In this document: one piece after another, positions 1-64,000 of the stretch
Position numbering within the stretch: the stretch's first letter is position 1
Layout: every line of letters starts with the position of its first letter
Source of the DNA: Candidatus Culexmicrobium cathedralense
Lineage (GTDB): Archaea; Thermoproteota; Methanomethylicia; Culexarchaeales; Culexmicrobiaceae
Length of the DNA: 64,000 nucleotides
NCBI GenBank assembly: GCA_025061115.1
Contig: JANZKC010000001.1
Location: 224,001 to 288,000, forward strand
Reading direction: 5' to 3'
Notes under the pieces: model-generated
Database searches by the model: none
What the model was told of the DNA's origin: nothing
The model's input: the letters and a program-made list of their open reading frames with translations, nothing else
Position numbers and translations under genes: made by a program

Positions 1-978
1 AGCAGCTACAGTGACAGCAAGAGCTAAGGCAGAAACAATGGCTATAAAAAGGGATGAACCTAAAAGGAGAAATCCAAGTGGAGTGAGCGTCAAACCTATG
101 GACTCAGCGCTAGGCATGAGCTCGTAATTTGAAAAAACACCCATGGAGCTCATGTAGTGAGTGTAACCTATCATGTAGACTGAAGAGCCGATTGCAGCGA
201 CGATAATCGAGCTTGTCAGCTTGCTCGCCAAAATAGTAAGCCTGTTAACTGGTAAGGATAATAGTGTTTCCAATGTTTTCTCCTCCTTCTCGATTGCAAT
301 CGAAGTTGCAGCAATTTGCATTGCAAAAACGAGTATCATCATCACCGTAATTGGCATAGTCATTGACTGCGAAGTGATAATTCCAACAACCGCTTCAGGA
401 GGAACATTAACCACTTCTCCCTTAATCACCGAAAGCTTAACTGCAGTTACGGGGTTCAACAACGAATCCGGATCTCTACCTGGAAAAGCCTTCCTAATAA
501 CTTCATCAACCAAATAGTCATTGAATAATTCAACTATTGAGGCTGGGGTAGATGAAGTTCCGGCTTCAGCCATACTTAAAGTTTTAAAAACGGTGTACAA
601 CTCTACCTTAGCCTTAAGTCCTTGAGTTACATTTTCAGTGAACCCTGAAGGTATAACCATTAAGACTGGAAAATCGATCTTTTGAATTTCAGCTATAGCT
701 TCATTAATGTCAACTACGTCGAGAACTTTTACAGTAGCATTAGGATTAGCTTGAAGAGCGGAAATCAGCATTTCAGCCATTCTTCCGCCATCATAGTCCA
801 AAACCGCAATTTTCGGCCTCAAAGCAGCCTCCTTAACCGTTGTGAAAGACAGTCGCATGGCATATCCCATAACCCCAAACATTATTATTGGCATGAAAAT
901 CATGCCTATAATTATCTTCGGATCTCTAAGAAGCTCCTTAATTTCCTTTTCAAGGAGTATTTTAAAGGCTTTAGTCAA
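1..978 (-). CDS. ABC-2/NatB-type ABC transporter permease (3' end runs off the window)
   Basis: Not in the ORF track. Manual translation from TTG at 978 gives MTKAFKILLEKEIKELLRDPKIIIGMIFMP..., with the KE..ELLRD ABC-2 start motif and later the IAIEKEEKTLETLLSLP motif. It overlaps the stop of the upstream ATPase. Confidence 0.88.
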   Translation of the reverse strand, partial: MTKAFKILLEKEIKELLRDPKIIIGMIFMPIIMFGVMGYAMRLSFTTVKEAALRPKIAVLDYDGGRMAEMLISALQANPNATVKVLDVVDINEAIAEIQKIDFPVLMVIPSGFTENVTQGLKAKVELYTVFKTLSMAEAGTSSTPASIVELFNDYLVDEVIRKAFPGRDPDSLLNPVTAVKLSVIKGEVVNVPPEAVVGIITSQSMTMPITVMMILVFAMQIAATSIAIEKEEKTLETLLSLPVNRLTILASKLTSSIIVAAIGSSVYMIGYTHYMSSMGVFSNYELMPSAESIGLTLTPLGFLLLGSSLFIAIVSALALAVTVAA

Positions 979-1717
979 GATTGGTCACCCTCGCAAAAAC
1001 CTCCTCCAAATTTGAAGCTTCATACTTCACCTTTAACTCACTTGGCTTACCCTCAACAAGCAATTTTCCACGATGAATCAACGAAACCCTATCGCAAAGA
1101 TATTCAACTTCAAGCATATTATGGCTTGACAGCAAAATTGTTGTGCCAAACTTCTTAGAATAATTCTTAATGATCCTCCTAACATGATAAGCGTGAAGAA
1201 CATCCAAGCCTGCAGTAGGCTCATCCAATATTGCGAGCCTAGGTCTAATCATGAGTGCTCTCGAAAGTAAGAGCCTACGCTTCATACCCTTACTGTAAGT
1301 TTTAATTTTATCCTTAAGCCTATCACCTAAACCTGATATCTCAGCGGCCTCATTAACCATCCTATCAACTTCATCCTTAGATTTAGCGTAAAAAGCAGCC
1401 ATAAACCTGAGATATTCCTCACCAGTCAAGTTCTTATATGCTCCAGCTTCTTCAGGTAAATAGCTAATCATTCCTCTAACTACATCAGCATCCTCAACAA
1501 CATCATGCCCAAAGACTTTAGCTGTGCCGGAAGTAGGCTTAATCAAAGTAGCAATAATCCGTAAAGTAGTAGTTTTGCCAGCACCATTAGGGCCAATTAA
1601 CCCAAAGATTTCTCCAGGATGAATATGGAATGAAATTTCATCTAGCGCTTTAATCCTACCATAGTACTTCACTAACTTTACTACTTCTACAGCGTATCCT
1701 GCCATTCCGCTCGCCAT
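971..1717 (-). CDS. ABC transporter ATP-binding protein (CcmA/NatA type)
   Basis: Walker A GPNGAGKTT, signature YSKGMKRR, Walker B ILDEPT, H-loop SSH. Confidence 0.95.
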   Translation of the reverse strand: MASGMAGYAVEVVKLVKYYGRIKALDEISFHIHPGEIFGLIGPNGAGKTTTLRIIATLIKPTSGTAKVFGHDVVEDADVVRGMISYLPEEAGAYKNLTGEEYLRFMAAFYAKSKDEVDRMVNEAAEISGLGDRLKDKIKTYSKGMKRRLLLSRALMIRPRLAILDEPTAGLDVLHAYHVRRIIKNYSKKFGTTILLSSHNMLEVEYLCDRVSLIHRGKLLVEGKPSELKVKYEASNLEEVFARVTNLD

Positions 1718-1750
1718 ATTGCGGAATATATATTATAAATTTAAGCATTT

Positions 1751-2962
1751 CTATAAAGAATCTTCTATTAAAGGTCTAAAAGTCCATTCATTTAAATCAT
1801 TATACATTTGCTTAAGAATTCTAGACGACAAATCCATGGGAATAACTTGAAATAGCCTTGCAATATGCTTGCAAAACTGCTTTACAACGGAAACTCTTGC
1901 AAAGTCTGCGCAATTATGCATTAACAATTTATCCTCAACATCAACAATAATTATGTAATCCCTAACTCTAGCTCTAATCATTTCAGGCGATGCCTCCTCA
2001 ACCACGATTTCATCAATGCTTATTTTCGAAGCTCTCTTCAATCTCCGCTTATCCGTGAAAAGCTGTACAAGCTTACTTGGATCATCACTTGAGAGAATGG
2101 TGTAAACTCTCAACCCTCCCTTAACTGCAGGTGAAGGCACTAAAGCTCTCCCAGACTTGAACTGCTCTTCAACTCTCCTCTTAGCTTGAACTTGCTCAGG
2201 AGTTATAATACCCAGCATTTCGAGGACAATCAACGCCGATTCACATGCAAAACCGTGAAAATGATTGTTAAAGTAGCCATATACTACATCAACTTTTTCC
2301 GATACCTCCTTAACTCTGGGAACCCACTCACGTAATTCTTCAGGTTTATATCGGTAATAGTACCAGGGCCTCTTACCCCTCCCATGCCACCTTATATACG
2401 CAAAGTTAGCTGTAACCTCACATAGTGGAGGAAGTAGAGGCTCATCAACAATAACATAAGCAACATTATGCTTTCTGAGTAAATTAAAGGTTTCATCGTT
2501 AATCCAAGATGAATGCCTAAATTCAATTGCAAACATGAAATCTCTTGGAAGAATTTCAAGCAGCTCCTCAACTAATTCAAGATTACATTTCATTGATGGA
2601 GGAAGCTGAAAAAGGAGAGGCCCAAGCTTATTTGCCTTCTTAAGAGGCTGAATAAGGCTAAGAAAAAGCTCCAAGTCCCTCTCAATCCCAAGTTTAAGAT
2701 TCAACTCCTTTTTATGTGTAATTAATCTAGGAATTTTCGCTGCAAAAATGAAATTTTTAGGTGAACGCCTAACCCATGAACGAACAAGTTTCGGTGAAGG
2801 CAAACTATAGAATGTTGAGTCAATTTCAACGGTATTAAAAACTTTACAGTAATACTCAAACTTCCTACGTGGAGATGGATAGAAAACTCCAACCCAATCG
2901 GAGTAATCCCAACCTGAAGTTCCTATCCTAATTTTAGGCTCATCAAATCTCATAGCTACCAC
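1751..2962 (-). CDS. DUF72 (YecE-like TIM barrel) protein fused to a C-terminal SWIM-type Zn finger
   Basis: DUF72 motifs IGTSGW, VEIDSTFY, LFQLPPS, EFRHSSW, YIRWHGR, YFNNH. C-terminal HNCADF..FCKHI. Confidence 0.9.
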   Translation of the reverse strand: MVAMRFDEPKIRIGTSGWDYSDWVGVFYPSPRRKFEYYCKVFNTVEIDSTFYSLPSPKLVRSWVRRSPKNFIFAAKIPRLITHKKELNLKLGIERDLELFLSLIQPLKKANKLGPLLFQLPPSMKCNLELVEELLEILPRDFMFAIEFRHSSWINDETFNLLRKHNVAYVIVDEPLLPPLCEVTANFAYIRWHGRGKRPWYYYRYKPEELREWVPRVKEVSEKVDVVYGYFNNHFHGFACESALIVLEMLGIITPEQVQAKRRVEEQFKSGRALVPSPAVKGGLRVYTILSSDDPSKLVQLFTDKRRLKRASKISIDEIVVEEASPEMIRARVRDYIIIVDVEDKLLMHNCADFARVSVVKQFCKHIARLFQVIPMDLSSRILKQMYNDLNEWTFRPLIEDSL

Positions 2963-3024
2963 GCCATGCCAATGATTTATTAAGATAAAAGCTACTTAAA
3001 GTTGAAGCTACGGGGATGTAAAAA

Positions 3025-3675
3025 GTGGGGCTAGCGGAACTAATCGACGACATAAACAAAGTAAAAAGCAAAAGTAAAGTAAGAAACCTAGTTGAGAATA
3101 GAATAGCAGAATTCTTAGAAACAAATAAAGCAGATGACAACAGATGGTTTGAAGAACTAGCATTCTGCATTCTAACGGCAAATTCAAGCGCCATGAAAGG
3201 ATTGAAAGCAATAGAATTGTTAAAGGAGAGAAACCTCCTACTTCAAGGTTCACTTGAAGAATTGGAAAAAACTCTAAAAGAAGCAGGACATAGATATGCG
3301 AAAACAAGAGCAGAGTACATCATATCGGCAAGAAAGCTTGTTCCAGGACTAAAAAGGCAAATAACGTCAATTAGAGGAATAAACAATAAGAGGACGTGGC
3401 TTGCGCAAAACGTCATGGGCATAGGGATGAAAGAGGCAAGCCACTTTCTAAGAAATGTAGGTTACTTGGACGTAGCTATAATTGACAGGCACATAATAAA
3501 GATACTAATTAGCTACGACCTAATCGACAAAACGCTAAACAAAAGAACGCTAACCACACGAAGATATTTGAAGATCGAGAACTTAATTAAAAAAATAGCT
3601 AAAAAGGTAAACTTAAAGCCTGGAGTACTCGACTTATACTTATGGTATATGAGCACCGGAAAAGTGTTAAAGTAA
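3025..3675 (+). CDS. ogg: 8-oxoguanine N-glycosylase/DNA lyase (OGG2 type)
   Basis: ELAFCILTANSSA, HhH GIGMKEASHFLRNVG, AIIDRH, C-terminal LDLYLWY..TGKVLK. Confidence 0.93.
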   Translation: MGLAELIDDINKVKSKSKVRNLVENRIAEFLETNKADDNRWFEELAFCILTANSSAMKGLKAIELLKERNLLLQGSLEELEKTLKEAGHRYAKTRAEYIISARKLVPGLKRQITSIRGINNKRTWLAQNVMGIGMKEASHFLRNVGYLDVAIIDRHIIKILISYDLIDKTLNKRTLTTRRYLKIENLIKKIAKKVNLKPGVLDLYLWYMSTGKVLK

Positions 3676-3706
3676 ATTAAAATAAAATGAATTGTTTTAG
3701 AAGCTG

Positions 3707-4672
3707 ATGAGAATGCAAATCCTCATAGGCGCAGGCGGATGGAGCTACTTCAAACTGCCAAAAATAATGGGCGACCCACTTTCATGGTATGCAAAGGCAT
3801 TTAATGTCGTTGAAGTAAACAGCACTTTTTATGAAATTCCATCAATAAAGCTAGCTGAAAGCTGGAGGAAAAGAGCGCCAAGCAACTTTGAATTCACAGT
3901 AAAATGCCATAAATCATTAACCCACGATTTCAAGCTTGAGCTTACTAATGAAGCTAAAAAAACTTTAACACAAATGATAGAATTATGTAAAACACTAAAA
4001 AGCAAAGTACTCTTAATACAGACACCCTCTAGCGTTAAACCTTCAAGAAAAAATCTCGAGAAAGCACTCAAAATAGCTGAAATTGCAAGCACGGAAAACA
4101 TCGAAGTTGCGTGGGAACCTAGAGGAGAAGAGTGGAGATCAAGTGAAGCTAAAGAATTGATGAAGGAATTCGTAGAGAAAAGCAATGGAGCACATTGCGT
4201 AGACATATCCAAAAACGAGCCAGCAGCAGTAAGCCACTTCATCTACACCAGGCTATTCGGCAAGGGTAAACACAACATCTATCAATTTTCAAGCAATGAA
4301 ATTGCAGAAATATACAGTAAAATAATTGGATTAAGTGAAAAAGCGGAGAGAGCATACGTTATAGCGCACACCAAGAAAATGTACATTGATGCTGCAAGAA
4401 TAAAAAGATACGTTGAAACTGGAAAAATACCACCGGCAACACGAAACATTGGAGTGGAAGCAGTAAAGGAAGTGCTAGCAGAGGATGCGAAGTTTCCAAT
4501 AACTAGAGATGAATTAATTAAAGTTCAAGGCTGGAAAGTAATAACTTGGATAAACTTTAAAGATATCAAATTAGCTAAAATTTTGGAGAAAATCCCCAAT
4601 AAAAAGTATTGGAGTATAGATGAAGTCTGCAAAGAAATTAATAAAATTGCAATTAAATTCAAATATATTTAA
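3707..4672 (+). CDS. Second, divergent DUF72 protein with a small C-terminal helical domain (DUF2795/MTH865-like)
   Basis: IGAGGWSYF, VEVNSTFY, FTVKC, LIQTPSS, WEPRG, YTRLFG. C-terminal AKFPITRDELI...KYWSIDEV. Confidence 0.82.
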   Translation: MRMQILIGAGGWSYFKLPKIMGDPLSWYAKAFNVVEVNSTFYEIPSIKLAESWRKRAPSNFEFTVKCHKSLTHDFKLELTNEAKKTLTQMIELCKTLKSKVLLIQTPSSVKPSRKNLEKALKIAEIASTENIEVAWEPRGEEWRSSEAKELMKEFVEKSNGAHCVDISKNEPAAVSHFIYTRLFGKGKHNIYQFSSNEIAEIYSKIIGLSEKAERAYVIAHTKKMYIDAARIKRYVETGKIPPATRNIGVEAVKEVLAEDAKFPITRDELIKVQGWKVITWINFKDIKLAKILEKIPNKKYWSIDEVCKEINKIAIKFKYI

Positions 4673-4677
4673 TCAGC

Positions 4678-5712
4678 CTACTTAAGCCACTTAAATAGCT
4701 CGCGCTGCATGCGACTATTCCGGATATTTCTAAATGCCAATTTAAGCCTATCCAACGCTCTCTCAACTCTTTTAATATTAAACTGCCTTGAAATGAGGAA
4801 ACATTTTATTTCATCTATTTTAGGCTCATTAAAAGAGACTTTATATCGATCAGTTACCGGCGGATTCATGAAAAAGCTTCTTATAGCTTCAATATCGAAA
4901 TCAACTTCAACATTTAATGCTCTAACCACCTTCTCCGCAGATCCATACAACCTTATTAATTTTAGAGCTTTTTTAGGGCCTATACCCCTAACTCCATCAT
5001 TATAATCAGTACCAATAAGTATTGCAATGTCAATTAATTGTCGGCGAGTTAATTTAAGTTTATTGAGCGACTCCTCCAACGATATTAATTCTGGCCACAA
5101 CTTCTTGAACACCCCCTTCTTTGGATAGAATTGCCTACTTTCAACAGCCAAATTTCTCACAAGTACTGGTGCTCCAAAGAGAATCGAGTCATAATCTTGC
5201 GATGCAGATGCATATACATCACCCTTCATCGCCATGTAGGCAGCTTGTGCCTCCCCCTCCGATGGAGCTTGAACCCATGGAATGCCCATTAGATCAAGCA
5301 AGTATTTTGATTCCCTAATAATTTCACTTGTAACACGTGCAGTCATCACCGACTTCTTAAAAGCCTTTGCAATGTCTCCTTCACGAAGAGCCTCAATCCA
5401 CTCTCTAGCAAATCTCTCCCTAATCTTCCTCCGCTCAATGACCTCCTTCATTTTAAATTTTGGAGGAGGCCCATCAAAGACGTAGATTGGAAGAATTCCC
5501 TTTTCAAGTAAACTTATAGTTCTATAAAAAAGGCCTACGAGATGTGAAGTCACTCTTCCTTCAGAATCGGTTAGCGGAACACCGGTTGGAAGTCTAATAA
5601 TAGATAAAAATTGATATAGGGCATTTAAAGCGTCAATTGCAATTGTTCTCCCAGCCAGCTGCCTCAAGCTTATTCTCTTTTTAGCTAACATTGAACCTAT
5701 ATTTGCGCTCAA
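4678..5712 (-). CDS. fen: Flap endonuclease 1 family protein (likely start TTG 5712; the ORF track extends it to 5802)
   Basis: AIDALNALYQFL, YVFDG, PSEGEAQAA, SQDYDSILFG, H3TH GTDYN.GV.GIGPKKA, C-terminal PIP-like QRELFKWL. Confidence 0.92.
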   Translation of the reverse strand: MSANIGSMLAKKRISLRQLAGRTIAIDALNALYQFLSIIRLPTGVPLTDSEGRVTSHLVGLFYRTISLLEKGILPIYVFDGPPPKFKMKEVIERRKIRERFAREWIEALREGDIAKAFKKSVMTARVTSEIIRESKYLLDLMGIPWVQAPSEGEAQAAYMAMKGDVYASASQDYDSILFGAPVLVRNLAVESRQFYPKKGVFKKLWPELISLEESLNKLKLTRRQLIDIAILIGTDYNDGVRGIGPKKALKLIRLYGSAEKVVRALNVEVDFDIEAIRSFFMNPPVTDRYKVSFNEPKIDEIKCFLISRQFNIKRVERALDRLKLAFRNIRNSRMQRELFKWLK

Positions 5713-5973
5713 TTCACTCAAGTATTCATTACAGGCACTATTATAACTTTGGATGCAGCAAGTAAAAAATACAAAAAAGCTGAAAATACTCTTTTTAAAC
5801 ATATAAAAATAAATTACAAAAGAAATATTAATTTAGATGTTTAATATAAAAAAGGGCGTGAAGAATCGTGTTAAGGCAAATTAAATTTACATATCTGATT
5901 AAAAATTCGAAGCATAACGCTATTATTAGTGGTATGAACATATAAATTCACAACCATTATCACGGTGGAATAA

Positions 5974-6693
5974 ATGTCAAGCAGGTTCGATAGCCTCAAA
6001 TTAAGAATAATGGCCGTAGAGAGGCTTAGACTAATAAAGAAAACTTACCCATACAGCAAACTCGCAAAGTACACTGGACTCCCAGAAGCAGTATTATGCA
6101 GGTATGTTAGGGGGTCAGTTTTACCAAGCGAAGAGACAGCAATGAAGCTTTGGAAAGCCCTGGAAAAACTTGCAAGCCTACCTTCATTAATTAAAAAAAG
6201 GCTTCGCTTCACACCTGACGGATACATAGACATTACAGGAGTAATTTTTGATCCATACATATTATCTCACACTGCACAGCACGTATGCATGAAGTTTGCC
6301 GGTAGGAGAATAACTAAAGTTATAACTGCAGCCATAGATGGAATACCACTTGCATCAGTTATAGCCACTACCCTCGAAGTCCCTATAGTCGTAGCTAAGA
6401 GAAGCAAGGATGTTGGCGTAAGAGACTTCATAGAAGAGTCATACCCGACGGAAAGTCCAGCTGAGCTGAGGACCCTATATATACCTAAAGGCGCCATAAG
6501 GTCAACTGATGGAGTTTTAGTAGTTGATGACATAGTTAGAACTGGAAAAACCCTCAGGGCACTGACAAGGTTAGTTAAAAAGGCTAAAGGAAAACTTGAA
6601 GGAATATTTGTGCTTATGGCTATAGGCGATGATTGGATGAGGAAAGTCAATGTAAACTGCCCAATTGAAATTGCAGTTACAATCGAAAAATGA
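5974..6693 (+). CDS. HTH + type I phosphoribosyltransferase (PurR/Apt-like regulator)
   Basis: N-terminal HTH (YSKLAKYTGLPEAVLCRYVRG) and PRPP loop VLVVDDIVRTGKT. Confidence 0.85.
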   Translation: MSSRFDSLKLRIMAVERLRLIKKTYPYSKLAKYTGLPEAVLCRYVRGSVLPSEETAMKLWKALEKLASLPSLIKKRLRFTPDGYIDITGVIFDPYILSHTAQHVCMKFAGRRITKVITAAIDGIPLASVIATTLEVPIVVAKRSKDVGVRDFIEESYPTESPAELRTLYIPKGAIRSTDGVLVVDDIVRTGKTLRALTRLVKKAKGKLEGIFVLMAIGDDWMRKVNVNCPIEIAVTIEK

Positions 6694-6737
6694 AAACTCA
6701 TTAGCGCATGCAAAATATGGATTAAAATTGAAAAGTA

Positions 6738-7007
6738 GTGTACAATATGAAAAGAAGAAAAGGATATCCTAAGGATTCCGACATAAGAAGCGCAATATAC
6801 AAAGCATATAAGGAAGGGCTAGTTTGGCGTCCCGAAAAATTATGTGAAACAGTAATTCAAATACTAGAAAATCAAGAGCTAGACATCAGATACATTACTG
6901 AAAAAAGAATTTGGAGAAATTACGAGCGAATGGTCAGAAAAGGATGGATGCGCGATTGGCTAGGAGTTGTAATTGGCGAAAAGTCTAAAAGGAGAGAGTT
7001 GAAATGA
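6738..7007 (+). CDS. Small basic hypothetical protein (possible winged helix)
   Basis: 89-aa ORF with plausible codon use, co-directional with the PRTase. Confidence 0.6.
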   Translation: MYNMKRRKGYPKDSDIRSAIYKAYKEGLVWRPEKLCETVIQILENQELDIRYITEKRIWRNYERMVRKGWMRDWLGVVIGEKSKRRELK

Positions 7008-8403
7008 AACCGGAAATGCACTCCCTAGCCGACTTTAACAGTAGAGATTTAGGTTTACCATCCAACTTCAAATTTTCAAGCCTTAAAACTCTAAAGTAAA
7101 TTGGAGGATGAGGATCCCAGCCAAGCCACCTCTGAATCCTATACCCCCTATACCGCTCATAGAAAAGCCTGCGAAAACCAATCTTCATTAGCGCATTGCT
7201 AAGAGCACCACTTAACTTAAGCTTAAATGCCGACTCTAAATCTGCTCTAGCCTCAAGAAACTTAGCCACAAAATATAGCAAAGTTATTGAAAATATGAAA
7301 TATATTAAATCAAAGGGCCATCTCAATTCCCATAAAATGTAAACTCTTGCCAAGTACTCGATGCTGGATATGATAAGCAATATTAGGGGATCTCTATTGA
7401 TTAAGTGGCTGATCTCATGACCTATGACGGCCTTAATCTCCTCATCATTTAAAGTAAATGCTAGACCAGAAGTTACAAGGAGACGAGCAAACCTTAAAGC
7501 AGGGCCTGTAGCGGCGGCATTAGGAATAAATGTATTAGCTACAATTGTTAAAGGCATTGGAGCATTATAGGCATCAACAACCTCTCTAATCAACCTATAC
7601 ATGGGGACTACTCTGATAGCTACTTTGCTAGGAGGGCAGTGTACACCCCAACTTCTCAAAACTTCACTGACGACTTCAGGCGTAATGGACTTTCCAACTG
7701 CCAAGGTCTTCGCATATATTTGCCTTTTAATTTTCATAACGTCGCTCCACCTTTTAACAACCAATTTTCTAAAGTCCATCCTGGAAAGCTTGCAAATTGC
7801 CACGTGCAACTCGCCATTACTTGAACTGAGCGTCCAATCACCAAGATATGAAATTATTTTGTGAGAAAGCATAAAGACGGCAATTTGAGAAGCAAGTATT
7901 CCAATAGGAGCATATTCCTTTAAAATAGCAAACATGAAGTAGCCGAAAACCAAGAAAATGAGAAGTAAAGCCAGTAAATTTCCAGCGAGAATCCTACTTA
8001 AAATTCGCCTCCCCACGGACAATTGCTTTGAAGGAATTATTGGAAGTCCTGGGATAAATACTAAGCCAAGCGTCGCTTCATCCAAATTAGCTATAAATTG
8101 ATATGTGAAGAACTGAAAATCAATAGTTAAGTCAACGAAAGTATCGATAGGAGCTGGACGCGAGGATTCAATGGTTATAGTTGGAAAGCGTGAAGCCCTT
8201 ATGGTGACAACATAACTTACATCACTACTCTCATCTGAAATAGTAATCTTCAAAGCATCAATATCATCAACATACTCGATGGAGGTAAGGTTACTGCCAA
8301 ATCTCTCTACGCATTTTCTCTCAATAAAATGCAAATATGGCGCGTACTCATCGGGAGTTAATATGAAGCCGAACTCGTAAGTTTTACTTTTAATGGAGCT
8401 CAA
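6985..8403 (-). CDS. M48/HtpX-family membrane Zn metalloprotease with a long N-terminal extension
   Basis: PNAAATG, HEISH (HEXXH), EARAD, HPP motifs and several TM segments. Confidence 0.85.
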   Translation of the reverse strand: MSSIKSKTYEFGFILTPDEYAPYLHFIERKCVERFGSNLTSIEYVDDIDALKITISDESSDVSYVVTIRASRFPTITIESSRPAPIDTFVDLTIDFQFFTYQFIANLDEATLGLVFIPGLPIIPSKQLSVGRRILSRILAGNLLALLLIFLVFGYFMFAILKEYAPIGILASQIAVFMLSHKIISYLGDWTLSSSNGELHVAICKLSRMDFRKLVVKRWSDVMKIKRQIYAKTLAVGKSITPEVVSEVLRSWGVHCPPSKVAIRVVPMYRLIREVVDAYNAPMPLTIVANTFIPNAAATGPALRFARLLVTSGLAFTLNDEEIKAVIGHEISHLINRDPLILLIISSIEYLARVYILWELRWPFDLIYFIFSITLLYFVAKFLEARADLESAFKLKLSGALSNALMKIGFRRLFYERYRGYRIQRWLGWDPHPPIYFRVLRLENLKLDGKPKSLLLKSARECISGFISTLSF

Positions 8404-8462
8404 TTTACCTCAACATGATTATCGGATAATCCCTTATATTTGTAGAGCCATCATAACAGTAT

Positions 8463-9254
8463 TTGGGTGAAAGATTGAGCAGCTACGTCGTAGATTTAAA
8501 TTGCGATTTAGGGGAAAGCTTTGGAACGTATGTTAAAGGATTAGATGAAGAAGTTATGAAGTACATAACTTCGGCAAACATTGCCTGCGGATTCCATGCA
8601 GGAGATCCCTCTGTAATGAGAAAAACCGTGAAATTAGCAAAGAAATTTAACGTAAAAATAGGCGCTCACCCCGGGCTGCCCGACCTAATGGGATTCGGCA
8701 GAAGATGGATTGAGGTTAAACCTGATGAAATAGAAAACTATATGCTGTATCAAATAGGCGCTCTTAATGCATTCGCAAAATGCGAAGAACTAATGCTTCA
8801 ACACGTCAAACCCCATGGAGCACTATACAATAAAGCTGCAGTAAACATGGAAGTTGCAGAGGCAATTGCAAGAGCAATAGCCGAGTTCAACCCGAATCTA
8901 ATATTAGTGGGACTTGCAAATTCAAAGCTAATTGAAGCGGCAGAGAAGTATGGGCTTAAAGCCGCACGAGAAGCATTTGCGGATAGAGCATACAATTCTG
9001 ATGGAACTCTAGTATCAAGAAGAAAGCCGGGAGCAGTGATAACTGATCAGCAGAAGATCATTGAAAGGGCAGTGATGATGATCACTGAAGGAATCGTTGA
9101 GTCCATCGACGGAAAGAAGGTTGAGCTAGGAAAAGTAGACACCATATGCGTTCATGGAGACACTCCAGGAGCAGTTGAAATAGCAAGAAAGCTCTACACG
9201 GAACTGCCAAAGCACGGAGTGAAAATAGCAGCAATGTCCAAATTTTTGAAGTGA
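8463..9254 (+). CDS. pxpA: 5-oxoprolinase subunit PxpA (LamB/YcsF)
   Basis: [50 protein letters not shown]. Confidence 0.95.
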
Positions 9255-9261
9255 ACCTTAA

Positions 9262-9978
9262 ATGATAATAATAAAATTTAACTGCGTACCTACAACTCAA
9301 GAAATCGCGAAAAAATTAGCTGAACATATAAATGAAGATGTATTTGCTGTAATCGCTGAAAAGCAAACCAACGGGAGAGGAAGAAGAGGGAGAAGGTGGC
9401 ATTCACCAAAAGGCGGACTATGGATGTCAATCGTTCTTAAAAGAAAAAATCGGAGATTCAACATGGCACCATTAATGGCTGCAGTAGCAGTAGCTAAAGT
9501 AATTGAAAAGCTTTACAACTTAAAAGTTCAAGTCAAGTGGCCAAACGACATTTTAATTAATGGCAAGAAGGTTGGAGGAATACTTTGCGAAGCAACTTTC
9601 AGCGGTGAAGAACTAAAATACATTGTCATTGGAATTGGATTGAATGTGAATTTAAGGCTAAATGACTTCCCAAGGGAGTTAAGGGAAAATGCAACTTCAA
9701 TCTTACTGGAAACAGGTAGGGAAGTAAACTTAGAAACCCTAGCTAAGCACATAATACGAGAGATCATGAAGGCAGTAAAGATGAATAACAATGAAGTATT
9801 AAAGAAATGGAAGAATTACGACTGCACATTAGGTAGAAAAGTTAAGGTGATTAGTGATAGTGGAGAGCTTCTCGGAGTCGCATTAGCGGTTGATGCGGAT
9901 GGCTCACTTATAGTTAAAATGGATACGGGAAAAGTTAAGAGAATCTACGCAGATGAAGTAAAACTTCAATTACTATGA
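9262..9978 (+). CDS. birA: Biotin--protein ligase (no HTH)
   Basis: QTNGRGRRGRRW.SP, KWPND, KVGGIL, GIGLNV. Confidence 0.93.
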   Translation: MIIIKFNCVPTTQEIAKKLAEHINEDVFAVIAEKQTNGRGRRGRRWHSPKGGLWMSIVLKRKNRRFNMAPLMAAVAVAKVIEKLYNLKVQVKWPNDILINGKKVGGILCEATFSGEELKYIVIGIGLNVNLRLNDFPRELRENATSILLETGREVNLETLAKHIIREIMKAVKMNNNEVLKKWKNYDCTLGRKVKVISDSGELLGVALAVDADGSLIVKMDTGKVKRIYADEVKLQLL

Positions 9979-10048
9979 AAAATAAATTTGAGTAAAAAAT
10001 GCGAAAAGGCTTACAGCCCTTAACCTTTAACAGCATCACACAGATATT

Positions 10049-11332
10049 ATGATTGCAGGTAAGGTGTTAGGATTGACTATACTAGGTAGAGGCTTTAAAA
10101 AACTCATCAAAGTTGAAGAAGCAATTAGAAGAGTAGAAAAGGAACTCACCTACCGTATAAATGAAGTTGAAGTTGTGGATTTAATTTCAAGTTTAGGTAG
10201 AATTTCAGCTGAAACCATTGTAGCTCCAATAGATGTCCCACCATACGATAGAGCAGCAATGGATGGATATGCCGCTGGAGCCGAAGATATTACTGGAGCT
10301 ACTCAACTTAATCCAGCAATTTTAAAGCTAATCGGAAGCATTGAAGTTGGAGAATTAAAAGATATTAAGGTTAATAGAGGTGAAGCAGTGGAAATCTCAA
10401 CTGGAGCTAAAATTCCAGAGGGAGCCAACGTAGTTGTGCCATATGAAGATGCAAGAAAAGTAGATGGATATGTTGAAGTCTATAGGGCAATCCCCCTCTG
10501 GAAAAACATTTCTAAGCGCGGGGAGGACATTAAAGCAGGAGAACTAGTCTTAGCTAAGGGCACAACAATTAAAGCTTGGGATATAGGAGTCCTCGCATCA
10601 CTAAACATAACGAAAGTGAAGGTACTTCGGAGGCCTAGAATAGCAGTACTATCCACTGGAAATGAGCTAATTGAGCTAGGAGAGGAATTGAAGCTAGGAA
10701 AAATAGTGAACAGCACCAAGTGGATGATAGCATCTTTGATTAAAGAAGTTGGCGGAGAATTCATAGACCTAGGAACATCAGAAGATGAAGTTAAAGAGAT
10801 TTCTAATCGCATTTTAAATGGCTTGAAGCTGGCTGACATAGTGATAACTACAGGCGGAACATCCGTCGGCAAAAAAGACTTCGTTATTAAAGCTGTGGAG
10901 GCAATTGGCGCCAAAATAGTCTTCCATGGAGTTTCAATGAGGCCGGGAAAGCCGACGGGATTTGCAATACTTAATGGAAAGCCAATTATAATGCTATCAG
11001 GATTTCCGGTAGCAGCGCTCATAGGATTTGAACTATTCGCCAAAAAAGCCATAAGCCTAATTAGCGGATGGAAGGAAATTCCCAAACAAAAAATTAAAGC
11101 CAAAATGGCTAGGAGAGTTGCTTCAGAGCTTGGATTCCGAGACTTCTTAAGAGTGAAGTTAAAGAGAGTTGAAAGCGAAATCTTGGCCGAACCATTAAAG
11201 CTTACTGGTTCAGGCATACTATCAACCATAACCAAATCCAGTGGAATGATAATAATTCCAGAGGAAGTAGAGGGAATAGAGGAAGGAGAGGAAGTGGAAG
11301 TCATACTGTTAAGGCCTCTGGAGGATATTTAA
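10049..11332 (+). CDS. moeA: Molybdopterin molybdenum/tungsten transferase MoeA
   Basis: PPYDRAAMDGYA, ISTGA, STGNEL, TTGGTSVG, RPGKP. Confidence 0.93.
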   Translation: MIAGKVLGLTILGRGFKKLIKVEEAIRRVEKELTYRINEVEVVDLISSLGRISAETIVAPIDVPPYDRAAMDGYAAGAEDITGATQLNPAILKLIGSIEVGELKDIKVNRGEAVEISTGAKIPEGANVVVPYEDARKVDGYVEVYRAIPLWKNISKRGEDIKAGELVLAKGTTIKAWDIGVLASLNITKVKVLRRPRIAVLSTGNELIELGEELKLGKIVNSTKWMIASLIKEVGGEFIDLGTSEDEVKEISNRILNGLKLADIVITTGGTSVGKKDFVIKAVEAIGAKIVFHGVSMRPGKPTGFAILNGKPIIMLSGFPVAALIGFELFAKKAISLISGWKEIPKQKIKAKMARRVASELGFRDFLRVKLKRVESEILAEPLKLTGSGILSTITKSSGMIIIPEEVEGIEEGEEVEVILLRPLEDI

Positions 11333-13318
11333 ATGCGTAAAATATTTCATAAACTCATCACAATTGAAGAAGCTTTAAAGTTAATTAAGAAGCATGTCAA
11401 CCTAAGCCCCGTAGGAGTTGAAGAAGTAGATTTACTAAAAGCTCATGGAAGAGTCTTAGCCGAAGACATAATTGCAAAAGTGGACTTACCGCCATTCGAC
11501 AGGTCAGAAATGGATGGATACGCAGTAATTGCAGGAGACACCTATGATGCAGATGAAGATTCGCCCGTAAAGCTTAAGGTTATAGGTAAAATTGAGGCTG
11601 GAGATGAACCTAAAATAGCTGTTGAAAAGGGATGCGCAATTGAAATTTCAACTGGAGCACCAATACCCCCAGGAGCAAATGCAGTAGTAATGGTTGAGTA
11701 CACGAGGCAAATAGGAAATACAGTTGAAATATTCAAACCAGTAGCAGTTGGAGCACACATAGTTCATGCTGGCTCAGACCTAATGATTGGAGAGAAAATA
11801 TTGAGGAAAGGAACAATATTAACTCCAAGAGAAATTGGAGTTATAGCAGCAGTAGGAATCGATAAAGTTAGAGTTTACAAGAAGCCAAAAATAGCAATAA
11901 TATCAACTGGCAGCGAACTAGTAACTCCAGGAGCAAGCTTACCTCCATATAAAGTATATGATGTAAATACGTACTCGATCGCAGCTGGAGTAAATGAAGC
12001 TGGAGGGGAGCCAATAGCAGTTGGAATCGTTAGCGACAATATCTCAGAAATCAGAAAAACAATTGAAAATGCAATAAAAAAATTCGACTTAGTGATAATT
12101 TCAGGCGGAACATCAGCTGGAGTGGGAGATCTAGTTTACAAAGTGCTGAACGAGTTGGGAAAACCAGGCATAATAGTTCATGGATTAAAAGTTAAGCCTG
12201 GAAAACCAACTGTAATTTCAGTTGTAAATAATAAGCTGATAATAGGGCTTCCAGGATGGCCAGTTTCAGCTCTAATAATATTTAATTTAATTGCAAAACC
12301 AGTAATCCGCGCGCTAGCGGGACTACCAGAAGAGGAAGAAAAAATCTTCAAAGTGAAAGTTGCAACCCGAATAAGACCAGCTAGAGGACGAGTAAATCTA
12401 ATTCCAGTCAGCATCACAATCAACGAGAAAGGAGAAATGATAGCATACCCACTAATACACCATAGTGGAGCAATAGCAACTCTAACAAAAGCAGACGGCT
12501 ATATCATCATCAAAGAAAACGTAGAGCTACTAGAAGCAGGAGAAGAAGTCCAAATGAAACTATTAAGTAGCAAAATTCAACCTCCAAACTTAACGATAAT
12601 CGGAAGCCACTGCCCAGCATTAGATAGGCTAATCGAGCTGCTAGAAGAAGAGCATAAAATTAAGAAGATAAGGTTAATTAGCGTAGGCTCATTAGCAGGC
12701 TTAATGGCAGTAAGGAATGGTGAAGCAGATATAGCGGGAATCCACCTACTCGACGAAGAAACACTCACCTACAATATTCCACTTCTAACCAAATATAATG
12801 TCAATAATGCCGTACTAATTAGAGGCTACATCAGAGAGCAGGGATTAATAGTAAGAAAAGGAAATCCAACGAACATAAGAAGTTTAGAAGACCTCCTGCG
12901 CGAAGATGTAAAATTCATTAATAGGAACATGGGATCAGGAACTAGGGTGCTAATAGATTATGAATTAAAGAAGATGGCTGAAAAAATCGGCAAATCAATC
13001 GAAGAAATCAAAACTAAAATCAAAGGCTACAACATTGAAGCTAAAACCCACTCTGCAGTTGCCTTAGCAGTACTTATGGGTAGAGCAGACGTGGGGGTAG
13101 CGATAAGAAGCATAGCCATGATGTACGGATTAGAGTTCATGCCATTAAAAGAAGAGCATTTCGACTTCCTCGTAAATAAAAAAGCTTTAAACAAAATAAG
13201 CGTTCAAGCATTTATCAAAGCATTAAAATCCAGCAAATTTAAAGAAAAGCTCCTTGAAATCGGCATGAAAGCTCCACCAGATATGGGCGAAATAATATGG
13301 AAACCTAAAGATGAATAA
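11333..13318 (+). CDS. moeA: MoeA fused to a periplasmic-binding (LysR-substrate/PBP) domain
   Basis: MoeA motifs (PPFDRSEMDGYA, SGGTSAG, KPGKP) followed by GSHC, GS..GL, FINR..GSGTR, TH.AVA. Confidence 0.93.
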   Translation: MRKIFHKLITIEEALKLIKKHVNLSPVGVEEVDLLKAHGRVLAEDIIAKVDLPPFDRSEMDGYAVIAGDTYDADEDSPVKLKVIGKIEAGDEPKIAVEKGCAIEISTGAPIPPGANAVVMVEYTRQIGNTVEIFKPVAVGAHIVHAGSDLMIGEKILRKGTILTPREIGVIAAVGIDKVRVYKKPKIAIISTGSELVTPGASLPPYKVYDVNTYSIAAGVNEAGGEPIAVGIVSDNISEIRKTIENAIKKFDLVIISGGTSAGVGDLVYKVLNELGKPGIIVHGLKVKPGKPTVISVVNNKLIIGLPGWPVSALIIFNLIAKPVIRALAGLPEEEEKIFKVKVATRIRPARGRVNLIPVSITINEKGEMIAYPLIHHSGAIATLTKADGYIIIKENVELLEAGEEVQMKLLSSKIQPPNLTIIGSHCPALDRLIELLEEEHKIKKIRLISVGSLAGLMAVRNGEADIAGIHLLDEETLTYNIPLLTKYNVNNAVLIRGYIREQGLIVRKGNPTNIRSLEDLLREDVKFINRNMGSGTRVLIDYELKKMAEKIGKSIEEIKTKIKGYNIEAKTHSAVALAVLMGRADVGVAIRSIAMMYGLEFMPLKEEHFDFLVNKKALNKISVQAFIKALKSSKFKEKLLEIGMKAPPDMGEIIWKPKDE

Positions 13319-13388
13319 AAACTTGAAGTTAAACCAAGATCAGCGTAGCAAAAATATCCCATTTAAAGCATAAAATGAAGGGGCTTAA

Positions 13389-13808
13389 CTGAACAGAAAT
13401 GTTGCCGTAACGATACAACTAATAATCGTCTCAATAACTGCAAGCCTAGTAATTATCATCACCATAGCATCAGCAATCCACAACCCCAAATCAATAGCAT
13501 TTCAAGATGTCAATTTAATAGCAGAAGCCTCAACCAACAGTGGATTAACCATAACAATAGAAAACCACTTAAATCATGAAATATGGATTAAAAAGATTAC
13601 ATTAACCACCTGGACCGGCTTGACAGTTAATTTATCCGAAAAACTCAAGCTTCCAAGAAAAGTACCAAGCAAGAGCATAATAGTTTTAAAATGCTATCCC
13701 GATGAACTTGAAGAATTAGGATTAACCCTCACCAAATTCCAATTAATAAAAGTAACAGCCCACCTCGACAGCAGAGAAATATCGACTTACTGTAGAACCT
13801 CAGAGTAA
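13389..13808 (+). CDS. Small N-terminally anchored (pilin-like) protein, probably CTG-initiated, 139 aa
   Basis: The track ORF 13620-13808 stays open upstream to CTG 13389 (TAA at 13386). It is preceded by GAAGGGG and starts NRNVAVTIQLIIVSITASLVIIITIASAI (basic residue then TM helix). Confidence 0.6.
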   Translation: MNRNVAVTIQLIIVSITASLVIIITIASAIHNPKSIAFQDVNLIAEASTNSGLTITIENHLNHEIWIKKITLTTWTGLTVNLSEKLKLPRKVPSKSIIVLKCYPDELEELGLTLTKFQLIKVTAHLDSREISTYCRTSE

Positions 13809-13850
13809 AATTGAAAAGAAAACACTAAACTAATTGAAGAGGGTGCTAAA

Positions 13851-14519
13851 GTGAAGCTCCTAGCCATATCAGATATTCATGGAAAAAGCTGGGTCGCATC
13901 AGAAATAGCACTTTTAGCATCCAAAGAGAATTTCGACGCAATAATTGTTAGCGGAGACCTATCCCCATACATGTCAATTGAAATCGCGAAAGAAATACTT
14001 GAAATACTATCTGAAGCAGGCATACCAGTATTTTACGTTCCAGGAAACATGGATGACCCAAATCTAACTAAACCAGTAGAAGTAAACGGAACATACAACC
14101 TACATGGAAAGTGCATTGAATTCAAAGAATTAAAAATAATTGGCGTAGGAGGAGGATTGATAAGTCCATTCAAAACACCACTAGAATACAAAGAAGAAGA
14201 TTTCAGCAGAATACTAAACAAGGCTTCAGCAGACATCAAACCAGGCAAAATAATCTTAGTAACCCACAACCCACCTTACAACACCTCAGCAGACAAGCTA
14301 GATTGGGGAGAACACGTAGGCAGCATCAGCATCAGAAAATTCATTGAAGAAAGAAAGCCAATACTAAATATATGCGGCCACATCCACGAAGCAAGAAGCA
14401 TAGATAAAATCAATAAAACAGTAATAATCAACCCCGGACCTGCAATGAAAGGATATTACGCTATAGTAGAAATTAAAAATTTTAAAGTTAAAGCCGAACT
14501 ATTAAAAATTAGTCGTTAA
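13851..14519 (+). CDS. Calcineurin-like metallophosphoesterase (Icc/YfcE family)
   Basis: SDIHG, GDL, PGNMD, THNPP, CGHIHE. Confidence 0.92.
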   Translation: MKLLAISDIHGKSWVASEIALLASKENFDAIIVSGDLSPYMSIEIAKEILEILSEAGIPVFYVPGNMDDPNLTKPVEVNGTYNLHGKCIEFKELKIIGVGGGLISPFKTPLEYKEEDFSRILNKASADIKPGKIILVTHNPPYNTSADKLDWGEHVGSISIRKFIEERKPILNICGHIHEARSIDKINKTVIINPGPAMKGYYAIVEIKNFKVKAELLKISR

Positions 14520-14594
14520 TATTAACGCCCACGCAGGAAGACGATAAGAAACATTTAATATATGCCAAACCTCCATTCGATAAACATCAACAAT

Positions 14595-14629
14595 AGCCTT
14601 TTCCATCATAAAAATGAGCAGAAAAGGCT
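14595..14629. other. Stem-loop (9-bp stem AGCCTTTTC/GAAAAGGCT) just downstream of the C/D sRNA
   Basis: Perfect 9-bp inverted repeat with a 17-nt loop that contains a TCAT/ATGA mini-stem. Confidence 0.5.
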
Positions 14630-14637
14630 GTTTTCTT

Positions 14638-14688
14638 TCAGTTTTGGAGTCTTTCATCATTTTTCAGAGCTGCAATGGTTCATCATCA
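14638..14688 (-). ncRNA. Archaeal box C/D 2'-O-methylation guide sRNA
   Basis: The minus strand reads (TG)ATGATGA-ACCATTGCAGCT-CTGA-AAA-ATGATGA-AAGACTCCAAAA-CTGA: perfect C, D', C' and D boxes with two 12-nt guides. It is intergenic, with a TATA box about 25 nt upstream. Confidence 0.92.
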
Positions 14689-14711
14689 AACAAATTCTCA
14701 GCCGAATTCCC

Positions 14712-14718
14712 TTATAAA
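14712..14718 (-). promoter_or_regulatory. TATA box (TTTATAA) of the C/D sRNA
   Basis: Canonical archaeal TATA about 25 nt upstream of the C box. Confidence 0.6.
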
Positions 14719-14791
14719 TTTGATTAGGAATTGAGTATAACATTTATTAAAATAAAGTTTAAGTCCATAAAATTGATGGTTAATTGAATTG

Positions 14792-15553
14792 TTAAAACGC
14801 TTTTTCTCTGAATAATTTTATCATCAGAAGGTATTTTTCTAGTGCCAACTTCTTCTTGGATAGTAGATTCTTTATGTTTGGCAATTCTTTGCCGGTGTAG
14901 ATTTTTGTAGCTATTATTAGGGGTCTTAGTGTTAATGCTACTTGGCATGGAGCTTCTATCGGTGGACTTATTTCATCTTCTTCTACATCTGGGAAGCCTT
15001 CAATTATTTTCGGCTTACCCTTTCTAGATAGTATTTGCAGCGTTCTATCAATTTCCCTCTCCAAAAAGTTGATTAGCGCTTCTTCATTTTTGAAACATCT
15101 CAATGCCATTTCAAAAACTCGTTCTAAATCTCTAAATATTGATGCATACAGCTTTGCTTGAGGCTTTGACGTACTCCAGACAAGTGGCTTAACTTGATCG
15201 TAGCCATGATAGCAATCATAGAGGTAATTTAGGTATTCATGGTATACAACTGCCTTTAAATCGTCATAGCCAAACGTGAGGATTTTAGCTGCACTTAGCT
15301 GAACTGTCGGTACGAGAGCCTGAATTTTAGGATTGTACTTATATGCAAAGCCTGAAGAATATACTAGCCTTAATTTCTCATCTACCTTTTTAACCCAATT
15401 TGCCTCATGAATTTCAACGTCAGCTATAAATGGAATTTCGGTTTCCTTCTCGAATTCTGATACGATTTTTGGAAGCCATTCATCTGCAATTCGTTTAACT
15501 TTCTCATTTAAACTCTCATCAATTTCTCCATACTTTACGATCCTTATTTCCAA
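14792..15553 (-). CDS. Hypothetical protein, degenerate zincin-like (HEYLN)
   Basis: 253-aa ORF; LKAVVYHEYLNY resembles HEXXH with the second His replaced by Asn. Confidence 0.6.
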   Translation of the reverse strand: MEIRIVKYGEIDESLNEKVKRIADEWLPKIVSEFEKETEIPFIADVEIHEANWVKKVDEKLRLVYSSGFAYKYNPKIQALVPTVQLSAAKILTFGYDDLKAVVYHEYLNYLYDCYHGYDQVKPLVWSTSKPQAKLYASIFRDLERVFEMALRCFKNEEALINFLEREIDRTLQILSRKGKPKIIEGFPDVEEDEISPPIEAPCQVALTLRPLIIATKIYTGKELPNIKNLLSKKKLALEKYLLMIKLFREKAF

Positions 15554-15592
15554 GTATAATTCACCTACATACAGTTAAAGTAGATCGAGGAA

Positions 15593-16900
15593 TTATTCTT
15601 TGCCCATCAAATCACATAAAAATATGTCTTCAAATGTCTCTCTGCGCCTAACTAGCTTAACTGTTCCACCATCAATCATTACGACCGCCGCTCTTGGCCT
15701 GCAATTGTACTGGCTTGCCATGGAAATTCCATATGCGCCAGCATCTAGAATTGCAAGTACATCACCTGGCTTAATTTTGGGGAGAGGATACTTCTCAGCG
15801 AAGACATCTGAACTTTCGCACACTGGGCCGCCAACGTTGTACTCTTCAACAGATTTAAAATCAGCCTTATTTACAGCGACGATTCTGTGATAAGCGCCGT
15901 ATAGCGCGGGTCTTATTAAGTCATTCATTCCAGCATCCACTAAAATCCACTTCAACCCTCCAATTTCCTTAACATAATTAACTCTAGTTAATAGTAAACC
16001 TGCATCGCCAACCAAGTATCTGCCTGGTTCAAGTATTATTGTGGAATCATCGCTGAAAAACTTACCTATAGATTCTACTATAACTGGTAAAATTGACTTG
16101 CAGTAATCTTCAGGAGATAGAGCTTCATTGGACTCTTTATACGGAATGCCCAATCCACCGCCAAGATCAATTAAATTCAACTTTAAACCTAAGTTTTTAC
16201 TTAACCTCTCAGCGAAGGTGATGAGCTTTTCAGCAGCCTCCCTAAATGGACGTGCGCTCAATATTTGGGACCCCACATGAACATGTATGCCTTTAACTTC
16301 AACATCACTCATCCTCAAAGCGATTCTATACGCAGAGTAAGCACTTGAAGAATCTAAGCCGAACTTGTGAATTCTCATTCCAGTACTTATATACTTGTGA
16401 GTTTTAGCGGGGACGTCCAAGTTAACTCGAACGCCTATTGAAGGTTTAACTCCAAATTTACGTGCAGCTGATCCTATGTAATTCAATTCATCAAAATTTT
16501 CAATATTAATCAGCTTGACTTGACTGCTTACAGCATCTTCAATTTCACGAGGCGACTTGCACACTCCATTAAAAACTATTTTATCCACGTCAACGCCAAT
16601 CAACTTTGCAGCATACAATTCGCCACTTGAAACAACTTCAGCTCCAGCGCCAGCATCTTTTAAAACTTTAAGAAGAGCAAGAGTTGCATTAGCCTTATAT
16701 GCATAGCATATGAGAACTCCTCTCCAATACTTCATTGCTTCGCTAAGCAACTTTCCGTACTTCTCTCTAACTCTATCCGCACTAATAACGTAAAGTGGAG
16801 TGCCATAATTTTGGGCTAAATCCATTAAACTAACTCCATTAATCTTCAGCTCACCGCCACTAATTGAAAGATGAGGAGGCAAATACACGTAACTCCCCAA
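15593..16900 (-). CDS. lysA: Diaminopimelate decarboxylase
   Basis: YGTPLY, YAYKAN (PLP Lys), HVHVGSQ, DLGGG, EPGR, GPVCESSD, GAYG..MASQYN. Confidence 0.95.
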   Translation of the reverse strand: MGSYVYLPPHLSISGGELKINGVSLMDLAQNYGTPLYVISADRVREKYGKLLSEAMKYWRGVLICYAYKANATLALLKVLKDAGAGAEVVSSGELYAAKLIGVDVDKIVFNGVCKSPREIEDAVSSQVKLINIENFDELNYIGSAARKFGVKPSIGVRVNLDVPAKTHKYISTGMRIHKFGLDSSSAYSAYRIALRMSDVEVKGIHVHVGSQILSARPFREAAEKLITFAERLSKNLGLKLNLIDLGGGLGIPYKESNEALSPEDYCKSILPVIVESIGKFFSDDSTIILEPGRYLVGDAGLLLTRVNYVKEIGGLKWILVDAGMNDLIRPALYGAYHRIVAVNKADFKSVEEYNVGGPVCESSDVFAEKYPLPKIKPGDVLAILDAGAYGISMASQYNCRPRAAVVMIDGGTVKLVRRRETFEDIFLCDLMGKE

Positions 16901-16990
16901 CTACAATGTAAACCAATACCCTATATCACTTATTCTTGTAATGTGAAAGCACTTCTGAAGCTACGCAGTGTCCGAATTCCTAGAAAATAG

Positions 16991-18025
16991 ATGTCAATTT
17001 TAGATCAGTTAATAGGCGTTAATTTAGATACGTTTTTAAGTTTCCACCGCCATGGTAAGTTGAATACCAGGTGGACTAGCGAATTGAAGCTTGGAGCTTC
17101 AGGATTTAATGTTGGCAAGAGAAGTAGAAGTGAAGTACTAGATTACTTGGCAATAAGAAGCGAGTTTGAAGCTCTAAGGAAGGCTGGAGGAGAAGTTGAT
17201 GAATTAATGTTCACCGACTGCGCATTAGGGGAAGAATTAACAAACGCAATGGCTAGAAGAGGTTTGCTTTTGTACCCCACAGTTGATGAAATGGAGAGGA
17301 TAAGAGAAATAGCTAGAGAAATTGGAGTTGAGATTGGAGGACATGCCTCATTCCTAATAAACCTGGCATCCCCAGATAGTAGGAAGAGAAGTGCTTCCAG
17401 AGGACATATAACAGCACTTTCCAGAAGACTTGCAGCTGCTGGCGGAATTTATGGAGTAATGCACCTAGGATTTATTGGAAGCTACTCCGAGGAGGAAGTT
17501 AAGAACGTAGTTCAAGAGGAATTAGAGAAAATTATAGGCTCATTAGAAGTTCAGCTACTTGTTGAAAATGCAGGTAAAAGAAAGGCTGTAGGCTCTCTTC
17601 AATTCGTTCTTGACTTAGCTGAAAATCTAGGAGTTAAATTATGCATTGACTGGGCGCACCTTCACGCGTACACCAGAGGAGGAATACGAAGCGAAGAAGA
17701 TGCTGTGAAAATAATTGACTTGATTGAAAATAGGCTTGGAAAATTTGATGAATGGGTTCCAGTAATGCATATTTCAGGCATAAAATATGGAGCGGGAGGA
17801 GAAATAGAGCATTTAGGACTATTAGAGTCGGATTTCAACTGGTACGCTGTAATGAAAGTTCTAATTGAAAGTGGAGTTGACAACATATTAATTTGCGAAA
17901 GCCCGAAAAGGTGGACTGGAGATTTGGAAATTCTTCACAAAGTATTACTTGGAGAGAAAATTAAATTTAAAAAGCCTGCTCAAAGATCGATTACGGATTG
18001 GATAAAAGATAAAGATATTAGTTGA
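16991..18025 (+). CDS. Endonuclease IV-like (AP endonuclease family 2) TIM-barrel protein with a C-terminal PIP box
   Basis: Metal ligands HAS.LINLAS, MHLG, VENAG, CIDWAHLHA, MHISG, EH, CESP; tail QRSITDWI. Confidence 0.85.
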   Translation: MSILDQLIGVNLDTFLSFHRHGKLNTRWTSELKLGASGFNVGKRSRSEVLDYLAIRSEFEALRKAGGEVDELMFTDCALGEELTNAMARRGLLLYPTVDEMERIREIAREIGVEIGGHASFLINLASPDSRKRSASRGHITALSRRLAAAGGIYGVMHLGFIGSYSEEEVKNVVQEELEKIIGSLEVQLLVENAGKRKAVGSLQFVLDLAENLGVKLCIDWAHLHAYTRGGIRSEEDAVKIIDLIENRLGKFDEWVPVMHISGIKYGAGGEIEHLGLLESDFNWYAVMKVLIESGVDNILICESPKRWTGDLEILHKVLLGEKIKFKKPAQRSITDWIKDKDIS

Positions 18026-18026
18026 T

Positions 18027-19196
18027 TCACCACTCGAATAATTCTACATTTGCCCTTGGCACTATCACTTTTCTTCCATCTTCAAGTTCAATTTCAACTA
18101 CTCTCACTGGCGATTCGGTTTCCACTTGCTGTAGCTCTATTGGCAGTCGAACGACCTTAGCCAGGGCTCCGAAGTATGGAGCTCTAATAACTCTGATTTT
18201 AGTTCCAGGCTGCATTCCGCCGATAAGCAGTTCTTCTTCCTCTGGAAGCTCCAGTGGATTGACATCTAGCTTTGGAACTATGATTTCAGGCCTCATTACT
18301 CCAGCTCTAATTTGAGTTGCACCGTTAATTGCAGCTAGAACGCCCTCATTTTCCTTCAGTAGGTTGAAGGTCTTCTTAGCCATTCTAACTTTTCCGAAGC
18401 CCTCAGTTATTATTATTGTCATTGGAATATCCTCGTGTCCAGTGATTGCTACGCCTATTTCGTAGCCTAAGAAGTCCGTGAAGTCTTTAAAGTCAACTCC
18501 GCCAACAACTACGCCTTTAGCTCCAACCTCCATGGCTTTCTTCAAAACATCGCATGTAGCATATGAGCCTCCAACAATTATTTTGCCTTCGCATTCCGGC
18601 GTAATCTTGTTTGCAGTGAGCTCCTCCTCCGGAGAGTCGACTGCAACATAGATTTCTCCATGTCTTTCCCCTCCAATTCCAAAGATGCCCTCAATAAATG
18701 TCGCAGCGCACTCTATAACAACACCTTCCTTGGGGAGCACCTTCGTAACGATTCCTGGAATATAGGCGTCTATTTCAACTGGAATTGGAGGCTCTCTGAG
18801 AATTACCTGACCAGTAACTTCAGATATATGTTCAATGTATCCATCCACTGGAGATTTTATCTCAGATTTAATTAAACCGAAGAAAGCCTTGTACATTGCA
18901 ATGATTTCTCCCTTCTTCACTTGCTCGCCAACCTTCTTCCTCATATAGTTCTTAAGCTCTTCAGGCTCAACACCTAAAATTGCAGCTGCACTGATAACGC
19001 GTATATCGCCTGGCAAATGAGTTCTAGCTACGATGGTGTCATAGTTTACTCTTTCACCCTCTTTAACTAGAACGTCTCCCGGAAGTGGAAGTCTCCTCGT
19101 CTTCTTAACCCTTGCTAGCGGCGAAATTTTCAATCCTGGAGTATAAGCATGGGCAGATTGACTTTCCTTACTACCTCCACCATTAACCATTTTCAA
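18027..19196 (-). CDS. Uncharacterised GlmL-partner protein (biotinyl/lipoyl-like hairpins, C-terminal KOW/SH3-like domain)
   Basis: VLVKEGERV, KVGEQVKKGEIIA..IKSPVDGYI hairpins; GGVD; TQIRAGVMRPE; PGTKIRVIRAPYFG KOW-like. Lies 5 bp downstream of glmL. Confidence 0.8.
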   Translation of the reverse strand: MKMVNGGGSKESQSAHAYTPGLKISPLARVKKTRRLPLPGDVLVKEGERVNYDTIVARTHLPGDIRVISAAAILGVEPEELKNYMRKKVGEQVKKGEIIAMYKAFFGLIKSEIKSPVDGYIEHISEVTGQVILREPPIPVEIDAYIPGIVTKVLPKEGVVIECAATFIEGIFGIGGERHGEIYVAVDSPEEELTANKITPECEGKIIVGGSYATCDVLKKAMEVGAKGVVVGGVDFKDFTDFLGYEIGVAITGHEDIPMTIIITEGFGKVRMAKKTFNLLKENEGVLAAINGATQIRAGVMRPEIIVPKLDVNPLELPEEEELLIGGMQPGTKIRVIRAPYFGALAKVVRLPIELQQVETESPVRVVEIELEDGRKVIVPRANVELFEW

Positions 19197-19201
19197 CCCT
19201 C

Positions 19202-21058
19202 CTAAATCTCCTCTACCTCTAAAATGCTCTCTGGATAAGCGTTAAGCGCTCTAAACCAGCTTATGAGCATTTTCCTTCTAGTTTCAAAGTCTTCCGGCAG
19301 CTTTAGCGGCCTGCCCCTAGCATCTATGATTATTCCAGCAGCTCCACCCCAAACTGTTGCTTCCCTCTTCTTCCCTTTGCCCGCTCCAACATCGAAGTCC
19401 GATGAAGGCTCAATAACCACTTTAGCAGTTTGATCTTCTGGTAGCGGTATTCTGTCGATCTCACCATAGTTCACGGCCTTTTCCACCACCGAGCCATCAG
19501 GCATGTGAGCTGTAACTTTAACTGCTGGACCCGGCTTCTTGGCATGTCCATCCAATGCAATGCACGTTCCAAGCTTGACGATGCAGTCTCTTTCGAAGAT
19601 CTCCATTGCAGCTTCCGGATATACTGTTGAGAGAACGCCTAGGTGAGGCATCATGAATATGCTGTCACACATCAACCTCGTAACGCCCTTAACTTGGAAT
19701 GCATCCATGAGAATTAATGCTGCCTGCTGCCTTCTCGGAGTGTGGGATAGTAGACCGCCAGTTCCTCCAACGAGATGAATGTTCATCATGTCGATGTAAG
19801 TTTCCTCTTCAAGGGACTGCTCGAATATGTCTGCAATTGTCCTCTTCCTCTGAACTCCTCTTAATCCTCTTGCCAATTGCTTGTGATGCTCAAATCCAAG
19901 TCTGATCGCCTCTCTTGCAACTGCATGCTCAATTATTAGGTCATCAAGAGTTTGAGGAAGCGTAGTTGGCCTAATCATCTTATTTGCAAGCCTATTTCTC
20001 AGCTCCCTCTCATCAACTTTGAATGGAAGCCAACGCATTATGTTCTTTGTGCCAGCCTCCTTGAGAACGTTGCATATGCTGTAGCTCATTCCTAAGTTAG
20101 CGCTTACTGTCCTCACGAACTTCCCTTCATATACCGAGTATACGTTTGTAGTTGCACCTCCAAGACCTACTCCTAGAACGTTTATCTTCCACATTCTCGC
20201 AATCGTTCTAAACATCATTCCTTCGCCTGCTGGTGTTGGCATTACTGGAGCCATAACCCACTCGGTGAGCTTGTGATATCCTGGAGCGTGTGCCATTACG
20301 TGCTCCATGAATAACCTGTGAATAGCGTTTCTAGCAGGCTCAACCACCTCAACTTCAAGTACAGGCCTGAGGTTGTCGACGATGGTTAGTTCAAATTTAT
20401 CTCCAAGAACGTTTTTCACGTGCTCCCTTGCCATTTTATTTCCAGCATAAACTATCGGTAGCTTGTATCCTAAGCCGAATCTGGGCTTTGGCTCTGCTGC
20501 GCTAATTAGCTCGGCAAGCTCAACCACGTGCTTGATCGTTCCGCCGTCAGTTCCACCTGCAAGCAAAATCATGTCTGGCCTTAGAAATCTCATTCTCTCA
20601 ATTTTCTTGTGAGGAGGCCTGCCATCATCGATTGCCATTACGTCCATAACTATTGCTCCAGCTCCTAGTGCAGCTCTTTCAGCGCTCTCAGCAGTCATTG
20701 ACTTAACTACTCCTGCAACCATCATTTGAAGGCCGCCTCCAGCGCTGCTCGTTGAAACGTAGAGGTCCACTCCGACATTTTCGCCTTGGTATGGCACTAT
20801 TATTCCTGTGCCATCATCTTTCAAGATTTTATGTCCCGTTAGCTCCTCAACTTCTCTAATTGCGTTTCTCAAGCCCATCGTCACGTCTTCAAATGGCTTT
20901 TCCACAGTGGTTGGGGCTTCTCCAGCGCATATGAAGCGCCATTGACCATTAATTTTCTTGAAGAACCTAGCTTTAGTTGTAGTACTGCCTACGTCGGTTG
21001 CTAGTATCACTTGCATTTTACTTACATCTAATTTTGAGAGATCATAACGCCGCTCCAT
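19202..21058 (-). CDS. glmL: GlmL/MutL-family ASKHA (actin-fold) ATPase
   Basis: TDVGSTTTKA, TSSAGGGL, AALGAGA, LLAGGTDGG, VMPTP, GLGGATTNVYS, RTVSANLGMSYS, GTGGLLSH. Confidence 0.88.
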   Translation of the reverse strand: MERRYDLSKLDVSKMQVILATDVGSTTTKARFFKKINGQWRFICAGEAPTTVEKPFEDVTMGLRNAIREVEELTGHKILKDDGTGIIVPYQGENVGVDLYVSTSSAGGGLQMMVAGVVKSMTAESAERAALGAGAIVMDVMAIDDGRPPHKKIERMRFLRPDMILLAGGTDGGTIKHVVELAELISAAEPKPRFGLGYKLPIVYAGNKMAREHVKNVLGDKFELTIVDNLRPVLEVEVVEPARNAIHRLFMEHVMAHAPGYHKLTEWVMAPVMPTPAGEGMMFRTIARMWKINVLGVGLGGATTNVYSVYEGKFVRTVSANLGMSYSICNVLKEAGTKNIMRWLPFKVDERELRNRLANKMIRPTTLPQTLDDLIIEHAVAREAIRLGFEHHKQLARGLRGVQRKRTIADIFEQSLEEETYIDMMNIHLVGGTGGLLSHTPRRQQAALILMDAFQVKGVTRLMCDSIFMMPHLGVLSTVYPEAAMEIFERDCIVKLGTCIALDGHAKKPGPAVKVTAHMPDGSVVEKAVNYGEIDRIPLPEDQTAKVVIEPSSDFDVGAGKGKKREATVWGGAAGIIIDARGRPLKLPEDFETRRKMLISWFRALNAYPESILEVEEI

Positions 21059-21189
21059 AGTTGACCCAGCTTTACCCAGCTTTACCTATCTTTACAAACC
21101 TAAAGCTCATACTCACTTTTAAAATTTAAGTCTTATTATAACTCAACTTCCATTGGCTTAGTTGCAATGAACTTAAACTAAGCTGAATC

Positions 21190-21594
21190 TCAACCCCCCT
21201 GCTCTTCTTCCATTGTTATCAGACTATAGGCGCTTTGAGCAGCTTCATTAATTGCACCTCTCAAAGTTAGAACTTTAATCGTCCAGAGCACAACGATGGC
21301 AGCGCTAGCTATTATGAAGTTGAAGTCAAGTACTGGAAATAAAATTGCTAATGCGAAAACTATGAATGAAACTCCAAGCTTGTAGCCGAAGCGCAGCGCT
21401 TTACCTTCGGGAAGTACATAAACCTTAGCTTCACCGAAAAAGTCGCTGTATATTAAGTCAAATCCGCTCTCTCGGGAAGTTTTAGTTTTAAAGCCTCTTC
21501 TAGCCATTTCTTCAGCAAATTTTTTTAAAAACTCATCCTTCTTATCAGCTAATTTGGGATATATTTTCTCGCTGACAGTCAAGTGAAGCGACAT
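21190..21594 (-). CDS. Small membrane protein (2 TM)
   Basis: 134-aa ORF with a hydrophobic hairpin near the C-terminus, co-directional with glmL. Confidence 0.65.
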   Translation of the reverse strand: MSLHLTVSEKIYPKLADKKDEFLKKFAEEMARRGFKTKTSRESGFDLIYSDFFGEAKVYVLPEGKALRFGYKLGVSFIVFALAILFPVLDFNFIIASAAIVVLWTIKVLTLRGAINEAAQSAYSLITMEEEQGG

Positions 21595-21703
21595 CGCAAC
21601 ACCATTAAAAGCCTTAAAAGCTTTTGATTATTAAGCATTTACGGTTGATTCAATGGACTGTAATTTAATTGGCAAGCATCCGCGCAAATCAAATTGATGA
21701 AAG

Positions 21704-23524
21704 CTAAGTGAAGAACCTTATGCTCCTCCCAGATTCAAGAGCATTAAGAAGAAGCTTGCCTAGTTCGCTGCTTAATCTAAGCTTCAGCCTCCCTCGCTTA
21801 TCTAAAGTGATGTTGGTTACAAGCTCTCCGTCCACATAAATGTCTACCGGCCTATGGCCGAGATCCTTGCCGAAATCGAATATTAAGTACGACTTAGTTT
21901 CCCTAACCGAATAGTCTTTAAGTTCAACATTCCTAGCAGTTACGCCCTCCTCTTTAGGCAAGAGCTTTATTCTAACGCCAAGCCTCTTCTCAAGCTTGCT
22001 TATCACCTTGCCATTGCGCCCAATTATTTGAGGCATTAGACTACGCCTAACCCTCACAACCGCCATCTTGCTTGAAATCATTTCAACTTCAGCTTGCTTA
22101 TCAAACTGCTTGAATAGAGATAATACGCGTTCCCCAACTCTATCGAGGTCCTCGCGCCTCTCCCTCTTAATTGGGACAACAACGGTTTCCTCCCCGAAAG
22201 TGTAAATCTCATATTCGACCTCACCAGTTTCAAAATCCCTAACTTCAATAACGGGCCTAGCCAAGTCTTGGTCGTACATTCCATGAGGAACCTTAACAGT
22301 TAAAGACAACTCATAAACACTCCTTATCTCGCCGTCCTTGATGAAAATCACCGTATCTATTACTTGGGGCACCATCCCCAAGTCAACTCTTCCAAGAAAT
22401 CTCTGAATTGCGTCTATCGGCGAAGATGCGTGAACCACTCCAACCATTCCTACGCCAGCTAACCTCATGTCTACAAACACTGCGAAATCCCTGGACTTCC
22501 TCAACTCGTCAAAAATCGTGTAATCCGGCCTCACAAGCAAGAGTATGTCTGCAGTCTTGCTGAAGTCTCCCTCAAGCGGAGCATATTGAGTTATTTCCGG
22601 CCCAACCTGAAGGTCCCTTGGAGCCTCCATAGTCTTAACTATGGCGCTCTTCTCTCTCCAATAAAAATCAGCTAGAGCAGATGCAAACGTGGACTTTCCA
22701 GCTCCAGGAGGACCGCAAATTAGAATTCCTTCAGCCTTCTCAAGTAATCTGCGCTTCAACCTCCTTGAAAGCCGATAATCTTCAAGCGTAACTTTAACTA
22801 TAGGCCTAACTGCTGTAATTTCAATTCCATCTGAAAATGGAGGTCTTGCAATAGCAATCCTATAGGTGCCGAGCTGAATAACCATGGCACCTTGCCTACT
22901 AATTTCCACAAAAGCATCAGTTTTGAAGCGAGCCCGCCTAAGAATATCTCTTACGATGTACTCGAGCTCAGCTTTACTGCAGGGCTCATCTCTAATTTTA
23001 ATTAAACGCCAATTCCCTGGAGTTCCTCTCTTAGCATATGGAGGAACCCCCTCCTTCAAGTGCACGCTCATGGTGTCAGGCGTGAAGAAATCTTCAAGCT
23101 TAACCTTCACCTTAGGCGCCTCAGGCTCGATGTACATAACTCGAATACCCTCAGCCTCTGCGACCAAAGCTTGAACATAATCGCTAGTAATTAGAGTAGC
23201 ATTATAGTCACGCGCTACATCTCTAATTAAAGCGTCAATTCTCCCCTTCCTAGCAAGCTGAATTTCCTCAAGCGTAGGGCGCTCTCCAACGCAGGTCACT
23301 TTAATGCCCTTTTTCTCCTTAGCTATCTTCCTCAACTTGAGAACTTCCTCTAAACCAGTAAAGCCGACTTCACGCCCAAGTGAGGCTTGAGCTTGAAGTT
23401 CATCTAAGACAGCTTCAGGAATTATAATTTCAACGTCAACTAGCTCTCCACTTTCAACTAGCTTGGTCATCCTACCATCTATTAATACGCTAGTATCCGG
23501 AACTACTTTCTCCATCAACTTCAC
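21704..23524 (-). CDS. PIN domain + AAA ATPase + KH protein (PINA/Hjm-associated branch-migration helicase family)
   Basis: VPDTSVLIDG (PIN), GPPGAGKSTF, RPDYTIFDE, GMVGVVHA, KH IIGRNGK. Confidence 0.92.
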   Translation of the reverse strand: MKLMEKVVPDTSVLIDGRMTKLVESGELVDVEIIIPEAVLDELQAQASLGREVGFTGLEEVLKLRKIAKEKKGIKVTCVGERPTLEEIQLARKGRIDALIRDVARDYNATLITSDYVQALVAEAEGIRVMYIEPEAPKVKVKLEDFFTPDTMSVHLKEGVPPYAKRGTPGNWRLIKIRDEPCSKAELEYIVRDILRRARFKTDAFVEISRQGAMVIQLGTYRIAIARPPFSDGIEITAVRPIVKVTLEDYRLSRRLKRRLLEKAEGILICGPPGAGKSTFASALADFYWREKSAIVKTMEAPRDLQVGPEITQYAPLEGDFSKTADILLLVRPDYTIFDELRKSRDFAVFVDMRLAGVGMVGVVHASSPIDAIQRFLGRVDLGMVPQVIDTVIFIKDGEIRSVYELSLTVKVPHGMYDQDLARPVIEVRDFETGEVEYEIYTFGEETVVVPIKRERREDLDRVGERVLSLFKQFDKQAEVEMISSKMAVVRVRRSLMPQIIGRNGKVISKLEKRLGVRIKLLPKEEGVTARNVELKDYSVRETKSYLIFDFGKDLGHRPVDIYVDGELVTNITLDKRGRLKLRLSSELGKLLLNALESGRSIRFFT

Positions 23525-23574
23525 CTTAGAGCTAAAAATAGGGTTCTAATATTTAAATAAAGCGCAATACGTTA

Positions 23575-24273
23575 TTACGCCTTAATTATCGATATCGCCC
23601 TAATCACATCAGCAGTATCCTCAGCCTTGTCAGCTACCATCTCCAAGTTCTCAACAGCCTCTTTAACCATTAGCCAGTGGCTTATCTTCTTGGCTTCATC
23701 TCCCCACTTCAAAATTTTAATTAGCAAGTCAACCCTATGCTCGTCAATTGCCTCCTCCAATCGCTCAACAGCTTCAGCAACATCGATAGCTTTCCTTGGA
23801 TTTTCAATAAGCGTTGTGAAGGCTTCTTTAAGCTTACAGCCAATATCATAAACCATGTCAGCCATCTTCTTCAACTGCACCTTTACGCACTCAGGCATGT
23901 CTTCAGGCTTCGCCAAGCATAACTTTCTACCTGCAGACTTAGCATTGGCAGCTAAGTCATCCGCAGTTAAAACTAGGTGAATGATCTCCTCTCTATCAAT
24001 GGGATGAAAAGGACCTTTAGAAAGCTCATCTAAAATTCTCTCCTTAACATCATCAGCTTCACGCTCCCTATCAAAAACCAACTTAAAAATCTCACAAGCC
24101 TTATCGTATTCACCATCACAAACAGCGTAAACAAGGTCCCGAGTAGCGGAAATAACCGACAAAATGGTTTCAAGGTGAACACGACAAATATTTAAAATTT
24201 CAATTTCCCTCTTCTTCCCAAACCAAAAGGCGGAGTACGTGGACTTAAACAACTTCAAACCTCCGAGAGACAT
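23575..24273 (-). CDS. DUF47/PhoU-like phosphate transport regulator
   Basis: EREAD, PIDRE, LE..AD.AED repeats; a PiT gene is nearby. Confidence 0.9.
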   Translation of the reverse strand: MSLGGLKLFKSTYSAFWFGKKREIEILNICRVHLETILSVISATRDLVYAVCDGEYDKACEIFKLVFDREREADDVKERILDELSKGPFHPIDREEIIHLVLTADDLAANAKSAGRKLCLAKPEDMPECVKVQLKKMADMVYDIGCKLKEAFTTLIENPRKAIDVAEAVERLEEAIDEHRVDLLIKILKWGDEAKKISHWLMVKEAVENLEMVADKAEDTADVIRAISIIKA

Positions 24274-24317
24274 TGATTTTGAATTGATTTGATATAAGCA
24301 TTTCGGATATTTAATAA

Positions 24318-25325
24318 TTACTTACGGCGAGTCAGCTTCACTGAAGCCAACAAGCCTAGAATATAGGCTGCAGCAGTACTGCTCCTCATCGAAAACTGCG
24401 TTCGAGGCCCCAACCTAAAAAGGCCTTTTGCTGCATGTCTAGCTTCAATGCTCAGCCCTTCAAACTCATTTCCAATTAATATACCTAGCTTATCCTCACG
24501 GGAGAAGGCTACTTTCAGGAAGTCCTCCTCATTTAATGAAGCGCTAACACTGAAGCCAATTGGATACAAATCCTTTAATGCTTCGATCAAGTTATCGTAA
24601 ATCTTCAACTTAACTTGATCAGCAACTCCACCAATTGCGCGTAAAGCCTTATCAACCTTGTCTCTACGAGCCCCTACAATTCTAAGCTCAACATTTAATG
24701 CTGCACAGAGCCTAAGCATGTCCATGATCTCGTAGGCAGTCTTAGGCTTCTCAAAAACAATTACATACTTCTGGAAGAAGTTTGAAGGCAAGTGCTTCCT
24801 GAACTTCCTATAAAAGCGCCCCAGCGAAACACCAATAGCCATTCCACTACTACCGAATTGAATGTAAACAACGTAGTCCGGATCTTTAACGTCGACTCTC
24901 AGCGCCAAATTCCTAGAAATTTCAAATCCAATAATTCTGCAAAGCTCCACGCTGCTCTCTCCAATCCTGAATGAGGCGTCATCAATCTTCTTAACTTCAA
25001 TTTTAAACGTGCCAGAGCCATACCTGCCAATCAACTTCCTCAACGCTTCAATCGACTTTAAAGTGGCAAGCTCAATGCTCGGAGGCAGCCTCTCATAGAA
25101 AATTGGAATTAACCTAGAAACCTCAGGAATTCCTCTAAGAACTTCAAGAGCCCTCAGCAAGTCACCCTCAAACTTAACCATCAAGCGCTTCAAGGGCTTT
25201 TCACGGTCAAATTCAACTTCAGCTTTAATTCCAGCATTATTCAGAGCACTCTCTAAAATCTTAGCTATTTTATGCTCCTTACCAGAAGTATAGTCTTCCA
25301 ACGTTACGAGAATCTTCACATCCAA
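24318..25325 (-). CDS. THUMP + SPOUT (SpoU/TrmH-like) RNA methyltransferase
   Basis: THUMP (TFKIEVKK..IG......VDVKDPDYVV) plus SPOUT knot ILIGNEFEGLS...SMRSSTAAAYIL. Confidence 0.82.
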   Translation of the reverse strand: MDVKILVTLEDYTSGKEHKIAKILESALNNAGIKAEVEFDREKPLKRLMVKFEGDLLRALEVLRGIPEVSRLIPIFYERLPPSIELATLKSIEALRKLIGRYGSGTFKIEVKKIDDASFRIGESSVELCRIIGFEISRNLALRVDVKDPDYVVYIQFGSSGMAIGVSLGRFYRKFRKHLPSNFFQKYVIVFEKPKTAYEIMDMLRLCAALNVELRIVGARRDKVDKALRAIGGVADQVKLKIYDNLIEALKDLYPIGFSVSASLNEEDFLKVAFSREDKLGILIGNEFEGLSIEARHAAKGLFRLGPRTQFSMRSSTAAAYILGLLASVKLTRRK

Positions 25326-25354
25326 TGTAGCTGTTAAAAACGCTTTTAAGCTTA

Positions 25355-26425
25355 ATGATTCAACTACATTTGACCAAGTTGGAGGTCAAAGATGCGGTGA
25401 TAGATCTTGCAACAATACTTCTAGGCATCGGGCTGGCACTATCATTTTTAACTGCAATAAGTCTTGGAGCAAATGACGCAGCAACGCCAACAGACTGCGC
25501 CGTAGGAGCTGGAGTAATTTCAGTAAGAAATGCAGTTATTCTCTTTGCAACCTTCACAGGAATAGGCGCGCTACTTCAAGGATATCAAGTTATGAAAACC
25601 ATTGGAAAGGGAATAGTTCCTGAAGTCGAACTACTAGGAGCAATAACAATTTCACTGACAGCAGCATTATGGGTCTTGATATGCTCCTACAAGGGCCTAG
25701 ACGTGTCAGTCACCTACGCAACTATTGGAAGCGTTGTCGGATACGGAATAGCAGCCCATGGTGTTGAAAACGTAAATTTCGGAATACTTCAAAAGGTATT
25801 TCTAAGCTGGATTTCATCTCCACTATGCTCAATGGCTTTAGCATACTCGATATACACGGCTCTAAAGAAAATCCTAATTAAGAGAATGTGGACTGAGGGC
25901 ATTCAGAAAGTAATTTCATGGCTTCTACTTATATCCCTATGCTTCTCAGCATACTCCTTCGGCGCAAACGACGTTGGAAACGCCACAGGAGTATACGTGA
26001 CAGTTGCGGAAAAGCTTGGAAGAGTTCCGGACTACACTGCAATGATACTACTATCTGCATTTGGAGCTTTGGGAATAGCAATTGGAGGATTAACTTGGGG
26101 AAGAAGAGTAATCGAAACAGTTGCTTTCAGAATAACTAGAATAGACCTAGTAATGGGCTTAGCAGCAGAAATAAGCAATGCAATAGTAGTATACCTGTTC
26201 ACGACCATTCCATACATGATATTCGGCTACGGCCTTCCAATATCAACTTCCCTAGCGAGCAACGGCTCAATAATTGGCGTAGGCCTAGCTAAAAGCTACA
26301 AGTCAATAAATACGAGAACCGTGATAAGACTAGTCATAACCTGGATAATAACTGTTCCAACCACCGCACTAATGTGCATGGCAATATTCACCATCCTCAA
26401 CCAAATAATAGTTATACCTCTATAA
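25355..26425 (+). CDS. PiT-family inorganic phosphate transporter
   Basis: Two GAND motifs, GLPIST, multiple TM helices. Confidence 0.92.
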   Translation: MIQLHLTKLEVKDAVIDLATILLGIGLALSFLTAISLGANDAATPTDCAVGAGVISVRNAVILFATFTGIGALLQGYQVMKTIGKGIVPEVELLGAITISLTAALWVLICSYKGLDVSVTYATIGSVVGYGIAAHGVENVNFGILQKVFLSWISSPLCSMALAYSIYTALKKILIKRMWTEGIQKVISWLLLISLCFSAYSFGANDVGNATGVYVTVAEKLGRVPDYTAMILLSAFGALGIAIGGLTWGRRVIETVAFRITRIDLVMGLAAEISNAIVVYLFTTIPYMIFGYGLPISTSLASNGSIIGVGLAKSYKSINTRTVIRLVITWIITVPTTALMCMAIFTILNQIIVIPL

Positions 26426-27892
26426 TTAAAATTCGATAGGCCTACCCCTCACTGGATTTACAACCTTCAAGTTCAAGTCCCTAACAAAGCTAATCATAAA
26501 ATGCGGAGCTTCACTGTGAACTGGAACTACGCATTTAACTTTAACGTACTCCAAGAAGCGCTTCAAGTCAAGCGGCCTAATGTGACCCGAACTGTGAATG
26601 GGGTAGTAAGTCATGCCCAAAATTCTGATCCAATTCTTGAGCTTCTCAAATTTGATTTCAAGCTCCTCCTCAAATGGCTCAGAAGTGCTCATTACGTAGA
26701 CTCCGCCTTCGAGTGAGCTTCGAAAACCACCTTTACTACACCTGTAAAGCTCCACCAAGTCCTCATAGGAGTAGTAGGAAGTTACCAAAATGTAGTTCCC
26801 AGGATTTTTCAAAACATCTTCGGCCTCCACAGCCCCACCGTAAAGCGAGCCAAGCGCGTATTCCCGCTCGCTCAACCTAACATCGAAAGGCAACCCAATG
26901 GCCCCTGAAAGAAAAGACTTCTTCCACTTCATCATCCTTTTCCTCTTTGGATAATAAATAAGCAGATCTTTCAAGTTAGGATAACTTTCAATCCTCATTT
27001 TTGCTAGCCTAGCAAGTACTGCCGCCAACTTGACGTTCAAAACCAGCTTCCTACCACAAGCTTCAGCCACCTTGAAGAAGGTGTGCAGCCGATCAATATC
27101 AAGTGGAGAAAGATTAACAACTACGAGCTTCCTTGAGCTTGAAACCAGCGCTTTAGCCTCCCTCTCAACGTCAGCCTCAGTTAAAAAGTTTATATTTGAA
27201 AACTGAGTGCCCTCGCAAATTAGAATGTCAGCTTCAAAGTCCCTGAGCCGCTCAGCAAACCTAGATGTCAAGTGCCCTGCAGGACCATGCCACCTGAAAT
27301 CCCCAGTATAGGCTAAGCGCTTATCACCTAAATCAATGAGAAAGGCATAGCTCCCCGGAACGCTATGATCAACCGAGAAAGCAGTAATTTCTGAAGTTAA
27401 ATTGCTGATCCTGGTCTTAGACCTGAAAACATTAACGTTTCCATTTGACAAGCTAAAGCCAAAGCTTAGATCTTCAATACTCCCCTTAACGCTGTAATCA
27501 AGCCTAGCTTTGACAATCTCCCAGGCAGCCTCTCCGAAGAAAAGCCTTATCCTCCTATTAAGCAGAAATGCGTGGCCGACATGATCGCTGTGTGCATGTG
27601 AGAATATGCAGGCTGAAATGCCTGTCTCAAGTTCCCTATCAACATCTCCATCCTCCTTACTGAAGCTAGTGTAAATGTTCTCGAGAGGACCCTTAGGTGG
27701 AGGAGTCAATCCAAGCATTATTAGCTCATCAATAGTCTTCGGAAGTGAGAAGGGGTATTCGTAGTATTTCAGCCAGCTACTATGCTGCTTGCCGAAGTCG
27801 AGAAGAAATCGCTCATCATTCGACTCAACTAGAATTTTCGTCCCACCAACCTCTCTGACTCCGCCATAAATTGTGATGTAGCACCCACCCAT
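26426..27892 (-). CDS. Metallo-beta-lactamase/beta-CASP (RNase J-like) hydrolase
   Basis: GG..EVGG, LLDFG, HAHSDH, VDHS, YTGDFR, HSSGH, PVH. Confidence 0.87.
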   Translation of the reverse strand: MGGCYITIYGGVREVGGTKILVESNDERFLLDFGKQHSSWLKYYEYPFSLPKTIDELIMLGLTPPPKGPLENIYTSFSKEDGDVDRELETGISACIFSHAHSDHVGHAFLLNRRIRLFFGEAAWEIVKARLDYSVKGSIEDLSFGFSLSNGNVNVFRSKTRISNLTSEITAFSVDHSVPGSYAFLIDLGDKRLAYTGDFRWHGPAGHLTSRFAERLRDFEADILICEGTQFSNINFLTEADVEREAKALVSSSRKLVVVNLSPLDIDRLHTFFKVAEACGRKLVLNVKLAAVLARLAKMRIESYPNLKDLLIYYPKRKRMMKWKKSFLSGAIGLPFDVRLSEREYALGSLYGGAVEAEDVLKNPGNYILVTSYYSYEDLVELYRCSKGGFRSSLEGGVYVMSTSEPFEEELEIKFEKLKNWIRILGMTYYPIHSSGHIRPLDLKRFLEYVKVKCVVPVHSEAPHFMISFVRDLNLKVVNPVRGRPIEF

Positions 27893-27937
27893 AATGGCAC
27901 CTAGCTCATTTAACTCTAATCTTCATAACCTATAAAT

Positions 27938-28624
27938 TTGAAACGCAATCGAAAAACATTGGTGTTAAAATTGAAGCTAATCATACTTGGGCCGCCGGGT
28001 GCAGGCAAGGGAACCCAAGCTACAATACTAGCGGAAAAATACGGACTGCCACACATCTCAACAGGTCAAATATTTCGAAAGCACATTGAAATGAAAACCG
28101 AAATTGGACTAGAATCTTTAAAGTACATCTCAGCAGGCGAGCTAGTTCCAGACGAAATAGTAATCAACATGACAATTCAAAAGCTTAAGGAACTGAACTG
28201 TAAGGAGAAAGGGTACATCCTAGACGGATTTCCAAGAACAGTAAAGCAGGCTAAAGCACTAGATCAGCACAACTACCCGCCAGACCTAGCAATTGAAATT
28301 TACGTAAGCGAAGATGAGTGCGTTAAAAGGCTGTCGGGAAGAAGGTACTGCCCAAAATGCGGTGCAACATACAACATGACATACAACCCGCCGAAAAACG
28401 ACGAAATATGCGACGTTTGCGGTACCAAACTAAAGCAGAGAATAGACGATAAAGAGGAGGCAGTTAGGGAGAGATTCAAGGAATATTATATGAAGACAGC
28501 GCCAGTCCTTAAATACTATGAGAAAAGTGGAAAATTGAGGAGAGTTGATGGTCATGGAAGCATAGGTGAAGTCACCAGTCGAATTGAAGAACTCATTGAG
28601 AAGGAGCTCCTTGCAAAACTTTAA
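27938..28624 (+). CDS. adk: Adenylate kinase, bacterial type with Zn-binding LID
   Basis: GPPGAGKGTQA, HISTG, LDGFPR, CPKC..CDVC, R.DD. Confidence 0.93.
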   Translation: MKRNRKTLVLKLKLIILGPPGAGKGTQATILAEKYGLPHISTGQIFRKHIEMKTEIGLESLKYISAGELVPDEIVINMTIQKLKELNCKEKGYILDGFPRTVKQAKALDQHNYPPDLAIEIYVSEDECVKRLSGRRYCPKCGATYNMTYNPPKNDEICDVCGTKLKQRIDDKEEAVRERFKEYYMKTAPVLKYYEKSGKLRRVDGHGSIGEVTSRIEELIEKELLAKL

Positions 28625-29864
28625 GGGCAGACTCAACGTCAGCGCTGATCCTCATAGGCTCGCCCACAACGTCAAGAGTAGTTTTAGTATCCTTAAGTCC
28701 AATACCTGAAATCACACATACGATAACTTCGCTCGCATCTATATAACCTTCATTCAGCAACTTCTTAACGAAAGCTATTGGAGCAGCACCGGCAGGTTCA
28801 GCATATATCCCCTCAAACTTAGCTAGAAGCCTGTAAGCCTCTAGGATTTCATCATCACTTACAGCCTCAATTGTTCCTCCGCTTTCTATCACAGCCCTTC
28901 TAAGCAAAGGCCATCCAGCAGGATTTCCAACTGCAATTGCACTTGCAACCGTTTTGGGCCTAACTACAGGCTCAATTTCTTCAAGCCCAGCCTTGAAAGC
29001 CCTAGCCATTGGAGCACAACCTTCAGCTTGTACACAGCCAATCTTAACCTTATCATTAATCCACCCAATCTTTAGGAGCTCGGTAAAACCTTTATGCGCA
29101 CCTATAGCGGCAGTTCCAACGCCAACCGCTTGAACATACCAATCCGGCGCATTCCAGTTCAGTTGCTCGCAAATTTCATATGCAAGAGTTTTCTTGCCCT
29201 CCTGCCTAATTGGATTAATAACTCCACCATTATACATCCACCCCATCTTCTTAGAAACTTCCCCAGCAATTCTACCGGCATCATCGAAAGTTCCATTCAC
29301 AACGATAACTTTAGACCCATAAATCATCATTGAAGCAATCTTCTCTAAACTAGCAGTTTTAGGCACAAACACCACACTAGCAAGGCCTGCAGCTGCAGCA
29401 TAAGCCGCCTGAGCAACCCCAGCATTTCCAGTTGAAAATCCAACCATAGTTGAAATTTTTAGTTCAAGAGCTCTACTTGCAGCGGCTGATGCTCCCCTAT
29501 CCTTAAATGATCCCGTCGGGTTCAAGTAGTCGAGCTTCAAGTAAAGGTTCTTCAATCCTAATTCGCGGCCAAGCCTCCTGCTCCTGATAAGGGGAGTGCC
29601 TCCCTCACCTAAACTTACTATTTTGGAGAAATCCTCGATTGGAATGAACTCCCGGTATCTCCACATGTTGAAGTCTCTAAGCTGAAGCTTACCTTTATTA
29701 ACCGTGGAAGCTATGGCATCATAGTTAAGCTGAAATTCAACCACCGAGCCGCACTTGCTACAGAAGTTAACTAGCTCAGAAGGGGAATACTCAGCTCCAC
29801 ACTTAATGCACCTTTGACATATAACTCGGCTCAAGCTACCACCCCAACAATCAAACTTCAACAC
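28593..29864 (-). CDS. thrC: Threonine synthase
   Basis: N-terminal Zn ribbon, SLGEGGTPL, NPTGSFKDRG, STGN, EGKKT, EGIYAEP. Confidence 0.88.
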   Translation of the reverse strand: MLKFDCWGGSLSRVICQRCIKCGAEYSPSELVNFCSKCGSVVEFQLNYDAIASTVNKGKLQLRDFNMWRYREFIPIEDFSKIVSLGEGGTPLIRSRRLGRELGLKNLYLKLDYLNPTGSFKDRGASAAASRALELKISTMVGFSTGNAGVAQAAYAAAAGLASVVFVPKTASLEKIASMMIYGSKVIVVNGTFDDAGRIAGEVSKKMGWMYNGGVINPIRQEGKKTLAYEICEQLNWNAPDWYVQAVGVGTAAIGAHKGFTELLKIGWINDKVKIGCVQAEGCAPMARAFKAGLEEIEPVVRPKTVASAIAVGNPAGWPLLRRAVIESGGTIEAVSDDEILEAYRLLAKFEGIYAEPAGAAPIAFVKKLLNEGYIDASEVIVCVISGIGLKDTKTTLDVVGEPMRISADVESALKVLQGAPSQ

Positions 29865-30270
29865 CCTCTAGTATGCGCAAAGCATCCTTAAGGATTTCCT
29901 CGTGATCGAAAGCCATGTTCATTGGAATCTCCCTAAATAGTTTAACCTCTGCAACTTCATCGCAAACGCGCAGTTCCCCGCCTACAGGCTTAGCTAGAAA
30001 AGCTATTGAAACAACATGTCCTCTAGGGTCGCGCTCTGGCTTGGAGTAAACTCCAATTAGCCTTACAAGCTCAACTTTAAGGCCAGTCTCCTCCTCAGCC
30101 TCCCTCACAGCAGCCTCCTCAACTGCTTCACCATACTCTACAAATCCCCCTGGAATAGCCCAGCAACCTGCAAATGGCGGATTCCTCCTCCGAATTAGGA
30201 CGAAAGATCTGTCGGGAAAAACTATCACTACGTCGACAGCAAGCATGGGAGACCTTCTCAACAATCTCAC
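29851..30270 (-). CDS. NUDIX hydrolase (ADP-ribose pyrophosphatase-like)
   Basis: Nudix box GGFVEYGEAVEEAAVREAEEETGL, RDPRG, AFDH. Confidence 0.92.
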   Translation of the reverse strand: MRLLRRSPMLAVDVVIVFPDRSFVLIRRRNPPFAGCWAIPGGFVEYGEAVEEAAVREAEEETGLKVELVRLIGVYSKPERDPRGHVVSIAFLAKPVGGELRVCDEVAEVKLFREIPMNMAFDHEEILKDALRILEGVEV

Positions 30271-30298
30271 CGAGAAAAAGTGAGGAGAACAATTATTA

Positions 30299-31666
30299 AT
30301 GCTAAGCGCAACTACTCAAGATATCGAAAGGCTAAAAGGCACACTTAAAGTTACTTTACTTCTAGGTGAAAAAATGTTCATGCCAGGTGAAAAATCTAGG
30401 AAGCTATATGAGCGGGCAAAAAAAGTCTTTCCAGCTGGAGTAAGCTATGCAATAAGGTTCTTTGAACCCCACCCGTTCTACGTAGCTAAAACCAAAGGCT
30501 GTAGAGTTTATGACGTGGATGGAAATGAGTTCGTTGATTACTGGATGGGTCATGGAGCGCTAATATTAGGTCACAATCACCCACTAATGGTTAAAGCAGT
30601 TAAAGAGGCAGCTGAAATAGGAACTCACTTCGGCTTAGCTCATGAATATGAAGTGAAATATGCTGAACAAGTAGTTAAAATGATTCCAAGCGCAGAAATG
30701 GTTAGATTCACAAACAGCGGAACTGAGGCAAACATGTATGCAGTTCGCCTAGCAAGAGCATACACCAAGAGAACTAAAATTGGCAAGTTTGAAGGCGGAT
30801 GGCATGGCGGATACGACGCGCTGCACCTAGCTGTAAGCTATCCATTCGACAAGCCCGAGTCAGCAGGCCTAACTGAAGGAGCAACTAAGGACACGGTGAT
30901 CCTTCCATTCAACGACTTGGATGGAGTTAGAAAGAAGTTCAAGGAACACGAACTGGCATGCGTTGTAATTGAGCCAGTTATAGGAGCTGGAGGATGCATT
31001 CCGGCAGAAAAGGAGTTTCTCAAAGGGCTGAGAGAACTATGCGATGAAACTGGAACGCTCCTAATATTCGACGAAGTAATAACTGGATTTAGGCTGGCTC
31101 CAGGAGGCGGCCAGCAGTTTTACGGAGTATATCCAGACATAACTGTTTTAGGTAAAATACTTGGCGGCGGCGGCCTACCAGTAGGCGCAGTATGCTCTCG
31201 AAGGGAGATAATGGAGTTAATGGACCACACAAAGCACCCCGATAAAAGTGAAAGAGTCTTTCACGGCGGCACATACACTGCAAATCCACTCGTTAGCTAC
31301 GTTGGCTACACAATACTAAAGGAACTTGAGAAGGGATATGTCTACAGCCACATAAACAAGCTTGGAGAAAAGCTAATGAGGCAGCTTGAAGACGTATTTC
31401 AAAAATACAACTTCAAAGCCCACGTAACTGGGGTAGGATCAATAATTGGAATACACTTTACTGAGGAAAAGCCAACCGACGCTAGAAAGGCAAATGAAAC
31501 CAAGGACGTTGAATTAACAAAGAATTATCATGCACATCTCCTTAAAAACAAGATAATAGTAGTAAAGCCTACGCTGCCACACCTATTCCTAAGCTACGCC
31601 CACACCGACAACGAAATAGATGACTTCATAAGAACTACCGAGGAATTCGTCAAGAACATAAGGTAA
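30299..31666 (+). CDS. hemL: Glutamate-1-semialdehyde aminomutase-like class III aminotransferase (true start probably ~30374)
   Basis: DVDGNEFVDY, NSGTEA, FEGGWHG, FDEVITGFR, LGKILGGG, GGTYTANP. Confidence 0.82.
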   Translation: MLSATTQDIERLKGTLKVTLLLGEKMFMPGEKSRKLYERAKKVFPAGVSYAIRFFEPHPFYVAKTKGCRVYDVDGNEFVDYWMGHGALILGHNHPLMVKAVKEAAEIGTHFGLAHEYEVKYAEQVVKMIPSAEMVRFTNSGTEANMYAVRLARAYTKRTKIGKFEGGWHGGYDALHLAVSYPFDKPESAGLTEGATKDTVILPFNDLDGVRKKFKEHELACVVIEPVIGAGGCIPAEKEFLKGLRELCDETGTLLIFDEVITGFRLAPGGGQQFYGVYPDITVLGKILGGGGLPVGAVCSRREIMELMDHTKHPDKSERVFHGGTYTANPLVSYVGYTILKELEKGYVYSHINKLGEKLMRQLEDVFQKYNFKAHVTGVGSIIGIHFTEEKPTDARKANETKDVELTKNYHAHLLKNKIIVVKPTLPHLFLSYAHTDNEIDDFIRTTEEFVKNIR

Positions 31667-31672
31667 AGCAGA

Positions 31673-31864
31673 CTAAGAAGCGGTAACACTAACTGATTGA
31701 AAAGTGATTTCGGAAAGAGGTTTCCTACAAAGGGGGCAGACGCCCCTTAACTTTCTATAACAAATATCGCAAATGTATATTCCACATTTATCACACATAT
31801 ACGCCTCATCATCCCTATAAACTTTCTTACCGCATCTCAAGCACCTACCAACAACGAACGCCAT
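31673..31864 (-). CDS. Small C4C4 RING-like Zn-finger protein
   Basis: C-x2-C-x12-C-x2-C-x4-C-x2-C-x7-C-x2-C ending CPLCRKP; GGAGG upstream. Confidence 0.75.
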   Translation of the reverse strand: MAFVVGRCLRCGKKVYRDDEAYMCDKCGIYICDICYRKLRGVCPLCRKPLSEITFQSVSVTAS

Positions 31865-31956
31865 AAATGCTGTACCTCCATGCCGGCATATAATGGCATG
31901 AAACTAAAGATTTAAAGTTTTTGAACTACTCAACAAGATATAGCGGTGAGAAGTAA

Positions 31957-33282
31957 TTGAACTTGATAAGAAGCCACTCAGGATTTAGAGGAATATATGG
32001 TGAGCAGCTAACGCCCAAAATAGCCTATATAATCGCAAACGCATATGCCAAGGCCATTCAACCAAGAATAGTTCTCATAGGGAGAGATACCAGGCTATCA
32101 GGCTCAGCACTAAAAAATGCAGCAATTGCAGGCCTCACCTCGGCAGGCGTAGATGTTATAGACGTAGACGTAGCACCTACACCAGCAATACTCTTTGGCG
32201 TAAGGCTGCTGAACTGCGATGGCGGCATAATAATATCAGCATCTCACAATCCACCGGAGTGGAATGCCATAAAGCTTGCAGGTAGAGAAGGACTGCTCTT
32301 AACTTCAAGTCAAGTAGACAAGATTATAAGCGAATTAGATAAGGAGGAAATCTCGCCCAGGCAAGGGACAGTTAGGAAGCTAGATATAACCGAAAAGTAT
32401 ATTGAGGAACTAATTAAGCACGTAGACAAGGAAGCAATCGGAAAAGCGCAATTAAAAGTTGTTGTAGATCCTGGAGGAGGAGCAGCATCACATACAACGC
32501 CCAAGCTACTCGCAAAATTGGGATGCAAAGTCATAACAATAAATTCAACACCCGGCCTTTTCACTCGAAAAATTGAGCCAACCCAAGACTCCCTAAAGGA
32601 TTTGCAAATTACAGTTAAAGCTGTAGGAGCAGACGCAGGATTCGCACATGACTGCGATGCTGATAGGATAGCATGCGTTGATGAAAAGGGAAATGCGGTT
32701 AGAGAGGACTATGGAGTAGCAGTTGCAGTAAATCACGAACTAGCAGTTGAAGGGCATAAAAAGCTAGTGGTCAACATAGCCTCATCAAAAGTATTTGAAG
32801 ATATAGCAGAAATGCATGGAGCCGAGATTTACTGGAGCAAAGTAGGAGAAGCAAACGTGGTTAGGAAGATGATTGAAGTAGACAGCGAAATTGGCGCTGA
32901 AGGAAGCAGCGGAGGATTAATCATTAAGAAATTCCACCTAGCAAGAGATGGAGCGTTAGCTGCAATCAAAATCCTCGAAGCCATGGCAAAAAGCGGAGAA
33001 AAACTTTCAAAACTCATTGGGAAGCTACCCACATACTATTTAAGCAAGGCATCACTGCCATGCCCCCCAGAAAGGATTGCGGAGAAAATCGAGAAAATCG
33101 CTAAAAGGTGGAGTAGAATAGCAAGAATAGACTTAACCGATGGAATTAAAATAATTGGTGAAAGCTGGTGGATATTGGTGAGACCCTCAAAAACAGAGCC
33201 AGTCATTAGAATTATGACTGAAGCTAAAAGCAAGGAGGAAGCTTCAAAACTGCTGAAAGAAGTCGTTGACATGGTCAAGTAA
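31957..33282 (+). CDS. Alpha-D-phosphohexomutase (GlmM/PMM-PGM)
   Basis: GRDTR, SASHNP, DCDADR, AEGSSG, RPSKTEP. Confidence 0.92.
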   Translation: MNLIRSHSGFRGIYGEQLTPKIAYIIANAYAKAIQPRIVLIGRDTRLSGSALKNAAIAGLTSAGVDVIDVDVAPTPAILFGVRLLNCDGGIIISASHNPPEWNAIKLAGREGLLLTSSQVDKIISELDKEEISPRQGTVRKLDITEKYIEELIKHVDKEAIGKAQLKVVVDPGGGAASHTTPKLLAKLGCKVITINSTPGLFTRKIEPTQDSLKDLQITVKAVGADAGFAHDCDADRIACVDEKGNAVREDYGVAVAVNHELAVEGHKKLVVNIASSKVFEDIAEMHGAEIYWSKVGEANVVRKMIEVDSEIGAEGSSGGLIIKKFHLARDGALAAIKILEAMAKSGEKLSKLIGKLPTYYLSKASLPCPPERIAEKIEKIAKRWSRIARIDLTDGIKIIGESWWILVRPSKTEPVIRIMTEAKSKEEASKLLKEVVDMVK

Positions 33283-33327
33283 TATATACAATTGCACTAA
33301 ATAGTAAACTAGTAGAATAGCAACCTG

Positions 33328-34308
33328 ATGTGCAAAACCATGAGCATGAAGGAAGAAATAAGAATATTAGAGGTATCGTCAGGCGACTACAACATCGAAT
33401 TGACAAGCTCAAAACTAAAAATAAAGTCAGGCCCACTTCAAGATCCATTCATCAAGCTATTTAGATTCACGGATTTCTACAAAACCCCATTTAAAAGAAG
33501 TATTCTCTGGACAGTCAACATCGAAGAAATACCTGTAAAAAACATAAAGTCCATTTCCATAGAGCGAGACAAGCTCAAAATCACTTGGACAAAAGAGGAG
33601 AATAAGCGCATGAAGCAGAATGAAACTAAAATCAGGTTGAAGCCATATCAAGCAAAAATACTCAAGGAAGCCATTCTAAAGCTAATTAAGGGCGAAGACC
33701 CATTAAAGCTCGCCACGGAGTACTCCAAGTACGCCCTAGGCTACTTCAAAGTAATTGAAGATGAAAAATGCATAATAATAGTGCGCGAAAGCACCATTGA
33801 AATTCAAGACCCAGAAATATACAAAATAGCGTATGGCAGAATACCACTAATAGCACCAACACCAGCCATCATGCAAGCAACCCGCCTATATGCTGAAAAA
33901 ATACCATTAGATGAAATTTCAAAACTCGAATTGGCAAAAAGGCCAAGTAGAGATGGAGCATATATCGTCGAATTTAAGCTTAGAGGCGGAAGAGAGAAGA
34001 AAGTAAAATTCAAAAGCAAATCAAAAGCTGAAGAGCTACTTGAAGTTGTAAATAGAATTATAGAAGCTAGAAAGGCCATAAGAAGAATTGCAGGAGAGGA
34101 GCGAACTCCCATACCCGGCAGAAGCCTTCAACCAACAGATGAATGGAAAAGAAAAATCTTCGAAGATGCAGCCAGCTTTCTGGCGCTCTTCATGATAATA
34201 TACATTATGTTAACAGAACTCGTTGCAAAATCACTTCTAACAATGCTCCTCAGCATTGCAGCAGCATTAGCAGCAACAGTAATCCTGAAAAGAATTAGAG
34301 GAGACTAA
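33328..34308 (+). CDS. Hypothetical protein: two PH-like beta repeats and two C-terminal TM helices
   Basis: Repeated EEIPVKNIKSI / EKIPLDEISKL pattern and a hydrophobic C-terminal hairpin. Confidence 0.65.
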   Translation: MCKTMSMKEEIRILEVSSGDYNIELTSSKLKIKSGPLQDPFIKLFRFTDFYKTPFKRSILWTVNIEEIPVKNIKSISIERDKLKITWTKEENKRMKQNETKIRLKPYQAKILKEAILKLIKGEDPLKLATEYSKYALGYFKVIEDEKCIIIVRESTIEIQDPEIYKIAYGRIPLIAPTPAIMQATRLYAEKIPLDEISKLELAKRPSRDGAYIVEFKLRGGREKKVKFKSKSKAEELLEVVNRIIEARKAIRRIAGEERTPIPGRSLQPTDEWKRKIFEDAASFLALFMIIYIMLTELVAKSLLTMLLSIAAALAATVILKRIRGD

Positions 34309-34331
34309 TACAGCATAAGCGGAGGTCAAAC

Positions 34332-35303
34332 ATGATTAGTTTGCTGGTTTGGCTCTGCACCTACAACTGCAACTTAAACTGCACCCACTGCTACATTAAA
34401 GGTAGAAGCTCAAATGAGATTAACACTGAAAATGCAATGAGGCTAATCAGCCAAGTTGCAGAAATTATGCCTAGGCACTTCTCGATTAGCGGAGGCGAAC
34501 CGCTAACAAGAAAAGATATATTCAAATTGCTAGAAGCATGTCAAAGCTACATGCTAAATACAAGCATAGTCACCAATGGCATGTTGCTAGGAGAGGCTGA
34601 AGCTGAAAAGCTCGCCAAACTGGACATACATGTTTACATAAGCCTAGACGCAGCGACAAAAGAAACCGCAAGCCTAATAAGAGGAGTAAAAGCTTGGAAC
34701 TCAGCATTAAAAGCCATCAAAAACATGAGTAAAGCAGGAGTTAAATTCTCAACGATAATGACAATTACCCCCGAAAATTACTTAGAAGCAGGCAAATTCG
34801 TCGAGCTTTCAGCCGAAGTGAAAGCAAGCCACGCATCCCTAATACCCATGATACCAAGCGGGGCAGCAGCAAAAAGAGAGTTAAAGTCGCACCAGCTACT
34901 TATGGCATTTAGGCAAGCAGAGGAAAAAGCCGACGAACTAGGTTTTCCCATTAGCTTTTGGTGCTCGCCATACTTGAAGTGGATTAAAAAGTCAAAGTAC
35001 ATTTACATAGGAGGATGTCCAGACAATGCGATCGACATAGATCCTGAAGGAAACACACTATTGTGCGATGTGCTCCAAATAAAAATAAACAATGCACTTA
35101 AACTTGGATTAAAACGCGCAATAAAAGAGTACATGAGCCACCCAATATCGCAGATGTTCAAGAATCCTTCCGCACTTAAAGGAAAGTGCAAAAACTGTCA
35201 GTATAAGGAAAAATGCGGAGGAGGATGCAGAGCAAGAGCATACTTAAAATCTGGCGATTTCTTTAGCTCAGACCCTCTATGCCCACTAACCAAGCAGGCA
35301 TGA
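34332..35303 (+). CDS. Radical SAM/SPASM protein
   Basis: CNLNCTHC, SGGEP, SPASM CKNC..KEKCGGGCRARA..DPLC. Confidence 0.93.
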   Translation: MISLLVWLCTYNCNLNCTHCYIKGRSSNEINTENAMRLISQVAEIMPRHFSISGGEPLTRKDIFKLLEACQSYMLNTSIVTNGMLLGEAEAEKLAKLDIHVYISLDAATKETASLIRGVKAWNSALKAIKNMSKAGVKFSTIMTITPENYLEAGKFVELSAEVKASHASLIPMIPSGAAAKRELKSHQLLMAFRQAEEKADELGFPISFWCSPYLKWIKKSKYIYIGGCPDNAIDIDPEGNTLLCDVLQIKINNALKLGLKRAIKEYMSHPISQMFKNPSALKGKCKNCQYKEKCGGGCRARAYLKSGDFFSSDPLCPLTKQA

Positions 35304-35364
35304 TGTTTCAAGCATAACTCGCAACCAACCAAGTTAAATACATATTAAAGTCAAATAAACTGCG

Positions 35365-36294
35365 ATGCACGCCGAATATGGAGCTCAAAGCGAATATGGC
35401 AAGCTAGTTAAAGCAATCATGCACGTCCCAGGAGAAGAGATAAACTTAGTTAATGGAGAGAATCGAAGGGACTACCTATTTAGAGAAGTTCCAGACTTGG
35501 AAAAGCTTAGGGAGGAACACTACAAGCTCATGAAAACCTTGAAAGACGAAGGCGTTCAAATAATCCTGCTAGAAGAGGTGCTAAAAGGCACCGACCTTAT
35601 GGAAATAATTGAAATGTGCCCAAACGCCTTCTTCACAAGAGACACTGGAACAGTAACAAAACTTGGAGCAATAATTGGAAGAATGGCCAAGCCATGTAGA
35701 GCAGCTGAACCAATAATAATGATGGAAGCTCTAAAGAGAATTGGAGTTCCAATAACACTTAAGGTCGAAGCTCCAGCCACATTTGAAGGGGGAGATGCCG
35801 TCTGGCTAGGCGAAGAAACTCTAATGATTGGATATGAAACGAGAACGAGCGAAGATGCAGTAAATCAAATAGCAAAGCTAGTTCTAGGAAAAGCAGTAGA
35901 AAAGGTAATAGCAGTTCCATTAACCAAGGACAGAGTTCACCTCGATGGAACTCTAATGATACTCTCCAAAGAAGTAGCAGTCTCAAGAGTAGAAGGCATA
36001 TCCACCTACCCAAGCAAGATCTACAGCAAAGAAGGAGTAAAGCTAATCAACCTACTAAACTGGCTTGAAAAACAAGGATATGAAGTAATCAGAGTAAGCA
36101 ATAGGGATGATAGGCTCTTCGGAGCAAATCTACTATGCATTGGAGATGGCAAAATCCTATCATACGAGTGGAATAGGAGAGTCATAAAAGAACTTGAGAA
36201 AAGAGGATTCGATGTAATTGGAATTGAAGGTTATGAGCTTATAAAGGCCGGCGGTGGACTCCACTGCATGGTCCTACCAATACTAAGAAAGTAA
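35365..36294 (+). CDS. Amidinotransferase/arginine deiminase-family protein
   Basis: SEYGKL, FTRD, FEGGD, HLDG, GGGLHCM..PILR. Confidence 0.9.
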   Translation: MHAEYGAQSEYGKLVKAIMHVPGEEINLVNGENRRDYLFREVPDLEKLREEHYKLMKTLKDEGVQIILLEEVLKGTDLMEIIEMCPNAFFTRDTGTVTKLGAIIGRMAKPCRAAEPIIMMEALKRIGVPITLKVEAPATFEGGDAVWLGEETLMIGYETRTSEDAVNQIAKLVLGKAVEKVIAVPLTKDRVHLDGTLMILSKEVAVSRVEGISTYPSKIYSKEGVKLINLLNWLEKQGYEVIRVSNRDDRLFGANLLCIGDGKILSYEWNRRVIKELEKRGFDVIGIEGYELIKAGGGLHCMVLPILRK

Positions 36295-36357
36295 TAGCAC
36301 ATTCATGCAAAAGCTTAATATGCCAAGTTAAATCAACTTAACCACCGTGACGAGGCC

Positions 36358-37188
36358 ATGCTGGAGCTCATGACAACCGGCGTAATAGCACTATTCACAG
36401 GGCTAATATCATCAATGCTAGGCATTGGAGGCGGAGTAATACTGGTTCCAACATTCAACTTGATAGTAGGCTTACCAATAAGAAAAGCCATTGGAACAAC
36501 AAAGTTCCTAATACTATTCACATCAACATCATCAGCATTAGCTCACTTCAGGTTTAAGAGAATAGACTGGAAAATCGGATTAATATTAGAGGCAATGGCA
36601 ATTCCAGGATCAATAATAGGAGTACAATTAGTTCAAATACTTCAGCCTGCAGTTTTAAAGCTAATTTTAGGGTCAATTCTAATCATAGCAAGCATAAACA
36701 TGGCAAGGAAAAAGCGAGGCAAAAGCAGCCACAAAACTAGGAAAGAAGGAATATTAAAGACGAAGATGATCACCAAAGACGGCAAAACATATGAGTACGC
36801 ATTTTCAGTCAGCAGAATAATCACAGGACTTCTATTAAGCTTCATAGCTGGCCTAGTAGCTGGAATAACAGGCTTAGGAGGGGGAGTTGTCAACGTCCCA
36901 CTAATGAACCTAGTTCTAGACATGCCAATTCACATTTCAACAGCAACCTCCTCATTCATGATAATGCTCACAACACCTCCAACAGCAGCAGTTCACGCAA
37001 TGCTAAACCACATAGATTACCTAAAAGCACTAGTAGCAATACCAGGAATACTCATTGGAACCCAAGTTGGAGGAAAAATTGTGGGAAAAGTCAAGTCCAC
37101 AACACTGAAAAGAATGTTCGCCGCATTAATCACAACATCGGCAATAAAAATGATATACGATGGAGCAACCATGCTAGGAGCAATATAA
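36358..37188 (+). CDS. TauE/SafE sulfite exporter family protein
   Basis: Two GIGGG/GLGGG..VP repeats, AIGT/STATS motifs, about 8 TM. Confidence 0.9.
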   Translation: MLELMTTGVIALFTGLISSMLGIGGGVILVPTFNLIVGLPIRKAIGTTKFLILFTSTSSALAHFRFKRIDWKIGLILEAMAIPGSIIGVQLVQILQPAVLKLILGSILIIASINMARKKRGKSSHKTRKEGILKTKMITKDGKTYEYAFSVSRIITGLLLSFIAGLVAGITGLGGGVVNVPLMNLVLDMPIHISTATSSFMIMLTTPPTAAVHAMLNHIDYLKALVAIPGILIGTQVGGKIVGKVKSTTLKRMFAALITTSAIKMIYDGATMLGAI

Positions 37189-37225
37189 CATAAAGTAAAT
37201 TAAAGCCATCGCAAAAAATAAAACG

Positions 37226-37786
37226 ATGACAAGGAAAATAAAGATACTAGTCCAGCCGATCGGAAATGTCGATGAAAAAAGCATTAATAGACTAATCGAC
37301 GACCTAAATTCAAAAATAGAATTTTTCTCAGCTTCCCCATCAAATCTCCAATTCTCCATACCACCCGAAGCCTACAATCCACTTAGAAAGCAATACTACT
37401 CACCAGTAATTCTAAGAAAACTTTGCGAAAAACTGATGGACGAGCCATTCAACAGAATTCTAGGCGTAGCCGACATAGACCTCTACGTTGAAGGCTTAAA
37501 CTTCATCTTTGGAGAAGCCCAATTCAAAGGCAAATGCGCAATCATAACCCTATATAGGCTCAAGCCAGAATTCTACGGAGAAGAAAGAAATGACGAACTA
37601 TTATATGAAAGAGCACTTAAAGAGGCCGTGCACGAAATAGGACATACATTAGGGCTAAACCACTGCCCAAACAAGATCTGCGTGATGCATTTCAGCAACA
37701 GCATATGGGATACAGACATTAAAAGCTACAAATACTGTAAAAGCTGCAAAAACAAGCTTCTAAATTTTATCAGCCAAATGAAGTAG
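37226..37786 (+). CDS. amzA: Archaemetzincin Zn metalloprotease
   Basis: LNFIFGEA, HEIGHTLGLNHC....CVMHFS...D.K...YCKSC. Confidence 0.95.
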   Translation: MTRKIKILVQPIGNVDEKSINRLIDDLNSKIEFFSASPSNLQFSIPPEAYNPLRKQYYSPVILRKLCEKLMDEPFNRILGVADIDLYVEGLNFIFGEAQFKGKCAIITLYRLKPEFYGEERNDELLYERALKEAVHEIGHTLGLNHCPNKICVMHFSNSIWDTDIKSYKYCKSCKNKLLNFISQMK

Positions 37787-37961
37787 CACTTTAAAGCAGC
37801 ATTCCAACTTGAAGAATTATACTAGTCGAATTCATGCAAAGCCTAAAAGTAGTCAAATTAAAATGGTAAAAACCTTCAAAGGCTTATTAAAGCCTTCCAA
37901 AACTTCACAACATCAACCAAAACCATCAAAATCAATGCATCAAACAAAGCTAATTACGCAA

Positions 37962-38420
37962 TTATACAACACCTCGAATTCCCTGAATACATTTACGTAT
38001 AATCTCAATTAACTCTTCATACTCGGCATTTGAAAGAACTTTTTCATCATGAGGCTCAGCCCAAATAGGTCTACCCCAAAGCGGGTCAGACTTAAATCTA
38101 GGAATCAAATGCCAATGCAAGTGAGGAACAACATTACCTAAAACAGCATAATTCATCTTGTCAGGCTTAAGCGCCGATTTCAATGCACGAGCAACCACAA
38201 TCATATCCTCAAAGAAGGCAGCTCGCTCATCTTCAGACAAATTGTACAGCTCAACTTCATGCCACTTCAAAACCAGCAAGCACCTACCGTAAAAATATTG
38301 ATCACGATGCAGAGCGGCAACTGAAACCTTTAAATCGCATATCTTAAGAGGAAAGCCATCTTGAAGCAATCTACAGAAAACGCAACTCGAATCATACTTC
38401 CAATTCATCTTCATCACCAC
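37962..38420 (-). CDS. HIT-family nucleotide hydrolase
   Basis: CVFC and HLHWHL (histidine triad). Confidence 0.9.
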   Translation of the reverse strand: MVMKMNWKYDSSCVFCRLLQDGFPLKICDLKVSVAALHRDQYFYGRCLLVLKWHEVELYNLSEDERAAFFEDMIVVARALKSALKPDKMNYAVLGNVVPHLHWHLIPRFKSDPLWGRPIWAEPHDEKVLSNAEYEELIEIIRKCIQGIRGVV

Positions 38421-38598
38421 GCAAATTATAGCAACAAAGAATCAATATACATTATGCAAATTAAGCTACCTCCAACGCGAAATGCCATTAAGTCGTGGTA
38501 CGAATTTGAGATAGTGAAGGGAAATCCAAAGCGGCCGAAAGAAAACTTAAAAACCAATTAGATTAACTAATAAATAAAATAAACTTAAACATACATCG

Positions 38599-39210
38599 GT
38601 GACAAAAATGGAATTTATGCAAGTAGTTAATGAAAGAGCGTCAGTGAGAATGTTCACACAAGAAGAAGTTAACGAAGAGGACTTGAAGAAGATATTGAAT
38701 GCAGCTATAAGAGCTCCAACAGCCTTTGGAGCTGAACAGTGGTTTTTCATAGTGGTTAAAAGCAAAGAATTGAGAATGAAGATCCACGAATTAATGCTAA
38801 AGGCGCACTTAGAGTACTACGAGAAAGCTAGGCTAAAAAGAATTAGTGAAGCAGGAAGGAAAAAGCTAATTGAAAGATTTGCAAGTGGGCTGCACCTCGC
38901 TCCAATTTACATTGCAGTCTACGCAGACCTAACCAATAGGGTTCTTCAAGACGAATACAAATGGCTTGAAGAAACATTGGCTGAGCAAAGTGCGTGCGCA
39001 GCAATTGAAAACATGATACTAGCAGCTCACAGCTTAGGCTATGGAACATGCTGGATTGGATTAGCACTACTGGTTGAAAACAAGCTAAAAGAGCTATTAA
39101 AGCCTCCAGAAAACTCCAAGCTAATAACAATAATATCCTTAGGAAAACCTGCAGGAGAGATCAAGCCTAAACCGAGAAAGCAGTTGGAAGAAGTAGTCAA
39201 AATAATTTAA
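38599..39210 (+). CDS. Nitroreductase family protein
   Basis: R.SVR.F, AIRAPTA, AAIENMILAAHSLGYGTCW. Confidence 0.92.
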   Translation: MTKMEFMQVVNERASVRMFTQEEVNEEDLKKILNAAIRAPTAFGAEQWFFIVVKSKELRMKIHELMLKAHLEYYEKARLKRISEAGRKKLIERFASGLHLAPIYIAVYADLTNRVLQDEYKWLEETLAEQSACAAIENMILAAHSLGYGTCWIGLALLVENKLKELLKPPENSKLITIISLGKPAGEIKPKPRKQLEEVVKII

Positions 39211-39902
39211 TTTAAATACTTACCAGTACGGGAAGCACACCTACACACCTTTTTCAAGGGACAAGATGCACAAAGTGGATTTCTAGCTTTACAATACCTT
39301 CTTCCAAGAGCAATTAATAGCAGGTGAGCGTCCAAGTAGCTTGAAGGAGGGAAGAACTTCATAAGGGAAATTCTAGTTTGCTCATAATTAGCATTTTGAG
39401 CAACTATTCCAAGTCTCTTAGAAACTCTATTTACGTGAGTATCAACTGGAAAGGTGGGGGCATCAGCTGCAAATAATAAAATTACATCTGCAGTCTTCCT
39501 ACCAACTCCAGGCAAGCTAATTAAAAGCTCTCTAGCCTTCTCTAAAGGATAATCGAATATTTTTCTTAAATCACCGTCAAATCTCTCTAAAATAGCCCTT
39601 GAAACCTCCCTGATAATTATAGCTCTCTTCTTATACATTCCAGCAATCTTAATGGCATTTTCAATCTCCCCAACAGGAGCAAACGATAAAGACTTGGGAT
39701 TAATTTCAAACTTCTTAGACAAGTTGTTGAAGGCTCTAATTGCATTTTTATCGGAAGTGTTCTGAGTTAAAATCGTCATGATCAACAGTTGAAATGGATC
39801 TTTAAACTTCAAGGCGATCTTCAATGCAGCAAAATCATCAACACTAACAAACAATTTCTCCTTCAAAACGTCAAGAACGAATTTTGAGTCAACACTTATC
39901 AT
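39207..39902 (-). CDS. nth: Endonuclease III
   Basis: ILTQNTSD, HhH LPGVGRKTAD, PVDTH, FeS motif C-x6-C-x2-C-x5-C. Confidence 0.93.
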   Translation of the reverse strand: MISVDSKFVLDVLKEKLFVSVDDFAALKIALKFKDPFQLLIMTILTQNTSDKNAIRAFNNLSKKFEINPKSLSFAPVGEIENAIKIAGMYKKRAIIIREVSRAILERFDGDLRKIFDYPLEKARELLISLPGVGRKTADVILLFAADAPTFPVDTHVNRVSKRLGIVAQNANYEQTRISLMKFFPPSSYLDAHLLLIALGRRYCKARNPLCASCPLKKVCRCASRTGKYLN

Positions 39903-40040
39903 TACCGTTCAAACCCCCAACTAAAATTGAACAAAATACTTAATAAAGCAATAAACTAAAGGTTGAAAAGCATCATGAAAATACATCAGCATAAATTAAA
40001 CCAGTAATTTTATATCTTCTCGTGAATAGGTGAAAGTGAA

Positions 40041-40367
40041 ATGAAGCCAAGATGCGAAGAAATATCTCGAGTAATTGTACCCTCAATAAGAGCTCTAATT
40101 GCAAAAATTCTCATTGAAAAATTCAATTTCACCCAAATCCAAGCGGCAAAAGCGCTAGGAGTTTCACAAGCAGCAATAAGCTACTACTTAAGGTCTAAGC
40201 GTGGGAAAAAAGCAATTGAAGCCATAAGTAAATGCAATGCAATAAGGAAGATCGAAGAAATCGCCCAAGAAATTGCCAATGGAAATTTAAGAGAAGAAGC
40301 TGAAGAAATTTTTTGCAAAGTTTGCCGGGAAGTAGTTAAAGAAATAGATGTTAACCAATTAATTTAA
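40041..40367 (+). CDS. HTH transcriptional regulator (COG2522-like)
   Basis: PRCE, TQIQAAKALGVSQAAISYY, C-terminal CKVC. Confidence 0.85.
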   Translation: MKPRCEEISRVIVPSIRALIAKILIEKFNFTQIQAAKALGVSQAAISYYLRSKRGKKAIEAISKCNAIRKIEEIAQEIANGNLREEAEEIFCKVCREVVKEIDVNQLI

Positions 40368-40500
40368 AATGCTCAATCTTACACCAGGTGTACTTTAAAA
40401 TCCAAAATATAAAAAAGTTTGAATTTAAGAATTTACTATCAACAAAAAATATTTTATAGGTAAATATTGTAATTTTATTATAGAAAAGCGGTGGAATAAT

Positions 40501-41298
40501 ATGTCAATTTACTTAGACTTACCATTATTAATAGACACAAAAGGAAGAGAAGTATATCTATTTCTAGTCGAATTGAAAGATGTTCCAGGAGCACTTGAAA
40601 AACTCACAAATATAATCTCCGGCAACAACGTAGACATTAGATCCGCCATTTTAATTCCATCAATTGAAAAGCAAGAAGTAGGACACATCCTAATCTACCT
40701 AGATTTTACTCACACACGAGTTGACCCTTCAACCTTATCCGAGGAATTAAGGGAATTAGATGTAGTTAATTGGGTTAAATACATTAAACCTCAATACAAT
40801 AATTTAATAGTAAATACTTTTAGCTTCCCAATTGCAATAATGGGAGAAAAAGCATTACTATTTAGAGCTGAATGGCTAAGAGAGCTTTTTAAGAGACTAT
40901 TAAAGCGATTTGGAAGCGGAGGAAAAGCATTCCTATTCTACATGGGATTTGAAGGTGGAAGAAGCTCAGCAATCCACCTCAAAAACAAAACAAACTTGAC
41001 TGGAAGAAGCCTTGTAGAAGCAATTCTCAAGATAATGCAAGCAATGGGCCATGGAATATTTGAGCTAGAAAAATGTAGCTTAGAACCCCTAGAAATCGTA
41101 ATTAAAGCTAAAGAACTCTATGAATGCGCATCAAACGAAACTATAGAAGAGGGAGGGAGCCAATTCATCAGAGGATTCTTAAGCGGAGTACTAAGCGAAG
41201 CATTCAAAATGGACTTACTAGCAATCGAAGTAAAATGCCAATCCAAAGGAGACGAGTGCTGCGAATTCCACGTACAAAAAACAAATTACGGTAAATGA
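40501..41298 (+). CDS. ACT + V4R domain sensor protein
   Basis: DVPGALEKLTNII (ACT); RGFLSG...EVKCQSKGDECCEF (V4R). Confidence 0.85.
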   Translation: MSIYLDLPLLIDTKGREVYLFLVELKDVPGALEKLTNIISGNNVDIRSAILIPSIEKQEVGHILIYLDFTHTRVDPSTLSEELRELDVVNWVKYIKPQYNNLIVNTFSFPIAIMGEKALLFRAEWLRELFKRLLKRFGSGGKAFLFYMGFEGGRSSAIHLKNKTNLTGRSLVEAILKIMQAMGHGIFELEKCSLEPLEIVIKAKELYECASNETIEEGGSQFIRGFLSGVLSEAFKMDLLAIEVKCQSKGDECCEFHVQKTNYGK

Positions 41299-41400
41299 AT
41301 AGTAAAGTTGAAGAAGCATCCGCAATTTTCATGTGCATGCAAGATAAAAGCAAAGTAGAGAAAATACCGCAAGAAAATAGGCACCGAGCGAGATGCAAAA

Positions 41401-41595
41401 ATGAAGCTAGGTAAAAAGACTCCAAACGGCTTTTACATCATAATTGCCAGGAGAGAAGCAGAAAAATACCTTAAAGAAAATAATAACGTTAAATTGGAAT
41501 CTATAGGTGACATCATAATTATAAAAACCAAATCTCGAAATACTGCTAAAAAGATTCTTGAAAAACTTCGGAATAGAAACCTCCTACTACCTTAG
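41401..41595 (+). CDS. Small basic hypothetical protein
   Basis: 64-aa ATG ORF with normal codon use. Confidence 0.55.
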   Translation: MKLGKKTPNGFYIIIARREAEKYLKENNNVKLESIGDIIIIKTKSRNTAKKILEKLRNRNLLLP

Positions 41596-41663
41596 AATCT
41601 AAATCCCGAGAACCAAAAGTTGCTGAACAATAAAAGCCAATGCAGCTTAACATTAGATACTAG

Positions 41664-42632
41664 TCACAAAGAGAAGCGCGGCCACAACTTAAGCTTGCGG
41701 CCAGCCAAGTAGGTTAACGTTTGAATCCAACCACCTAAACCGCCAAAAATTCTCCTCAAATTTTCTCTCAAACATAAATGTTTAAGGCTTAGAGGACAGA
41801 TAGGAGCTTGCAGTACATTGCTCTCATTAATGTTGCAAGCATATTTTAAGCACAATTGCTTAACGGGAACTCTAAATTCCCTAGCCCAGCCAAAATACTT
41901 AGCAGCCCTAGCTAAGTGAACATCAACTGGAATCACGCTTGCCTCACATCTAGTAAATAGGATTGTAGCATCAGCTACTTTCGGCCCAACCCCCCAGCAC
42001 ACCATTAGTTTCCTTCTGAGAATAGGTGGTGGCAAATTAAGTGGCAAATAGTCGTAAAGCTTCAAGTAGCTTTCCAAAGTTCTTTTCAAATTACAAATTT
42101 GATAGCTTGAACCAACAAGCAATAACTTACTTTGATTAGAGCTTGCCAAAGCCTTGAAATCGCACTTAAACAACTTCCAAATTCTATAAACCCAATTTTT
42201 AACGAAAACTTCGTAGTTCGCTCTCTTAGAAAGAACCGCTCCAATAAATATGCAGTTAAAATCCCTTGGAGAAACAGCCAATCTAACGCCTGGAAACCGA
42301 GTTGCAAGAAACTCCACTGAACTTCTAACTGAGCGCGGAAGACTGCTAATCATATCTTCAAAGGGCTTGCTCCACAATCCAGACTCCAACATAACTTCTT
42401 CAATAAGTAAGTTGCGATCCAATTCAACCATGCACTTTGCTATAAGCTTTCCACCAACCTGCCTAAATTTAAGGTTGCCAGCTAGAAAACCAGCGACCTT
42501 AATCCACCAATCACCCTCCCGCCTATACAAGCTTGATAGGAATGATGGCTTCATAGTCAACTCCAAATTATATGGCAATTCAGCTTCAACTTCAATTATC
42601 ATCAAATATACTAGCAACCTTAATTTACTCAA
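41664..42632 (-). CDS. HhH-GPD DNA glycosylase-family protein with an atypical Cys cluster
   Basis: HhH WGVGPKVAD and PVDVH, followed by CLKYAC...ICPL....LC. Confidence 0.8.
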   Translation of the reverse strand: MSKLRLLVYLMIIEVEAELPYNLELTMKPSFLSSLYRREGDWWIKVAGFLAGNLKFRQVGGKLIAKCMVELDRNLLIEEVMLESGLWSKPFEDMISSLPRSVRSSVEFLATRFPGVRLAVSPRDFNCIFIGAVLSKRANYEVFVKNWVYRIWKLFKCDFKALASSNQSKLLLVGSSYQICNLKRTLESYLKLYDYLPLNLPPPILRRKLMVCWGVGPKVADATILFTRCEASVIPVDVHLARAAKYFGWAREFRVPVKQLCLKYACNINESNVLQAPICPLSLKHLCLRENLRRIFGGLGGWIQTLTYLAGRKLKLWPRFSL

Positions 42633-42661
42633 ACTTTACTAGCCTAATATGGCGCACGTTG

Positions 42662-43429
42662 ATGACGGATCCATTCGACCCAATAAAGCTATCTGAAGCT
42701 ACAGAAAGAATAGTCGTTAGAGGAAGCAAGAGAAAGTACTACCGAGTAGCTAGAGGTGGAAGATGGTATGGAGGAATTGCAACTGCAGACTGCTGCGGAT
42801 GCAATTTAAGATGCATATTCTGCTGGAGCGGATATCCAAGAGATAGACCTGACAAAGTTGGAAAATTCCAATCCCCAGAGCAAATATATGAATCATTGGA
42901 CAGCTGCGCCAAGCGCAGAGGATACAGATTAATTAGAGTTAGCGGAAATGAACCGACAATTGGAAAAGAACACCTACTTAAACTTCTCGAACTAGTCGAT
43001 ACGGAGGGTAAATACCTCTTCATACTTGAGACGAATGGAATACTTTTAGGGTACGATAAGCTTTATGCGAAGCAGCTATCAAAATACAAGAACATTCACG
43101 TGAGAGTTTCACTTAAAGGTACAATGCCGCAGGAATTTTCAAAATTAACTGGAGCTAAGCCGGAGGCATACAACTACCAATTAATGGCTCTGCAAAACTT
43201 GCTAGATTATGGAGTTAAGTGCCACCCTGCAGTTATGCTGTCATTCTCAACCAAGAAGAATCTAAAAAACCTAATCATGAGGCTGATGGAAATTGACCCA
43301 ATTCTAGTGGATGAACTTGAAGAGGAGTACGTCTTCCTATACCCACACGTTGTAGAGAGACTTAAAAAGGCTGGAATAAATCCGAACATAGCGTACAGCC
43401 CAAGAGGCATCCCAAAAGAACTCATTTAA
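42662..43429 (+). CDS. Radical SAM protein (archaeal COG5014-like; start probably ATG 42662)
   Basis: WYGGIATADCCGCNLRCIFCW, SGNEPT, LETNG. Confidence 0.88.
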   Translation: MTDPFDPIKLSEATERIVVRGSKRKYYRVARGGRWYGGIATADCCGCNLRCIFCWSGYPRDRPDKVGKFQSPEQIYESLDSCAKRRGYRLIRVSGNEPTIGKEHLLKLLELVDTEGKYLFILETNGILLGYDKLYAKQLSKYKNIHVRVSLKGTMPQEFSKLTGAKPEAYNYQLMALQNLLDYGVKCHPAVMLSFSTKKNLKNLIMRLMEIDPILVDELEEEYVFLYPHVVERLKKAGINPNIAYSPRGIPKELI

Positions 43430-43432
43430 AGG

Positions 43433-44050
43433 TTAAGAGTGATGGCTGCCCGTAGATTCAGGATGCTTAATTATTTTTGAGCCAATGAGCGAATTGCATG
43501 GAATTAACGCTACTTTACCATCATCCTGCCTCACAATTACGAATAGAGAAGTAACATCCTCCACAACTCCCACAACACCCGCAGCTTCAATTTTATCACC
43601 AATCTTGAATGGCCTAGCAATTAAAAGCAGAATTCCAGCCATCACCTGACCCAAAACTTTCTGCGAAGCAAAGCCAACAACCATTCCAATAAAACCTCCA
43701 AGAGCAACACCAGCAGTCGGCGATGAAAGAGAGCCGGCAATCACAGCAACCATAGCACCAATACCTACAATTCTAAAAAGGCTTCTAACTGCAGCAGCAG
43801 TAGAATGCTCATACTTCAACCTCATTGCCCAATAAGTTGCATTTGAAAAAGCGTGAACTATAAGGTAGCCGAAGCCAAGTGCCAATAAAATGTCGACATA
43901 AATTTTATACTCAATTATATCGGCGAAGTACTGGGCGACCAAAGATTCACTAAACAAGTATTGAATAAAGGCAGCTGAAAGCACGTATCCAACCGCTAGC
44001 AACACCAGCTTAGCAACAGCTCTTCTAAAATCCGCCGCCAATTCAGACAC
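43433..44050 (-). CDS. mscS: Small-conductance mechanosensitive channel
   Basis: VGFASQ..LG...AGI....RPFKIGD.I, DGK...IP. Confidence 0.9.
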   Translation of the reverse strand: MSELAADFRRAVAKLVLLAVGYVLSAAFIQYLFSESLVAQYFADIIEYKIYVDILLALGFGYLIVHAFSNATYWAMRLKYEHSTAAAVRSLFRIVGIGAMVAVIAGSLSSPTAGVALGGFIGMVVGFASQKVLGQVMAGILLLIARPFKIGDKIEAAGVVGVVEDVTSLFVIVRQDDGKVALIPCNSLIGSKIIKHPESTGSHHS

Positions 44051-44161
44051 CGACTAACCATCGAAAAAGGCCAATATAAAGCTATTTCAACAGCTCTAAA
44101 CTGAACTTAATAAAATGCTTAAGTAAGTTAAAGTGGGAATCTAATTTAAGGCGGTGATAAT

Positions 44162-45529
44162 ATGGATAAGATGATATGGCGAGTTTTAAACGAAATCCCA
44201 AATTACAAGGAGTTCATGACAGTAGATGAACTAAACGAAAGCACAGAAAAATTAGTTGCTAGACATCCAAATGAGGCATCAATATTCGAGATAGGAACAG
44301 CTAGGAATGGAGAGCCGATTAAATGCTTGAAAATTGGCGGTGGAAAAATAAACGCTCTGCTATTCGCATTTCCACACCCAAACGAGCCCATAGGAAGCTT
44401 AACGCTCGAATACCTATCATGGAAGCTAGTATCAGACCAAGAATTTAGAGAAAAGATGAACACAACATGGTACATAATAAAGTGCATCGACCCATATGGA
44501 GCCAGATTAAATGAAGGATGGTTCAAAGGCGAATGGACGCCAAAGAAATACGCCTTAAACTACTATAGGCCGCCAGGATTCAAACAAGTTGAATGGACAT
44601 TCCCCATAGAATATAAAACGTTGAAATTCAACAATCCAGTTCCAGAAACCAAAGCACTAATGAAATTAATAGATGAAGTCAAACCTGATTTCATGGCCTC
44701 ACTACACAATGCAGGATTCTGCGGAGCATACTTCTACCTCTCAAATCCACTTCCAGAAATTTACAGCAAACTCCACCAAGTAGCAGCAAAATTCAACATA
44801 CCAATCCACCTAGGCGAGCCGGAAGTCCCATACGTCGTAAAGCTCGCCGATGCAATATTCAAAATGCCAACGACAGTTGAAGCATACGAATACTACGCAA
44901 AGCACTTAGAGAAAGATCCAGCCGAAATCATCAAAAGCGGAGCAAGCAGCGACGAATATGCAAAGAAAGTTAATGAAAAAGTATTAACAGTCGTCTGCGA
45001 AGTCCCATACATCTACGACGAAAGAGTAGCAAATACAACTCCAATTGGAGTAAAGCGCAGAGACATAATACTACTTGGAATCCGAAAAAGCAGAAATCTA
45101 CTGAAAAAACTTCGAAAAAGGCTTATAGAAGTTGAGCCCCACGTAAATAAGGAATCACCCTTCTACGAATCACTATCCGAATTCATAAGGCTAGGCATCC
45201 AATCCCTCAAAGCCGAAGAAAACTGGGTCAAAAAGGATCCATCAACCGACAGGCAAGCAACAGTCTCAGAAGCCTTCGACTCAATAGCATCAAGAGTATA
45301 CTTCTATGGAATGCTAAGAGTAGGATTATTCTACAGACTCGTCAAAGAAAAAGTGAAAGAAGCCAAGGAATTAAAGAAACACTACAAATGGGCATACAGA
45401 AAAATTGACTACATGGAATATGAATTCAAAAAACTCTCAGACTACAAGGTAATACCAATTAAGAACCTCATCGGAGTCCAACTTGGAACAATACTCTACA
45501 CACTCTCAACAAAAATCAAGCAGACCTAA
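44162..45529 (+). CDS. M14 zinc carboxypeptidase-family protein
   Basis: HPNEP (HxxE), DPYG..LNEGW, SLHN. Confidence 0.85.
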   Translation: MDKMIWRVLNEIPNYKEFMTVDELNESTEKLVARHPNEASIFEIGTARNGEPIKCLKIGGGKINALLFAFPHPNEPIGSLTLEYLSWKLVSDQEFREKMNTTWYIIKCIDPYGARLNEGWFKGEWTPKKYALNYYRPPGFKQVEWTFPIEYKTLKFNNPVPETKALMKLIDEVKPDFMASLHNAGFCGAYFYLSNPLPEIYSKLHQVAAKFNIPIHLGEPEVPYVVKLADAIFKMPTTVEAYEYYAKHLEKDPAEIIKSGASSDEYAKKVNEKVLTVVCEVPYIYDERVANTTPIGVKRRDIILLGIRKSRNLLKKLRKRLIEVEPHVNKESPFYESLSEFIRLGIQSLKAEENWVKKDPSTDRQATVSEAFDSIASRVYFYGMLRVGLFYRLVKEKVKEAKELKKHYKWAYRKIDYMEYEFKKLSDYKVIPIKNLIGVQLGTILYTLSTKIKQT

Positions 45530-45727
45530 AACCATGAGCCTTATTTCCCCACACCATGAAAACACCCTACTATCCTACAACACACATTCCAAACCACTTA
45601 TCAATTTGAAATCAATTAACATAGGAACCAACTCCACCCTTTATTTAAAACAAGAATCACAATTATAATTCAAATATATTAAATATACTAAGATTATTTT
45701 GAAATAATTTTGGATTAATAAGATAAT

Positions 45728-45820
45728 ATGATGACGTGCCGATTCGGTTCACTTCATAACTGAGACGTAAATGGATCTGATGATCTATTAATGATTTGGC
45801 GCATTTGCCTTAATCGCTGA
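45728..45820 (+). ncRNA. Possible second box C/D-like sRNA
   Basis: ATGATGA 45728, CTGA 45760, (C)TGATGA 45777-83, CTGA 45817 in an intergenic region. Spacing is longer than canonical. Confidence 0.35.
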
Positions 45821-45825
45821 AATGA

Positions 45826-47577
45826 TTATCCTACTCCTCCACCGCCACCTCCAGCTCCGCCTGCTGCGCCACCCGCCCCTGCTACACCGCCAACAACTCC
45901 TCCACCCATAGCTCTTACAGATGGTGGCAGCCCCTTGAATGCAGTTTCAATTGCATTTGAGAAGCTCTCAATGAATGCATTAAAATTCAGGGTAGGTTTA
46001 CCAACCTCAGCATTAACGGATCTTGAGGTGTATATGAACCAGTATGGCCAAAAGATGGATGGGATGTAGGGGCTCCACGATGAAGCCCAAATGGTAAATC
46101 TAATTGGATTTATAGCAATCATAATTGGTAGTGAAGACTCAAAAACGCTCTTAACATCTCCTGCAGCTTCAACCTCCTTAGGATTTAACCTTGAAATTCT
46201 ATTAATGTAGGCGTTCCACAACTTCAATTCTTTAGCACCCTTAACAGTATAATTAGTGAAGAGGAAGCCAACTATAGTTATGGGTACGCCGGACAACGCT
46301 AGGCCAATAAGAAGCCATTTAAAGCACCTGATAAAGTAACCGATGAATCTAAATGATGGAGCCAACGCAGCACCAATAAGCAATATTAAAATGCTTAAAA
46401 GCGATACTGCTATGCCTGCCAGCATAATTTTAAATCTAAACTTGCTAGGCTTAGAGCGGAAGTATCCAGCTTTAACGAGCTCATCCTCAATCATGTCTCC
46501 AATCCGCTTAATTCTACTCCAATGCTCACCCAGCTTTTTAGAGTTGCCAGCTTCATGAGCTAGCTTTAATATTTCAATTTCAAAGGGCTTTAATTTACTT
46601 CGACGCTCAATAGCACTTAAACCTTCATCTGTCAACTTAAACTTCAGGACATCTCCATCATACTCAATAACTAAAAAGCCCCTCCTAGCTAGGTCTATTA
46701 AAGTGGATAGCACTTGACTGTAATTGAATGAGCGCTTAATTAGAAATGCAGCCTCTGCAGGTTTCAAGTTAGAAGGCGCAATTCCAAGTGAAATTAAGCC
46801 TTCATTAACATTAACCTTTGGAGGTCTGCCCCTAAAAAGCCATAATCCAAGCATAACGATCATGGAGCAAAGCAAAATGACGAGAGAAGATGCAGGATGC
46901 TCCTTAAAGAAGTAGTAGTACTTGACAGGCGGATCATAAATCTTGGGAAAAATCACAATAACCCTATAGCCAGTGTGCGGTGGAAGTAAATGATGGGTAA
47001 AGGTTATTCTCGTAATATCGTCAACGTACTTTATTGACGTTGGCTCCGGGCTAACACTTAAAAGTGGACTTTCAATGAAGTTTCCGGGCAAATCGATGGT
47101 GACATTTACATTGCCGATAGGAACTTCCCAATCAAGACCAACTGCAAGCCAATCAATCATATTCTGACTTTGACTCGGAGCTGTAATTGCTCCATAAACC
47201 CTATATTTAATAATGAAGGTAATGTTAGCCGGAGCACGTATGGATTTATAGCGCCAATTTATATCCAAACTATCAACTTTATATGTAACTTCATAAGTTA
47301 ATGGCAAGCCTTCTGCGCACTCAACACCGAGAACTTCAATGTCGTCAATGCCTGTAAATGGAATCGACCTCCAACCCCTACTAAAGATGCCATGAATCAA
47401 GTTAAACTGAATTTCCTCGGTCACGTCAAAAAAGCCGTCAGAGTAAACGTTAATGTGAACATTAATGTAATTTACTTCATAAACTTTTAAGGAGCAGAAA
47501 ACCATGCTGCTTTGAACTATCAGCAGAAATAGAGCTGACATCAACAAGGCAGCTAGACAAATGCGCATTCTATTCAT
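45826..47577 (-). CDS. DUF2207 membrane protein
   Basis: N-terminal beta-sandwich (DG..DVTEEI..F, W.AVG.DW.VPI), PAEA, LIDLARRGFL, Gly-rich C-terminus. Confidence 0.88.
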   Translation of the reverse strand: MNRMRICLAALLMSALFLLIVQSSMVFCSLKVYEVNYINVHINVYSDGFFDVTEEIQFNLIHGIFSRGWRSIPFTGIDDIEVLGVECAEGLPLTYEVTYKVDSLDINWRYKSIRAPANITFIIKYRVYGAITAPSQSQNMIDWLAVGLDWEVPIGNVNVTIDLPGNFIESPLLSVSPEPTSIKYVDDITRITFTHHLLPPHTGYRVIVIFPKIYDPPVKYYYFFKEHPASSLVILLCSMIVMLGLWLFRGRPPKVNVNEGLISLGIAPSNLKPAEAAFLIKRSFNYSQVLSTLIDLARRGFLVIEYDGDVLKFKLTDEGLSAIERRSKLKPFEIEILKLAHEAGNSKKLGEHWSRIKRIGDMIEDELVKAGYFRSKPSKFRFKIMLAGIAVSLLSILILLIGAALAPSFRFIGYFIRCFKWLLIGLALSGVPITIVGFLFTNYTVKGAKELKLWNAYINRISRLNPKEVEAAGDVKSVFESSLPIMIAINPIRFTIWASSWSPYIPSIFWPYWFIYTSRSVNAEVGKPTLNFNAFIESFSNAIETAFKGLPPSVRAMGGGVVGGVAGAGGAAGGAGGGGGGVG

Positions 47578-47629
47578 TTCAATAATGAAATTGGAAATCG
47601 ATTAATAAACATTTTCGTCATTAACATAA

Positions 47630-48832
47630 ATGGTGCTTAATTTGAGCACGCCAGACATGGAAATCAGAGGCAAAGTATACTTAACTAAAGAAGGCTCAAA
47701 GCTAGTTGCAAATGGAGAGCTCAACATTTACAGCCAGTGGATCAGAAAAGTTGAAGGAAAACCTCCAAGGGGAAGCTTAGTCGAAATATTTGATTTGGAA
47801 GAAAAACGTCTAGGCAAAGGATTCTACGAAAATATTGGAGCAATAGGGGTTCGCCTACTCAGCTATGAAGATGAACCGATAACGCTTCAAACAATAATTG
47901 ACAGAATATGTAAAGCAGAAAAATTTAGGAAAGAAAGGTTAAGACTAAGAAGCTTCTACAGAATAATAAATGCTGATGGAGACTTAATGCCAGGAATGAT
48001 TGTTGACAAATATGAAGACATAATTGTAATTCAAAGCAGCAGTATTGGCTTCGACAAAATACTAGAACCGCTTGCAAAGGCGATCTTAAGGGAATTAAAT
48101 GCGCAGACAGTATACGCCAAAAACGATCAGAGATCTCGAAGAGAAGTGGGATTGAATGTTTGGAGAGGCACGATAGCTGGAGAGAGGAAAACTAGAACAT
48201 TAGTGGAGGAAGGAGCAGCAAAATTCTATGTGGATGTGGAAAAAGGACAGAAAACAGGATTCTTCATAGATCAAAGATACAATAGAATTGAACTTGAGAA
48301 ATACGTGAGCGAAGGAGACAAAGTGCTAGACCTATACAGTTATACCGGAGGATTTGGAATTCACGCCGCTGTAAAGAAGGCAAATGTAGTTATGGTGGAA
48401 GAGTCAAATTATGCCATATGCGAAGCGAAGAGGAATGCTAAGCTAAATGAAGTTCTGGACAGGTGCAAGATAATATGTGGAAGAGTAGAAACCTACCTTG
48501 AAGAATCCAACGAGAAGTTCGATATCGTAATCGCAGATCCACCAGCATTAATACAAAGCAGAGAAAGGAAGAAAGAAGGCTTAATAGCATACTTGAATCT
48601 ATACGAAGCTGCAATCAATAAAGTTAAGAGCGGCGGATTGCTCGTAGCCTCAAGCTGCAGCTACTTCATCAATGAAGAGGAATTCATGAAAATTATTTGG
48701 AAAGCAGCCAGAAGGGCTGAAAGAAACCTAAAGTTGGCAGGAAAAGTTAGAGGGACATCGCCATGCCACGCAGCTAGGCCAAGAGACAAGCACTTAATGT
48801 ACCTAAAAGTAGCATTTGCAATAGTAAATTAA
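47630..48832 (+). CDS. RlmI/YccW-type rRNA m5C methyltransferase (PUA + Rossmann)
   Basis: DGDLMPGMIVD, GQKTGFFIDQR, LDLYSYTGGF, DPP, SSCS. Confidence 0.9.
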   Translation: MVLNLSTPDMEIRGKVYLTKEGSKLVANGELNIYSQWIRKVEGKPPRGSLVEIFDLEEKRLGKGFYENIGAIGVRLLSYEDEPITLQTIIDRICKAEKFRKERLRLRSFYRIINADGDLMPGMIVDKYEDIIVIQSSSIGFDKILEPLAKAILRELNAQTVYAKNDQRSRREVGLNVWRGTIAGERKTRTLVEEGAAKFYVDVEKGQKTGFFIDQRYNRIELEKYVSEGDKVLDLYSYTGGFGIHAAVKKANVVMVEESNYAICEAKRNAKLNEVLDRCKIICGRVETYLEESNEKFDIVIADPPALIQSRERKKEGLIAYLNLYEAAINKVKSGGLLVASSCSYFINEEEFMKIIWKAARRAERNLKLAGKVRGTSPCHAARPRDKHLMYLKVAFAIVN

Positions 48833-48884
48833 ATTGCAAAATTATAAAATTCAAAGCTCAGAATAGATTAGAGACGGTGATAAC

Positions 48885-49226
48885 TTGTCTGAAACCCAAC
48901 AACTATTCGATGTAAAAGAGTTCTGGAAATTCAAGATGAGAGTTGGATTAATCAAAAAAGCTGAACGAATACCAAGAACTAGAAAGCTTATCAAACTTGA
49001 AGTAGACTTCGGAGACGAAAATAGAACGGTAGTTGCAGGAATAGGCGATCAATACGCTCCAGAAGACCTGGCTGGAAAGAAGATGATATTTGTAACAAAC
49101 CTCAAGCCAAAGAAGATTGCTGGCATCGAAAGTCAAGCAATGCTAATAGTAGCTGAAGATGAGCATGAAAGAGTCTACTTGATCACCGTAGGCGAAGACG
49201 TGCCGATTGGAGTTAAAGTTTGGTAA
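48885..49226 (+). CDS. Stand-alone tRNA-binding OB protein (Trbp111/CsaA/MetG C-terminal-like)
   Basis: RVG.I, KL..L.VDFG, VVAGI, NLKPKKIAGIESQAM. Confidence 0.9.
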   Translation: MSETQQLFDVKEFWKFKMRVGLIKKAERIPRTRKLIKLEVDFGDENRTVVAGIGDQYAPEDLAGKKMIFVTNLKPKKIAGIESQAMLIVAEDEHERVYLITVGEDVPIGVKVW

Positions 49227-49227
49227 A

Positions 49228-49560
49228 CTAATTTCTCAACCTCCACCTATCCACATCCCTCTCAGTATACTTCGTAATAACCTTCCAAAAAGCATCCTCC
49301 AAATTTACTCCATAATAATTTGCAATACATATAACTGCAAAAATAATGTCAGCCAACTCCAATTCAAAATCAACTCCAACCTCACCCTCCTTCCTCCTCT
49401 TAGGACCTTCCAAGGCGTTAAGCTCCCTAGCAAGCTCCCCAATCTCCTCAACAAGAGCAGCCAGCATAGAGAGGGGAGGCCAATAACCTCCTCCAAGCTC
49501 CCTAATCCACTCATCAACAATGCGCTGAGCCTCACCAAAAGTTAAGCCGCGCGACTTCAT
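49228..49560 (-). CDS. MazG-like nucleotide pyrophosphohydrolase
   Basis: LVEEIGELARE...ELADI. Confidence 0.9.
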   Translation of the reverse strand: MKSRGLTFGEAQRIVDEWIRELGGGYWPPLSMLAALVEEIGELARELNALEGPKRRKEGEVGVDFELELADIIFAVICIANYYGVNLEDAFWKVITKYTERDVDRWRLRN

Positions 49561-49601
49561 TCACATCACCAAGAAGAGTATAGCATACTAGGCAAATTAC
49601 T

Positions 49602-50093
49602 TTAACTTAAAAGCTCCAACAAGTAAGCAAGCTTAGAAATTGATCCCCGACTGAAAATAAAAGCGCGAGGCATCAATCCAACCTTCAACTTAAAAGTTGA
49701 ATTCTCAAAATCAACTTCTAAGCGCTTAATATCATCAAGCCAAATGCAGTAGCTATGCCTCCTACTCGAAACAACCTTATCGAGCTTCCTAGAAGAAATT
49801 CTGCAATAAACAGGCAAAAACACCAAAAGCTCAGATTCACCCATCGAATCAAGCGAAAACTCGAAAGAAACACCAGGCAATCCAAAAAAGAATGAACCAA
49901 TCAAGCTAGCCAATAAAGCCCTGCCTAAAATCTTTAGCTTCCCTACTTTAGGAAGAAAATCTTTATGATATATAAGGGCAAACCTACTTTCAGTTAAAAT
50001 AACAATATAAATTTTATAGTTTAAGTAACTAATACCTCTAGCAATTGCAGGAAAAATAGCTAAAACAGTTTCTTCACCCAATACATTCACCAA
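49602..50093 (-). CDS. Hypothetical protein (PH-like with a hydrophobic segment)
   Basis: 163-aa ORF; ILTESRFAL and IWLDDIKRLEV patterns. Confidence 0.55.
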   Translation of the reverse strand: MVNVLGEETVLAIFPAIARGISYLNYKIYIVILTESRFALIYHKDFLPKVGKLKILGRALLASLIGSFFFGLPGVSFEFSLDSMGESELLVFLPVYCRISSRKLDKVVSSRRHSYCIWLDDIKRLEVDFENSTFKLKVGLMPRAFIFSRGSISKLAYLLELLS

Positions 50094-50138
50094 GCCACAA
50101 CCTTACACGAAATTAAATAAAATTTTTAAAGTTACTTA

Positions 50139-51263
50139 TTAACTAATCTCTAAAACTTTAATTCCCTTTCTCCCTAAATTACGCATAAATTCATCATATA
50201 ACTTCAAATTCATGCCAATAAGTTCAGGAGGAACAAGCCCCTTATCCTGAATCCTACCATTCAAAAGCATCTTAACAATATTTGACTGAGTAAAGCCCGT
50301 AACCTTGCCCATAGCTGAGAGACCAATATCATAATCATACTCAACATCCATCAAATACCTCCTCGTAACGCCATTCCTCGATTCAGCTTCAATATACATG
50401 ATCGCCCTATCCGGAGCATCCCTAATTAGCTTTCGCTCAAGAATACTAGCCAAAACCTTTGAAAGCTTAACTCTAAAATCACCAATTAAAACCTCTTCAT
50501 CGCTGAGAAAACCAAGCTTTTTAAGCATCCTCATAATCTGCAAGTGTCCAGGATACCTCAAGGTATACTCAATTAGCTCCTCGACACCTTCAAAAGTTTT
50601 AAGCATAGTTCTAATGCCATCAGAGGCAAAATACTCGTAAACACCCAACTTCGGAATGGTAACTTCACCAGTTAAACTTAATGGATCAACCTCAACAATC
50701 TTACCACCAATAATTGCCCTAGCCCGCCGAATATACTCGTCAATCAAATCCTCAACAGACCAAGTAGCAACCAATCCAAGAGGCAAGCTCGAATCCCTAG
50801 CTAAACCTCCAACATAAATTCTAGCCTTCTTTAATCCACCAAACTTGGAGTGAAAATACCCCAAAACAATATTGCTAAGCCCAGGTGCAAACCCAGCATC
50901 AACAATTAAAGTCACATTTCTCTCAACAGCAAGCTCATGAAGAATCCAAGGATCCTCAGGAAAATAAGATACATCGACAACATTAAGCCCAAGATCCACA
51001 AGCTTATTCAAAACTCTAAACGCAATTGAGCCGGGAAGAGCAACAACAGCCAAATTAAAGCGCTTAACCCTCTCAAGCTCATCCAAATTCGAAGCATCAA
51101 TATCCAAAACATTAAAGCCGAAAACTTGAACAGCATACTTAAGCCTATGAGGATCACTATCAACAACAGTCAACTGCATATTAGAATTAAAAAAGTCAAG
51201 AGCAACAGCAAACCCAATTCTACCAAACCCAATCAAAACAACATCATTAGACAAACCAAACAC
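50139..51263 (-). CDS. Saccharopine dehydrogenase / lysine 6-dehydrogenase family
   Basis: GFGRIG, VDVSY, DAGFAPGLSN, YVGGL, TLRYPGH. Confidence 0.88.
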   Translation of the reverse strand: MFGLSNDVVLIGFGRIGFAVALDFFNSNMQLTVVDSDPHRLKYAVQVFGFNVLDIDASNLDELERVKRFNLAVVALPGSIAFRVLNKLVDLGLNVVDVSYFPEDPWILHELAVERNVTLIVDAGFAPGLSNIVLGYFHSKFGGLKKARIYVGGLARDSSLPLGLVATWSVEDLIDEYIRRARAIIGGKIVEVDPLSLTGEVTIPKLGVYEYFASDGIRTMLKTFEGVEELIEYTLRYPGHLQIMRMLKKLGFLSDEEVLIGDFRVKLSKVLASILERKLIRDAPDRAIMYIEAESRNGVTRRYLMDVEYDYDIGLSAMGKVTGFTQSNIVKMLLNGRIQDKGLVPPELIGMNLKLYDEFMRNLGRKGIKVLEIS

Positions 51264-51583
51264 CCAAATTTAACTATAAACCAAATATAATTAAGCCTTA
51301 ATCAACAATACAGTAAATTTCAATTTACTCAAACAAACTTTAAATTAAATTGGATCATCAACAGCAGAAGAACAATGAGAATGCACCAATTTTGATAATC
51401 CATTAAGATTAACAATATTAATTGAAGAATAACTAACTACTGAACCCCCATTCGCATCAGCTAAACTCATAATAGAAGATAGTAACAATGATCAACATCA
51501 AGAACTTGTAAATTAAAATCGCATGCCAATAAAGATTTAGGCTACGATTCACTTTAAAATATTAATGTTAATGGGTGGTTCAA

Positions 51584-52012
51584 ATGAAGATTGCAGCTGG
51601 ATCCAACGACAATTATGATGTAGCGAACAGCATAGTGAATGAGCTTAAAGCCAGAGGATTTCAAGTAATAGTTCTAGGCGCACTTAAAACTGGAAAGCCA
51701 TATCCATAGCCCAAGGTTGGATTTGAAGTTGGAGAATTAGTTGCTGAAGGAGAAGCCGACTTCGGAATAGTTATCTGCTACACTGGAACTGGAGTTACAA
51801 TAGCTGCAAATAAAGTTAAGGACGTCAGGGCAACATTATGCACCGACGCTAAAAAAGCTAGAGGAACAAGAATGTGGAATGATGCAAATGCATTAGCGCT
51901 AAGTGCAAGATTGACGACCAAAGAAATGGCTAAGAAAATAATTGAGACATGGCTTGAAGCTGAAGTTGACCAATCTGAAATTCAAAATATAAAAATGATT
52001 AAAGATTATTAA
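51584..52012 (+). pseudogene. rpiB: Ribose-5-phosphate isomerase B homolog interrupted by an in-frame TAG at codon 42 (51707-51709)
   Basis: Manual translation: MKIAAGS...GKPYP*PKVG...GIVICYTGTGVTIAANKVKDVRATLC...WNDANALALSAR...; 142 codons, no frameshift. Confidence 0.85.
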
Positions 52013-52145
52013 CAAAAAATAGATTAATTACAATTAATAATGAAGATAATTATAATAATTTAAGTAAAAATTTTAAAAATATGACAAAGAAAAGGTAGAT
52101 GTTAAATATAGGCAGTGAATAAAATGAGTAAATGGGAGAAATGAC

Positions 52146-52412
52146 ATGCCGGAAGCATTTATTGTTATGAATGTAAAGTTAGGCTTAGAAGAGGAAACAC
52201 TTAATGAAATTCTCAAAATTGAAGGAGTTGAGGAAGCATACACAGTGTATGGAGTTTATGACATAGTTGCCAAGGTTAAGGCTGAAACTCTAAATAAGCT
52301 TAAGAAAATAGTTACCTGGAAGATTAGGCGACTTAGCAGCATAATGTCCACAACAACAATGGTAGTAATCGAGGGGCGGAAAAAGACCAGCATAATTTCA
52401 GTTGCAAAATAA
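52146..52412 (+). CDS. Stand-alone Lrp/AsnC ligand-binding domain protein
   Basis: GVEEAYTVYGVYDIVAKV, IRRL..I.STTT. Confidence 0.9.
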   Translation: MPEAFIVMNVKLGLEEETLNEILKIEGVEEAYTVYGVYDIVAKVKAETLNKLKKIVTWKIRRLSSIMSTTTMVVIEGRKKTSIISVAK

Positions 52413-52526
52413 ATTAAATGTCAAGTCAGAGAAATTCAATTAAGTATATGGGAGATTACTTTATGAGCAATAATACTAAGTACTACATATTGGAGATTAA
52501 AACCTAATCCATTAGATGGTGATACA

Positions 52527-53006
52527 TTGAAAATAATGAGTGAGCAAGAATCCTTGGAACTCCTTAGAAAAGCCAGAGTTGGAAGAATTGGGGTAATTTT
52601 AGGTCCTCAGCCATACATAGTGCCAGTATTCTTCACATACCATAGAGGAAGAATCGTCTTCTACACGCAAAAAAGAGGCGCAAAACTTGAAGGAATACTA
52701 AGCAATCCATACATATGCTTGCAAGTGGACAGCATACCTGAAGGAGAAGGAGAAGCAAAAAGCGTATTAGTATTTGGAAAAGCGGAAGTTGTAAGAGATC
52801 CTGATGAAAAGGCAGAAGCGATAAAGGCACTCGTTAACAAGTACATGGAGTACCACGATATACGCAGAAACATTAATGAGGAGGCCATAAGCCTCCCCGA
52901 GGATGAATTCTATAAGGAAAGCCTAAGGAAAGTTACGGTGATAGCCATCATCCCAAGGAAAATAACTGGAAGAAAAATGAAGATAGAATCTCCAAGAGTT
53001 GAGTAA
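52527..53006 (+). CDS. Pyridoxamine 5'-phosphate oxidase/NimA-like flavin-binding protein
   Basis: VGRIG...PYIVPV, G.K...I..NP.IC.QVD, SVLVFG. Confidence 0.87.
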   Translation: MKIMSEQESLELLRKARVGRIGVILGPQPYIVPVFFTYHRGRIVFYTQKRGAKLEGILSNPYICLQVDSIPEGEGEAKSVLVFGKAEVVRDPDEKAEAIKALVNKYMEYHDIRRNINEEAISLPEDEFYKESLRKVTVIAIIPRKITGRKMKIESPRVE

Positions 53007-53137
53007 AACAAGAAGACGCCAAAGCTAAATAAATCTTAAAGAGGTAACTCGCACCATGATGCATCTTGCAGTCAATTAAGTAAAATCAATTCAAATTAAA
53101 TGTTAATCATGGAAAACATCCTCAGCACCATCGCCCA

Positions 53138-53602
53138 CTAGCCCTTTTGCAGGAAAGCCTGTATTTCAGCTATCCTCTTATCAATGCTCCTCCTTATCTC
53201 CAGAAGAATCTCCCTCTCCTTCTCCATGAAACTCCTGAAAACTTCCTCATCTATCTCTTCTCTTTCAATTATAGGCATGGTATCTTCAATTAGCTTAACA
53301 ATGCTAGCCAAAATATTCCTAATTCTGCTTGCATGATTCTTTAGCAGCAACTTACCCTTTGAGGTTAATGTATATATCTTTCTGGTCCTCCCACCGTAGT
53401 TCTTCTCCCTACTCTTAACGTAACCCTCTTTCTTCAACTTCTCAAGCAAAGGATATATTGTGCCAGGAGAAGCTCTAATTCCCCTTTGAGTAATCATCCT
53501 TAACTTCAGCATAATTCCATAGCCATGAAGCTCTTCCCTAGCTAGAAGCAGAAGTATCAGCATAGTGAGAATTAAGCCTCGTAAACTATCCCTTGCTACC
53601 AA
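53138..53602 (-). CDS. PadR-family transcriptional regulator
   Basis: HGYGI, SPGTIYPLL.KL, RKIYTLT.KG. Confidence 0.93.
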   Translation of the reverse strand: MVARDSLRGLILTMLILLLLAREELHGYGIMLKLRMITQRGIRASPGTIYPLLEKLKKEGYVKSREKNYGGRTRKIYTLTSKGKLLLKNHASRIRNILASIVKLIEDTMPIIEREEIDEEVFRSFMEKEREILLEIRRSIDKRIAEIQAFLQKG

Positions 53603-53646
53603 CCCAACTCCCTTCCCAATATTTTCGGAGAAAAATATATAAATAA

Positions 53647-53676
53647 ATCGATAATCGATATATCGGGGAACGATAT
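53647..53676. promoter_or_regulatory. Candidate PadR operator: overlapping palindromes CGATATATCG and ATATCG-N5-CGATAT
   Basis: ATCGATAATCGATATATCGGGGAACGATAT, directly before the ATG of the divergent operon. Confidence 0.6.
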
Positions 53677-55209
53677 ATGAATAATCTGTGCAAAATTTTA
53701 TTAGCGATTCTCGCGCTTACCGCATTTGCTCAGCCAATTTTGCAACCCCCCACTGTAGTTCATGCTGCAAGCAGCATAGTTCTACGAACATTCACGTTCA
53801 ATTGGAATGATACTCTCATGAAATTAGACGTATATTATTATGCTGAAGTTAAAGCAAACACCTTCAGCTGGATAAACGTCAGCATAACTCCAGTCGACTT
53901 CGGTTCAGCAAAGAAGATTAGAATAGACGTTATTCAAGTAGAAATTTCAGACACAGTAATTTCAATAACAGCACTACCATTCAAAACAATGTATTGGAAA
54001 AACTCAGATTACAAAGCCTCCTTCAAGCTCAACTTCTCAGATCCCAGCTTCAAAAACATTGCTCCAGGAAACACCGCAGAGTACAATTTGGTAATCAGAG
54101 TTAGAGGAACCCTATGGGATTCGGATAATAATAAGTTCACATATAATTTCGAGGGAAGTGCACCAATATACATTGAATCTCCAGTAGTAGACCTATACTC
54201 AAAAATATATATTTTAGGCGAAGCTGTAGAAGATGGTCAAGTAGACGTTTTGGTTGAGATAATCAATGTTGGAGTTGAATCCGCATCCAACCTTAAAATC
54301 GAAGTGGAGTGCGACGCAATAGACTTCAAGACGCCAACCACAATACGCCTCCCAATAACGCTAAATCCAGGAGAATCCATTAACGTGAGCTTCTCAGGCA
54401 CCTTTGAGGAAATGGGTGGCTGGATAGTAAAAGCATACATCACATTCCTCAACACTGCAGGATACAATTCCTCTCTAACCATTTCGAAGCTAGTAGATGT
54501 AAAGGGACTCTCAAGAATAGAGTTGTACGGAAACTTCAGTCAAGGCAACTTAAATTTATGGGGAAGACTCATTCCACCAAGAATTGGAGCTTCAGCAACA
54601 ATTCTCATGTCGAAAGATGGATTCAACTGGACAAACTTAGCAGTCTTAGATTTGGAGACAACAGGATACTTCCAATACAACATAAAACTGCCATACAAAG
54701 GAAACTACTTCTTCAAGGCAACATGGAGCGGAGACAACGAATACCTGCCGTCAACAAGCAATATTCTAGAAGTCCAGGTTACAAAGAACCTTTTAGAACT
54801 CCTACTAATAGCTCCAACATATAGTGAAGTTAAGCCAGGCGAAAAACTGCCCTTAACCATCAAAACCAACATCAACCCACCTCTAAATAAAACTCCAATC
54901 ATAATCATGGGAAAATTCGAGGAGGGCCCCCACTGGCAACCCCTAAAAGAAATAATATTAAATTCAAGTGAAGTGTCATTCAACATAACAGTACCAAAAA
55001 ATGCCGAAATTGTAGACATCAAGGCAGTAATCTGCGAAAACGAGAATTATTACCAATCGGAGTCAAACATCATTCACCTTAATATAGCTGCAGAAACTCC
55101 GATCTATTACAAACCTACATTCATGCTGCCAGCAATTGGAATTGCAATACTAATAGCATTGGTGGTGATCCTAATTGGCAGGCATAAGCATATTAAAATA
55201 CTGCCTTAA
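53677..55209 (+). CDS. Secreted/surface protein with Ig-like (CARDB-like) domains and a C-terminal TM anchor
   Basis: Signal peptide, VEIINVG...LNPGES, ATWSGDNEYLPSTS Ig motif, C-terminal TM. Confidence 0.78.
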   Translation: MNNLCKILLAILALTAFAQPILQPPTVVHAASSIVLRTFTFNWNDTLMKLDVYYYAEVKANTFSWINVSITPVDFGSAKKIRIDVIQVEISDTVISITALPFKTMYWKNSDYKASFKLNFSDPSFKNIAPGNTAEYNLVIRVRGTLWDSDNNKFTYNFEGSAPIYIESPVVDLYSKIYILGEAVEDGQVDVLVEIINVGVESASNLKIEVECDAIDFKTPTTIRLPITLNPGESINVSFSGTFEEMGGWIVKAYITFLNTAGYNSSLTISKLVDVKGLSRIELYGNFSQGNLNLWGRLIPPRIGASATILMSKDGFNWTNLAVLDLETTGYFQYNIKLPYKGNYFFKATWSGDNEYLPSTSNILEVQVTKNLLELLLIAPTYSEVKPGEKLPLTIKTNINPPLNKTPIIIMGKFEEGPHWQPLKEIILNSSEVSFNITVPKNAEIVDIKAVICENENYYQSESNIIHLNIAAETPIYYKPTFMLPAIGIAILIALVVILIGRHKHIKILP

Positions 55210-56329
55210 ATTCGCTTGGAACGACATTTCAACAAGAAAGACGAGGGCAGCCTTAACTATAATCGGAATTTCAGTCGGCATCTCGGCCCTAGTCGCACTA
55301 ATGTCGATAATGGGAGGAATGAGATATCAAGTCGAAGAAAGACTCAACAGGTACTTTGGAGTGGGAGTAAGATTAAGCGGCAAGAGCGGAATCGAAGTAC
55401 CAGAACACATGGCAGACACCATCAAGCTAATGAGCATAGTATGCGACGCATACCCAACAATTTCAAGTTCAGGGCTAGTTGCAGGAGCAAATGCATTCAT
55501 ACTTGGAATACCCGCAGAAAAAATAGATGACTACCTCTCAACAGTCCAGCTAATTTCAGGAGAAAAATTGACTGAGGAGGATTCAGGCTGCATACTAGTA
55601 TCAAATAGCTTAATGAACAGGAAAGGATTGAAGATCGGCGATAAAGTAGAGGTTTACGCTCCAACAAGCGGAAAAAAGGAGTACTACATCATTAAAGGCG
55701 TATTCGACCCAGGAATATCCTTTGGAAATATAGGATTAGCAGTAATAAAGTTCAAGGACGCTCAAAAGCTATTCGAAGCCGAAGGCTACGCATCAGAAAT
55801 CGTCATAAAGTTAAGCTCGAACGACCAAGTAGACTCCTTCGTCAACTACTTAAAGCAAGTATTTCCAGAAGCAAAGATAACCACATCAAAGGAAATAATA
55901 TCACGAATAAATGAAATACTGGATATAATCAACGTAACACTCCTAACAATAGCCTCAATAAGCCTAATAGTTGCAGCACTCAGCGTAATGAATACAATCA
56001 TGATGGTCGTGAGAGACAGAATTAGGGAAATAGGAATCCTCAAAGCCATAGGAGCTACTAGAAGCCATGTCCTCTCAATATTCCTAGGCGAGGCATTCAT
56101 TCTAAGCGCAATTGGAGGCATTATTGGAATTATTGGAGGAGCAGTAACGTCGTACATACTGTCAAATGCCTTTGGAAACTTAACCAACATCTACATCACG
56201 CCAATGATCTCAATAGAGTACGTGGCAAGCGGAATAGCAATCTCAATAATTGTAGGAATACTCTCAGGATTCTACCCCTCATGGAGGGGAGCAAATATAA
56301 GGCCAATAGAGGCGTTGAAATATGAATAG
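55175..56329 (+). CDS. MacB/FtsX-type ABC permease
   Basis: R.TR..LTIIGI.VG, NT....VRDRIREIGILKAIGA, YPS.R.A...PIEALKYE. Confidence 0.93.
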   Translation: MAGISILKYCLKFAWNDISTRKTRAALTIIGISVGISALVALMSIMGGMRYQVEERLNRYFGVGVRLSGKSGIEVPEHMADTIKLMSIVCDAYPTISSSGLVAGANAFILGIPAEKIDDYLSTVQLISGEKLTEEDSGCILVSNSLMNRKGLKIGDKVEVYAPTSGKKEYYIIKGVFDPGISFGNIGLAVIKFKDAQKLFEAEGYASEIVIKLSSNDQVDSFVNYLKQVFPEAKITTSKEIISRINEILDIINVTLLTIASISLIVAALSVMNTIMMVVRDRIREIGILKAIGATRSHVLSIFLGEAFILSAIGGIIGIIGGAVTSYILSNAFGNLTNIYITPMISIEYVASGIAISIIVGILSGFYPSWRGANIRPIEALKYE

Positions 56330-57224
56330 GGAAATTGCAATCGAACTAGTAAACGTGAAGAAAACATACTATTTATCAGAAAACATAAAGGTTGAGGCAA
56401 TTAGAGGAATCTCATTAAAAGTTTATAGAGGAGACTTCATATCAATCATGGGGCCCTCAGGATCAGGAAAAACAACCCTCCTAAACCTAATTGGAACAAT
56501 GGATAAACCTACATCCGGCAGAGTCATAATTGAGGGAATAGACGTAACAGATCTGCCGGAATCCCAGCTAGCTCCAATAAGAAGAGAAAAAATTGGCTTC
56601 GTATTCCAAGCGTACAATTTGATCACAACCCTAACCGCACTGGAAAACGTGATGCTTCCAATGCTCCTAACCGGCAAATATAGCGAAGATGAAGCTGAAG
56701 AAAGAGCCTTCAAACTCCTAAGCCTAGTAGGGCTAGAGGACAGAGCGCATCACAGGCCAAACCAGCTTAGCGGAGGACAACAACAGAGAGTAGCAATTGC
56801 AAGAGCACTAGCAAACGATCCCTCCTTCATCCTAATGGACGAGCCAACTGGAGCGATAGATACAATTACAGGTTCAAAGCTAATGGCCCTAGTCAAAATA
56901 TTAAATCAAACCTTTGGGCAAACATTCATAGTTGTAACCCACAATCCATCAGTAGCAAAAACGGCACAAAAAATATACTTTATTCGCGACGGCCTATTGT
57001 ATAAAAGCTCCAGCAAAGACATTTACAACTTCAACATCACCCTATCAAGAGATGAAATAACAAGAATATTAAATGCGCAGCTTAAGCTCCTACTCACAGA
57101 CCTAAAATCGCTGAAAAGAAGATTTAGGGAAGGCAAAGTTAGAGAGGAAAATTACACGAAACTTAAAGGTGAATTGAAGAGAAAAATGAACATTCTCGAA
57201 GAGATGTTGAAAAATGAAAAATAG
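56322..57224 (+). CDS. LolD/MacB-type ABC ATPase with a SHOCT-like C-terminal tail
   Basis: [32 protein letters not shown]; extension [19 protein letters not shown]. Confidence 0.92.
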
Positions 57225-59229
57225 AAAAACACTCACCATAACGATATTAATCCTAATGCTCACAACCCTAATAATAAAGCCAATCCACGCAGTACGCCAG
57301 CCAACAATCATCAAAATAGAGAGATCGAAAACATGGAATGCAAAGATAAATGCCCTAAACGAGCTATATGAAACATACATTGAAGAGGAAATAAAAATAA
57401 AAAACAACTCCTCACGCAAAGTCACCCTAAACATCCACGCACTAGCTGAAAACATAATGCCAAGTAGCATAACATTCCAAGATAAAACTCCAACCCCAGA
57501 AATTCAAAAAATAACCAATGAAATAATCCTACTAACATGGAGAAAAGTGGAAATCCAGCCGGAAAGCACATTAAAATTAAAATATCAAGCAACACCCACT
57601 CAGGAATTCCCACTAAAAATTGAAAGATACATATACGTTAACAACAAGCTTGAAAAAATAGTGAAAAGCGGAGGAAGATATAAAGTCAAAGCTGAAATTG
57701 GAGATGCAATTTCAATATGCCTGAAACTCAAGAACAAGGCGAGCGAAATATTCATCAATGAAAAGCTAATCAAACCCCCAATATACCTGCAAGTAAGCAT
57801 AAGCTATGACGACTCCATATACGATTTAATTTCACCTGAAATCAAATCCCAATATGGATCTCCAAGTATAACTCTAACCTTAACCGAAACCCAATGGCTA
57901 AACATTACTCTAAAAGTACGGAGCCTAGGCTCATGGGGCGAAGTTGAACTTCCAGACATCACCATCTACGGATCAATAACCGCATCAACATATCAAGCAG
58001 CCTCATTAAAAGAGAGCATTGAAAGATTAAGCGGATTAATTAGCTACCTAAAATACATGGAGCTAATCCTCACAGCACTCAAAATATATGTAGAAGCATT
58101 TCCAGCTTTCTACTCAACCCAGCCAGCTCCAACCAACGCCTACACGATAATAGACATCATGGAAGCAAGCATAATTGAAACCCTAAATCAATATGAGGAA
58201 ACAGTAAACGAATACCAGCAAACCATAGAAAATATCACGAAACAACATCCATCATTAAGGGAACCATTATCGGACATCAATGAAACTCTCAACGAAATAG
58301 AAGAATCAATTAGGGAGACAAAAGAGCAAATATCCAGCAGCTTCACCCAACTTAGAAGCGCACTTCAGGCAATGCCGGAAGCACAGCCATCAGCAAGCCA
58401 ACTTCAACCCACAACCCAAGCCATAGACAACCTGCTAATCCAACTAACAAAATTCAGAGCTGAAGCTGAAAATCAAATGAACAACCTACTAAACCTACTA
58501 GGACTAATGGATTACCTAAACTCGGAATCGAACTACCCAAGAATATGGGCAACCCTCGGATACACCAGCAAAGACTACACATCCACCCACGTAAAGAAGG
58601 TAAACGAAGATTTATGGGCACTAGAAGAGGTAGAGCTGCTTCCCGGTATAGCAACTAGCAGCGGAGACAAAATATACCTACTATACATGATAATCCAAGT
58701 AAACAACTCGGAAATAACGTCAATTGAATATAAAGCCACTGAAGGCTGGAAACCCATAAGAGACCTAAAATCACTGAAAATTGAAAAGCAAAATGCAAAT
58801 ACAATCGTGATCCCAATATTCAAAGAAGTAGATTTGAAAAGCAGAACAATAATAAATGCGCTAGAACACCCAATAGTTGGAAAAATAAGAATCCTCCTAA
58901 CATCAGCCACAAAGCCAAACCTAAACATCAAAATCATAAAAGCAATAAAACCTGCATATGTAGCCTATGCCGCCAACGACAAATACAAGGTTATAATGAA
59001 AAACCTCCTCATATCATCCTTACCAACCTACAAGGAAATCAAGCCACCCCAAAAAGAAATCAAGGCAATAAACCAATACTACTATTACGCCGCAGCAGCA
59101 ACAGCCCTCCTACTCGCAGCAAGTTACATAATATGGAGAAGAAAACGGAAGAAAATAGAAAAGGAAGATGAGGAAATAGAGTACATGGAAAGAAAACTGG
59201 AAGAATTGATGAGCAAACTAAAAACCTAA
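57214..59229 (+). CDS. Large surface protein: signal peptide, beta domains, central coiled coil, C-terminal TM and charged tail
   Basis: Hydrophobic N-terminus, heptad-rich segment in the middle third, YYYAAAATALLLAASYIIWRRKRK anchor. Confidence 0.72.
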   Translation: MKNRKTLTITILILMLTTLIIKPIHAVRQPTIIKIERSKTWNAKINALNELYETYIEEEIKIKNNSSRKVTLNIHALAENIMPSSITFQDKTPTPEIQKITNEIILLTWRKVEIQPESTLKLKYQATPTQEFPLKIERYIYVNNKLEKIVKSGGRYKVKAEIGDAISICLKLKNKASEIFINEKLIKPPIYLQVSISYDDSIYDLISPEIKSQYGSPSITLTLTETQWLNITLKVRSLGSWGEVELPDITIYGSITASTYQAASLKESIERLSGLISYLKYMELILTALKIYVEAFPAFYSTQPAPTNAYTIIDIMEASIIETLNQYEETVNEYQQTIENITKQHPSLREPLSDINETLNEIEESIRETKEQISSSFTQLRSALQAMPEAQPSASQLQPTTQAIDNLLIQLTKFRAEAENQMNNLLNLLGLMDYLNSESNYPRIWATLGYTSKDYTSTHVKKVNEDLWALEEVELLPGIATSSGDKIYLLYMIIQVNNSEITSIEYKATEGWKPIRDLKSLKIEKQNANTIVIPIFKEVDLKSRTIINALEHPIVGKIRILLTSATKPNLNIKIIKAIKPAYVAYAANDKYKVIMKNLLISSLPTYKEIKPPQKEIKAINQYYYYAAAATALLLAASYIIWRRKRKKIEKEDEEIEYMERKLEELMSKLKT

Positions 59230-59328
59230 ATTCAAACCCAAAATTAAATTTGCAGACCCAGTCATCAATGAGCATACAATACGTCGATTATAAATAGTAA
59301 CAGCAGCGATAATTCTTCAGGTATTAAC

Positions 59329-60429
59329 ATGAAAATCAGTCAGGAAATTCTAAGAAAAAGATTACAAAAAATTCAAGACGTAATCGCCGAGAAAGAAATT
59401 GATGCAGTAATGCTAAGAACACTCTCAAGCTTCATATACTTCACGGGATTAAAGTGGCTAAGACCAGCACTATTAATACCGGCAGAAGGAGAGCCAATAG
59501 CATTCATAGCCCGCGGAGAAGAGGAAGGATTCACAAAGAGAACCTACATCAAAAACATAGTAACATTCATAGACGGAGGAGACCTAATGGCAAAAGTTTC
59601 AGGAACAATTAGAAGAGAAAAATACAAGGTTGTCGGACTAGAATTCAGCCTAGAAAGAGATGCGTACATACTTTTCTATGAAATGTTTAAGCGGCTAAAT
59701 CCAAGAGTTAAAGTCATCGATGTAAGCCAAATAATAGCTAAAATGAAAATGGAAAAAGATGACTACGAATTAAGCTACATCCGAAAAGCAGGAGAAATAG
59801 CTTCAAAAGCTATGAAAAAAGCCCTATCAACTATTGAGCCAGGCATGGCAGAAACAGAAATTGCAGCAGAACTCTACAGCACCCTATACAAGATGGGATG
59901 CGAGAAACCTCACGTGTACATTAATGTAGGCCCAGACCCAAGAGTACACACAGAACCCTTCAGAGACATAGTCGTAAAGAAAGGAGTATTCGTCACCATA
60001 ATAATTGGAGCAGACTACAACAGGTACTACGCAAACATGTCAAGAACAACCTACATTGGAAAACTCGAAGGAAGAGCGGAAAAAGCAGTTAAATGCATGA
60101 ACAAAGCCTACAAACTAGCATTAGAACTAACAAAGCCAGAAGTCAAATTCATAGACGTAATGAAAAAGCTAGATGAAGTATATGCTAAATATGAACTATT
60201 AAATAATAGACTCCTAGGCTACGTCCACGGAGTCGGCCTACAAATAGAAGAGCCACCAATAACAACAATAGTACCACAGCACAGACAAATGAAAGTAAAA
60301 ACAAGAATGGTCATAGCATTCATCCACGCACCAATAATGATGCAAGGCTTAGGCCAAGTAAAAAGAGAAGACACATTCATCGTCAAGGAAAACGGCGAAC
60401 TAGAAAATATAACCAAAACAATAATTTAA
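59329..60429 (+). CDS. M24 (Xaa-Pro peptidase/creatinase fold) protein with degenerate metal ligands
   Basis: Creatinase N-domain, K...E...IRKA, HGVGL, RED. The usual Asp, Asp and Glu ligand positions read I, N and H/A. Confidence 0.85.
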   Translation: MKISQEILRKRLQKIQDVIAEKEIDAVMLRTLSSFIYFTGLKWLRPALLIPAEGEPIAFIARGEEEGFTKRTYIKNIVTFIDGGDLMAKVSGTIRREKYKVVGLEFSLERDAYILFYEMFKRLNPRVKVIDVSQIIAKMKMEKDDYELSYIRKAGEIASKAMKKALSTIEPGMAETEIAAELYSTLYKMGCEKPHVYINVGPDPRVHTEPFRDIVVKKGVFVTIIIGADYNRYYANMSRTTYIGKLEGRAEKAVKCMNKAYKLALELTKPEVKFIDVMKKLDEVYAKYELLNNRLLGYVHGVGLQIEEPPITTIVPQHRQMKVKTRMVIAFIHAPIMMQGLGQVKREDTFIVKENGELENITKTII

Positions 60430-60843
60430 CTAAAAACACCCTCACAAAAGAACAAAAATAATATTTATAAAATTCAACCAGCACCTTCTCCATAATTAAA
60501 CTGAAATCCCAAAGCTTCATAACTCTCAAAACCCCTAGACAAGCTCCCAACAATTTTACGTCCAACAGCCAAGAAATCATTCGCCTATTAACTCTAATCA
60601 ACGGCGCAAAAAGCCTCAAAAAAGCAATCCTTTAAGGAAAATGCAAGAAATCGAAGATAAAGAAGCGTAAAAATACATGACATGCCTACAAGAAAGAAAA
60701 ATTGAATTCGATAAAGAATACTTAATTAACTTTATTAACTCAAGAGTAAAGAAAATTCTAAAATACTATTCCACAATTAAAAGCAACTTCTAAAATAAAT
60801 ATTAAAATAACATACAAATCTAAATAAAATAAAAAGATACTGG

Positions 60844-61095
60844 CTATTTACCTAATATAAGATCCAATATTTGAAAGGCAGTCTCCTCATCCTTCAAAAC
60901 AGCCTTACTATAAAATTCAGTGTAACCACACTTCCTACAAGTTACAGCCAAGTATTCATAACACTGTAAATCTATAAGCCTAGTAAAACCAGAACCTGTA
61001 AAAGCATGCTCATTAACATCCACATCACTACAACCACACTTAGGGCAAACCCATTTATCAAAAACTTTACGCCAATCAACCATCAAAATCACCAA
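60844..61095 (-). CDS. Zn-ribbon protein (DUF2082/COG3478-like)
   Basis: CPKCG...G.GF.RL.DLQ....VTCRKCGYTEFY. Confidence 0.85.
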   Translation of the reverse strand: MVILMVDWRKVFDKWVCPKCGCSDVDVNEHAFTGSGFTRLIDLQCYEYLAVTCRKCGYTEFYSKAVLKDEETAFQILDLILGK

Positions 61096-61279
61096 TAAAC
61101 ATTAAACTAAAATCGCTTAAAAAACCATATGCAATCGAAATTTAATACCGAATAAGCATATGTCAAAAAAGTTCGTCTCACAGCATTTTAAAGTGATTAT
61201 GATAAAAGCAGATAGGCACGCATCTTTTATTAAGATTAAGTTGCTATTGGGGATTGCTACTTATAGGAGTGTTAATGAT

Positions 61280-62092
61280 CTTTCAATTCTCTTTTAATGA
61301 GATTCAAGCAGAGCTTGAGAGTAAGATTGCTGAGCTGAGAAGAAAGCTTTCAATTCTCTTTTAATGAGATTCAAATTCAAATTCTAATCAATCGTTTAGC
61401 TGATGTTCAACTTTCAATTCTCTTTTAATGAGATTCTTCCAGTTGAAGAAGAGGTGGGTGAACTTTTGATTAGTTCACCTTTCAATTCTCTTTTAATGAG
61501 ATTCTTGTGATAGAGCCAGACATCTTTGAGTTATTCAACTATTTCTTTCAATTCTCTTTTAATGAGATTCTTAGCAGGCTAGACGATGAGAAGTTTGAGA
61601 CTTATGCACTTTCAATTCTCTTTTAATGAGATTCATTCGGTAAGTATGCAGTCTACACTACACCAGAGAGAGTTCTTTCAATTCTCTTTTAATGAGATTC
61701 TAGTCTCTCTATCTCACTCCTAGTTAAGAAGCAGACTTTCAATTCTCTTTTAATGAGATTCGTCCTCATTTTTTGGTCACCATACTCTTTTCTGTCCCTA
61801 CTTTCAATTCTCTTTTAATGAGATTCTTTCAGACCTGCTAATCCCAACCTATGACATTACTCTAGCTTTCAATTCTCTTTTAATGAGATTCAAAAAGAGA
61901 CATAAGATTAGATAACCATGATGAAAAAAATCTTTCAATTCTCTTTTAATGAGATTCGTGCTACTGATAAGCGCTATGGGACTTCAATTCCTGATGATCT
62001 TTCAATTCTCTTTTAATGAGATTCTGGAAGGGACAGAAGGTGATTAGGGATATGCCTAGAATGCACCTTTCAATTCTCTTTTAATGAGATTC
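61280..62092 (-). CRISPR. CRISPR array: 13 identical 26-bp repeats (GAATCTCATTAAAAGAGAATTGAAAG on minus), 12 spacers of 35-42 bp, plus a degenerate trailer repeat at ~61222-61238
   Basis: CTTTCAATTCTCTTTTAATGAGATTC at 61280, 61347, 61411, 61479, 61545, 61609, 61675, 61736, 61801, 61866, 61932, 61999 and 62067. The ATTGAAAG 3' handle and the decayed left repeat set the orientation. Confidence 0.98.
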
Positions 62093-62241
62093 TGAATGCT
62101 TATATATGGGGTATTTAAGGGATGCTCTAGTAGGACATGTACCTATTTCTCTGCTATATAGATTATCATTGTTTATCATTGCAGAGGTTTTGTGGGCTGA
62201 TGGTTTTTATGGTGGTTTTTCTGCGATGGTGCCGTTAGGAT
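62093..62241 (-). promoter_or_regulatory. CRISPR leader
   Basis: Non-coding stretch between cas4 and the first repeat, with TATA-like CTTAAATA and TATATAA just upstream of the repeat on the minus strand. Confidence 0.7.
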
Positions 62242-62856
62242 TTATTGGACTACTATTGCTCTTTTTTCTTGTTGCTTTTCTCTGCAGTATTGGTTATATC
62301 CGCAGTTTGTGCATGTTTTGGGGTTTGGTTTTATTTTTGGTTCTTTTTCTGTTGCTATCATTTCATGTATTTTATTTATTATTTGTTTGACTTGTTTTTT
62401 GTCGGTGTTTGTTATGTTTATGGTTATTATTTTTCCTGCTCTTGCGTAGTATATTGTTGCTCTTTTTACTGTTGTTTTGTAGTTTTCTTCTATTAGTAGG
62501 GCGTACGCTGTTAGTTGTGCTTTGTGGTGTTTTTGTGCTTTTCCTGCTGGTGTAGGATCTGACCATTTAACTTCTATTGGTATGTATTCGTTGTGTTTCG
62601 TGATGATTATTGTGTCTAGTTTTCCTCTTAGTTTTAATGTTTTACTTTCTAGTTGGATTTCTTTTAGGATTTTTGTTGCTTTTAATTTTGGTATTATTGG
62701 GGCTATTGGGGGTTTGTCGTGGATTTCTCTTCCAATTTTCATTGCCTCTGTTTCGGGCTCGTATATGTGGAGCACGTGGGTATAGTATACTATCATTGGG
62801 CATAGGGCATAGTTTTTGACTTCAACAGTAGTTATGTAGGGTGAGTATTCGCTCAA
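62242..62856 (-). CDS. cas4: CRISPR-associated exonuclease Cas4
   Basis: Y.LCP, GK.D..I......PIEVK (RecB-like), QLTAYALL, KTCTNCGYNQYC FeS ligands; abuts the leader. Confidence 0.93.
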   Translation of the reverse strand: MSEYSPYITTVEVKNYALCPMIVYYTHVLHIYEPETEAMKIGREIHDKPPIAPIIPKLKATKILKEIQLESKTLKLRGKLDTIIITKHNEYIPIEVKWSDPTPAGKAQKHHKAQLTAYALLIEENYKTTVKRATIYYARAGKIITINITNTDKKQVKQIINKIHEMIATEKEPKIKPNPKTCTNCGYNQYCREKQQEKRAIVVQ

Positions 62857-62979
62857 TTAAATCACCATCAGTATATTTAGATTTTGTACATATTCTAAGG
62901 CAATTATTGTTTCTATAGCCTATATTTGTCAAATCCAACTAATAAGCATTAACTTCTTCAAATACAACATCTCTAATTC

Positions 62980-63000
62980 AAGTAAAATTTAATTTTACTT
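62980..63000. promoter_or_regulatory. Perfect palindrome AAGTAAAATT-T-AATTTTACTT upstream of cas4
   Basis: 10-bp arms, with a third AAGTAAAAT half-site at 63017-63025. Confidence 0.45.
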
Positions 63001-63036
63001 TTTAACATAATAATTGAAGTAAAATGTCGTTCGTGA

Positions 63037-64000
63037 TTAAAGCCATGAAAAGTGCACTATTTGTGCGTTTGGATCATCGTTTTCGTACCACCACCAAAGT
63101 ATATCGCTGAGCCAATTATTGACATAGACGTTTAGGATTGGTGGTTTACCATCTGCTCCTCTATACAACGTCACTTCTACATCTGCAATTATAGTGTAAC
63201 CTGCAGTAACGAAGTAAAATGTCAATTCTATGCTTGTGGCAGCCCATTCGGAGCCGAGTCCAGTTCTTAGACCTATTTGGTATGGAAGTTCATGGTCTTG
63301 AGTTATTTTATTTGCATAATCTTGATGCGGTTTGTTGCAGGAGCTGCATGAGATTGAGGGGGCTTTTTCAATATTATCTATGTATTCTGGCACCATTATG
63401 TAGTATTCATTTCTCCACCATATATCTGGTTGTCCGTCGAAATTTTCGTCGACCGAGTATTCATCCCACCATAGTTCGCAGCGGAATTTCGTGTCTCCAA
63501 GTATCCAAAATGCTTCGCCATTCCTTGCTGTAAGTCCAGTACCAATTAAAAATTGAGTCAGTTTAGCTCCTGAACTTACCCAACCACTATCACTAACTCC
63601 AGTTTGGTCGTAGTATATGTTTCTTGTGAATCCTTCGAGATAGATGTTCGTTTCATATGGTTCGACTCTCCATTTAACTTCAATACCGCTTATCGAGTGA
63701 ACTTGGCCGCATTTAACATTTTTGTGATCATAACTAACATCATGTCCACTATCTGATTCCTCTTGCCTTATGATTAGCGAATTTGCGCTTGCAAATGGAG
63801 GAATGTTTGTTGGAGTATGTTGAATTTTTTCATTCTTTTTAAGTGGTATTTCAACTGTTATTTCTGTTATTGGCTTCCTTGGTTCTACTTGGACGATTTT
63901 GGCGCCGAAGTAATCCTTGCTCATTACTAGAACTATGAACTCTTGTATTTGATATCTAATTTCTCTACCAACATAATTTATAGGGATTCTCCAAATTTTG
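63037..64000 (-). CDS. Hypothetical, probably secreted, aromatic/acidic-rich protein (5' end outside the window)
   Basis: The frame of track ORF 63037-63924 stays open to the window end (KIWRIPINYVGREIRYQIQEFIVLVM...). It has a DENFDGQPD Ca-binding-like loop. Confidence 0.7.
   Translation of the reverse strand, partial: KIWRIPINYVGREIRYQIQEFIVLVMSKDYFGAKIVQVEPRKPITEITVEIPLKKNEKIQHTPTNIPPFASANSLIIRQEESDSGHDVSYDHKNVKCGQVHSISGIEVKWRVEPYETNIYLEGFTRNIYYDQTGVSDSGWVSSGAKLTQFLIGTGLTARNGEAFWILGDTKFRCELWWDEYSVDENFDGQPDIWWRNEYYIMVPEYIDNIEKAPSISCSSCNKPHQDYANKITQDHELPYQIGLRTGLGSEWAATSIELTFYFVTAGYTIIADVEVTLYRGADGKPPILNVYVNNWLSDILWWWYENDDPNAQIVHFSWL

Follow-up and report, generated by a model that had tools for sequence, protein, structure and literature searches.

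A group of four neighboring genes in a 64,000-nucleotide stretch of DNA from Candidatus Culexmicrobium cathedralense (the whole of which is referred to as the window) is best explained as a lineage-specific cluster drawn from a broader association in archaea, the hub of which is a long DUF72 protein (DUF72L) with a metal-site TIM barrel and a SWIM-like finger. The DUF72 family is very large, with E. coli YecE among its members, and crystal structures have been available since 2004; to our knowledge, its function has never been measured in these twenty years. The DUF72L locus and its relatives offer several partners to test: a FEN1 paralogue, an 8-oxoguanine glycosylase/lyase, a paralogous second subunit, and a zinc finger. 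Since the grouping recurs in part across many archaea, a DNA-repair role for DUF72 becomes testable. The gene content, domain architectures, conserved residues, recurrent adjacencies, and FEN1 paralogy were observed directly here. We give an even chance to the reading that DUF72L is a DNA-lesion/end-processing enzyme feeding a clamp-bound, second FEN1 (FEN1b), with a shorter DUF72 protein (DUF72S) as an accessory paralogue and Ogg as a lineage-specific addition.

The four open reading frames were all found as in the preliminary description, which had placed two different DUF72 genes around ogg: DUF72L (1751..2962, minus strand, 403 aa), an Ogg2-type 8-oxoguanine DNA glycosylase/AP lyase (3025..3675, plus strand, 216 aa), DUF72S (3707..4672, plus strand, 321 aa), and FEN1b (4678..5712, minus strand, within an open frame of 4678-5802). 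The spacings read from the sequence were also the same: 62 bp between the divergent DUF72L and ogg, 31 bp between the co-directional ogg and DUF72S, and 5 bp between the convergent DUF72S and FEN1b. The 62-bp intergenic region (2963..3024, no strand) contains one AT-rich box (~2974-2992), and is a putative promoter region common to both genes. DUF72L may start at ATG 2953 rather than GTG 2962, because orthologues begin near that alignment column. The archaeal FEN1 profile (TIGR03674) matched the FEN1b frame from residue 34, and TTG at 5712 is therefore a sensible start. The downstream block (PRTase, M48 peptidase, and LamB) and the upstream ABC-2 pair showed plain synteny.

DUF72L passed PF01904 with 225.4 bits (gathering cut-off: 25.3; residues 31-244), and consists of a TIM barrel (residues ~10-250) that a helical linker joins to a SWIM-like zinc finger at the C-terminus (residues ~319-373; 1844..2008, minus strand). 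Its AlphaFold model (pLDDT 88.5) was superimposed by VIA-align on 1VPQ (Z 28.3, rmsd 2.2, 241 aligned residues) and 1VPY (Z 26.7), which are T. maritima TM1631 and E. faecalis EF0366 (also 1ZTV), respectively, of DUF72/UPF0759 (PF01904). By both sequence and fold, DUF72L and DUF72S are members of this family. The tested set of polar residues (E, H, E-x-R, D-E-P, R-x-H-G, and N-N) was complete in DUF72L: E46, H83, E147, R149, D173, E174, H193, N232, N233, and H234, at or just past the modelled strand ends, were all retained. In contrast to the solved members, DUF72L adds a ~150-residue linker and the finger, in which the motif H349-x-C351...C364-K-H366 was conserved without exception in the tails of all 80 orthologues (the best 80 of 314 DUF72L relatives). 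The SWIM family (PF04434) was the commonest weak Pfam match in these tails (38/80 at E up to 1, all sub-threshold, best E 0.0035), the second-commonest family reaching only 4/80. The DUF72-SWIM architecture of the preliminary description is based on the invariant motif and these weak matches; the tail in the window itself had no SWIM match in the Pfam search. Like PF04434, the finger has β-strands followed by a helix, ligand pairs around a 12-residue spacer, and a typical C-K-H as the second pair; on the other hand, its first pair is HxC (HxCx12CxH), not the CxC of CxCxnCxH. Four short strands followed by helices were modelled (pLDDT of strands and helices, 77-97). In Atlas features, the finger matched a cluster with a SWIM content of 22% (score 0.90), which is a lead only. 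The finger appears to be of a SWIM-like, nucleic-acid type, and the conserved polar set together with the invariant finger suggests that DUF72L is active.

DUF72S passed the same profile (127.3 bits, cut-off 25.3; residues 24-224), and its model (pLDDT 96.1) was superimposed on 1VPY with Z 23.9 (rmsd 2.4, 223 aligned residues) and on 1VPQ with Z 22.5. It differs from the solved members of DUF72/UPF0759 in a remodelled pocket and a DUF2795-like tail (residues ~238-321; 4418..4669, plus strand), and pairs with DUF72L in a putative operon in many archaea. The DUF72 polar residues are retained at some positions only: F184 replaces the family histidine (RxHG), D166-x-S168 replaces DEP, and H221...M225-Y226-x-D228 replaces NNH. 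This altered set was itself invariant or nearly so in 36 DUF72S orthologues. The tail in the window scored 19.0 bits on PF11387 (under the cut-off of 25); among the 36 orthologues, 34 matched PF11387 (best E 1.3e-8), 18 DUF5789, and 16 DUF5785. In Atlas structure rows, the tail resembled stand-alone DUF2795/DUF5789 proteins (TM by query, 0.73-0.87). Two specialised accessory domains, as first supposed, were right in outline: the SWIM-like finger on DUF72L and the DUF2795-type tail on DUF72S.

Fold searches placed both barrels in the xylose-isomerase-like superfamily. For DUF72L, the closest non-DUF72 folds were MbnB (Z 15.0), M. tuberculosis EndoIV (5zhz, 14.4), a tagatose-epimerase-like protein (14.2), ASFV AP endonuclease (14.1), UvdE (2j6v, 12.2), and E. 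coli EndoIV (1qtw, 11.8), rows within 1 Z counting as ties. A 3-keto-glucoside 1,2-lyase (8tcd) had Z 12.5 to DUF72L and 14.5 to DUF72S, and an O-glycoside β-eliminase (8bvk) had Z 13.4 to DUF72S. Since EndoIV and UvdE scored no better than sugar epimerases, a nuclease chemistry of the DUF72 barrels is presumptive. Neither DUF72L nor DUF72S matched AP_endonuc_2 (PF01261) or UvdE (PF03851) at E up to 0.01, and a genome-wide search for UvdE gave no match at all. Five further AP_endonuc_2 barrels are encoded in the genome, one of which scored 71 bits on the nfo model TIGR00587 (cut-off 129.65); a canonical AP endonuclease may therefore already be present, and there is no "missing enzyme" argument for DUF72.

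The linkage was surveyed in the best 80 of 314 DUF72L relatives, those most similar to the query; these loci are mostly from metagenome-assembled genomes of Bathyarchaeia and are not independent, and the flank was shorter than 1 kb on one side in 24 of them. Every gene was taken to begin at the earliest start codon in its ORF, and overlap lengths are therefore approximate. DUF72S lay immediately beside DUF72L in 36-37 of the 80 loci: upstream in the same direction in 24-25 (with a 4-7 bp overlap in 19/24), divergent in 10 (43-84 bp between), and downstream in 2 (4-bp overlap); one gene separated the two in three further loci. Taxa with the pair include Bathyarchaeia, Nitrososphaeria, and Geothermarchaeota. 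FEN1 adjoined DUF72L in nine of the 80 loci, upstream in three Nezhaarchaeales loci (gaps of -20 to +46 bp) and downstream in six Korarchaeia-like loci (-28 to +5 bp), which formed separate clades on the DUF72L tree; in another locus (L020), FEN1 adjoined DUF72S. DUF72S with a DUF2795 tail was not found in four Nezhaarchaeales and five Korarchaeia-like genomes having DUF72L-FEN1, and DUF72S is therefore not needed for DUF72L.

Nearer relatives carried more of the arrangement: a genome of the same genus (G001) had the identical order DUF72L/ogg/DUF72S/FEN1, G003 had DUF72L-ogg-DUF72S, and in G005 a DUF72S fragment converged on FEN1, with a DUF72L fragment on a separate contig. Together with DUF72L-FEN1 in two more lineages in opposite orders, this recurrence supports the view that the neighborhood is not due to chance. 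Linkage strength differed between gene pairs, and the survey of DUF72 with ogg and fen that had been proposed found FEN1 adjacency in two orders, but Ogg adjacency in a single family. The four-gene module first suggested was partly supported: DUF72L-DUF72S and DUF72L-FEN1 recur, the Ogg linkage is narrow, and FEN1b was unlinked from the DUF72L block in G003 and G004.

The identity of Ogg was clear: 247.9 bits on the N-glycosylase/DNA lyase model NF002305 (cut-off 183) and 203.9 bits on Ogg-HhH (PF22175), and in a genome-wide search with the latter it was the sole strong match, a second one being weak (22.5 bits). By eye, GMKEASHF and IIDRH presumably contain the catalytic Lys and Asp. Among 61 class relatives, a DUF72 gene adjoined Ogg in only three of the 35 Ogg-bearing genomes, all within the family of the window, and the Ogg-DUF72 linkage is therefore narrow. 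Ogg and DUF72S were both present in G003 and both absent from G004, which keeps DUF72L. In one Korarchaeia-like locus (L071), an EndoIII-like HhH-GPD gene takes the position of Ogg, divergent from the DUF72L>FEN1 pair, so that two different HhH glycosylases share this slot beside DUF72L. Ogg is best read as a lineage-specific addition to the module.

The FEN1 in the window (442.6 bits on TIGR03674, cut-off 351.95) is a second, divergent paralogue, and not the sole FEN1 of the genome: a canonical copy is located at G000:C4. On the FEN1 tree, the DUF72L-linked copies fell in long-stemmed divergent clades outside the canonical clade (17 rows), which follows taxonomy. FEN1b keeps 74 of 127 canonical-invariant columns, and the carboxylates D27, D80, E152, E154, D173, D175, and D236 were kept in 9/9 FEN1b sequences; it therefore looks catalytically active. 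The C-terminus in the window, QRELFKWL, is PIP-like, and a Qxx[L]xxW-type C-terminus was found in 7/9 sequences. Two FEN1 genes were present in eight of the 61 class relatives, all of which carry DUF72L with its tail; G004 has DUF72L plus a FEN1b-clade copy as its only FEN1, and no second FEN1 was found in the other 50 class-relative genomes. Within this class, FEN1b was confined to DUF72L-bearing genomes.

We infer that DNA is the substrate of DUF72L, and that its chemistry is directed at damage. DUF72L would bind damaged DNA, helped by its finger, and cut or clean the strand at a lesion, abasic site, or blocked 3' end; strand-displacement synthesis from the nick would raise a 5' flap, which a dedicated, PCNA-docking FEN1b would remove before a ligase closes the nick. 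DUF72S would be an accessory or second subunit in lineages having it, and DUF72L may contact DUF72S or FEN1b physically and be co-transcribed with them. In Methanomethylicales, FEN1b and DUF72L have an ogg-DUF72S unit between them, which brings 8-oxoguanine excision beside the module; the lyase product of this excision requires 3'-end cleaning. This reading is favored by Tm1631, which was predicted to be EndoIV-like, with a sulfate in the conserved patch and a predicted homodimer face (PMC3828134). In S. pombe, incision by UVDE is followed by flap removal by Rad2/FEN1. EndoIV (Nfo) and UvdE share the barrel fold with DUF72L, and the proposed logic is alike (a nick 5' of the damage, with FEN1 removing the flap), whereas in sequence neither PF01261 nor PF03851 nor the nfo model matched DUF72L or DUF72S, and the likeness is at the level of fold. 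Compared with archaeal long-patch base excision repair (Ogg2-type glycosylase, AP endonuclease, PCNA-bound FEN1, and ligase), the first and last enzymes are side by side here, but the middle step would come from an uncharacterised family, and the genome has this FEN1 in addition to its canonical copy. A more specific version, which we put forward only tentatively, is that DUF72L (with DUF72S where present) is a third, hitherto unrecognised DNA-damage incision/end-cleaning enzyme of the EndoIV/UvdE superfamily, widespread in TACK and Asgard archaea and handing its nick to a PCNA-bound FEN1 paralogue in a self-contained "nick-and-flap" route, to which 8-oxoguanine excision is attached in Methanomethylicales. 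If so, archaea, and by extension many bacteria, would have an additional lesion-incision/end-processing enzyme, and the retention of two FEN1 genes by some archaea would be accounted for.

Sugar epimerases, 8tcd, and 8bvk are among the closest non-DUF72 folds, level with EndoIV, and sugar remnants occur on the product of Ogg as well as on the substrate of FEN1. DUF72L might accordingly be not a phosphodiesterase, but a sugar-chemistry enzyme for damaged deoxyribose, a metal-dependent β-eliminase/isomerase removing 5'-dRP or 3'-unsaturated aldehyde ends in an AP/dRP lyase-type step beside FEN1b and Ogg; we regard this as unlikely, and it sits poorly with Tm1631, where the sulfate in the conserved patch was read by the authors as a phosphate site (PMC3828134). 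Konc et al. proposed lesions with at least two unpaired nucleotides (PMC3828134), which would suit a role of DUF72L-FEN1b in replication-linked flap/primer processing or in ribonucleotide, mismatch, or bubble incision rather than base excision repair, the Ogg adjacency being incidental. The recurrent partner in the best 80 of 314 relatives was FEN1 (10 loci) and not Ogg (2-3 loci), and Orc1/Cdc6-like ATPases (L022 and L050) and RadA-like genes (eight loci, one or two genes from the DUF72S>DUF72L pair) recur nearby. However, the divergent slot shared by Ogg and the EndoIII-like glycosylase, and the co-presence (G003) and co-absence (G004) of Ogg and DUF72S, argue against this role, and its probability is low.

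It is quite improbable that there is no functional module, and that DUF72L and DUF72S are metabolic barrels merely inherited near repair genes. Neither DUF72S nor FEN1 lay beside DUF72L in 30 of the 80 loci, the two other DUF72 paralogues of the genome sit among unrelated genes, and the flanking blocks are plain synteny, as such a view would expect; it is opposed by FEN1 adjacency in two opposite orders in separate DUF72L clades with overlapping frames, by the restriction of FEN1b to DUF72L-bearing genomes, and by the nucleic-acid-type finger, invariant in 80/80.

In the portions of the literature naming DUF72 that were covered, no published description of the finger, the DUF72S tail, or the DUF72L/DUF72S pairing was found, nor was one found for DUF72-SWIM beside FEN1. 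A report on PolB2-iRadA-PPB2 damage-tolerance operons describes DUF72 as enriched near PolB2 operons, and thus likewise beside DNA-damage genes (PMC11791011); in contrast, the DUF72L loci examined had no PolB2, the partners being FEN1b, DUF72S, and Ogg. Besides the EndoIII-like, RadA-like, and Orc1/Cdc6-like genes, which also count in favor of the main reading, two single loci bring DUF72 next to further DNA-repair genes: an AP_endonuc_2 barrel is directly upstream of DUF72L in L081, and a LigD 3'-phosphoesterase gene overlaps a DUF72 gene in G033.

The open reading frame (ORF) listing and the family scans recovered four genes in the window: a long DUF72 barrel with a SWIM-like finger (DUF72L, 1751-2962, minus strand; 403 aa, 225 bits for PF01904), an Ogg2-type glycosylase/lyase (3025-3675, plus strand; 247.9 bits for NF002305, cut-off 183), a short DUF72 with a DUF2795-type tail (DUF72S, 3707-4672, plus strand; 321 aa, 127 bits for PF01904), and a FEN1 (FEN1b, 4678-5712, minus strand; 442.6 bits for TIGR03674, cut-off 351.95). 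DUF72L and Ogg were divergent across 62 bp, Ogg and DUF72S were co-directional with a gap of 31 bp, and DUF72S converged on FEN1b with a gap of 5 bp; the genes, coordinates, and spacings of the preliminary description were all borne out. Gene starts are the first start codon of each ORF. The genome assembly (G000, with the window at C1:224001-288000; 1.98 Mb, 99.99% complete, 7.65% contamination) contained four DUF72 genes, and the two outside the cluster sat among unrelated genes. None of these four proteins ended in a canonical PIP-box (Qxx[LIVM]xx[FY][FY]) when inspected by eye.

All residues that are conserved across the family and shared by TM1631 (the DUF72 protein from T. maritima of solved structure) were present in DUF72L: E46, H83, E147/R149, D173-E174-P175, R191-W-H193-G, and N232-N233-H234. 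They mapped at or just past strand ends in the predicted model (pLDDT 88.5). The C-terminus, following a helical linker, was built of four short strands plus helices and bore H349-x-C351...C364-K-H366; this HxC...CKH motif was invariant in 80/80 orthologues. The tail is SWIM-like, not SWIM, since the Pfam SWIM model gave no match to the window's copy, though it was the commonest weak match among the orthologue tails (38/80, best E 0.0035; four for the runner-up family). In two loci of one genus (L012, 6234-8041 on the plus strand, and L013; genomes G019 and G045), a DUF72S-like gene (314 aa) stood in tandem with a barrel of the L type (283 aa, 216 bits) that lacked the SWIM-like tail, so that genus can do without the finger. 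DUF72S (model pLDDT 96.1) had a motif set of its own, also conserved: D-x-S for DEP, an invariant F184 for the family histidine, and H221...MY-x-DA for NNH. Its tail is of the DUF2795/DUF5789/DUF5785 type; PF11387 matched 34 of the 36 orthologue tails (best E 1.3e-8), with the window's copy at 19 bits, under the cut-off of 25, and Atlas structure rows were matched with TM values of 0.73-0.87. DUF2795 was found in no title or abstract of the literature searched, and sequence searches of the DUF72L and DUF72S tails against solved structures returned only chance-level rows (best E 0.13 and 0.42).

A scan with the DUF72L alignment, using one genome per species, confirmed 314 relatives, of which the best 80, all covering the tail, were analyzed. 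These were the loci most similar to the query, many of them close kin, and all relatives were metagenome-assembled genomes. They were distributed among Methanomethylicota, Nezhaarchaeales, Bathyarchaeia (the majority), Korarchaeia-like Thermoproteota, Thermofilaceae, Nitrososphaeria, Geothermarchaeota, Baldrarchaeota, and one Odinarchaeota bin. Neighbors were called with custom HMMs on six-frame ORFs, and adjacency counts are lower bounds because in 24/80 loci the flank on one side was shorter than 1 kb. DUF72S directly adjoined DUF72L in 36-37 of the best 80 loci: upstream and co-directional in 24-25 (overlaps of 4-7 bp in 19/24), divergent in 10 (43-84 bp between), and downstream in two (4-bp overlap). 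In three further loci, one gene lay between them, Ogg in two and an ATPase_2/MCM_C protein in one. FEN1 adjoined DUF72L in nine of the best 80 loci, upstream in three (-20 to +46 bp) and downstream in six (-28 to +5 bp), and adjoined DUF72S in L020. In the DUF72L tree (trees were built by quick searches, with SH-aLRT values as the only support), the copies from Methanomethylicales and Nezhaarchaeales were sisters (support 88), and the loci with FEN1 downstream fell into a separate clade (support 100 for a nine-row group). The FEN1-DUF72L adjacency thus has at least two origins, with opposite gene orders.

Within the class (61 genomes), the full order (ABC-2, ABC, DUF72L on the minus strand, Ogg and DUF72S on the plus strand, FEN1 on the minus strand) was repeated in G001, from the same genus. 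G003 kept DUF72L, Ogg, and DUF72S together with FEN1 not at that site, and in G004 DUF72L was present, with Ogg and DUF72S found nowhere in the assembly. In G003 and G004, FEN1b remained with the block that follows it in the window (PRTase, small ORF, M48 peptidase, and LamB/YcsF), apart from the DUF72L block. In G005, from another family, a DUF72S fragment converged on FEN1, and next came the same PRTase as in the window; a separate contig carried a DUF72L fragment with the finger and then the same ABC pair. In all four Nezhaarchaeales genomes, FEN1 was directly followed by DUF72L, without Ogg or DUF72S. Neither these four nor the five Korarchaeia-like genomes with DUF72L-FEN1 yielded an S-type gene bearing a DUF2795 tail. 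Read on its minus strand, the window may be the Nezhaarchaeales order with an inverted ogg-DUF72S unit between FEN1 and DUF72L, as we infer from these arrangements. The linkage proposed in the preliminary description stood in part: DUF72L-DUF72S and DUF72L-FEN1 recurred beyond the class, but a DUF72 gene lay beside Ogg in only 3/35 Ogg-bearing genomes among the 61. Downstream of DUF72L, the ABC-2 permease and the ATPase (1-1717, minus strand) were syntenic in the family and G005. Beyond FEN1b, an HTH-PRTase, an 89-aa ORF, an M48 peptidase, and LamB/YcsF (5974-9254) kept their synteny in G003 and G004, and G005 retained only the PRTase as far as seen. Neither group is obviously part of the module. 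Ogg-HhH matches of family f5 genomes lay in open frames of 285-334 aa, versus 217 aa in the window, and these frame lengths suggest an extension or fusion there.

G000 contained two FEN1 genes. Two copies were found in 8/61 relatives (G000, G001, G003, G005, G012, G015, G030, and G032), all eight of which carried DUF72L with its tail, and a second FEN1 was found in none of the other 50 genomes. Among 35 FEN1 sequences placed in a tree, one clade of 17 rows tracked taxonomy; it contained all single-copy FEN1 genes together with the unlinked copy from each class genome that had two. The DUF72-linked copies formed two long-stemmed clades, Nezhaarchaeales (four rows) and Methanomethylicales plus G005 (five rows, including the unlinked FEN1b of G003 and G004), whose join was weak (72) and a possible long-branch artifact. 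The nine FEN1b sequences all retained the seven catalytic carboxylates. Of the 127 columns that do not vary across the canonical clade they conserved only 74, and in 7/9 cases they had a Qxx[L]xxW-type C-terminal motif. In the Korarchaeia-like clade, 4/5 genomes had two FEN1 genes; here the DUF72L-linked copy was on the shorter branch, and one genome had no other copy.

In the literature searched, none of the titles and abstracts listed described an experimental function for DUF72 (YecE, UPF0759, Tm1631, PF01904). In the parts of two papers examined, Tm1631 was predicted by computation only to be an EndoIV-like endonuclease with a homodimer face (PMC3828134), and DUF72 was enriched near PolB2 operons and its fold likened to that of UvdE (PMC11791011). 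These texts mentioned neither the pairing of DUF72S and DUF72L in an operon nor the DUF2795 tail, and they described no dedicated paralogue of FEN1 and no insertion of Ogg; the supplements of PMC11791011 may list neighborhoods. Fold comparison concerned the barrels, which filled the Foldseek and VIA-align lists for both full-length proteins. Solved DUF72 structures were matched strongly (Z 28.3 and 26.7 for DUF72L; 23.9 and 22.5 for DUF72S). For DUF72L they were followed by a plateau of xylose-isomerase-like barrels: MbnB (15.0), M. tuberculosis EndoIV (14.4), a tagatose-epimerase-like protein (14.2), ASFV AP endonuclease (14.1), UvdE (12.2), and E. coli EndoIV (11.8). DUF72S gave a similar ranking, and Foldseek agreed. 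Since rows within 1 Z of each other are ties, the predicted models assign DUF72 to the superfamily of EndoIV and UvdE and do not favor a nuclease over sugar chemistry; the kinship cited earlier held for the superfamily, but sugar epimerases scored as well as EndoIV and UvdE. An argument from a missing AP endonuclease was dropped: although ExoIII (PF03372) and UvdE gave no match in a search of G000, the genome contained five AP_endonuc_2 barrels, one with 71 bits on the nfo model (cut-off 129.65). One AP_endonuc_2 (xylose-isomerase-like) barrel lay 12 kb from the cluster (17279-17914, plus strand; G000:C1:241279-241914; 344-aa open frame; 87 bits for PF01261; nfo model score 43 bits, far under the cut-off), and another, at C1:217751-218491, approximately 5.5 kb before the window start.

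The architectures, conserved residues, recurrent adjacencies, and FEN1 paralogy are established, and in the likeliest pathway DUF72L would act on DNA, helped by the finger, and create or clean a nick at a lesion, abasic site, or blocked 3' end; displacement synthesis would then lift a flap, clamp-bound FEN1b would cut it, and a ligase would seal the nick. DUF72S would be an accessory or second subunit. A DUF72L-DUF72S heterodimer is plausible given the translational coupling of the two genes and the homodimer face predicted for Tm1631 in the text seen (PMC3828134); complex prediction returned a score of 0.00, which is no answer and evidence neither way. That DUF72L is a repair enzyme working with FEN1b is, in our estimate, an evenly balanced proposition, and the narrower assignment to the EndoIV/UvdE type, as nuclease or phosphodiesterase, is offered tentatively, as possible rather than probable. 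A less likely rival is sugar chemistry (lyase/dRPase), represented on the same fold plateau. The product of the Ogg lyase requires 3'-end cleaning, which fits its placement beside the module. Likewise less likely is a replication or ribonucleotide role to which Ogg would be incidental. In its favor, Orc1/Cdc6-like ATPases occurred near DUF72L in two loci (L022 and L050); against it, an EndoIII-like HhH-GPD gene (PF00730, 97.5 bits; L071, 5313-5945, minus strand, Korarchaeia-like) was divergent from the DUF72L-FEN1 pair. Mere synteny is a further rival, against which stands the repeated origin of the FEN1-DUF72L adjacency.

Clustering of the flanking genes at DUF72L loci revealed no other large recurrent partner, but several smaller ones were DNA-related. 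RadA-like genes occurred in eight loci; these Rad51/RadA-like genes (234-376 aa) were divergent from DUF72S-DUF72L and upstream in L040, L042, L049, L067, L075, L076, and L091, and at +3 in L050. For five of the upstream genes (those of L040, L042, L067, L075, and L091), the neighbor was an 89-aa ORF without a Pfam match. In L081 (Bathyarchaeota bin; 5054-5872, plus strand), an AP_endonuc_2 barrel (273 aa, 107 bits) was directly upstream of and co-directional with DUF72L. The EndoIII-like glycosylase of L071 occupied the position held by Ogg in the window. The Cdc6-lid AAA+ gene of L050 was directly downstream of DUF72L, and in L022/L011 (774-4325, G044:C127) paralogous ATPase_2 plus MCM_C winged-helix genes (375 and 369 aa) flanked DUF72L, with DUF72S divergent upstream. 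L099, titled Candidatus Dormiibacterota bacterium, carried a DUF72L near-identical to that of the Bathyarchaeia bin L096 (branches 0 and 0.011) with the same flanks, and the contig looks archaeal and mis-binned. A weak Ogg-HhH match in the window (22.5 bits, under the cut-off; 39390-39842, minus strand; G000:C1:263390-263842; 233-aa open frame) is probably another HhH-GPD glycosylase. In L019 (6554-7821, minus strand, G033:C1), a DUF72 ORF (312 aa; frame open for 389 aa) was overlapped in a different frame by a LigD 3'-phosphoesterase (PE) ORF (150 aa), and the pair may represent one PE-DUF72 gene, frameshifted or fused.
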